In this document: one piece after another, positions 1 through 20,349 of the stretch
Position numbering within the stretch: the stretch's first letter is position 1
How the letters are laid out: the number at the start of each line of letters is the position of its first letter
The notes under the pieces: model-generated
The model's database searches: none
What the model was told of the DNA's origin: nothing
Seen by the model: only the letters and a program-made list of their open reading frames with translations
Translations under genes and position numbers: made by a program
Origin: an uncultured bacterium
Lineage (GTDB): Bacteria; Muiribacteriota; UBA6191
Direction of reading: 5' to 3'
Assembly: GCA_964503595.1 (NCBI GenBank)
Contig: CAZDAM010000063.1
Span: 1-20,349, forward strand
Length of the DNA: 20,349 bases

Positions 1-160
1 ATGGCGGCATCAGCGCGTCGAAAAGGCTGTGGATCGCATTCTTTTTGGCTTGAGCGAAGAAGGGGCTGGTTTTCACGGTCAGTTCGTGGTGGGAAGCACC
101 CCTATACCGTGGTAGAATGAAGCTTCTTGCAGGTAGCAGAGCGGAGTACGGAGTCGCAGT

Positions 161-1159
161 ATGAAACCATCCATTCTGAGTTCGGCTGAACAGAAGTTTG
201 TTCAGGAACGCATCCTTGGTGTGCGTCGACAGCAATTGGAAGGGCTCAGTCAGGATCATGTCCTGGCGGAATTTTTAGCTACCTGTGCCACGGAAAGTGT
301 AATTGTAGCCTTTGAAAAGGATGGAACCAGGGTTGCCTGGAGCCAGAAAACCGGCTTTGAGGTTCAATTCGCTCCCGACTTCCTGAATGATAACGCTCAG
401 CTGGCCCAGTGCTTCCTTAAGGTGCGAAAAGCGTTTTTTGAGGATCTTCTGGACGAAGAAGCCCTGAAAAGTCTGGTCGGTACCAGAGTTTCAGAAGGTG
501 CTTCGGCAATGAAATTCGAGACTTCTGTTCCCCAGGCGGCAGAACCGGTTGCCGAGGAAGCTGCCCCAGAACCAGAACCAGAACCAGAACCAGAAATGGT
601 CGAAGAAGAATTGGTTGAGGTTGAAGGGGAAGAGGAACTTCTTGAGGAAGTCGCTCTTTTCGGGGACGAAGAAGAGCCGGTAGCTGAGGAGGAAGCAACT
701 TCTGAATCAGACGAGGCTTTGGCTGAAGAAGCACCTTCTGAAGATGTGGCAGGGCCGATTCCGGAAGAGGCTTTGACTGATCTTGAGGATGATTTTGATC
801 CGGATGCCATGCTGGCAGCTGTCAGCGATGCCAACAGTACGATTGAAATTGATGAAGACGCTGCCCTGGCAGCGGATGAGTTCTCCAATCTCTCGGCTGG
901 GGACGATGAGGTTCACGGGGCTCATCACATCGAGGAAGCGCCTGTCGTGGAAGAACCTGAAGCTTCTGCTGAGGCTGAGCCCGAAAGCCCTGGAGAGCCG
1001 GAAGCTCCTGTATCCAGCGGGGATCCGATTGAAGACTTGAAAGCTGAAATGATTGCCAAGGGTATGGATGAGGCTAAAATGAACAAGCTTCTGACCGCCG
1101 TGAAATCAGGTCGGGCTACGGTCGATGCCGTACGCCAGACCCTGCAAAGAGCAGGTTAA
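161..1159 (+). CDS. Hypothetical highly acidic protein. It has a folded N-terminal domain of about 120 aa, a long Glu/Asp/Pro/Ala-rich disordered linker and a short helical C-terminal module.
   Basis: ATG at 161 has GGAGT 7 nt upstream. The 332-aa ORF has strongly skewed composition, including an (EP)5 run encoded by ccagaa x5. The antisense ORFs at 397-928 are low-complexity mirror artefacts of the same stretch. Confidence 0.6.
   Translation: MKPSILSSAEQKFVQERILGVRRQQLEGLSQDHVLAEFLATCATESVIVAFEKDGTRVAWSQKTGFEVQFAPDFLNDNAQLAQCFLKVRKAFFEDLLDEEALKSLVGTRVSEGASAMKFETSVPQAAEPVAEEAAPEPEPEPEPEMVEEELVEVEGEEELLEEVALFGDEEEPVAEEEATSESDEALAEEAPSEDVAGPIPEEALTDLEDDFDPDAMLAAVSDANSTIEIDEDAALAADEFSNLSAGDDEVHGAHHIEEAPVVEEPEASAEAEPESPGEPEAPVSSGDPIEDLKAEMIAKGMDEAKMNKLLTAVKSGRATVDAVRQTLQRAG
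566..595 (+). repeat. Perfect hexanucleotide microsatellite (ccagaa)x5 inside the acidic-protein CDS, encoding EPEPEPEPEP.
   Basis: Direct reading shows five tandem ccagaa units. They are in frame, so slippage would change the EP-repeat number without a frameshift. Confidence 0.9.
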
Positions 1160-1221
1160 GCAGTCTCATTCAAGAGCAGAAAGAAGTTCTACCTGCTATG
1201 ATTTCTTTGGGCAGGTGAAAA

Positions 1222-1593
1222 ATGCGAAAAAAACTGATTCGTTTTGACTGGGCGATCAAGAAAATCTTTCGTGAAGTCTCCGCTCTTTACCCTGAATACC
1301 GGCTGATCAATGTGGCCCGTTTCAATGAAATCGCCCGGGTTCCGCTCGATGAACGGATTCATTTCTTAAAAACGGAAGAGATCAAGCCTGATTCTCAGGC
1401 TCCGGGTCTTCTGGATGTGGCCGAAGCCCTAAGCGTTTTAAAGCTCTCCGATAAGGACAGCCGTGCCTCCACTTTGGCCCTTCAGGATGGGATTCTATCT
1501 GAGGAACAGTTCAGGCATAAAATAAGGGAGAATCTAGGTCGGGGTTTTGATGATCTGGTGTATTCCTATCTTGAACCTTTGGAGGAAAAATGA
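1222..1593 (+). CDS. Hypothetical 123-aa protein with a C-terminal SHOCT-like motif (LALQDGILSEEQFRHKIRENL). It is the first gene of a coupled four-gene operon.
   Basis: ATG at 1222 follows AGGTGA. Its stop TGA (1591-1593) overlaps the ATG (1590) of the next gene. The L-x-x-G-x-L-S-x-E-E-F-x-x-K pattern resembles the SHOCT short C-terminal domain. Confidence 0.5.
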   Translation: MRKKLIRFDWAIKKIFREVSALYPEYRLINVARFNEIARVPLDERIHFLKTEEIKPDSQAPGLLDVAEALSVLKLSDKDSRASTLALQDGILSEEQFRHKIRENLGRGFDDLVYSYLEPLEEK

Positions 1594-2057
1594 TTGTTCT
1601 GGAAGAAGAACCGCTTCGGATTTTTCTACTCTGCGCCTTTATGGTTGCTGGTCTCAGCTCCAAGCTGATTCTGAATTCCCTGCTTCAGGCGATCAATCGA
1701 TACTGGTCTTTTCGTCGCCGTAAAGAGGGTTGGGAACCGCCGGAGCCGGAATCTGTCCACAAGGGATTTGCTCCACTTGGTTCGGAAATCATGCAGGAGC
1801 GCCTCAAAATGGTCTGGCGCAATGATCTGGAAAACTTTGTTCCGTTCTCAGGACTTTTTCTTTTCAGCGCTATGATGCTCTTGCCCCAGCATCTGCTTCA
1901 GGCCGTTCTGGCCATTTTTCTTGGAACACGCTTCTTGCATACACTGTCCCTTTTGGGGGGACTGCTTCCGCTAAGGGTTCTGTGCTATATCACCGGCCTG
2001 ATTCTTCAGATCCTGATGGTGCATTACATCCTTCTCGTGATTGCCTTTTTAAGCTGA
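1590..2057 (+). CDS. MAPEG-family (MGST/FLAP/LTC4S-like) integral membrane protein, 155 aa with about four TM helices.
   Basis: GGAGGA sits just upstream and the start overlaps the previous stop (ATGA). Hydrophobic helices flank the motif QERLKMVWRNDLENFVPF, which matches the MAPEG signature E-R-x-x-x-x-x-x-N-D-x-E-N-x-x-P-F (compare MGST1 ERVRRAHLNDLENIIPF). Confidence 0.6.
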   Translation: MIVLEEEPLRIFLLCAFMVAGLSSKLILNSLLQAINRYWSFRRRKEGWEPPEPESVHKGFAPLGSEIMQERLKMVWRNDLENFVPFSGLFLFSAMMLLPQHLLQAVLAIFLGTRFLHTLSLLGGLLPLRVLCYITGLILQILMVHYILLVIAFLS

Positions 2058-2059
2058 AG

Positions 2060-2494
2060 ATGAAATATAAATCTCCTCCTTTGAGAAAGAAGAATCCCGG
2101 TATGAAGATTGATGATTCGATTTCTCAACAGGATCGCCAGAGTCTTTGTGACAAGGTTCAGTATGTGGGAAACCCGGTGCATAAACGGAATCCGGGTGAT
2201 TTTGGCCTTATTCCTCCCAGTGCAGCGAAATATCCTAAGACACTTTGTGATCCTACGGGTATTTTTCGCAAGGAAGATGCGTTGAAGGTCATGCAGGATG
2301 GAATTCGCCACGGGCTTGTAAGTCAGAGTTATGAGGGGGAGTTTCCCCGCCTTGTCTGGGGTATTCATCATCATGGCGAGAGCTGTTTTGTGCTTGAGTT
2401 TCGTTTGGATTCAGTTCAGGGAACTTATCATGGATATCCTTTGCAGAAGATGGATGCTCGTTATCAGGAAGTTTTGAAGAAATGGAAAAACTGA
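2060..2494 (+). CDS. Hypothetical 144-aa Cys/His-containing protein (SLCD..TLCD..GIHHHGESC) with no recognisable family. The start is uncertain; ATG 2102 is an alternative.
   Basis: The ORF-track version (1982) overlaps the MAPEG gene by 76 nt. An internal ATG at 2060 lies 2 nt after the MAPEG stop, and another at 2102 has a purine-rich upstream. The 3' end overlaps the next gene by 13 nt. Confidence 0.4.
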   Translation: MKYKSPPLRKKNPGMKIDDSISQQDRQSLCDKVQYVGNPVHKRNPGDFGLIPPSAAKYPKTLCDPTGIFRKEDALKVMQDGIRHGLVSQSYEGEFPRLVWGIHHHGESCFVLEFRLDSVQGTYHGYPLQKMDARYQEVLKKWKN

Positions 2495-3759
2495 GTTTTT
2501 TGATTGACTGGCTGAATCCAGACCCGGCTGAAAAAAAATTGCTTTTGTCTTCGACAATGGCAGATTTTGGCTTGCGAGGGATGGGAAAAGATTTTTTTTC
2601 ACATCTGAATAGCCTGGATGGTGGCAAGAGAGTTCAGTCGAGGTTACAGACTTCTCTATATCTGGTAGGTGACTGGTTGTCCGAACATTTCTGGCGTATG
2701 GCATATGAACCTGCCAAAGGATATGATTTAGCTGAATCTTCTTATGATTGGTTAAGGGCTCATTGCATGGTTTCAATTGGCAGGGGGTATTGTTGGCCTC
2801 ATCTGTTTTTTTATGGAGATGGAGATTCAGTAACTGCTGAGCTAAAAAATTTTCCAAAAGAATCTGTGATTCCTCTTCACTTTATAGAGGAGGGAAGTGT
2901 CCAGATTTCTCATCAGGAGTTTTTTACTTTGGTGTTGGAGTTTCTGGGAAAAATTCAGGAGAGATTGAAAAGTCAGAAGCTTTCAGATGAAGGTTTTTCT
3001 TTGGATCTGAAAAGCCTTATAGAAGAATGGAAAGATATAGATTTTCATCAGTATCGTCGTTTGGAAGCCTGTATGGGATTGGGGATTGATGAAAATCCTG
3101 ATTTTGTAGGAAGCGTTTTATCCCTTTTTGATGAATCTTCCAGGCTGGAAGATGTCTGTGAAATTGTGAGTGATGTCAATTTGGATAGTTCTGGGTTAGC
3201 ACAACTTCAGGATACTTTTCAGATTTTGCGAGATAAAGCAAATTGTGATGTTTCGGTCCTGAAAAACTGGGATACATCTGGTGCAAAACCTTCGATTCAT
3301 ACTGCTTATCAGTGGGCCAGGATTCTAAGGGAAAAACTGGACATTGATTCAGGGGCGGTTTCTGAAAAGCATTTTTCCGATCTTTTACAACTCCAGGTTG
3401 GCAAGGGCTTGGAGAAATTACCAGAAAATGCATGCTTTGGTATGGGGGAATTTCAGCCGGATGGCAAGGGATCCCTTGTTCTGACAAAAAAGCACCCAAG
3501 CAGTAAGCGTTTTCAGTTAGCGCGGCTCATTGGAGATTTTGTGATGTCTCATCAGGATTCCAGTCTGCACATAGCGGGAGAAACCTATTCCATGCGTCAA
3601 AAGATGCAAAGAGCCTTTGCCGCAGAGTTTTTGTGCCCGGCAGCTGAGCTTGAATCTTCCTATGATCCCCGCAACCGGGAGGATTTTATTTCTTCCAAAG
3701 CGATAGAGTATTCCGTATCAGAACTCGTGATTCAGCATCAGGTAGACAATTCATTTTAG
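2482..3759 (+). CDS. Hypothetical 425-aa protein with a C-terminal ImmA/IrrE (DUF955)-like module in which the HEXXH and downstream Glu zinc-ligand positions are all substituted, so it is a predicted pseudo-metallopeptidase.
   Basis: ATG at 2482 has AGGAAG upstream and overlaps the upstream gene's end. The C-terminal KRFQLARLIGDFVMSH ... QRAFAAEFLCP aligns to the ImmA/IrrE pattern rFTLAHELGHlllH ... E-ANaFAAELLMP, with H>R, E>L, H>D and E>Q/R at the ligand positions. Confidence 0.65.
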   Translation: MEKLSFLIDWLNPDPAEKKLLLSSTMADFGLRGMGKDFFSHLNSLDGGKRVQSRLQTSLYLVGDWLSEHFWRMAYEPAKGYDLAESSYDWLRAHCMVSIGRGYCWPHLFFYGDGDSVTAELKNFPKESVIPLHFIEEGSVQISHQEFFTLVLEFLGKIQERLKSQKLSDEGFSLDLKSLIEEWKDIDFHQYRRLEACMGLGIDENPDFVGSVLSLFDESSRLEDVCEIVSDVNLDSSGLAQLQDTFQILRDKANCDVSVLKNWDTSGAKPSIHTAYQWARILREKLDIDSGAVSEKHFSDLLQLQVGKGLEKLPENACFGMGEFQPDGKGSLVLTKKHPSSKRFQLARLIGDFVMSHQDSSLHIAGETYSMRQKMQRAFAAEFLCPAAELESSYDPRNREDFISSKAIEYSVSELVIQHQVDNSF

Positions 3760-4955
3760 GGAGCCTGAATGATCATGTTTTCCACAACGAAGTTGGTGAC
3801 AACAGGTTGCTGAAACTGGGAGAAATTCAGCTGGGGTAAATCAAAAGTGGCCTTCAGGGAAACTCCCTTGAAGAAGTCTGCAGTTCCACCTGCTTTTGTA
3901 ATATAGGGCTGAATGGCGAAGTCCAGCCTCTGGGGCGAGTTGGAGCTAGCTCCATCCGTGGCATCACCATACCCTCCACTGGAATTCGGTGCATTGGTAA
4001 TAGATGCACTGTTTCCGGCAATCGTCCGGTAGCCGGCTGAGATGGAGGCGTTCAAAGGGATATAGGCTCCCATATTGCCCGCGGTTTCCGTTCTGATTTC
4101 AAAAGAAGGAGTATTGGCATAGGCATAATGCTCATTCGGGTTGGCTTGATTTCTCAGATCAAAACTGAAATTTCCGTTATAGCTCTGCAATTGGGAGAGC
4201 TGGGAGAGCTGAATCTTCAAAGCATCCGGCCAGTCGGCAAGATTAAAATCGGTCACAGGACTGATATAGGCAGTGGATCCCACAATTTTGGAAATGTAGC
4301 CGGGCTTGTCGCCAATTGCAATCTGGGGACGGTTCAGGCGGGAGGCACCACTTCTTGAAATGATGTCAAAGGTATTGGAAGGTCCCATGGCAATCCAGTA
4401 GGCCCGGTTTGGAGTCAGCTCCACCAGAGGGGAAACAGAAGTCAGGGAATTATAGAACTGGGTGGAAAGCTGATTTGGAGAATGGATGAAACCAAGCCAG
4501 CGGTTGCCTTCCACGGTCATAATGGCGTGAATATGACCAAGAGATGCGTGCTGGGCCACAAATGCCGAAGTGCTGATGGTGGTCTGGGTCAAAGCCCGAA
4601 GCTGCCAGCCATACCTGTATTCCAGGGCAGGGAAAGCTTCTGTACTACAGCCTGAATCCATGGCATAAGTCCATTCCTGATTCGCGGAGACATAGTAGCC
4701 GTCATAGGCCTTGAGGGATTGGATTGCGTTGTATGAAGTAGCGGTAGGAGTGCTGTTTCCGGAATAGTGCGTAAAAATGCGCGAAGTTCGGGATATATGC
4801 CAGGCCGAGGTGATTTTGGAGGCTCCGGCACCAAAGGCTGCTGTTGCGGTTCGCGTACAGGGCAGACTTACCAGGGTGGTTCCCGTGGGAAGGGCTGCTG
4901 TCTGGGTGATCCCGGAAAACAGCAGGCCGATAAGAGTGATGATGAAGCGATGCAT
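3756..4955 (-). CDS. Secreted Ser/Thr/Asn/Gly/Tyr-rich protein (399 aa), probably beta-rich, of unknown function.
   Basis: ATG at 4955 has AGAGGAA 5 nt upstream. The N-terminus MHRFIITLIGLLFSGITQTAALP is a signal peptide. Its stop overlaps the stop of the convergent 2482-3759 gene by 4 nt. Confidence 0.65.
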   Translation of the reverse strand: MHRFIITLIGLLFSGITQTAALPTGTTLVSLPCTRTATAAFGAGASKITSAWHISRTSRIFTHYSGNSTPTATSYNAIQSLKAYDGYYVSANQEWTYAMDSGCSTEAFPALEYRYGWQLRALTQTTISTSAFVAQHASLGHIHAIMTVEGNRWLGFIHSPNQLSTQFYNSLTSVSPLVELTPNRAYWIAMGPSNTFDIISRSGASRLNRPQIAIGDKPGYISKIVGSTAYISPVTDFNLADWPDALKIQLSQLSQLQSYNGNFSFDLRNQANPNEHYAYANTPSFEIRTETAGNMGAYIPLNASISAGYRTIAGNSASITNAPNSSGGYGDATDGASSNSPQRLDFAIQPYITKAGGTADFFKGVSLKATFDLPQLNFSQFQQPVVTNFVVENMIIQAP

Positions 4956-5075
4956 GGTATGTTCCTCTAAGAGCTTTTTTTAGGCTGACAGTGTACCGTA
5001 TTTGTAAATATTTCAAAAAAACAAGTTTGACCTGCTCGACGGATTTTACAAGTGGGGCATTCATGAGGGTGGAAA

Positions 5076-6983
5076 TTGGCTAAGCTGCGCGAAATGGAAA
5101 TCACCCTGGAGCCTGATTGGGTCGGGGATATTTTTGCCCTGCTGCCAGCAGATTTTTCCTGGGACAGGCTGCATTTTCTTCATTTTCAGAAAAGTGGTCT
5201 TTCGGAGTGGCTGGCCCAGCGCGAGGAAATTCTCTACGCCTTTGAGCGATCCTACCCACGTCTCCACGAAATCGTTTTTGATCCCCGCTATCAATCGGGT
5301 GCTCTTTGTCGGTACCAGGTGTCAGGGCATCCATTGGCAGATTCCAGAGTCATGGAGGAGAGCAATTATCAGCCTCCGGGAATGCTTGGATTCACCAATC
5401 AGACTCACTGGTCCGTGCTTCCTCCTTTATTGAAAAAGGGAGATGTATTTGAGTCGGGGGTGCTTCTGAATACTCACTCGATGAGGTCTTTTCCTCCTGC
5501 CTTCTACCGTAATTTTCAGATGAATTCTCCTTATGGGCTCTGGGTTGCGGTTTTGATTTCCAAGGAGATTGTAGAAGAGTTTCGGATTCATCCCTGGAAT
5601 CTGAGCTTTCTCATCGAAGGAGCAGAGATTGAGGAGGGGCAAGTATGGGTTTTTGAAATTCCGGGAGCCTCATTCATGAACGAGGAAAATCCTGAATTAT
5701 TGGGTCTTGATGATGATGAGTCAAGGCCACGGGTTCAGGTGAGCCGCATTTTGAACTGGCAGACCTGCCAGGAGTGGATGCGTCGGGAAGTCTGTTGGGA
5801 GAAGGAGCCCTGGAAGGAAGAGCTCGGGATTCCTGATGAGCTTCAGTCCGATTTGTTGGAGGAGGAGTCCCTGGAAGCCCAGGCGAGTCTTCTAACCCGC
5901 TATGTGGCAGAAGGGATTCGAAGCTTTGCAACGGGGCTGTCCTTTGAAGCCTGGCCAAATGAAGTGCTCAGGCGGGGTTATGGGAATCCTCTGGAAAAGG
6001 CTGTTTTGCTGAAGGCTTTGCTGGTTCAGCATCAGATTCCCTGCACTCTCATGATGGCTTCGGTCAATGCCAGTTCCATGGTGCCTTCCGAGTTGCCTCA
6101 TCTGGACTTTCCAAGGCCTCTGGTGAGCGTGGAGCTGACTCCGGGGCAGCGAAAAATTCTGGATCCTTCGATTCCGATCTGGGCTGGGCTTCGCAGTGAA
6201 CGGCACTGGGCAGGAGCGGAGATTCTACCTCTGGAGTCCAGTACGGTTCTGAAGCCGTTTCGGCTTTGGGTCTCTCCTTCGGAAGGCTCCAGTCTGAAAT
6301 GGGAGATTCAGTGGAAGGCCAGCGCCAGGGATGATGAGCTGGATTGGGTTCAGATTCGTGAAACTCTGGGAGGGGTAGAAGCGCGTCGTATTTTTGAACG
6401 CTGGGGTAAATGGGATTTGAAGGAGCTTGGCAACCATCGCCAGCAGGAACTCGATTTCTGTTTTATCCGGGGTTCGGAATTCAAACTCAAGCGCATCACT
6501 TTGGAGCGGGACGGGGAGTTTGCGATTCTTCAGATTGAAGGGGAGCTTCACCGGGGATTTCAGATTCTTTCCAACGGAAACCGGGTCCGGGGTTTCTGGT
6601 TTGCTCCGATTCGAGGGTATTTTCATACTCTCTATGGCAATGGAACCCGTACCAGAGGAATTCGCTGTGAGCCACTTGCCATGGAAATGGAGCTTGAATT
6701 TCAGCATTCCCAGATGGTTGAGATTCCGGTGGATCCGTTTCAGTGGTCGTATGAGGGTATGGATTTGACCTGGTCTCAGAAGTTTGAGGCCCCACAAAAA
6801 AAATCCCGGGCTGTGATGAATCTGGAAGTCAATCGCTTCAATCTTTCTCATGAGGCCTATTCTTCTCAGATGGAGCGGTTCAAGAACTGGGCGGATTCGG
6901 GTCTGCCGTTTTTCTGGGAATCCCGGCCCCCGATGCTGCGTCGGGTGATTGATTCCTGGAAGAATCTGTTCGGGATGAATTAA
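5076..6983 (+). CDS. Large cytoplasmic protein (about 635 aa) with a transglutaminase-like (papain-fold) core flanked by N- and C-terminal domains. The catalytic Cys position is occupied by Pro, so it is predicted to be non-catalytic.
   Basis: TTG at 5076 has GAGGGTGG 8 nt upstream; ATG 5094 is the alternative start. RRGYGNPLEKAVLLKALLVQHQIPCTLM matches the transglutaminase-like/DUF3858-type pattern G-x-G-x-C-x-D-x-A-x-L-L-x-A-L-L-R-A-x-G-I-P-A-R with C>P. There is no signal peptide. Confidence 0.55.
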   Translation: MAKLREMEITLEPDWVGDIFALLPADFSWDRLHFLHFQKSGLSEWLAQREEILYAFERSYPRLHEIVFDPRYQSGALCRYQVSGHPLADSRVMEESNYQPPGMLGFTNQTHWSVLPPLLKKGDVFESGVLLNTHSMRSFPPAFYRNFQMNSPYGLWVAVLISKEIVEEFRIHPWNLSFLIEGAEIEEGQVWVFEIPGASFMNEENPELLGLDDDESRPRVQVSRILNWQTCQEWMRREVCWEKEPWKEELGIPDELQSDLLEEESLEAQASLLTRYVAEGIRSFATGLSFEAWPNEVLRRGYGNPLEKAVLLKALLVQHQIPCTLMMASVNASSMVPSELPHLDFPRPLVSVELTPGQRKILDPSIPIWAGLRSERHWAGAEILPLESSTVLKPFRLWVSPSEGSSLKWEIQWKASARDDELDWVQIRETLGGVEARRIFERWGKWDLKELGNHRQQELDFCFIRGSEFKLKRITLERDGEFAILQIEGELHRGFQILSNGNRVRGFWFAPIRGYFHTLYGNGTRTRGIRCEPLAMEMELEFQHSQMVEIPVDPFQWSYEGMDLTWSQKFEAPQKKSRAVMNLEVNRFNLSHEAYSSQMERFKNWADSGLPFFWESRPPMLRRVIDSWKNLFGMN

Positions 6984-6995
6984 AACCAGGGAATG

Positions 6996-7031
6996 AAAAA
7001 AAGCCCCACCAGACTGGCGAGGCTGATTTTT
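6996..7031. terminator. Candidate bidirectional intrinsic terminator between the convergent genes 5076-6983 and 7045-8745.
   Basis: An A7 tract precedes the imperfect GC hairpin GCCCCACCAGACUGGCGAGGC, which is followed by UGAUUUUU. The stem has bulges, so this is a modest call. Confidence 0.3.
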
Positions 7032-7044
7032 CAACAGAAGTGAA

Positions 7045-14549: not shown

Positions 14550-15833
14550 TCAGACAAACTTCTTCACATCGGAAAAGGGGGGTCCCGGTTTTGCGAACAG
14601 GTAGCCCTGGCAGTAGTCCACTCCAAGCTCCTGTAGCTTGCGGTACTCGGAAACCGTCTCGATTCCCTCGGCAATCGACTTGGCATTGATGGACTTGGCA
14701 ATATTTAAAAGCGCGGTAATCATGGTCTGCTTCAATGGATCGGTATCTACATTGCGGATCATGGAAATGTCGATCTTGATGTAGTGAGGCTTGATTTTGA
14801 GAATGGTCTCAAAGCTTGAATAGCCGGTTCCTGTATCATCCAGAGCAATCTGGTAGCCCTCGGATGTATAGCGGCCAATATCCTCGATAAAGGATTCGTA
14901 ATTCTGAATAGCCAGGCTTTCGGTAATCTCAAAAACCAGGTTTTCCGGATTCAGGTTGTACTTGGCCAGTATTTCCTTCAGATAGACTTCCCTGAAATAG
15001 GTTTCATGGATGGTTGTGGGAAGAGCATTGATGAAAAGTTTTAGCTTGGGATTCATGGCCACGGCATTGTCCACGGCTTTCTTGCGGCAGACATTGTCAA
15101 GCTCGAAAAGAAGTTCGGATTCCTTGGCAATCTCGAAAAGAAAGAGCGGATTGAAGAATTCTGTGCCTTCCGGGCCACGACTCAGAGCTTCATAGCTGAA
15201 GATTTCTCCGGAATGGGAATCGACCATGGGCTGATAAACGGTGCGGATATCCTCATCCAGAATAATCTGCTGAAGGGTTTCCTTATAGCGGATTTCCGTG
15301 TGGTAGACATGGAAGGTCGACATCAGACGGGCTTCTTCAATCGCCCGGTAAATCATACGCTGGGGATTGAGCAGGGAGTTTTTGACAATGAAGCTGTAGC
15401 CAATGCGCAACTTGGGCTTACGTTTGAGCCATTTGTAGGTAGTAAAGAAGATGCCGCTTGAGATGTGGGCATGGATCCGACGGGCAATGGTTTCCAGATC
15501 GTTTTTTCGGGAGCCGCCGATATTGCGCTTCTTGGAAAGAATGATCAGGAAAGCATCATCAAATCCATGGCATTTCAAAATCAGGTCCGATTTTCTAAGA
15601 TATTTTCCCTGAAGACCGAGAATGGTACGGGTGACATCGCGTTGAATCGAGTCATAGACTGCAGCACCGTAGTCGTTTTCGATTTTGACCAGGTTGTAAA
15701 CATCCAGGTAAATGACGGCAAGGGAACGCTGAGCATCAAAAAAATTCAGTGCTTTCTTCATCGAGTGGGGGCCGAGGATGGGAAGTCCGGTGACTTCGTC
15801 CAGTAGTTCGGTCTGTACTTCGTTATCTTGCAT
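14550..15833 (-). CDS. c-di-GMP phosphodiesterase with a degenerate GGDEF domain (HGFDDAF in place of GG[DE]EF) followed by an intact-looking EAL domain.
   Basis: ATG at 15833 follows AGGAA; the TTG at 15896 is rejected. The GGDEF-type start is DEVTGLPILG. EAL motifs are YQPMV, YEALSR, DDTGTGYSS, IKIDISMI, IAEGIET and QGYLFAKP. Confidence 0.85.
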   Translation of the reverse strand: MQDNEVQTELLDEVTGLPILGPHSMKKALNFFDAQRSLAVIYLDVYNLVKIENDYGAAVYDSIQRDVTRTILGLQGKYLRKSDLILKCHGFDDAFLIILSKKRNIGGSRKNDLETIARRIHAHISSGIFFTTYKWLKRKPKLRIGYSFIVKNSLLNPQRMIYRAIEEARLMSTFHVYHTEIRYKETLQQIILDEDIRTVYQPMVDSHSGEIFSYEALSRGPEGTEFFNPLFLFEIAKESELLFELDNVCRKKAVDNAVAMNPKLKLFINALPTTIHETYFREVYLKEILAKYNLNPENLVFEITESLAIQNYESFIEDIGRYTSEGYQIALDDTGTGYSSFETILKIKPHYIKIDISMIRNVDTDPLKQTMITALLNIAKSINAKSIAEGIETVSEYRKLQELGVDYCQGYLFAKPGPPFSDVKKFV

Positions 15834-15968
15834 CGGGAGGTCATTCCTTTCCAGGTGATAGCTTTCACGGTAGCGGATCGTGCCCGGATTGAGCAACCAT
15901 TGACAGCCACGGGATGCTTGGAATTTGGCAAATTGATGGGATATAAGTCAGGTTTGGTCTATAGAATC

Positions 15969-16001
15969 AAAAAAAGCCCGCTCCAGTAGATTGGAGCGGG
16001 C
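15969..16001 (-). terminator. Rho-independent terminator of the SOD gene (minus strand).
   Basis: On the minus strand GCCCGCTCC-aatctact-GGAGCGGGC (9-bp stem) is followed by TTTTTTT, 43 nt after the SOD stop. Confidence 0.6.
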
Positions 16002-16043
16002 TCCTAGGAAACCTGTCCTAATTCAACCCGTTTGCAGGTTGTT

Positions 16044-16655
16044 TTATCCGCGAGCTGGGATACGGCCTTCGGAAACGGTGTCGAAGCGCTCGGAAGCCTT
16101 GGCCAGATCGACATTGGCGAAGAACTGGTCAATATAGGCTCCGCGGCCACCCGCTCCGAAATCTACCATGTAGGCATGTTCCCACACGTCCATGACCAGA
16201 ACAGGCTGGAAATGGGCTACGTTGCCCTCCTCATGCAGCTGGATGAAGTGATTGGCAAGGGCTTTGGTTTCCGGATCGACATAAAGCACTGCCCAGCCAA
16301 TGGAGCGGGATTTTCCGGTATTGGCGAAATCGGCTTTCCAGGCGTCGACACTACCCCAGCGGGCTTCGATAGCGGACTTGAGGTTGCCATCCAGGCTGCT
16401 TCCACCGGACTTAAGATTTCCGAAATACCACTCATGCAAAACCATGCCGTTGTATTCGAAACCATAGCGGCGGCGCCGATCCGTGTAGGCGGGGGAGCCT
16501 TCCTTACCCTCTTTTCTGAGGGCATCAAGCTCCGCCTCCAGGGCGTTGACCTGGGTTACATAACCTTTGTAGAGGTTCCAGTGCTGATCGATCTGATCGG
16601 CGCTGATGCCATTGAGGTTTGCTGGTTTCAGGTGTTCTTTTACTTCATATGTCAT
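16044..16655 (-). CDS. Superoxide dismutase, Fe/Mn family.
   Basis: ATG at 16655 follows GGAAAGGA; the track's 16784 start would overlap hisC and is rejected. The signature DVWEHAYY-like block DVWEHAYMVDF is present with upstream His-containing helices. The product is 203 aa. Confidence 0.9.
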   Translation of the reverse strand: MTYEVKEHLKPANLNGISADQIDQHWNLYKGYVTQVNALEAELDALRKEGKEGSPAYTDRRRRYGFEYNGMVLHEWYFGNLKSGGSSLDGNLKSAIEARWGSVDAWKADFANTGKSRSIGWAVLYVDPETKALANHFIQLHEEGNVAHFQPVLVMDVWEHAYMVDFGAGGRGAYIDQFFANVDLAKASERFDTVSEGRIPARG

Positions 16656-16770
16656 GTTGATGTCCTTTCCTGTCCGGGTCTTGTCCGGCTTTGCATGTCC
16701 CCGGCAAAACCTTTTCCATTCCGTGCAGTCTGGAATAGTGCCAAAAACATAACGGATGGATGCAAATGGA

Positions 16771-17883
16771 TCAAGGCCCTGCAATTCTGGTGCGATTTCG
16801 TGTGAGGGCGGTCAGTTCATTCAAAAAGGTGGCGTTTTCCTCGGGAGTACCGATGGTGACCCGCACGGCTCCGTTGGGTTCCAGGGGAATGGGGCGTACC
16901 GCAACACCTTTGTGCAAAAGACCGCTGTAGATTTCCTGGGCCTGAAGACCCCCTGTGAAGAGCAGAAAATTGGCCAGGGAAGGATAAACCTTCATACCCA
17001 GCTTTTCCAGAGCAGGTTTGAGTTCATCACGACCCTGAAGGGCCGTGCTTCGCACATGCTCCAGCCATTTTCCATCTTCAAGGGCGGCTAAAGCTCCGAC
17101 CTGAGCTACATGGTTGATGTGAAAGGGCAGCCGGACCCGGTTGAGGATATCCTGAAGCTCGGGTCTTTGAATGGAATAGCCAATGCGGACTCCGCTCAGG
17201 CCATAGGCTTTGCTGAAAGTCCTTGTGATGATCAGATTTGGATATTCCTTCAGAAAGGAAAGGCTGTCAGGATAGTCACAAAGATCATAAGCGTACTCAA
17301 AATAGGCTTCATCCAGAACCACCAGAGGTTCGTGTCTGAGAGCTTTGAAAAAATCCTGGAGCTCCTGGCGGGTAAACCAGGTTCCGGTTGGATTGTTGGG
17401 GTTACAGAGCCAGACCACCCGGGTGTTTTCATGGACTGCCTGAGCCATTGCCGGAAGATCGTGCTTGAGTTCCACCATGGGAACTATGGTTTCTTCAATC
17501 TGGCCAAGCCCCGCCAGGATTCCATAGATTGGAAAGGTCATGCTGGCTCTTACGGCGTGGCTTCCCTTCGGAAGGAAGGCCTTCACGATATGGGTCAGGA
17601 TTTCTTCGGTTCCGTTTCCCAGATGAATCCAGCTGGTTTCGACACCAAGCTTTGCAGCCAGAGTTTCCCTGAGCTTCAGGGAATTGGGGTCCGGATACCA
17701 GTGGATTTCCTGAAGGGATTCCTGCATGGCCAAAAGGGCTTTTGGGGAAGGTCCCAGAGTGTTTTCATTCGAGGCCAGCTTGGCCACTTTTTTCAGTCCG
17801 TATTCCCGGCGGATTTCTTCCAGGGGTTTGCCGGGCTGGTAGGGTTTGACATTGAGAATATGCCTGGGGATCAGTTCTGCCAT
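16771..17883 (-). CDS. hisC: Histidinol-phosphate aminotransferase.
   Basis: ATG follows GAGGAGA. The blocks KLASNENTLGPSP, NPNNPTG and the PLP-lysine block TFSKAYGLSGVRIGY are present. The product is 370 aa. Confidence 0.9.
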   Translation of the reverse strand: MAELIPRHILNVKPYQPGKPLEEIRREYGLKKVAKLASNENTLGPSPKALLAMQESLQEIHWYPDPNSLKLRETLAAKLGVETSWIHLGNGTEEILTHIVKAFLPKGSHAVRASMTFPIYGILAGLGQIEETIVPMVELKHDLPAMAQAVHENTRVVWLCNPNNPTGTWFTRQELQDFFKALRHEPLVVLDEAYFEYAYDLCDYPDSLSFLKEYPNLIITRTFSKAYGLSGVRIGYSIQRPELQDILNRVRLPFHINHVAQVGALAALEDGKWLEHVRSTALQGRDELKPALEKLGMKVYPSLANFLLFTGGLQAQEIYSGLLHKGVAVRPIPLEPNGAVRVTIGTPEENATFLNELTALTRNRTRIAGP

Positions 17884-17916
17884 CCTGTCTCCTCATGTTT
17901 TGGAGCGCATTGTAGG

Positions 17917-18927
17917 CTATTGGTGTTTGGGGCTCAAGTCCGCGTCCTCAAGGGCGGTTTGAAAGACAGTCTGAAACCTTTTGAAATCCTCAATAAACGG
18001 CATGTGACCCAGTCCTGAAATTTCATAGAGGCGGGAGCCGGGAATCCTGATTCTGGAAATCTTGCCCAGACGGTCATAGCGGCCCAGTTCATAGGAATCG
18101 GCATCCTTCTGAAAGCCCCGTCCGGGGCCGGTGCGATCTCTTGTACCCAGAATCAGGCTGGTGGGGACTCTGAGCTTTTTGAAGTCTTCCACCACGGGCT
18201 GGGAGAAGATCATGTCGTAGGTCAGGGCGTTGTTCCAGGCAATCCGTTCATGATCCGGACCATTGAGCCAGCCGATATGGGTCTGAATGAGGCTTTCGTA
18301 GGCCTCGGACCACTGCCCGTCGTAGTAGTTCTTCTTTTGGTAGACCCGAATACCCTCGGCAGTTTTGGCAAGTTCGGACTGATAGAAAAACTCCACATCC
18401 TTATAGTGGGCGTGATCCAGGTAATTTTCCAGACCAATCGGATTGATCAGAAAGAGATGACGGGTAGATTCCGGATACATCAGGGCAAAGCGGGTTGCCA
18501 GCATCCCGCCCATGGAATGGCCGATAACGATGACCTCGGAAATATTCAGGGACTCCATGAGTTTGTGGGTATTTCTGGCCAGCTGAGGAAATCCAAACTG
18601 GTAATAGGCTGGCTTGGATGATTTTCCAAACCCGATCTGATCGGGAATCAGGACACCAAAACCCATCTTGTGGAGTACTTCAATGACCGGTTTGAAATAG
18701 TATCCGGAGAAATTCTTGCCATGAAGAAGCAGGAAGGTGGGCTGAGCATTTCTGGCCTTGAGATGCATGTAAGCCATTTCAAGAGACTGATTCTGGCTTC
18801 GAAAGGCAAAGGACTCGACCGGGTAGGGGTAGGCATATCGGGTGAGTCGGGCATCATAGACAGGAGCTTCTGACCAAAGAACAGATGCAAAGATGAGGGC
18901 AAGCAGGCTGAAAAAGGGTTTTTGCAT
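17917..18927 (-). CDS. Secreted alpha/beta-fold hydrolase with a GHSMGG nucleophile elbow.
   Basis: ATG at 18927 follows GAGGAGAA; the TTG at 18990 is rejected. The signal peptide is MQKPFFSLLALIFASVLWSEA. The motifs LLHGKNFSG (HG oxyanion) and VIGHSMGG are present. Confidence 0.8.
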   Translation of the reverse strand: MQKPFFSLLALIFASVLWSEAPVYDARLTRYAYPYPVESFAFRSQNQSLEMAYMHLKARNAQPTFLLLHGKNFSGYYFKPVIEVLHKMGFGVLIPDQIGFGKSSKPAYYQFGFPQLARNTHKLMESLNISEVIVIGHSMGGMLATRFALMYPESTRHLFLINPIGLENYLDHAHYKDVEFFYQSELAKTAEGIRVYQKKNYYDGQWSEAYESLIQTHIGWLNGPDHERIAWNNALTYDMIFSQPVVEDFKKLRVPTSLILGTRDRTGPGRGFQKDADSYELGRYDRLGKISRIRIPGSRLYEISGLGHMPFIEDFKRFQTVFQTALEDADLSPKHQ

Positions 18928-18942
18928 GATTCTCCTCAGGTA

Positions 18943-18957
18943 GGGAGGGGACTGTAA
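18943..18957. promoter_or_regulatory. Palindrome TGTAACataGTTACA in the 5' leader/promoter of the hydrolase gene. It overlaps a candidate -10; a possible -35 TTGAAC lies 17 nt upstream on the minus strand.
   Basis: A perfect 6-bp inverted repeat with a 3-bp spacer lies 16 nt upstream of the hydrolase ATG. The minus-strand reading TTGAAC-N17-TGTAAC is a candidate sigma-70 promoter. Confidence 0.25.
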
Positions 18958-18990
18958 CATAGTTACAATTCTTTGGTTCGTCCGGTTCAA

Positions 18991-19017
18991 TTCCGGGCCA
19001 GTGCCAAAGGCCCGGAA
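18991..19017 (-). terminator. Strong GC hairpin downstream of pirin (TTCCGGGCC-N9-GGCCCGGAA, 9-bp stem). It may be a terminator with a poor U-tract or an attenuating structure.
   Basis: This is a perfect inverted repeat. On the minus strand it is followed by TTGAACC, which lacks a proper U-run. It lies between the pirin stop (19041) and the hydrolase start (18927). Confidence 0.3.
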
Positions 19018-19040
19018 TCTGGATGGTTCTTTTTGATCCT

Positions 19041-19736
19041 TCAGGAAGCCATATCAAAGAGCAGAATCTCGGCATTCCTGCCATTCTGGATGCTCAGGGT
19101 TTCACCGGCCTTGAGAATCAGGGCATCGCCAGCCTTCAGAAGCTTCTGGTTGGCCTGCACGCTTCCCCTGGCAACATGAAGCCAGCCAATCCGGTCTGCT
19201 GCCAGTTGATGGGAAATCTGATGCTCAGGCTGAAGAATTGCCGTATGAAGATCCACATTCTGTCTGATGTGAACAGCTCCATCTGTCTTCCGGGATGAGG
19301 CGATCAGGCAGAGTTTTCCTGTTCTTTCCTCCGTTGGAACATGAAGCTGTTCGTAGCCAGGCTGAATTTCCAGGGTATCGGGCTGAATCCAGATCTGAAG
19401 CAGATGCACGTTATTTTGGGAGGAAGGGTTGAACTCGCTGTGATGAACTCCTGTTCCGGCACTCATTTTCTGAATATCTCCGGGGCGGATGATGGAGCCG
19501 TTTCCCATACTGTCCTTATGTTCCAGTTCTCCCTCAAGAATCCAGGTCAGGATTTCCATATCGCGGTGGGAATGGGTATCAAAGCCCATCTTGGGGGCGA
19601 CAATGTCATCGTTGATGACTCTCAGCGGGCCGTATCCCATAAAATTCGGGTCATAATAGTGGGCAAAGCTGAAGGTATGGGCACTTTTCAGCCAGCCCAG
19701 ATTGCTTTGTCCTCTCTCCGATGCTTTTCGAATCAT
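19041..19736 (-). CDS. Pirin-family (cupin) protein.
   Basis: ATG at 19736 follows AAGGAG; the upstream ATG at 19832 lacks an SD and overlaps the repeat region. Pirin blocks are GWLKSAHTFSFAHYYDP, GFDTHSHRDMEI and MSAGTGVHHSEFN. Confidence 0.85.
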   Translation of the reverse strand: MIRKASERGQSNLGWLKSAHTFSFAHYYDPNFMGYGPLRVINDDIVAPKMGFDTHSHRDMEILTWILEGELEHKDSMGNGSIIRPGDIQKMSAGTGVHHSEFNPSSQNNVHLLQIWIQPDTLEIQPGYEQLHVPTEERTGKLCLIASSRKTDGAVHIRQNVDLHTAILQPEHQISHQLAADRIGWLHVARGSVQANQKLLKAGDALILKAGETLSIQNGRNAEILLFDMAS

Positions 19737-19820
19737 GTTGCACTCCTTTGTGGTAAGGACTCCACCGCAATTCCTGTGCCAAGTCTGGATGATCTGATAT
19801 TTCCAGGCTTTGTAGCAAAG

Positions 19821-19870
19821 TTTATGTTGCATGAAGTGTTGCGCGAATCAGCTTTATGGTGTTGCATGAA
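19821..19870. repeat. Direct repeats TTTATG(g)TGTTGCATGAA x2, with a third TGTTGC, in the divergent promoter region between pirin and the sigma-54-type activator. They are candidate regulator-binding sites.
   Basis: TGTTGCATGAA occurs at 19825-19835 and 19860-19870. TGTTGC also occurs at 19838-19843. This was seen directly. Confidence 0.4.
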
Positions 19871-19897
19871 ACGTAAAATGCAGTAAACAGTCAGGCT

Positions 19898-20349
19898 GTG
19901 GAAAGATGTCTTCATCTGGCGAAAACTCTTGCCCGCAGTCCTTCCGGAGTTCTGTTCTCAGGCGAGAGCGGAACCGGAAAAGAGCTGATAGCAGTTTTTC
20001 TCTATCAGCATTCACCCCGCCATGACAAGCCGTTTCTGAGTCTGAACTGTGGCCTGTTGCACGAAGGTTTACAGAATTCCGGGCTTTTCGGATATGCCAG
20101 AGCAGCCTTTATCGGATCTCTGGAGAGTCGCAGCGGCTATTTTGAAGAGGCTCATACCGGAACGCTTTTTCTGGATGAAATCGGTGAGCTGAGCCCTAAG
20201 GCCCAGGTGGCCCTTTTAAGGGTTCTGGAAACTGGAGGCATCAACTGGATCGGTGAAGCCTGGGAAAGACGGGTGGATGTCAGAGTGATCGCAGCCACCC
20301 ACCGAAATCTGGATCAGATGGTCGAAGGGGGAAAATTCCTCGAGGGCCT
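19898..20349 (+). CDS. Sigma-54-interaction (AAA+) domain transcriptional activator, 5' partial (it continues beyond the window). It has no N-terminal receiver or sensory domain and carries a variant GAFTGA loop (AAFIGS).
   Basis: The reading frame opens after a TAA at 19874; the first possible start is GTG 19898. The Walker A block VLFSGESGTGKE begins only about 17 residues in. TLFLDEIGEL, ALLRVLETG and RVIAATHRNL are present. GYARAAFIGS occupies the position of GHEKGAFTGA. Confidence 0.7.
   Translation, partial: MERCLHLAKTLARSPSGVLFSGESGTGKELIAVFLYQHSPRHDKPFLSLNCGLLHEGLQNSGLFGYARAAFIGSLESRSGYFEEAHTGTLFLDEIGELSPKAQVALLRVLETGGINWIGEAWERRVDVRVIAATHRNLDQMVEGGKFLEG

Follow-up and report, generated by a model that had tools for sequence, protein, structure and literature searches.

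Genes 3 and 4 of a run of four co-directional genes appear, judging from how they recur in other genomes, to be the functional unit of this locus, with genes 1 and 2 only their local neighbours. The run lies in a 20,349-nt stretch of DNA from an uncultured bacterium (GCA_964503595.1, CAZDAM010000063.1:1-20349), which we refer to as the window. The pair bears signatures of a mobile two-gene cassette, and our best reading is that it represents an undescribed Rosmer-like toxin–antitoxin family whose toxicity we infer. We think it fairly probable that gene 3 encodes an RNase toxin and gene 4 a pseudo-ImmA antitoxin, with growth arrest following release of the toxin.

Gene junctions, synteny and mobility

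The four open reading frames were re-read directly from the sequence, and both they and all of their junctions match the description in the sequence-only reading (Table 1). Genes 1 and 2 meet in an ATGA at 1590-1593, where stop and start codons overlap, genes 2 and 3 lie 2 nt apart (TGA at 2055-2057, then ATG at 2060), and genes 3 and 4 overlap by 13 nt, with the gene 4 ATG at 2482 lying inside gene 3, which ends with the TGA at 2492-2494. The public gene call for gene 3 begins at 2102 and loses residue N12; because N12 is conserved across the gene 3 family, we place the start at 2060.

Table 1. Coordinates of the four genes and of the domains and motifs discussed.
Feature	Coordinates	Strand	Description
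Gene 1	1222..1593	+	123 aa; no detected homologue; a local neighbour, outside the conserved module
Gene 2	1590..2057	+	155 aa; MAPEG membrane protein; a local neighbour, outside the conserved module
Gene 3	2060..2494	+	144 aa; proposed toxin/effector of the conserved pair
HKRNPGDF motif, gene 3 residues 41-48	2180..2203	+	Family conservation
Gene 3 residues 113-127	2396..2440	+	Invariant E113 on strand 2; G-T-Y-H-G-Y-P (121-127) on strand 3
Gene 4	2482..3759	+	425 aa; proposed antitoxin/sensor, partner of gene 3
Gene 4 N-terminal domain, ~residues 1-165	2482..2976	+	Two beta-beta-beta-beta-alpha repeats, Whirly/PUR-like fold
Gene 4 central all-helical region, ~residues 166-317	2977..3432	+	Conserved YRRLEAxLGFDPDE motif
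Gene 4 C-terminal domain, ~residues 318-425	3433..3756	+	ImmA/IrrE (Peptidase_M78, COG2856) fold without the catalytic motif
A-R-L-I-G-D, gene 4 residues 347-352	3520..3537	+	Stands where ImmA/IrrE proteins have A-H-E-x-x-H (residue correspondence made by eye, without structural alignment)
R-Q-K-M-Q-R-A-F-A-A-E-F-L-C-P, gene 4 residues 372-386	3595..3639	+	Most conserved stretch of gene 4

Overlapping junctions are frequent in compact bacterial operons and therefore do not prove a functional unit by themselves, and in this stretch tight stop/start junctions are no marker of one. The sole junction that is a family trait is that between genes 3 and 4, which overlaps in most of 71 pairs, the commonest values being -4, -8 and -16 when counted from the leftmost possible gene 4 start, a choice that overstates the overlaps. 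The same-strand run continues for at least six genes further upstream (UbiD, a methyltransferase and others). A promoter and terminator scan gave matches that were fewer than, or no more than, those in shuffled sequence, and between genes 2 and 3 there is neither a consensus promoter nor space for one. Since a separate promoter does not fit there, co-transcription of all four genes is possible; it would then be a by-product of where the cassette inserted and would not argue for a common function.

Synteny was followed with tblastn in 83 loci that encode gene 4 relatives and span more than 12 phyla. A gene 3 homologue lay directly upstream of the gene 4 homologue in 74 of these loci by tblastn and in 76 by HMM, or 76 of the 80 testable loci, three misses being contig ends. 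By tblastn, none of the 83 had a homologue of gene 1, of gene 2, of the acidic protein upstream or of either downstream gene. Loci found via gene 3 gave the same picture, as all five had a gene 4 family member downstream (E 1e-82 to 1e-133, spacing -8 to +2) and homologues of genes 1 and 2 were absent from each; the plasmid copies carry both gene 3 and gene 4 (4/4). A search for a third partner returned 127 Pfam families among 106 immediate neighbours, none of them in more than two loci. The sequence-only reading had named non-synteny in related genomes as what would refute its four-gene functional unit, and on that criterion the unit is refuted. Its suggestion that the block is an undescribed accessory or defence-like module survives for the gene 3 and gene 4 pair only. 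Adjacent, co-oriented and inherited jointly, independent of their neighbours, genes 3 and 4 resemble RosmerTA and type II toxin–antitoxin pairs generally. Several loci have a decayed gene 3 beside an intact gene 4, which would fit toxin loss; the counts (about nine decayed copies of gene 3 against two of gene 4) come from loci selected via gene 4 and are biased, and the excess is set aside as evidence.

Gene 1 found only itself among 5.8 billion proteins and nothing at E ≤ 1 in Pfam, NCBIfam or PHROG, which leaves the 'SHOCT-like tail' once read into it without a match. Gene 2 was correctly recognised as a MAPEG protein: Pfam PF01124 matches it with an E of 1.1e-13 (51.9 bits against a gathering cut-off of 23.4) over profile positions 22-128 of 129, and its string ERLKMVWRNDLENFVPF agrees with the ERxxxxxxNDxENxxPF signature. 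With a full-domain match and the signature motif it shows nothing unusual for its family, and it is merely the gene upstream of the cassette. Its GC3 of 0.551 is like that of eight Pfam-assigned downstream genes at 7045-19832 (0.55-0.64), whereas genes 3 and 4 have values of 0.41 and 0.38.

The pair was found in Myxococcota, Alpha-, Beta- and Gammaproteobacteria, Cyanobacteria, Verrucomicrobiota, Acidobacteria, Dehalococcoidia, Spirochaetota, Desulfobacterota, a Firmicute and others, with identities of only 23-30% for gene 4 and about 25-48% for gene 3. There are at least 323 gene 4 loci in species-representative genomes, and the gene 3 family counts 853 representatives (about 850 sequence clusters). 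Some copies of the pair adjoin IS21 and a group II intron, some adjoin PIN/Phd and HepT/MNT pairs, and one plasmid copy sits between DptGH and patatin/PD-(D/E)XK genes. These settings, the low GC3 of genes 3 and 4 and the wide spread at low identity are the signatures of mobility. Around 2060-3759, a search for flanking repeats and insertion scars gave only short, chance-level repeats, and an empty-site comparison (a metagenome scan using the nearby S41 peptidase) returned only two relatives, at 54% identity and with a different local gene order. A search of complete E. coli genomes with the Pluralibacter copy gave no match. Gene 3, the gene 4 C-terminal domain and the relative P0030 had no match among 50,697 phage records, nor was there one in PHROGs, and no defence-island enrichment was seen, PtuA-like proteins making up only 2 of the 106 immediate neighbours. 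The absence from phage records and the lack of defence-island enrichment both count against a toxin–antitoxin reading.

The two proteins of the pair

Over 200 proteins from many phyla, about 430-450 aa long, are homologous to gene 4 at 23-30% identity, and the AF2 model of gene 4 has a pLDDT of 85.8 and a pTM of 0.86. The predicted fold of the N-terminal domain is common to CdiI/Imm23 immunity proteins, and its structure matches were to CdiI/Imm23/NMB0503; no Pfam family matched this domain in 22 family members. For the central region an informative structural match was not found. In the C-terminal domain the pseudo-ImmA call was upheld, with the M78 fold present, and retained with high confidence in the predicted structure, and HEXXH absent. 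Against Pfam PF06114, gene 4 scores 13.8 bits (E 0.052), below the 22-bit gathering score, and 9 of 22 family members match at E ≤ 1, the best at 9.4e-6. The family consensus around the former active site is RRFELARLIGD, the commonest string at the site is R-[LFI]-[IL]-G-D, and HExxH was found in the last 170 residues of none of 120 relatives and none of five further ones. The nearby 372-386 stretch, in which R372, Q373, Q376, R377, A378, F379, A380, E382, F383, L384 and P386 are invariant, presumably corresponds to the E-x-x-A-N-x-F-A..LL.P segment that holds the third zinc ligand in canonical M78 proteins, and we take the third-ligand position in gene 4 to be Gln. HEXXH is the signature of the ImmA/IrrE (COG2856) family (PMC2701414), and the active-site residues of IrrE are His82, Glu83, His86 and Glu113 (PMC12828697). 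Several gene 4 homologues nevertheless carry the NCBI name ImmA/IrrE metallopeptidase, and relatives are labelled 'ImmA/IrrE family metallo-endopeptidase' though the metal-binding motif is missing from all of them.

Neither the gene 3 nor the gene 4 protein showed an HTH or any other domain for binding DNA, and no significant HTH family was found among 22 gene 4 members. PADLOC gave only weak partial matches for the pair, namely the C-terminus of NsnC for gene 3 and the M78 core of RmrA for gene 4. The latter is weak (E 5.8e-4, 16.8 bits) and limited to that core (profile 182-262 of 363), and RmrA is still the closest defence-family model for the gene 4 family, matching 12 of 22 members with a best E of 1.2e-7. 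PDB sequence searches with profiles of gene 4 and of its C-terminal domain gave chance-level matches only. An association of COG2856 proteins with RelE and PIN toxins has been described (PMC2701414); it is this association, together with the loss of an intact catalytic site and RmrA as the closest model, that makes gene 4 look like an antitoxin. A described family of inactive-ImmA antitoxins was not found in a literature search, and such a family may still exist.

Gene 3 is a member of a stand-alone family of about 140-150 aa for which there is no Pfam, NCBIfam or PHROG model. It had been called Cys/His-rich, with an Rx5H motif (PRLVWGIH), and neither description is confirmed by comparison with the family, in which C63, H41 and H124 are the only conserved Cys and His residues and the HHH run at 103-105, H103 included, is not kept. 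A zinc-binding reading of gene 3 finds no support in this Cys/His conservation. The family has 23 invariant positions, mostly polar or aromatic, and in the same three genomes gene 3 is 44-45% identical against 25-27% for gene 4. A long conserved insert between helices (residues 33-70, HKRNPGDF…LCD), which is not known from BECR-fold RNase families, includes the HKRNPGDF motif; here H41, K42, N44, P45, G46 and F48 are invariant, while R43 and D47 reach at least 90% conservation. The string HK[RK]NPG occurs in 165 of the 269 family sequences compared, a count that takes in fragments. The same loop is the lowest-confidence region of the gene 3 model (pLDDT 56-60), and this poor modelling of the best-conserved loop also counts against a toxin–antitoxin reading. 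The second motif, YHG[YF]P, is present in 224 of the 269 sequences (again with fragments), and residues 113-127 are candidates for holding the acid/base catalytic residues.

In PADLOC, residues 112-143 of gene 3 give a weak match (E 0.0065) to the BECR RNase domain at the C-terminus of Menshen NsnC, as do 5 of 48 family members, the best at E 0.0012. Fold matches were mostly to CdiA-CT toxins; Foldseek of the gene 3 model against the PDB gave nothing significant, a PDB sequence search with the gene 3 profile gave chance-level matches only, the family matched no RmrT model, and hhalign against approximate YafQ and YoeB sequences gave a probability near 1%. Because gene 3 is more conserved than gene 4, has its 23 invariant positions and shows the weak NsnC BECR match, it looks like the enzyme of the pair.

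A putative toxin–antitoxin cassette and its alternatives

In the reading that we favour, the cassette at 2060-3759 would have inserted where a co-directional run of host genes ends, right behind an unrelated MAPEG gene. Gene 3 would act as the effector, a toxin of about 145 aa that works in the cytoplasm and is built on a RelE/colicin-D-like (BECR) alpha/beta core. Its likeliest activity would be that of a metal-independent endoribonuclease with tRNA or mRNA as substrate, using the invariant E113 and H124, with H41/K42/R43 on a flexible loop. Gene 4 would be its translationally coupled antitoxin, the CdiI-like N-terminal domain binding to the toxin and masking it. The ImmA/IrrE domain would be unable to act as a zinc protease, since all metal ligands are replaced, and may have been re-fixed as an arginine-rich pocket serving as a ligand/trigger sensor or regulatory module. 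If gene 4 were lost, displaced or triggered, the toxin would be released and growth would stop, with addiction and/or abortive infection as the outcome. The absence of an HTH or DNA-binding domain for autoregulation is atypical of type II toxin–antitoxin systems and counts against this model. A further point against it is that single-stranded nucleic-acid binders (Whirly, PUR, MRP1/2) share the predicted fold of the gene 4 N-terminal domain, which may therefore bind nucleic acid instead of toxin.

Two other readings keep genes 3 and 4 together and we regard each as unlikely. The pair could be an abortive-infection or stress switch, in which the pseudoenzyme M78 domain, with an arginine-rich pocket in place of the zinc site, and the Whirly-like domain sense a nucleic-acid or phage cue and release a bound BECR-type RNase without repressor cleavage. 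If true, this would give the ssDNA-sensing ImmA/IrrE/CapP lineage a direct, non-proteolytic and non-transcriptional output, and the RNase would be a previously unrecognised family. The other is a non-toxic sensing or regulatory pair, where gene 4, by its Whirly-like domain and an M78 domain that once sensed ssDNA, would sense single-stranded nucleic acid or DNA damage and control gene 3 as a small enzyme of RNA processing/repair or target modification, without killing.

That the pair is an orphan effector/immunity cassette of a secreted interbacterial polymorphic toxin system, with gene 3 as a detached toxin tip and gene 4 as its immunity protein, agrees with the CdiA-CT and CdiI/Imm23/NMB0503 fold matches and is nonetheless very unlikely. 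The best 150 of the 853 gene 3 representatives are all short (≤297 aa) and none is fused to CdiA, Rhs or another large delivery protein, CDI, T6SS or T7SS genes are not recurrent among the neighbours, and a toxin gene placed first, followed by a larger overlapping partner with an M78 domain, is the usual layout in toxin–antitoxin and Rosmer loci, not in polyimmunity loci. A gene 4 that is still a protease with a non-canonical site, processing gene 3 or a host or phage protein in the manner of proteolytic activation by ImmA/ImmR, IrrE/DdrO or CapP/CapH, is highly improbable. The M78 fold is kept, no part of the protein is better conserved than the former active-site region, and D352 and E382 are conserved acidic residues, but the His, Glu and His of HEXXH have become Arg, Leu/Phe/Ile and Asp in 120/120 relatives, the presumed third ligand is Gln, and the cassette encodes no XRE/HTH substrate protein. 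Finally, we give almost no credence to one co-evolved stress/defence operon of orphan protein, MAPEG, small protein and pseudo-ImmA, since for all its co-directional, overlapping or abutting genes and a plausible single transcript, genes 1 and 2 are in 0/83 pair loci and 0/5 loci found via gene 3, gene 1 lacks a detected homologue, the GC3 of gene 2 but not of genes 3 and 4 is like that of other window genes, and co-direction extends well beyond the four.

Should the pair prove a working toxin–antitoxin system, it would be a widespread family unrecognised by current domain and defence-system libraries. The pseudo-ImmA domain, if correctly read, would be a clean natural case in which an ImmA/IrrE protease domain has become a conserved pseudoenzyme, and would inform how the ssDNA-sensing CapP/IrrE lineage can be rewired.

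Comparison with known systems

From BECR-fold RNases (RelE/YafQ/YoeB, colicin D/E5, the CdiA-CT tRNases and the PB-BECR1 of Menshen NsnC), gene 3 differs in having no significant sequence or Foldseek match and in being larger than RelE-type toxins. The gene 4 N-terminal domain is without sequence similarity to CdiI/Imm23 or Whirly/PUR proteins, and whereas CdiI/Imm23 are small stand-alone proteins (155 aa in 5ffp_B), it is fused to two further domains. CapP/CapH and IrrE(PprI)/DdrO are built on active zinc peptidases that cleave an HTH repressor upon ssDNA binding; gene 4, in contrast, has neither metal ligands nor a partner repressor, and its partner is a small enzyme-like protein.

The COG2856(-Xre) modules associated with RelE/PIN toxins combine a HEXXH protease with an Xre HTH repressor, fused or adjacent, and repressor cleavage is predicted (Makarova, Wolf and Koonin 2009, PMC2701414). 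The gene 3/4 family has neither component, and is like these modules in placing a COG2856-fold protein beside a probable RelE-superfamily RNase toxin in a mobile, patchy module. RosmerTA (RmrT/RmrA) is an anti-phage toxin–antitoxin system corresponding to NetFlax node D25, 'ImmA protease antitoxin', in which the toxin comes first in 58% and the antitoxin RmrA is described as having a protease domain and, in many cases, an HTH at its N-terminus (PMC10440598). The gene 4 family differs in having no HEXXH or detected HTH and a CdiI/Whirly-like domain as its N-terminus, and RmrA models match its M78 core only while no RmrT model matches gene 3. What the two share is a two-gene arrangement, commonly with the toxin first, in which a toxin of variable or unknown family is accompanied by a larger antitoxin that contains a domain of ImmA/IrrE fold (both roles being putative here).

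The conserved gene pair

The four co-directional ORFs were read directly in the sequence and, with their junctions, are as the sequence-only reading described: genes 1 and 2 (g1 and g2) share an ATGA at 1590-1593, the g2 TGA at 2055-2057 is followed by the g3 ATG at 2060, and the g4 ATG at 2482 lies 13 nt within g3, whose TGA is at 2492-2494. The MAPEG assignment of g2 is clear (Pfam PF01124, E 1.1e-13) and the signature quoted for it is present. Neither Pfam nor NCBIfam gave a family match for g1, g3 or the flanking ORFs, leaving the SHOCT-like tail proposed for g1 unsupported, and among 5.8 billion proteins g1 had no detected homologue but itself. The public gene call for g3 (P0121, 130 aa) begins at 2102. 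That start removes conserved N-terminal residues (N12 is found in at least 90% of the family), and the ATG at 2060 agrees better with the family.

Features of the window
Feature	Position	Strand	Description
332-aa protein	161-1159		highly acidic; PEPEPEPE and E/A/V-rich low-complexity repeats; no family match
g1	1222-1593	+	123 aa
g2	1590-2057	+	155 aa; MAPEG
g3	2060-2494	+	144 aa
g4	2482-3759	+	425 aa
g4 middle part	~residues 166-317		helical; joins N- and C-terminal domains
399-aa protein	3756-4955	-	N-terminal signal-peptide-like sequence; no family
635-aa ORF	5076-6983		TTG start; no Pfam, NCBIfam or PADLOC family
476-aa protein	9010-10440		weak matches to SPFH/Band 7 and major-vault-protein 'shoulder' domain (E 3e-5 and 7e-7)

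More than 200 relatives of g4 (~430-450 aa, 23-30% identity) occur across many phyla. In three distant genomes the relative directly follows an overlapping small gene, 44-45% identical to g3, with no MAPEG or g1-like neighbour. Scanning the g4 family alignment against one genome per species gave at least 323 loci, 80 of them listed. Of 83 loci compared, 74 have a g3 homologue immediately before g4 by tblastn, a count lifted to 76 by a g3 family HMM. Contig ends account for three of the seven loci without g3, and another locus counted as a miss (L065) still holds part of the g3 C-terminus, disrupted by a frameshift. When loci were picked through g3 instead, all five had a member of the g4 family next in line (E 1e-82 to 1e-133), at spacings of -8 to +2. 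The two genes overlap in most of 71 pairs, with -4, -8 and -16 commonest, though these values were taken from the leftmost possible g4 start and overstate the overlaps.

In none of the 83 loci did tblastn find a homologue of g1 or g2, of the acidic protein encoded upstream, or of either of the two genes downstream. The sequence-only reading had named lack of synteny in related genomes as what would refute it, and on that ground the four-gene functional unit is rejected; the unit is the g3+g4 pair. The 106 immediate neighbours of the pair gave hits to 127 Pfam families, no one of which turned up in more than two loci, and only two of these neighbours were PtuA-type defence ATPases. The 399-aa protein is convergent with g4, the two stops sharing 4 nt, and two metagenome contigs (L089 4427-4987, L090 1620-2126) encode relatives at 23-25% identity beside the S41 peptidase gene.

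Probable horizontal acquisition and possible decay

The pair is patchily distributed and looks horizontally acquired. GC3 is 0.414 in g3 and 0.378 in g4, compared with 0.551 in g2 and 0.56-0.64 in eight Pfam-assigned downstream genes (7045-19832). The acidic protein also falls below those eight (0.456), and g1 is somewhat atypical too (0.484). Four plasmids carry the pair, with both genes every time. The copy on a Massilia sp. H6 plasmid (NZ_CP103373, 27758-29514) is flanked by dptG/dptH (phosphorothioation-dependent restriction) and by patatin-like phospholipase and PD-(D/E)XK nuclease genes, a defence-island-like setting; the annotation of its g3 homologue is apparently truncated, at 243 nt where the tblastn match spans 423 nt. 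Other copies adjoin IS21 and a group II intron, or PIN/Phd and HepT/MNT pairs. The pair was not found in the phage collection, PHROGs or complete E. coli genomes.

In the source contig the co-directional run reaches at least six genes further upstream, and the cassette merely occupies its end. Because the cassette begins 2 nt past the g2 stop, its promoter is either within g2 or absent. Close relatives sufficient for an empty-site comparison of this locus were not found. Two loci from different metagenome assemblies (L091 and L093) hold the pair at one shared site, where it follows DUF1501 and SGL/NHL-repeat genes; within that lineage it seems to be vertically retained.

Beside an intact g4, g3 is split across frames, truncated or degenerate in five loci (L024 1332-1766, L026 2525-2981, L084 5386-5872, L047 5650-5850 and L065 954-1418), and it is undetectable beside g4 in L037, L066 and L082. 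This would fit toxin decay, in a sample biased by choosing loci through g4. Upstream in L082 is a 328-aa ORF which, by its N-terminal sequence, we take to resemble a YhgA/Rpn-type transposase.

The two proteins

The g3 family (853 representatives at 50% clustering) consists almost entirely of stand-alone proteins of 130-180 aa with no Pfam domain. Across 48 diverse members 23 positions are invariant (Y35, G37, H41, K42, N44-G46, F48, L50, P52, C63, D64, G81, S88, P96, W100, E113, G121, Y123-P127), a pattern typical of an enzyme. Only C63, H41 and H124 are kept among cysteines and histidines, and the earlier description of g3 as Cys/His-rich with an Rx5H motif finds no support. The AlphaFold model of g3 (pLDDT 82.7) comprises two helices, an antiparallel sheet of three strands on which E113 and YHGYP lie, and a further helix at the C-terminus. 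Its HKRNPGDF loop is not well resolved. Fold matches to the model are mostly CdiA-CT toxins, which share the Barnase/EndoU/colicin/RelE (BECR) fold. Foldseek of the model against the PDB gave no significant match, and hhalign found no relationship to YafQ or YoeB. Independently of the fold evidence, 5 of 48 members show a weak match between their final 30 residues and the C-terminus of PADLOC NsnC, the part of NsnC that forms the Menshen PB-BECR1 RNase domain (PMC12065111). If g3 is a toxin, a BECR-type endoribonuclease is the leading hypothesis, for and against which we stand about evenly divided.

The g4 model (pLDDT 85.8, pTM 0.86) has three parts. From secondary structure, we infer that the CdiI/Whirly-like structure matches belong to the N-terminal domain. 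The C-terminal end weakly matches Peptidase_M78, the ImmA/IrrE fold (E 0.052), and g4 matches the PADLOC RmrA model at E 5.8e-4. Of the defence models, RmrA also fits the family best, hitting 12 of 22 members (best 1.2e-7), and capP comes next with 3 of 22; no HTH was detected. The pseudo-ImmA call was borne out, as HEXXH is lost in g4 and absent from all 120 relatives examined. NCBI labels many of the relatives 'ImmA/IrrE family metallo-endopeptidase', a name that probably overstates their activity.

Proposed mechanism and comparison with known systems

We lean towards a toxin–antitoxin-like module with g3 as the effector. The data show that the genes pair and overlap, that the pair is patchily distributed and differs in base composition, which folds g4 has and that HEXXH is lost, whereas toxicity, its chemistry, the surface that neutralises the toxin and the trigger are inferred. 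In this Rosmer-like, type II-style cassette, g3 would be a small RNase-type toxin and g4, produced via translational coupling, would neutralise it, most likely through its immunity-like N-terminal domain, while the pseudo-M78 domain would act as a sensor or regulatory module. The nearest structural relatives of that domain are CapP and PprI. A nucleic-acid cue for g4 is an attractive guess by analogy, since single-stranded DNA switches on both (PMC13228613, PMC10904395). A non-toxic pair sensing ssDNA or RNA for regulation is also conceivable, if unlikely. An orphan polymorphic-toxin/immunity cassette is highly improbable, as no g3 fusions to delivery proteins were seen among the best 150 of the 853 representatives. 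A catalytically active g4 would have to be a protease of non-canonical type, which we doubt more strongly still, and the original four-gene unit, given the locus comparison, deserves the least credence.

The g3 family is not covered by any model of Pfam, NCBIfam or PHROGs; its one PADLOC match is weak and partial. No published description of the g3+g4 family was found in the literature searched, and an earlier one elsewhere is possible. Among described systems RosmerTA, which is the NetFlax 'ImmA antitoxin' hub (PMC10440598), comes closest, and behind it stands the older COG2856-Xre-RelE/PIN association (PMC2701414). Three defining features set the g3+g4 family apart: its lack of HEXXH, its lack of an HTH, and its CdiI/Whirly-like N-terminal domain.

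Follow-up and report, generated by a model that had tools for sequence, protein, structure and literature searches.

Two overlapping genes in the window (the whole stretch of DNA analysed, 20,349 nucleotides), at positions 2060 to 2494 and 2482 to 3759, probably form a self-contained, horizontally mobile cassette of the toxin-antitoxin (TA) type. The large acidic protein would neutralise a small, putatively toxic one, and its domain derived from the M78 (ImmA/IrrE) peptidases would be non-catalytic. ImmA/IrrE/CapP peptidases act as the switches that govern prophage and ICE induction, the response of Deinococcus to radiation, and many anti-phage operons. In the family described here the dead M78 site is conserved and is nearly always encoded behind a small gene for a probable RNase toxin, so the 425-aa protein is most likely a neutraliser or a sensor and not a cutting enzyme. 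The features concerned are the following.

2060 to 2494, forward strand: partner gene, encoding a 144-aa basic protein (pI 9.3), a putative RNase-like toxin of the BECR fold.
2482 to 3759, forward strand: large gene, encoding a 425-aa acidic protein (pI 5.1), a putative antitoxin or sensor.
2482 to 2976, forward strand: N-terminal domain (about aa 1-165), with a fold of the CdiI-immunity / Whirly / PUR (sPC4L) type.
2977 to 3282, forward strand: middle helical region (about aa 166-267), very acidic (pI 4.1), delimited from alignments and the AF2 model.
3283 to 3756, forward strand: M78 (ImmA/IrrE)-like domain without metal ligands (about aa 268-425).
3508 to 3537, forward strand: RFQLARLIGD (aa 343-352), counterpart of the RFTxAHELGH active-site helix (hhalign).
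3595 to 3639, forward strand: RQKMQRAFAAEFLCP (aa 372-386), counterpart of the IE..AN.FAa.LLMP helix (hhalign).

The C-terminal module is truly homologous to ImmA/IrrE (M78), a relationship that is real at the level of the family. Taken alone, the window protein matches PF06114 with 13.8 bits (E 0.052; aa 336-420 on profile positions 36-121 of 123), under the gathering cutoff of 22, whereas 19 of 35 homologues match it at E<=1, the best at 9.4e-6. A search of the family profile against all PDB sequences, with the full length and with the C-terminal domain alone, returned no M78 match, only chance or HTH-like ones. The ligands were therefore mapped through real M78 sequences, those of solved proteins being retrieved with a consensus-like query and then compared by profile-profile alignment. 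In hhalign, the family C-terminal domain aligned with CapP, IrrE, PprI, 9vzy and PrpR at a probability of 94.7% (E 6.2e-8). The sequence-only reading, made before any database search, had recognised this scaffold correctly; its appeal to a PF06114 alignment holds for the family and falls short for the window protein by itself.

Beyond the M78 homology, the 425-aa protein has no Pfam, NCBIfam or PDB sequence match. A PF03241 HpaB match (E 0.0019, below cutoff) and HTH_17 matches in 3 of 35 family members were treated as spurious, there being no consistent HTH signal in Pfam; they more likely reflect normal helical parts of the M78 domain. No DNA-binding HTH that could serve autoregulation was found in the protein.

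The metal site is substituted at every position. In the hhalign columns, KRFQLARLIGD stands opposite MRFTQAHELGH, which places R348 (3523-3525) on the first His, L349 (3526-3528) on the catalytic Glu and D352 (3535-3537) on the second His, as had been proposed. The third ligand, a Glu in CapP (IEAQAD) and IrrE (IETLCN), had been given as Gln or Arg: it is Gln, namely Q373 (3598-3600), and R377 sits instead on a conserved N/D column. Further along, AFAAEFLCP aligns with LFASYLLMP. With Arg, Leu, Asp and Gln replacing His, Glu, His and Glu, there can be no canonical zinc binding or peptide hydrolysis; to judge from the aligned residues, the domain cannot work as a canonical zinc peptidase. Nor is the motif displaced. 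A HEXXH elsewhere occurs in none of 118 homologues, in one of 146 sequences (145 further cluster representatives and the window protein) and in one of 81 locus proteins, both outside the active-site helix; no family member examined carries it at the helix itself.

The replacing residues are themselves strictly conserved. R348 and Q373 are present in 118/118 homologues and 146/146 sequences, Q376 in 118/118 and 145/146, R377 in 117/118 and 145/146, and E382 in 118/118 and 137/146; D352 occurs in 111/118 homologues, while 138/146 sequences have Asp or Glu there. At position 349 nearly all members carry a hydrophobic or aromatic residue (L, F, I, V, Y), and 3/118 carry His. Together with R343, R372 and K374, these polar residues make up a basic/polar cluster (R343, R348, R372, Q373, K374, Q376, R377, E382) conserved across the family. 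Such conservation (near-invariant R348, Q373, Q376 and R377, and 85-100% for D352 and E382) among proteins about 25% identical to the window protein points to a site re-purposed under selection rather than simply lost. The earlier reading of a classic pseudoenzyme, taken as decay, is not supported, and the possibility of a one-off degenerate paralogue is rejected, since the substitutions are invariant family-wide. The simplest account is that the domain binds without catalysing, and to this extent the earlier idea of a binder in place of an enzyme stands.

This conservation also bears on whether the domain might be an enzyme with new chemistry, its site formed by R348, D352, Q373, Q376, R377 and E382, perhaps with E76, H94 and E227; it could, for example, be a hydrolase undoing a modification made by the partner, in the style of type IV/VII antitoxins. 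Many polar residues are strictly invariant among proteins about 25% identical to the window protein, and invariant residues far apart in the chain could meet in the compact multi-domain model (pTM 0.90). No known catalytic motif is present, however, database matches end with the M78 homology, and the position of the catalytic Glu is almost always hydrophobic or aromatic, which together leave the proposal improbable.

The family is very large, with about 3,900 clusters at 50% identity (3,933 at E<=1e-3; 1,663 at E<=1e-30), nearly all of 425-460 aa. Neither Pfam, NCBIfam nor PADLOC has a model for it (PADLOC gives only a partial RmrA match), and literature searches found no paper describing it; some members carry the NCBI name "metallo-endopeptidase". 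Loci come from more than 10 phyla, including Myxococcota, Acidobacteriota, Proteobacteria, Cyanobacteria, Verrucomicrobiota, Planctomycetota, Chloroflexota and Firmicutes. No homologue was found in 50,697 phage records.

The gene neighbourhood defines the cassette. In 76 of 81 loci a match to the partner HMM lies directly upstream of the large gene, co-directional with it and overlapping it (median overlap 16 nt); these loci share no other conserved neighbour. Median pI values of 9.2 for the small protein and 5.1 for the large one set a basic protein against an acidic one, a contrast typical of toxins and their antitoxins. In the window, the partner ATG at 2060 lies 2 nt past the stop of a MAPEG gene (1590-2057), and the last 13 nt of the partner gene are shared with the beginning of the large gene. 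The sequence-only reading had placed the large gene in an operon with this MAPEG membrane protein and had proposed a search of neighbouring genomes for XRE-family partners. The MAPEG gene is adjacent only in this genome and is conserved in none of the 81 neighbourhoods; XRE genes are likewise conserved in none, and the constant partner is the unannotated 144-aa protein.

It is accordingly extremely unlikely that the protein is a dead ImmA/IrrE protease acting as decoy or binder of an XRE-type repressor or antitoxin and tied to the upstream MAPEG protein. The ligand loss is real, canonical M78 proteins target XRE repressors (PMC6868357, PMC2701414) and the genes are tightly packed behind the MAPEG gene, but the neighbourhood largely refutes the proposal. 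Base composition speaks against it as well: the GC3 of the pair (0.38-0.41, at an overall GC of 0.42-0.44) is foreign to the MAPEG gene (0.55) and to the flanking genes at large (0.55-0.64).

Mobility is also seen at the level of context. The pair is found on 5-7 plasmids, in variable contexts, and combines a conserved, overlapping, co-directional arrangement with a patchy, horizontally transferred distribution, as in type II TA systems. Of the 78 loci that could be evaluated, about 10 keep an intact large gene but have a frameshifted or truncated small gene, or none at all; this count is biased by the choice of loci with an intact large gene and by MAG assembly errors, which can mimic frameshifts. 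Such one-sided decay is what a harmful small gene would lead one to expect. A 1,046-aa partner fusion in one locus (L029) was dismissed as a high-GC ORF artefact. Among 148 neighbouring proteins searched against PADLOC, few matched (2 Septu PtuA, 4 PDC-S03, 2 PDC-S01), with no convincing enrichment for defence islands. Dpt or Septu defence genes adjoin a few loci.

The 144-aa partner would be the effector and probably belongs to the RNases with a barnase/EndoU/colicin/RelE (BECR) fold. In a structure model built from an alignment of database homologues, its core consists of a helix (71-83), three long antiparallel strands (98-127) and a C-terminal helix, and RNase toxins make up nearly all of its best structural neighbours, the likeness to the BECR fold being weak. 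E113 and H124 are candidate catalytic residues. The N-terminal segment (aa 33-66) is conserved and coil-like, and is poorly ordered at aa 41-60 (pLDDT 53-55). This segment recalls the disordered wrapping segments of antitoxins and, with the many invariant polar residues of the large protein, might suggest the reverse polarity, in which toxicity or effector function belongs to the 425-aa protein and the 144-aa protein serves as its antitoxin or regulator. That arrangement is very unlikely: it is the small protein that is basic and toxin-like and the large one that is acidic and has an immunity-like N-domain, and it is the small gene that decays while the large gene stays intact.

The 425-aa protein, modelled by AF2 with a pLDDT of 90.1 and a pTM of 0.90, consists in order of an sPC4L-like N-domain, a helical linker and the zinc-less M78-like domain. 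Structure comparison matches the N-domain to CdiI immunity proteins, and its fold is of the sPC4L type (beta4-alpha x2, Whirly/PUR-like). It carries the invariant residues W65, W71, E76, W90, H94, W105 and P106. The sequence-only reading had missed this domain. No Pfam or NCBIfam match was obtained for the N-terminal 270 aa of the window protein and 35 homologues, which thus fall outside the curated immunity families. In the middle region, where a structural or family match was sought for aa 166-267 and none obtained, the AF2 model has helices over 176-251; a conserved motif, YRRLEAxLGxDxDE (R192, E195, A196, G199), is followed by the invariant E227.

From these parts a mechanism can be proposed for the TA-type cassette. 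The 425-aa protein would neutralise the 144-aa one, and its N-domain, to judge from the fold, would be the toxin-binding module, since CdiI immunity proteins block CdiA toxins with the same sPC4L fold. The C-terminal domain, which by alignment descends from ImmA/IrrE zinc peptidases and would lack their canonical zinc chemistry, has most likely kept its old substrate cleft as a binding site, because the replacing residues and the nearby basic R343, R372, K374 and R377 are conserved family-wide. More speculatively, the cleft may grip the partner segment aa 33-66 as if it were a substrate that cannot be cut, or else bind a trigger ligand, for example a nucleic acid, by analogy with the ssDNA-activated CapP and PprI. 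A neutraliser that acts as a passive plug is harder to reconcile with the many invariant polar residues spread over the whole 425 aa (E76, H94, E227, R348, Q373). Immunity proteins usually evolve fast, and this invariance looks more like that of an enzyme or a ligand sensor.

An overlapping but distinct possibility, rather unlikely on present evidence, is a sensor-effector system of the abortive-infection kind, in which sensing is the job of the M78-like domain: its Arg-rich pocket would bind ssDNA, RNA or a nucleotide and so free or activate the small effector. The invariant basic/polar cluster fits this role. In CapP and PprI the activating ssDNA binds near the active site or in a groove between domains, PrpR has a CoA-binding cavity in the equivalent region (PMC6765138), and the N-domain fold is one with which Whirly, PurA and MRP bind single-stranded nucleic acids. 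The loci beside Dpt or Septu genes would also suit it. Yet the 425-aa protein is acidic overall (its M78-like part has a pI of 6.3), the 148 neighbours reveal no systematic association with defence islands, phage records hold no homologues and PADLOC offers only the partial RmrA match.

The furthest-reaching version of the proposal, tentative and more likely wrong than right, is that the family (about 1,600-3,900 clusters at 50% identity) is a large new class of conflict system in which an ImmA/IrrE domain has been turned into a metal-free sensor or trap. The guanidinium of Arg348 would replace the zinc, held by Asp352 and Gln373, and the cleft would either clamp the conserved N-terminal peptide of the toxin, which would represent a new family of RNase toxins, or release the toxin on reading a nucleic acid or nucleotide that signals infection or damage. 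If true, this would be a mechanistically new form of toxin gating derived from a protease switch.

A very large and phylogenetically scattered family keeps the M78 fold with its metal site exchanged for other strictly conserved residues, which corrects the widespread database name "metallo-endopeptidase" and sets beside PrpR a second and far larger case of an M78 domain that works without catalysis. The pair also offers a clean two-gene system for asking what a protease substrate cleft does when cleavage is impossible. Should the small protein be confirmed as a toxin, toxins would gain a new family and antitoxins a new architecture (an sPC4L immunity-type domain joined to a dead protease).

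Several known systems share parts of this organisation. Canonical M78 proteins (PF06114/COG2856) have His, Glu, His and Glu where the family members examined have Arg, Leu/Phe, Asp and Gln; unlike ImmA, IrrE and CapP, the family lacks an XRE partner and a GAF domain and has an extra N-terminal part of about 270 aa. COG2856 proteins frequently occur in operons with RelE and PIN toxins (PMC2701414), and a non-cleaving precedent is Rir, whose action on Crh involves no proteolysis (PMC6868357). PrpR likewise has a DUF955-like domain without HEXXH (PMC6765138), and this HEXXH-less domain is all that the two have in common: PrpR/RamB are metabolic transcription factors that combine an XRE HTH, the DUF955-like domain and a GAF-like [4Fe4S]/CoA domain outside any two-gene cassette, whereas the 425-aa protein ends with its M78-like domain, has an N-terminal part that is not an HTH and lacks the GAF-like domain. 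The replacing residues differ too (T/Q/L in PrpR).

On the immunity side, the N-domain resembles CdiI in fold (B. dolosa CdiI/Imm23, PDB 5FFP; E. cloacae CdiI, 4NTQ_B). It has no sequence-level membership of that group (no Pfam match), is fused to a 260-aa C-terminal extension and is paired with a stand-alone cytoplasmic protein in place of a secreted CdiA tip. The partner itself has its best structural neighbours among the BECR-fold RNase toxins (RelE/ParE, colicin D, BrnT, CdiA-CT tRNases) and is, in addition, small, basic and overlapped by the gene for an acidic protein. In overall layout there is a likeness to RosmerTA and NetFlax D25, two-gene cassettes with an ImmA-type domain antitoxin, often toxin-first; the ImmA domain is a hub antitoxin domain often encoded in this order (PMC10440598). 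The PADLOC match to RmrA is weak and partial (E 5.8e-4; aa 335-421 on profile 182-262 of 363, about 80 positions). RmrA is described as a protease-domain antitoxin, often with an N-terminal HTH, that faces diverse RmrT toxins (PMC10440598), whereas the present family has neither metal ligands nor HTH, carries an sPC4L-type N-domain and keeps to one fixed partner family.

The C-terminal domain of the large protein is related to the M78 (ImmA/IrrE-type) zinc peptidases. As judged by alignment, both this homology and the loss of all four catalytic and ligand residues are demonstrated. The gene and its two diagnostic motifs, which an earlier sequence-only reading had singled out and which are present exactly as it gave them, are as follows.

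2482-3759, forward strand: large gene, an ORF of 425 aa
3508-3537, forward strand: translated motif RFQLARLIGD, aa 343-352
3595-3639, forward strand: translated motif RQKMQRAFAAEFLCP, aa 372-386

Against the large protein alone, the Pfam profile PF06114 (Peptidase_M78) scores below its cutoff of 22 (13.8 bits, E 0.052), in the correct register (aa 336-420 against profile positions 36-121 of 123). Among homologues, 19 of 35 match PF06114 at E<=1 (best 9.4e-6). The PADLOC model of RmrA, the ImmA-type antitoxin of RosmerTA, matches roughly the same stretch (E 5.8e-4). Because a HMMER search of PDB sequences with the family profile found no M78 protein, M78 sequences of solved structures (IrrE 3DTE, PprI 8SLM, CapP 7T5T, 9VZY, PrpR 6D2S) were retrieved with a consensus-like query and aligned. 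Profile-profile comparison (hhalign) of the family C-terminal domain with this set gives a probability of 94.7% (E 6.2e-8, 95 columns), and together with the Pfam matches bears out the ImmA/IrrE-like C-terminus. KRFQLARLIGD falls opposite CapP MRFTQAHELGH, which aligns R348 and D352 with the first and second His and L349 with the catalytic Glu; RQKMQRAFAAEFLCP falls opposite IEAQADLFASYLLMP (IrrE counterpart IETLCNVGAAALLMP), which places Q373 on the third-ligand Glu and R377 on a conserved Asn/Asp. The ligand substitutions assigned in the sequence-only reading are right in every detail. Both motifs lie on model helices (339-355 and 371-384), as expected for a gluzincin-type site.

The replaced site is strictly conserved across the family. 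Full-length homologues number in the hundreds (425-460 aa, 22-30% identity), and conservation was counted in 118 aligned homologues and in 145 cluster representatives (50% identity) plus the window protein.

Conservation of site residues (118 homologues; 146 sequences of the representatives set)
R348: 118/118; 146/146
Q373: 118/118; 146/146
Q376: 118/118; 145/146
R377: 117/118; 145/146
E382: 118/118; 137/146
D352: 111/118; D or E in 138/146

Nearly all members carry a hydrophobic or aromatic residue at position 349 (L, F, I, V, Y), and 3/118 have His there. HEXXH is absent from the R348-bearing helix in every member examined, the sole two HExxH strings being located elsewhere in the proteins. 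The pseudo-peptidase reading holds, but a picture of a decayed enzyme does not: the replacing residues are strongly constrained family-wide, so the site is remodelled rather than decayed. Since HEXXH, the third ligand, a Pfam score above threshold and an XRE partner were all sought and none was found, the large protein is not an M78 metallopeptidase in the functional sense.

Searching 1.84 billion cluster representatives with the family profile brings up 3,933 clusters (E<=1e-3), of which 1,663 pass E<=1e-30; their lengths are nearly always 425-460 aa. Pfam, NCBIfam, PHROG and PADLOC have no model for the family. NCBI/UniRef names for several members (P0012, P0013, P0017, P0025, P0031, P0034, P0041, P0081) are "ImmA/IrrE family metallo-endopeptidase" or "M78 family metallopeptidase domain-containing protein"; as the members examined have no metal ligands, this naming is likely a systematic over-annotation. 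One metagenomic member (P0317, 634 aa; one family cluster) carries a ~190-aa N-terminal pentapeptide-repeat domain (Alr5209/HetL/Qnr-like, E 5e-11) ahead of a complete family protein; the apparent fusion may be true or a gene-call artefact. Qnr/MfpA-type pentapeptide-repeat proteins mimic DNA.

The large gene is strictly paired with a small gene. Relatives were scanned with one genome per species (>505), and the best 80 loci plus the window were analysed. Clustering of neighbouring ORFs leaves one conserved neighbour, a co-directional ORF of ~140 aa just upstream of the large gene, found in 57/81 loci by BLASTP and 76/81 by HMM, always directly upstream in the HMM search (median overlap 16 nt). 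The sequence-only reading had placed the large gene in an operon with a MAPEG gene and looked to an XRE-type partner. Neither idea survives the 81 loci: no window neighbour, the MAPEG gene (1590-2057) included, is conserved with the pair, and no conserved neighbour other than the ~140-aa partner appears. No separate XRE-type HTH was found in the large protein itself, and a few HTH_17 matches in homologues probably reflect ordinary M78-domain helices. The surroundings in the window are as follows, the first four forward-strand ORFs and the large gene being packed co-directionally with gaps of 62, -4, 2 and -13 nt.

161-1159, forward strand: ORF, 332 aa, no significant Pfam, NCBIfam or PADLOC match
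1222-1593, forward strand: ORF, 123 aa, no significant match in the same databases
1590-2057: MAPEG gene
2060-2494, forward strand: partner gene, ATG 2 nt after the MAPEG stop, stop overlapping the large-gene ATG by 13 nt
3756-4955, reverse strand: ORF, 399 aa, no significant Pfam, NCBIfam or PADLOC match
5076-6983, forward strand: ORF, 635 aa, no significant match (chance-level BcsB, E 0.26)
9010-10440, forward strand: ORF, 476 aa, major-vault-protein "shoulder" domain PF11978 (E 7e-7) and SPFH/Band 7; apparently an SPFH-family protein that includes an MVP-shoulder-like module
14550-15896, reverse strand: GGDEF-EAL protein, EAL strong (E 4.5e-53), GGDEF weak and partial (E 2.9e-5), which may be a degenerate cyclase domain

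At other loci the neighbours are unrelated housekeeping or assorted genes (e.g. histidine kinases, ABC transporters, epimerases; occasionally HipA, Uma2, AAA_14). The pair has a GC of 0.42-0.44 and a GC3 of 0.38-0.41, flanking genes a GC3 of 0.55-0.64, and the family is present on 5-7 plasmids. With a lone conserved partner, unrelated neighbours, differing composition and plasmid occurrence, the pair carries the signature of a free-standing mobile two-gene cassette. The family is absent from the 50,697 phage records searched. A PADLOC scan of 148 neighbouring proteins returned a handful of defence matches (among them Septu PtuA, 2/148) and no general defence-island enrichment. On a Massilia sp. 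H6 plasmid (NZ_CP103373.1, locus L081, 3762-5326) the pair has dptH, a gene of DNA phosphorothioation-dependent restriction, immediately before it and a patatin-like phospholipase gene after it; its partner is annotated only as an 80-aa hypothetical protein.

The small gene is intact in 68/81 loci, and contig ends interrupt 3 others. Beside an intact large gene it is frameshifted, truncated or absent in ~10/78 evaluable loci (L006, L010, L019, L032, L037, L041, L047, L055, L067, L070), a count drawn from loci chosen for an intact large gene and to which MAG errors may contribute. These loci are either "orphan antitoxin"-type remnants or MAG assembly errors; the pattern is in keeping with the small gene being harmful and the large one protective.

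The partner more likely starts at ATG 2060. The public call (P0121, 130 aa) begins at Met15, 14 codons later (window 2060-2101), and is judged too late because the family-conserved N12 and "NPKRR"-type motif lie upstream of Met15; a mechanical ORF list extends the frame to GTG 1982, overlapping the MAPEG gene. For the partner family, no sequence match exists in Pfam, NCBIfam, PHROG or the PDB, and its database entries are all "hypothetical". Its invariant residues are Y35, G37, H41, K42, P45, G46, C63, S88, P96, W100, E113, Y123, H124, G125, Y126, P127 and W142. In the AF2 model (pLDDT 83.4), aa ~70-144 form a confidently predicted core in which one helix precedes three long antiparallel strands and a second helix lies at the C-terminus; the N-terminal segment, although conserved, is poorly ordered (pLDDT 53-55 at aa 41-60).

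Structural neighbours of the partner model, with scores
CdiA-CT 5T87: 5.5
CdiA-CT 6CP9: 4.4
YxiD-CTD: 4.2
Salmonella TA toxin 7VD7: 4.0
Colicin D: 3.5 and 3.4

The partner's C-terminal strand-helix YHGYP…W (window 2393-2488, aa 112-143) also shows a weak match to the C-terminal end of PADLOC NsnC, which is part of the Menshen system (5/39 partner members, best E 0.0065); the two may have a small structural unit in common, or the match may be due to chance.

The N-terminal domain model of the large protein matches 5FFP in Foldseek (probability 0.99). 5FFP belongs with 4NTQ_B, PurA, MRP and Whirly to the sPC4L fold, which binds nucleic acid or serves as an immunity scaffold binding toxins (PMC9424270). 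Invariant residues are W65, W71, E76, W90, H94, W105 and P106 in this domain, and R192, E195 and E227 in the very acidic helical linker. The median pI is 9.2 for the small protein (basic) versus 5.1 for the large one (acidic). We infer that the small protein is a candidate RNase-like toxin, which the large protein would neutralise, most likely through its CdiI-like N-domain. The former active-site cleft might be kept as a putative binding site, bearing invariant R343, R348, R372, K374 and R377 with D352, Q373, Q376 and E382. Speculatively, the conserved extended segment at the partner's N-terminus could be bound there as a pseudo-substrate that cannot be cleaved. Another option is binding of a trigger such as single-stranded nucleic acid, suggested by CapP and PprI, whose activating ssDNA binds near the site of cleavage or in a groove between domains, and by PrpR, where the equivalent region forms a CoA pocket (PMC6765138).

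The overall scheme is ordinary in kind, since RelE and PIN toxins are frequent operon partners of COG2856 proteins (PMC2701414), ImmA, as a hub antitoxin domain, is frequently encoded after the toxin gene (PMC10440598), and Rir, a COG2856 protein, inactivates its repressor without cleaving it (PMC6868357). The large protein would work like an ImmA-domain antitoxin. It is probably not RmrA, since the match is partial and both HTH and ligands are absent; nor is it a PrpR-type regulator, lacking their HTH and GAF or [4Fe4S] domain. Its N-domain resembles CdiI/Imm23 in fold, yet no common sequence family is detectable. Neither pseudo-enzymes nor ImmA-type antitoxins are new; what makes an experiment worthwhile is the size of the family, its strictly conserved substituted site and its misleading database name. 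The pair represents a large uncharacterised toxin-antitoxin-like family, whose putative antitoxin joins an immunity-type sPC4L domain to a metal-free ImmA/IrrE domain.

Follow-up and report, generated by a model that had tools for sequence, protein, structure and literature searches.

A highly diverged bacterial homologue of DUF3857/transglutaminase-like proteins with a probably inactivated catalytic site

The window analysed here, a stretch of 20,349 nucleotides from an uncultured bacterium, carries a gene for a 635-aa protein in which the initial annotation recognized a transglutaminase-like core with a proline at the position of the catalytic cysteine. The locus raises the question of whether this protein is a true relative of transglutaminase-like enzymes and, if so, what is left of its catalytic site and which role it may still fulfil.

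The ORF (5076..6983, + strand) is complete, starts with TTG, and encodes a protein of 74 kDa with a pI of 5.3. A Shine-Dalgarno-like GAGGG, read from the sequence at 5066..5070 (+), lies 5 nt 5' of the TTG and overlaps the last base of an in-frame TGA (5064-5066) situated just 5' of the ORF, which rules out a longer N-terminus. GC by codon position (0.59/0.40/0.56) is similar to that of the neighboring genes. The codon-usage correlation with housekeeping genes amounts to 0.55 in the reading frame of the gene and to 0.01 and 0.24 in the other two frames; the housekeeping neighbors score higher, at 0.77-0.91. Upstream, as the initial annotation had described, a gene for a 399-aa orphan with a signal peptide (3756-4955, - strand) is divergent from the 635-aa gene, and downstream an S41 peptidase gene (7045-8793, - strand) is convergent with it. 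Between the two convergent genes stands a GC-rich, terminator-like hairpin (7002..7024) with A7 on its left and T5 on its right. It was scored as a terminator on the - strand, and, read on the + strand, its stem shows two A-C mismatches and is followed by TTTTT. Given this hairpin and the divergent upstream neighbor, the 635-aa gene is monocistronic, and its function is therefore not informed by any operon partner.

Standard annotation is blind to this protein, and its assignment needed an exhaustive search and then a custom profile. The whole protein matched no Pfam family at E <= 1, and three segments of it matched neither PF12969, PF01841, nor PF12970 at E <= 10, gathering thresholds not being reached. 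NCBIfam gave no relevant match at E <= 10, whether the whole protein or the three segments were submitted, and phmmer against all PDB sequences returned nothing. A word-indexed search of 5.8 billion clusters returned the protein itself as sole match. Three independent metagenome assemblies contain this very protein. Their contigs (L001-L003) share more than 99.9% identity with the window and are therefore uninformative on selection. Scans of genome contigs and metagenome contigs with the 635-aa query yielded no relative, and none of the collections searched (word-indexed, exhaustive, genome and metagenome contigs) yielded a full-length orthologue.

The exhaustive phmmer search of 1.84 billion (1.84e9) representatives gave three matches. 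The first, P0002, is a fragment of 117 aa that shares 95% identity with query residues 117-233. Another, P0004, was judged spurious, as it is a 1786-aa repeat protein matched through a 42-residue stretch over 7 repeats. The remaining one, P0003, is a DUF3857/Transglut_core protein of 2061 aa that aligns with query residues 106-366 at E = 5.4e-4, and it is the nearest sequence relative, with 25% identity over 284 residues. P0003 includes a signal peptide, a DUF3857 domain (E = 1.9e-12), a Transglut_core domain (23.4 bits for a gathering score of 23), and TPR repeats, and its core is intact, with the boxes GYGDCKDKSNLL, FDHCILAV, and FCDPT. In the BLASTP alignment (E = 6e-13), the query sets GYGNPLEKAVLL, FPRPLVSV, and ILDPS opposite these three boxes.

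The N-terminal 618 residues of P0003 were used as query to gather 111 family members, many of them 630-680 aa long and several named at source 'transglutaminase-like putative cysteine protease' or 'DUF3857 domain-containing protein'. Nineteen family members gave colinear BLASTP matches to the query, some of them beginning at query residue 67. A profile of 61 family sequences (A1), from which the 635-aa query was left out, was aligned by hhalign with the full query at 97.85% probability (E = 6.5e-13, score 102.3, 466 columns), query residues 112-602 facing profile positions 161-644 of 665. The core only (256-400) aligned at E = 1.3e-9, and the N-terminal part only (1-255) and the C-terminal part only (401-635) aligned at E = 1.3e-3 and E = 0.019, both in colinear register.

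The empty Pfam, NCBIfam, and PDB sequence searches, even at permissive thresholds, would suit a chance resemblance or a misregistered alignment, in which the motif would be a coincidental amphipathic helix. This explanation is hardly credible and is effectively refuted by the controls. Thirty shuffled queries never exceeded a score of 25.4 against A1 (lowest E = 0.023), the reversed query scored 16.6, and an unrelated 644-aa orphan ORF from a related genome reached 0.07% probability, whereas the query with its motif masked (residues 298-325) still aligned at E = 2.5e-8. The phmmer match to P0003 is library-wide, and the register was agreed by four alignment methods. The similarity to the transglutaminase superfamily put forward in the initial annotation stands with the custom family profile only, Pfam giving no match. 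The sequence comparisons show that the 635-aa protein is homologous to the DUF3857/Transglut_core/DUF3858 family over about 490 residues, and it is very probably a true, catalytically disabled homologue of this family.

Three domains are delineated in the protein. The N-terminal one, DUF3857-like and beta-rich, spans about residues 67-250 (5274..5825, +) according to BLASTP/phmmer, hhalign, and the model: residues 67, 68, and 106 of the query are the first to be aligned with DUF3857 proteins by BLASTP and phmmer, and the region is mostly beta-strand in the AlphaFold model. It is followed by the transglutaminase-like (papain-fold) core, about residues 256-400 (5841..6275, +), and by a C-terminal domain, about residues 401-602 (6276..6881, +), that is colinear with the DUF3858-type domain of the family and weak by sequence when tested alone. 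The peptide quoted in the initial annotation, RRGYGNPLEKAVLLKALLVQHQIPCTLM, corresponds to residues 299-326 (5970..6053, +) and comprises the nucleophile helix and its approach. It starts 298 residues from the N-terminus and ends 309 from the C-terminus, in agreement with the flanks of about 290 aa previously announced. The DUF3857-TGase-DUF3858 architecture proposed at the same time is borne out by the relatives, which display DUF3857 in 61/61, Transglut_core in 56/61, and DUF3858 in 12/61 cases, and by the alignment of the model to the structure 3KD4.

This model was produced by AlphaFold from an alignment of the query with 68 relatives (A2), in which the identity of the query to every relative is 13-17%. 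It has a pLDDT of 76.2 (87-95 around residues 250-340) and a pTM of 0.82, whereas the single-sequence AlphaFold (AF2) model, at pLDDT 34.5, was unusable. Foldseek against the PDB retrieved 3KD4 ('putative protease BDI_1141', the DUF3857 founding structure) at E = 3.2e-17, ahead of 3ISR, a TGase-like putative cysteine protease, and then of arylamine N-acetyltransferases. The alignment to 3KD4 covers 431/505 residues and outlines a 3KD4-like three-domain fold. As the model was built from the family alignment, this match corroborates the sequence evidence and is not independent of it. The family profile finds 3KD4 by sequence as well (E = 2e-27). This entry, BDI_1141 of Parabacteroides distasonis, is the structural prototype of the family.

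The fate of the catalytic site was read from the query and 112 relatives (113 members) aligned by L-INS-i. At the nucleophile box, the relatives have Gly (112), Asp (112), Cys (112), Lys (112), Asp (109), and Lys (112), and the query G303, N304, P305, L306, E307, and K308, with G303 and K308 alone being kept. An NPLEK box (5985..5999, +) is thus found in place of the near-invariant DCKDK. The exchange of Cys for Pro claimed in the initial annotation is real, since Pro305 (CCT at 5988-5990, codon checked) occupies the nucleophile column, where Cys is present in 112/112 relatives. BLASTP, hhalign, MAFFT auto, and MAFFT L-INS-i all place it there, between the identical flanks G303 and K308. The loss extends beyond that claim to the whole DCKDK and to the catalytic His, found in 112/112 relatives and replaced by Arg347 (AGG, 6114..6116, +). 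The third triad residue, Asp in 110 relatives and Glu in 2, is kept as Asp363 (GAT, 6162..6164, +; codon checked), in ILDPS versus xxDPT in the family, the Thr of 110 of the 112 relatives being S365. The Cys-His-Asp triad is hence incomplete, consisting of Pro305, Arg347, and Asp363.

In the transglutaminase-like fold, the canonical positions of the nucleophile and of the general base are the start of a helix and the start of a strand. Pro305 and Arg347 are the first residues of helix 305-318 and of strand 347-355, respectively, in the AlphaFold model. Neither Ser nor Cys is present in the query sequence at or beside the N-terminus of the nucleophile helix (G303-N304-P305-L306), and the sole Cys of the core, C323, is located at the far helix end, about 18 helical residues (roughly 27 Å) from that N-terminus. 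No substitute triad is seen in the sequence.

The substitutions are not evenly distributed. The family has 27 columns conserved at 85% or more, and the query shares the family residue in 15 of them (56%), versus about 15% identity overall. The twelve differing columns include D304N, C305P, K306L, D307E, H347R, I349L, T365S, Y283S, and G289S, and those kept include W228, V277, G303, K308, L311, L316, F345, D363, G371, L384, and R530. This pattern indicates, from the alignment, an active site specifically abandoned and a fold that is kept; neither misalignment nor uniform decay fits it. With both the nucleophile and the base absent, thiol-based protease, transglutaminase, or deamidase chemistry would be lost, assuming the canonical triad predicted for the family, and the protein is called dead relative to that predicted chemistry.

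The papain-like/transglutaminase superfamily offers documented cases of active sites that migrated and of residues that were swapped, as in microbial TGase, Bacillus Tgl, GP42, and Atg4b (PMC10318531). The 635-aa protein could still be an enzyme, its active site being relocated or different, or its chemistry new, such as that of a non-thiol hydrolase. Asp363 is kept, His342 stands five residues before Arg347, and Cys323 belongs to the core. This alternative is nevertheless improbable because the helix N-terminus is devoid of any Cys or Ser and Cys323 lies at the other helix end. Furthermore, four of the five DCKDK positions are changed along with His, Y283, and G289, which indicates abandonment rather than remodelling, and the query matches no other enzyme family.

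The query is alone among the 113 aligned members in lacking both Cys and His. The 112 relatives were gathered via shared 5-mers including GDCKD and DCKDK, and the sample is therefore biased to intact sites, so that 112/112 overstates the rarity of dead members. The exhaustive phmmer search of the 1.84e9 representatives, performed with the dead query and free of this 5-mer bias, found no other dead relative.

The relatives and the query also differ at their N-termini. A crude hydrophobicity test detected a signal-peptide-like N-terminus in 76/101 relatives and none in the query, which begins with the acidic MAKLREMEITLEPDW. The most hydrophobic 19-residue window of the query scores 1.34, and no transmembrane segment was found in the 635-aa protein. 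It probably stays in the cytoplasm, as suggested only by the absence of both a signal peptide and a transmembrane segment. Its relatives are overwhelmingly signal-peptide proteins and its neighbors are the secreted 399-aa orphan and the S41 peptidase with its sub-cut-off match to CPAF, which would also suit a non-catalytic factor that is exported without a signal peptide, perhaps as the substrate of a secretion system, and binds a target outside the cell, the place of work of its active relatives. However, no secretion-system gene or recognizable secretion signal is present within the window, and the N-terminus is acidic. Such an export is quite improbable.

A comparison with 185,579 species representatives points to the MAG NORP72 (L004), labelled Ca. 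Cloacimonadota at NCBI, as the nearest genome, with 61% identity for GlgP, 71% for the Met aminopeptidase (MAP), and 55% for the S41 peptidase. Synteny is seen on both flanks, one comprising UbiD, LMW phosphatase, SDR, and an o161-like gene, and the other S41, MAP, and GlgP. In the interval, the window includes a MAPEG gene, a small ORF, and the genes for the 425-aa, 399-aa, and 635-aa proteins, whereas NORP72 has a single, unrelated 644-aa orphan. The latter was rejected as a diverged orthologue (BLASTP E = 1.3, hhalign probability 0.07%). The 635-aa gene sits in a lineage-variable stretch. A defence or phage island was rejected too, as PADLOC and PHROGs returned nothing for the query and the block is without tRNA or integrase. 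Regarding the neighboring products, the 425-aa protein, to which the remark of the initial annotation on a second predicted pseudoenzyme relates, displays sub-threshold M78/IrrE-like similarity, and the best NCBIfam match of the S41 peptidase, far below the cut-off, is the chlamydial secreted protease CPAF.

Such a setting could also be that of an evolutionary relic, a once-secreted protease now devoid of signal peptide and active site and drifting without function, no stop having appeared yet. The protein is an orphan among the 1.84e9 representatives, the 117-aa fragment aside, its identity to every relative is very low, its codon usage fits less well than that of its neighbors, and its gene lies between conserved synteny blocks at a place where NORP72 has an unrelated ORF. 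The weaker codon adaptation and the lineage-variable stretch, which go against the best explanation given below, likewise fit a gene of little importance. Nevertheless, a relic is unlikely. Indeed, 635 open codons at about 50% GC are very improbable if unselected, (61/64)^635 being about 6e-14. The substitutions are non-random, with much higher identity at the most conserved columns than overall and with losses concentrated at the catalytic center, the three domains are all still colinear with the family, and the SD-like element and the start codon are intact. Moreover, Cys-to-Pro and His-to-Arg(AGG) correspond to 2-3 nucleotide changes each. The inactivation is therefore old, and the frame nonetheless survives.

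The best explanation, which we hold to be probable, is that of a highly diverged, catalytically dead member of the DUF3857/TGase/DUF3858 family forming a putative cytoplasmic non-catalytic binding or scaffold module. This relative of the secreted putative cysteine proteases has lost the nucleophile Cys, the general-base His, and the signal peptide, and has retained Asp363 and most fold-determining positions while DCKDK became NPLEK. The former active-site cleft would probably bind a ligand, peptide or protein, in the manner of known inactive transglutaminase-fold domains. By analogy with these domains, a non-catalytic binding or scaffold role via the former cleft is the most likely one. That the protein is maintained as a binding protein has slightly more in its favor than against it. 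More tentatively, and less likely than not, a secreted putative cysteine-protease scaffold may have been internalized, stripped of its catalytic residues, and kept as a peptide-binding adaptor or regulator of one little-sampled marine lineage, in which Arg347, Glu307, and Asp363 may re-line the old cleft as a charged recognition site.

Proteins with the DUF3857 (PF12969)-Transglut_core (PF01841)-DUF3858 (PF12970) architecture are annotated as 'transglutaminase-like putative cysteine protease'. To our knowledge, the DUF3857 family has no experimentally demonstrated activity, and DUF3857 is mentioned in the literature only in passing. The 635-aa protein differs from these proteins by Cys->Pro305, His->Arg347, DCKDK->NPLEK, Y283S, G289S, and the lack of a signal peptide and, judging from its sequence, would be filed as an inactivated, highly diverged variant of this lineage rather than as an ordinary member. 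The P0003 clade combines a secreted DUF3857-TGase part and a long TPR-like region in 2061 aa, and a split version is found in P0007 with an adjacent 1354-aa ORF (L084). Unlike the query, this clade has an intact triad, a signal peptide, and a large helical-repeat partner, fused or adjacent, whereas neither the window nor the 27-kb contig L001 encodes a partner of this kind. Active bacterial transglutaminase-like cysteine proteases or enzymes such as LapG (BTLCP), 3ISR, TglA, TgpA, and PeiW differ from the query as well: their Cys-His-Asp triad is intact, their substrates are defined, their location is the periplasm or the outside of the cell after secretion, and DUF3857/DUF3858 flanks are absent.

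The class of inactive transglutaminase-fold domains, in which a papain/transglutaminase fold carries a disrupted triad as in the query, is represented in eukaryotes by Rad4/XPC, Cyk3, CC2D2A/MKS6, CEP76, erythrocyte protein 4.2 (EPB42), and FBXO21. The domains of Rad4, Cyk3, CC2D2A, and CEP76 have been described as peptide-binding, and those of EPB42 and FBXO21 are inactive too (PMC3495828; PMC10318531). Unlike the query, they belong to other branches of the superfamily, are associated with partner domains such as BHD, C2, or F-box, and arose by independent inactivations. The likeness to these eukaryotic adaptors lies in a possible mode of working and not in family membership, kinship being limited to the superfamily.

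The triad has been reported as strongly conserved in prokaryotic transglutaminase-like domains (PMC3495828), and the 635-aa protein is a clear bacterial counter-example to this retention. A bacterial example both dead and internalized is mildly unusual, pseudoenzymes of the transglutaminase/papain fold being an established category with ample documentation in eukaryotes. The protein is a modest curiosity and no new kind of system, and its wider significance is limited, as no orthologue or genomic partner was found and no long-standing question hinges on it. If the adaptor reading is true, it would be a documented prokaryotic counterpart of Rad4/XPC, protein 4.2, and CEP76, and no inactive member of the DUF3857 family would have been noted before it.

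Among the active relatives of the 635-aa protein, two gene organizations provide a gene-fusion link. On L084 (6001-12082), the gene for P0007, a DUF3857-transglutaminase protein of 662 aa, is followed by a 1354-aa ORF having no match in Pfam. The product of this ORF and residues 694-1258 of P0003, the secreted 2061-aa protein with an intact triad, are homologous (E = 2e-19). Since this region is fused to the enzyme in P0003 and encoded next to it in L084, these gene arrangements suggest that a large protein of helical-repeat or TPR-like type is the working partner of the active enzymes in the P0003/P0007 clade. A gene for such a partner is absent from the window and from L001, the nearly identical 27-kb metagenome contig.

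The 635-aa gene (5076-6983, plus strand) is separated by a 120-bp spacer from a divergent gene (3756-4955, minus strand) coding for a 399-aa orphan with a signal peptide, rich in Ser, Thr and Asn, and without any match in Pfam, NCBIfam, PADLOC or PHROGs. One weak sigma-70-like match is found in this spacer (4985-5012, plus strand). The 3' end of the 399-aa gene overlaps by 4 bases (3756-3759) that of a convergent 425-aa ORF (2482-3759, plus strand), whose product is presumably the first of the two pseudoenzymes counted in this stretch by the initial annotation. The last 90 residues of this protein display two sub-threshold similarities, one to Peptidase_M78/IrrE in Pfam (E = 0.052, 13.8 bits for a cut-off of 22) and the other to RmrA in PADLOC (E = 5.8e-4), and, as judged by eye, LARLIGD occupies the position expected for HExxH. 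Because its codon usage is atypical for the window (correlation 0.05, GC3 0.376), the ORF may be of foreign origin. The GC skew of the window (1-20349) is positive in all 1-kb windows, whatever the gene orientation, and the cumulative skew climbs steadily to 2.0, which suggests that the entire window belongs to a single replichore and that the plus strand is the leading strand.

On the other side of the 635-aa gene, a 582-aa ORF (7045-8793, minus strand) encodes an S41 peptidase with PDZ and Tricorn_C1-like parts. In NCBIfam, it scores best against CPAF, a chlamydial protease, but the 64.8 bits stay far under the cut-off of 250; in the PDB, it matches the CT_858 structures. Its motif GGCYSTTD, which includes a Ser, lines up with the active-site region in S41 enzymes of known structure, so this peptidase looks catalytically competent. 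Further on, a 476-aa ORF (9010-10440, plus strand) combines an SPFH/Band 7 domain with a major-vault-protein "shoulder" domain (PF11978, E = 7.4e-7). This gene is missing at the syntenic position in NORP72, the nearest MAG, where an MFS transporter is found nearby instead.

When positions ~1160-7044 of the window are compared with 9394-11590 of the NORP72 contig L004, synteny is kept on both flanks: one carries UbiD, LMW phosphatase, SDR and an o161-like gene, the second S41, MAP and GlgP. Between them, the window contains the genes for the 425-aa, 399-aa and 635-aa proteins together with a MAPEG gene and a small ORF, whereas NORP72 carries only one unrelated 644-aa orphan ORF without Pfam match. 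The stretch between the syntenic flanks resembles an islet of orphan genes that varies between lineages.

Follow-up and report, generated by a model that had tools for sequence, protein, structure and literature searches.

Can a relative of the sigma-54-dependent activators that lacks a sensor domain, and in which several residues held to be essential are replaced, still govern the sigma-54 promoter beside it? The question is raised by one end of a 20,349-nucleotide stretch of DNA from an uncultured bacterium (the window, by which we mean the whole stretch analysed), where an EBP-like gene lies divergent to a pirin gene. The prevailing view is that a sigma-54 promoter stays silent without a competent EBP that hydrolyses ATP, and here the sigma-54 contact residue, the loop-coupling arginine and the arginine finger are lost together beside a consensus -24/-12 promoter and enhancer-like repeats. 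We consider it more likely that the protein acts as a brake bound to DNA, or as a partner, than as a switch that is permanently on.

The EBP-like gene begins at a GTG codon, the sole standard start past an in-frame stop, and its remaining ~454 bp lie beyond the window end. The landmarks at its 5' edge are as follows.

19874-19876, forward strand: in-frame TAA stop closing the upstream frame
19889-19897, forward strand: untranslated codons S-Q-A directly 5' of the GTG, in register with the family motif S-x-A-M
19898-20349, forward strand: EBP-like gene, first 150 of 301 codons

A preliminary description of this DNA had argued that there is no room for an N-terminal domain, and we agree, since a stop at 19874 precedes the GTG at 19898 that opens the frame; on the opposite strand the start of the pirin gene is 161 bp distant, and the Walker A motif lies only 21 residues past the start. 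That description had also allowed for an upstream in-frame start hidden by a sequencing error. Two further assemblies (ENA ERZ27251165, contig L004, and Logan ERR4674194, contig L007) carry this DNA with 100% identity, so the 19874 stop is not such an error, and with four stops in the 59 codons upstream of the GTG and three assemblies in agreement an upstream extension is ruled out.

The whole gene could be read from the identical copy in L004 (463-1368), and its 301-codon frame is open without frameshift or stop. Its product, P0121 (301 aa), contains PF00158, AAA_lid_14 and HTH_8 only, with no N-terminal regulatory domain, and the PspF-like architecture proposed earlier thus stands. The windowed part matches PF00158 with E=2.4e-50 and the full-length protein with E=4e-53; the score of 180 bits is 30-70 bits lower than the 212-254 bits of PspF and its close relatives. 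AAA_lid_14 is matched with E=2.5e-22, and the C-terminal HTH for which the downstream sequence had been sought is present as a Fis-type domain at residues 269-294 (HTH_8, E=1.8e-8). The protein begins inside helix alpha-1 at PspF L19, 18 residues later than PspF, and profile alignments begin upstream of the GTG. The S-x-A-M register at the S-Q-A codons is well populated among aligned relatives (S in 180/192, A in 128/250), and these untranslated codons may be what remains of a coding region that once extended further 5'. Translation signals are weak (the GTG start, with an AGG just 2 nt upstream); on inspection of the sequence, a possible -10 hexamer, TAAAAT (19874-19879), overlaps the TAA stop. 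Of the downstream gene only a 38-aa fragment is seen, and it has no family match.

Alignment to relatives places the functional motifs of the AAA+ domain as follows.

19961-19984, forward strand: Walker A GESGTGKE, conserved, K28 corresponding to PspF K42
20090-20119, forward strand: L1 loop GYARAAFIGS, in ungapped register with GHEKGAFTGA of relatives
20102-20119, forward strand: L1 core AAFIGS instead of GAFTGA (PspF G83A, T86I and A88S)
20174-20179, forward strand: Walker B D93-E94 (PspF D107-E108), conserved
20246-20248, forward strand: W117 where PspF has R131, in the pre-sensor-I insertion (L2)
20336-20347, forward strand: F-L-E-G for F-R-x-D, with PspF R162 (arginine finger) and D164 lost

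The non-canonical L1 loop reported previously is confirmed, and isoleucine at the threonine column occurs in none of the 416 aligned relatives (T 402, S 8, V 3). The changes affect Gly1, Thr4 and Ala6 of GAFTGA; the second glycine, which the earlier account implied was substituted, is retained as G73. At the position of PspF R131, tryptophan is absent from 414 relatives (R 287, P 88, K 16), at a column less conserved than the 75 near-invariant ones; the pre-sensor-I insertion (L2) is itself of normal length and ungapped against ZraR. The AAA+ machinery had been taken to be intact, but the arginine-finger motif RxDxxxR reads LEGLFFR (LxGxxxR), carrying R162L and D164G, with R168 kept as R154 beyond the window. 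Also retained are Walker A, LFLDE, the N64 switch (LNC), the sensor II arginine (WPGNVREL), the length of the L1 loop, and the equivalents of PspF F85, G87, E97 and R227; loop lengths are fixed by ungapped alignment to ZraR, NtrC1 and PspF.

Work on PspF bears on these changes. There, R162 is described as a genuine R-finger within an RxDxxxR motif described as ubiquitous in bEBPs, and R162A and D164A give a kcat of ~0.2 and constitutive hexamers (PMC3419264); R131A lowers ATPase to <0.1 with no stable sigma-54 contact (PMC2745333), and the conserved GAFTGA threonine is critical for that contact (PMC2941729). Loss of the R162, D164 and R131 equivalents argues against autonomous ATP-driven activation, and with it against the always-on activator of the preliminary description. 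In all, the protein departs from its relatives at 9 of 75 near-invariant columns (at least 85% conserved) and keeps 66, HTH included; seven of the nine departures fall in the L1 region or the RxD motif (hypergeometric p=3e-4, post hoc). Random decay is disfavoured by this clustering and by the intact ORF, which together with the kept HTH, Walker motifs and sensor II points to selection on a residual function. A further candidate anomaly, E81A, was dropped because relatives vary naturally at this position (E 148, V 131, A 56).

The 161-bp spacer and the genes on its other side contain the following.

19766-19781, reverse strand: sigma-54-type -24/-12 promoter TGGCACAGGAATTGCG (TGGCAC-AGGAA-TTGCG), GG at 19780-19779 and GC at 19768-19767
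19743-19748, reverse strand: Shine-Dalgarno AAGGAG, read from the sequence, 6 nt before the pirin ATG (19736)
19041-19736, reverse strand: pirin/YhhW-type bicupin gene by family match, 231 aa, the first gene after the sigma-54 promoter
17917-18927, reverse strand: alpha/beta hydrolase gene, 336 aa, co-directional behind pirin
16771-17883, reverse strand: HisC-type aminotransferase gene, co-directional behind pirin

A GG-N10-GC promoter had been thought absent; one is in fact present on the minus strand (19781-19766), with a single mismatch to TGGCAC-N5-TTGCA and a predicted start site at ~19755. A match with at most one mismatch is expected by chance in the spacer with a probability of ~0.002 (analytic), the window-wide expectation being 0.47. 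No minus-strand terminator was found behind pirin up to the hydrolase and HisC-type genes, and the three genes may form one operon; the spacer likewise contains no terminator at the scan threshold. A promoter scan of 19600-20050 revealed no sigma-70 site of at least 9/12. The 20-kb window contains no rpoN, no Rfam families and no tRNAs, and neither it nor the 1.6-kb contig L004 contains a second EBP.

Four exact copies of an 11-mer, TGTTGCRYGAA, were found in the 20 kb, and all sit at the regulator locus.

19825-19835, forward strand: repeat R1 TGTTGCATGAA, centre ~-75 from the predicted sigma-54 start
19837-19847, forward strand: repeat R2 TGTTGCGCGAA, centre ~-87 from the predicted sigma-54 start
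19860-19870, forward strand: repeat R3 TGTTGCATGAA, centre ~-110, abutting the putative -10 of the regulator gene
20055-20065, forward strand: repeat R4 TGTTGCACGAA, inside the regulator gene, at codons L52-E55

The direct repeats seen earlier at 19821-19870 are thus real and can be resolved into units beginning at 19825, 19837 and 19860, all at the classic enhancer position, whereas R4 is a candidate intragenic operator. The repeats are direct, unlike the dyads typical of EBP sites; inspection yielded no convincing dyad-symmetric, NifA-type (TGT-N10-ACA) or IHF-like site, and the sole inverted repeat found is 72% complementary with arms 93 nt apart.

A 916-bp contig from a sister strain (L005), reached through a 98% pirin homologue and 96.9% identical to the window, has the promoter and the repeats unchanged, while seven other intergenic bases differ; these substitutions fall in only two clusters, and the evidence for conservation comes from this one strain. 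Homology ends at 19872/19873, just past R3 and 1 nt short of the TAA stop. A 61% pirin homologue (L006) lies behind an AcrB-type gene, without an EBP. No relative of the EBP-like protein with >50% identity was found in GTDB genomes, an index of 5.8 billion proteins or a library of 1.84 billion representatives, and JGI metagenomes searched with an exact enhancer 28-mer and with protein patterns yielded no ortholog. The protein is a singleton 90% cluster among ~15 billion proteins. Its nearest relatives are at most 48% identical over the full length, and the nearest ones inspected (at most 56% identical) have GAFTGA or a close variant. With one uncultured lineage known and no orthologs found, this is an anecdote rather than a family.

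How might such a protein act? We think it possible, albeit somewhat short of probable, that it is a natural 'repressor-form' EBP, which occupies the repeats without activating on its own. Domain content, motif substitutions, promoter and repeats can be read directly, as can the fact that one sister strain conserves promoter and repeats; from these we infer DNA binding to the repeats, the losses of ATPase and of sigma-54 contact, and the sign of regulation. In such a scheme the regulator, divergent to the sigma-54 promoter that would drive the pirin/hydrolase (and perhaps HisC) operon, would bind the four TGTTGCRYGAA sites through its HTH, three at -75 to -110 and one in its own gene. With Walker A and B, the N64 switch, R168 and sensor II all present, ATP binding and oligomerization would probably be retained; given T86I, R131W, R162L and D164G, remodelling of sigma-54 coupled to ATP hydrolysis would be impossible for the protein alone. 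Sitting on the enhancer, it would keep or modulate the pirin promoter, and it would auto-repress its own promoter, with R3 abutting the putative -10 and R4 lying within the gene. Activation would then require another EBP, of canonical type, which would either compete with the protein or join it in mixed rings and supply the arginine finger. A narrower version is a 'half-machine' in which the ATP site in cis and the domain for enhancer binding persist, but the arginine finger acting in trans and the loop that grips sigma-54 are gone, and which can act only as a poison or governor subunit in mixed rings or as an enhancer competitor; we consider this decidedly improbable. To our knowledge, a built-in dominant-negative control layer at a sigma-54 promoter has not been described for natural EBPs.

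The distance and orientation of the promoter relative to the repeats favour the repressor form, as do precedents in laboratory NtrC 'repressor' mutants and in dual repressor-activator EBPs (PMC12754779). A consensus sigma-54 promoter with well-placed upstream sites is, however, the expected setting of a working activator, and no convincing sigma-70 promoter was found for the protein to repress. Also against the repressor form are the lack of a second EBP in the window and in L004, the direct arrangement of the repeats, and conservation evidence that comes from a single sister strain. It is unlikely, in our estimation, that the protein is instead a constitutive sigma-54 activator of the pirin operon, in which R154 (PspF R168) serves as the sole trans-arginine, F-I-G forms the aromatic-hydrophobic-Gly tip that grips the sigma-54 N-terminus, and control is exerted through its own expression or an unseen partner protein. 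The layout is a textbook one, with a divergent gene, three sites between -75 and -110, and a strong SD behind TGGCAC-N5-TTGCG; loop length, F85, G87, E97, Walker A/B, R168 and R227 equivalents are kept, and among solved structures the nearest relatives belong to canonical activators (ZraR, 8e-68; NtrC4; NifA; NtrC1), with VpsR and NtrX far weaker. Substituted loops also occur in the natural EBPs DVUA0100 (GVATGV) and DVU2960 (GAFPGA) of Desulfovibrio vulgaris, and because DVUA0100 is still predicted to control sigma-54 promoters a degenerate loop is no proof of inactivity, although DVUA0100 keeps the threonine that is altered here (PMC4641369). Against this reading, PspF loses nearly all ATPase when R131, R162 or D164 is substituted, and its T86 is reported to be critical for sigma-54 contact, all four positions being altered here; Thr to Pro inactivated NifA (PMC4641369); neither Ile at the threonine position nor Trp at R131 is seen in ~415 relatives; and the translation signals are weak.

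Two other explanations dispense with sigma-54 activation altogether, and we find both improbable. In one, the HTH would let the protein act on sigma-70 promoters of the spacer, as activator or repressor, and ATP would serve purely as a ligand; the -24/-12 match would be coincidental or of no use to it. The models are TyrR, NtrX, VpsR and the Rhodobacter and Caulobacter NtrC proteins, which are DNA-bound regulators at sigma-70 promoters with PF00158 but, as here, no canonical GAFTGA. A weak sigma-70-like pair read by eye, TTGCTA-18-GATCAT, lies on the minus strand between R1 and the -24 element and would place R1 and R2 at class-I activator distances; nothing reached 9/12 in the promoter scan, and inspection yielded only weak candidates at 8/12. 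The pattern in TyrR, NtrX and both NtrCs is the opposite of that here: L1 is deleted or shortened, with N-terminal sensor or receiver domains present, and TyrR, with a 7-residue gap at L1 in the same alignment, keeps RxDxxxR, whereas here the loop is of full length and the R-finger is lost beside a -24/-12 promoter. As matches to the protein, VpsR and NtrX fall well behind ZraR, NtrC1 and NifA. The near-consensus sigma-54 promoter, with its low chance probability in the spacer, makes it less likely that the locus is under a different sigma factor; that suggestion of the preliminary description is weakened, and its alternative, a repressor or ATPase partner, is favoured. In the other explanation, a recent deletion took the N-terminal domain and native start of a full-length EBP, leaving a dead remnant that is turning into a pseudogene, with promoter and repeats as ancestral leftovers. 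Sister-strain homology does stop at the 5' edge of the gene, S-Q-A is in register with S-x-A-M, the start is a GTG with a poor SD, the majority of the nearest relatives have ~450 aa with REC, PAS or GAF domains, and the cluster is a singleton; against these stand the 301 open codons, the 66 of 75 conserved columns kept, deviations that are clustered rather than random, and identical sequence in three assemblies. A strain-level (3%) event is moreover too recent for nine conserved-site substitutions, which are therefore probably older than any truncation.

The repressor form can be set beside several known systems. PspF, the E. coli phage-shock activator, is 38% identical over 298 aa, likewise combines an AAA+ domain and a C-terminal HTH without an N-terminal sensor domain, and is encoded divergently from a sigma-54 target promoter with upstream binding sites. 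It has GAFTGA, R131 and RxDxxxR, in contrast to AAFIGS, W and LxGxxxR here, and its neighbour is pspA rather than pirin; PspF W56, a PspA contact, is replaced by histidine (H42). HrpR and HrpS of Pseudomonas syringae, which have no regulatory domain either, function only together, in a mixed hexamer, and under the control of a partner protein. They could by analogy be a model for an obligate-partner variant of the repressor form, but have canonical motifs and tandem genes, and no adjoining second EBP gene is seen here. NtrC 'repressor' alleles, altered in GAFTGA or at R294, offer an analogy for what is proposed here, binding DNA and nucleotide with ATP hydrolysis uncoupled from sigma-54 opening; R294 corresponds to PspF R162 and to L148 of our protein (PMC3419264; PMC12754779). 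Those alleles are single laboratory mutations, whereas the loss here appears natural and multiple and accompanies loss of the sensor domain. The dual repressor-activators FlbD, FleQ and PexR differ in retaining full activator competence.

Should the protein still activate, the residues taken to be essential from work on PspF and NtrC would be easier to replace than assumed; otherwise it would represent a natural EBP scaffold reused as a repressor or governor. The annotation 'sigma-54-dependent Fis family transcriptional regulator' would over-call this gene.

By fold and domain order, the regulator encoded at the right-hand end of the window (P0121, 301 aa) is a member of the enhancer-binding protein (EBP) superfamily of sigma-54 activators. 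The full-length protein was recovered by HMMER from 1.84 billion representative proteins; its residues 1-150 are identical to the window, and the 1.6-kb ENA contig that encodes it (ERZ27251165) shares 914 identical bases with the end of the window. It contains PF00158 (1-160), AAA_lid_14 (166-244) and HTH_8 (269-294) and no other domains, the last being the C-terminal HTH that the preliminary description had proposed to look for downstream, and on domain content the architecture is PspF-like. The Walker A motif GESGTGKE lies at 19961-19984 in a frame closed upstream by TAA (19874-19876), with GTG at 19898 as the sole standard start codon between the two; further upstream the frame carries four stops in 59 codons, and the start of the divergent pirin gene is at 19736 on the opposite strand. 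These upstream stops and the pirin start leave insufficient space for a receiver, GAF or PAS domain, so that the lack of an N-terminal regulatory domain claimed in the preliminary description is borne out. By BLASTP the N terminus corresponds to PspF L19, within the first AAA+ helix, and the PF00158 score is 180 bits, versus 212 for PspF and 223-254 for near relatives. Since the sequence of the window, a complete NCBI contig of 20,349 bp, is 100% identical in the Logan assembly of ERR4674194 and in the ENA assembly, neither the stop codon nor the unusual loop of the regulator is an assembly error, which excludes the sequencing error at 19874 that had been allowed for earlier. The independent NCBI and Logan assemblies both stop at the same base within the regulator gene (window 20349, Logan contig position 1) and the ENA contig continues past it; this shared end points to a branch point, strain-variable or repeat-like, immediately past the FLEG codons.

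The L1 loop is non-canonical, as had been noticed from the sequence: 20090-20119 encodes GYARAAFIGS, in ungapped register with the GHEKGAFTGA of relatives. When about 430 EBP domains were aligned to P0121, 75 columns were conserved at 85% or more, and P0121 deviates at nine of them.

Deviations of P0121 (the nine at conserved columns, then one at a less conserved column), with PspF counterparts and residue counts among aligned relatives
Y36 (PspF H50): H to Y
L53 (PspF A67): A to L; Ala 86% conserved
N60 (PspF D74; E in most relatives): to N; N in 3/414
G62 (PspF E76): E to G; G in about 1/417
A69 (PspF G83): G to A; A in about 1/415
I72 (PspF T86): T to I; T 402, S 8, V 3 and I 0 of 416
S74 (PspF A88): A to S; S in 2/415
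L148 (PspF R162): R to L; R in 380/396
G150 (PspF D164): D to G; D in 376/393
W117 (PspF R131), less conserved column: R 287, P 88, K 16 and W 0 of 414

Seven of the nine fall within the L1 region or the RxD motif (post hoc hypergeometric p = 3e-4), and the PspF-numbered residues K42, N64, F85, G87, E97, D107/E108, T148, R168 and R227 are retained, as is the HTH. The conserved Thr of GAFTGA is critical in contacting sigma-54, and most substitutions in the motif are severe (PMC2941729); Thr to Pro inactivates NifA (PMC4641369). The earlier remark on the second Gly of the motif does not apply, that residue being retained in P0121; several substitutions are tolerated there in NorR (PMC2941729). 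In PspF, R131A reduces ATPase to <0.1 and abolishes sigma-54 engagement (PMC2745333), while R162 is reported to be the genuine arginine finger and the RxDxxxR motif to be ubiquitous in bacterial EBPs, and R162A and D164A lower kcat to ~0.2 with hexamers constitutive (PMC3419264). Functional inference here transfers mutational data from PspF, NtrC and NifA to a protein 38-48% identical, from one lineage.

The spacer had been described as lacking a GG-N10-GC promoter, and this does not hold for its minus strand, which reads 5'-TTGGCAC-AGGAA-TTGCG-3' at 19781-19766, a predicted -24/-12 promoter with one mismatch to TGGCAC-N5-TTGCA. Matches with at most one mismatch number two in the window (0.47 expected), the other lying inside hisC without GG; within the 161-bp spacer by itself, ~0.002 would be expected analytically. 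The minus strand continues 3' as GTGGAGTCCTTACCACA-AAGGAG-TGCAAC-ATG, where AAGGAG is a strong ribosome-binding site before the pirin start codon, and transcription is predicted to start near 19755. The direct repeats reported earlier are present as three 11-mer copies in the spacer, and a fourth lies in the regulator gene.

Copies of TGTTGCRYGAA (distances are of centres from the predicted start site)
19825, + strand: R1, 11-mer TGTTGCATGAA, about -75
19837, + strand: R2, 11-mer TGTTGCGCGAA, about -87
19860, + strand: R3, 11-mer TGTTGCATGAA, about -110
20055-20065, + strand: R4, perfect copy TGTTGCACGAA inside the regulator gene, codons L52-E55

These are exactly the four perfect matches in the 20-kb window, against a calculated expectation of ~0.04, and all are on the + strand at the regulator/pirin locus. 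The positions of R1-R3 (-75 to -110) are within the usual range of enhancer distances from a sigma-54 start site. R4 includes the codon of L53, the deviant residue at an 86%-conserved Ala column, and the DNA site may have constrained the amino-acid sequence there, or the reverse.

A public gene call (P0507, 263 aa; 19041-19832, minus strand) starts pirin at ATG 19832 and would run through both the sigma-54 promoter and R1; it is probably wrong, since the 231-aa form starting at 19736 has AAGGAG and fits homologues of 231-234 aa. Downstream of pirin, on its strand, lie genes for a secreted-type alpha/beta hydrolase and a HisC-type aminotransferase, and no minus-strand terminator was found between these genes. 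A sigma-70-like promoter (TTGAGC-17-TACAAT, 9/12; 17909-17937, minus strand) lies at the end of the hydrolase gene just 5' of hisC, which may thus have transcription of its own in addition to that from the pirin promoter. Elsewhere in the window, four long ORFs (332-635 aa; 161-1159, 2482-3759, 3756-4955 and 5076-6983) lack any Pfam or NCBIfam match at E<=1e-5, and ORF 9010-10440 has a weak MVP-shoulder-like match only; the contig belongs to a poorly characterized lineage.

We tentatively favour the possibility that P0121 is a natural 'repressor-form' EBP that acts on R1-R4 and does not activate alone. Its HTH would bind the repeats, and the protein would bind ATP and oligomerize; alone it would neither hydrolyse ATP efficiently nor engage sigma-54, and would occupy the enhancer, holding or tuning the sigma-54 promoter. 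Activation would then depend on a canonical EBP, as competitor or mixed-ring partner. Auto-repression would be probable, since R3 abuts TAAAAT (19874-19879) and R4 is intragenic. P0121 resembles PspF in architecture and laboratory NtrC 'repressor' alleles in its lesions, and would be a natural counterpart of the latter (references in PMC12754779); NtrC R294 is equivalent to PspF R162 (PMC3419264), that is, to L148.

That P0121 is a working activator with a non-canonical loop seems doubtful. The textbook promoter layout favours it, as does DVUA0100 (GVATGV), which is predicted to serve sigma-54 promoters (PMC4641369), and L1 loops enclose the sigma-54 N terminus; more speculatively, the F-I-G tip is akin to generic AAA+ pore loops. 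P0121 lacks three features that define functional sigma-54 activators, namely the Thr of GAFTGA, an R131-type coupler and RxDxxxR, and its annotation as a sigma-54-dependent activator is not warranted. A sigma-70-type regulator like TyrR or NtrX is improbable. Loss of the signature loop is the sole likeness to TyrR, NtrX and VpsR. In TyrR, in NtrX and in the NtrC proteins of Rhodobacter and Caulobacter the loop is deleted or shortened, with RxDxxxR retained in TyrR; P0121 shows the reverse pattern. The nearest solved structures are canonical activators, ZraR (8e-68) followed by NtrC4, NifA and NtrC1, with NtrX (3e-37) and VpsR (2.5e-36) far weaker matches. We give equally little credence to a dead remnant, since the ORF is intact and the changes are not randomly distributed.

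Through a pirin protein with 98% identity to that of the window, a 916-bp Logan contig of a sister strain (SRR14005094) was reached, which matches the window at 96.9% identity over 893 bp. Its spacer shows no change in R1-R3, the -24/-12 element or the ribosome-binding site; the seven substitutions that it does carry comprise four immediately downstream of the -12 element and three in the R2-R3 interval. As these amount to only two clusters, this one strain lends weak support to constraint on the spacer elements. Homology ends at 19872/19873, immediately after R3 and one base before TAA, which may reflect either a genuine structural difference at the 5' edge of the regulator or a contig-tip artefact; past this point, bases 1-23 of the sister contig hold two AATGAATGAAAC units before the contig ends.

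Together with this breakpoint, several sequence features suggest that the regulator descends from a longer gene. The three codons before GTG (S-Q-A) fall in the register of the family's S-x-A-M motif (S in 180/192 and A in 128/250 aligned relatives), the GTG aligning with the conserved Met; profile alignments of the longer translation begin upstream of GTG; the ribosome-binding site is just AGG, two bases upstream of GTG; and most of the closest relatives have N-terminal sensor domains. The L1-loop and arginine-finger changes are probably older than any truncation, as 3% strain divergence is too small for nine substitutions at conserved sites. An out-of-frame two-codon mini-ORF (ATG-CAG-TAA, 19878-19886), 12 nt 5' of GTG, directly follows TAAAAT, a possible -10 hexamer.

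P0121 forms a singleton cluster among ~15 billion proteins. Its closest full-length relatives, at no more than 48% identity, are ordinary NtrC/AtoC-, PAS- or GAF-type activators, and none closer than 48% was found in GTDB genomes or JGI metagenomes, so that no orthologue came to light. EBP homologues with degenerate GAFTGA motifs are already known (non-exact motifs occur in 12 of the 37 EBPs of one Desulfovibrio genome; PMC4641369), so the kind is not new; what is new is the combination of a missing sensor domain, a loop of full length but altered sequence, loss of the arginine finger and an adjoining consensus sigma-54 promoter with enhancer-like repeats. Four EBP-like matches from the 1.84-billion-protein scan (P0138, P0140, P0143 and P0146) have two tandem AAA+ domains with complementary decay: domain 1 keeps Walker A/B and lacks the RxD arginine finger, and domain 2 keeps FREDLYxRL with degenerate Walker A/B (e.g. 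GEPGSEIE / VLLGV), as if cis and trans roles were divided within one protein.
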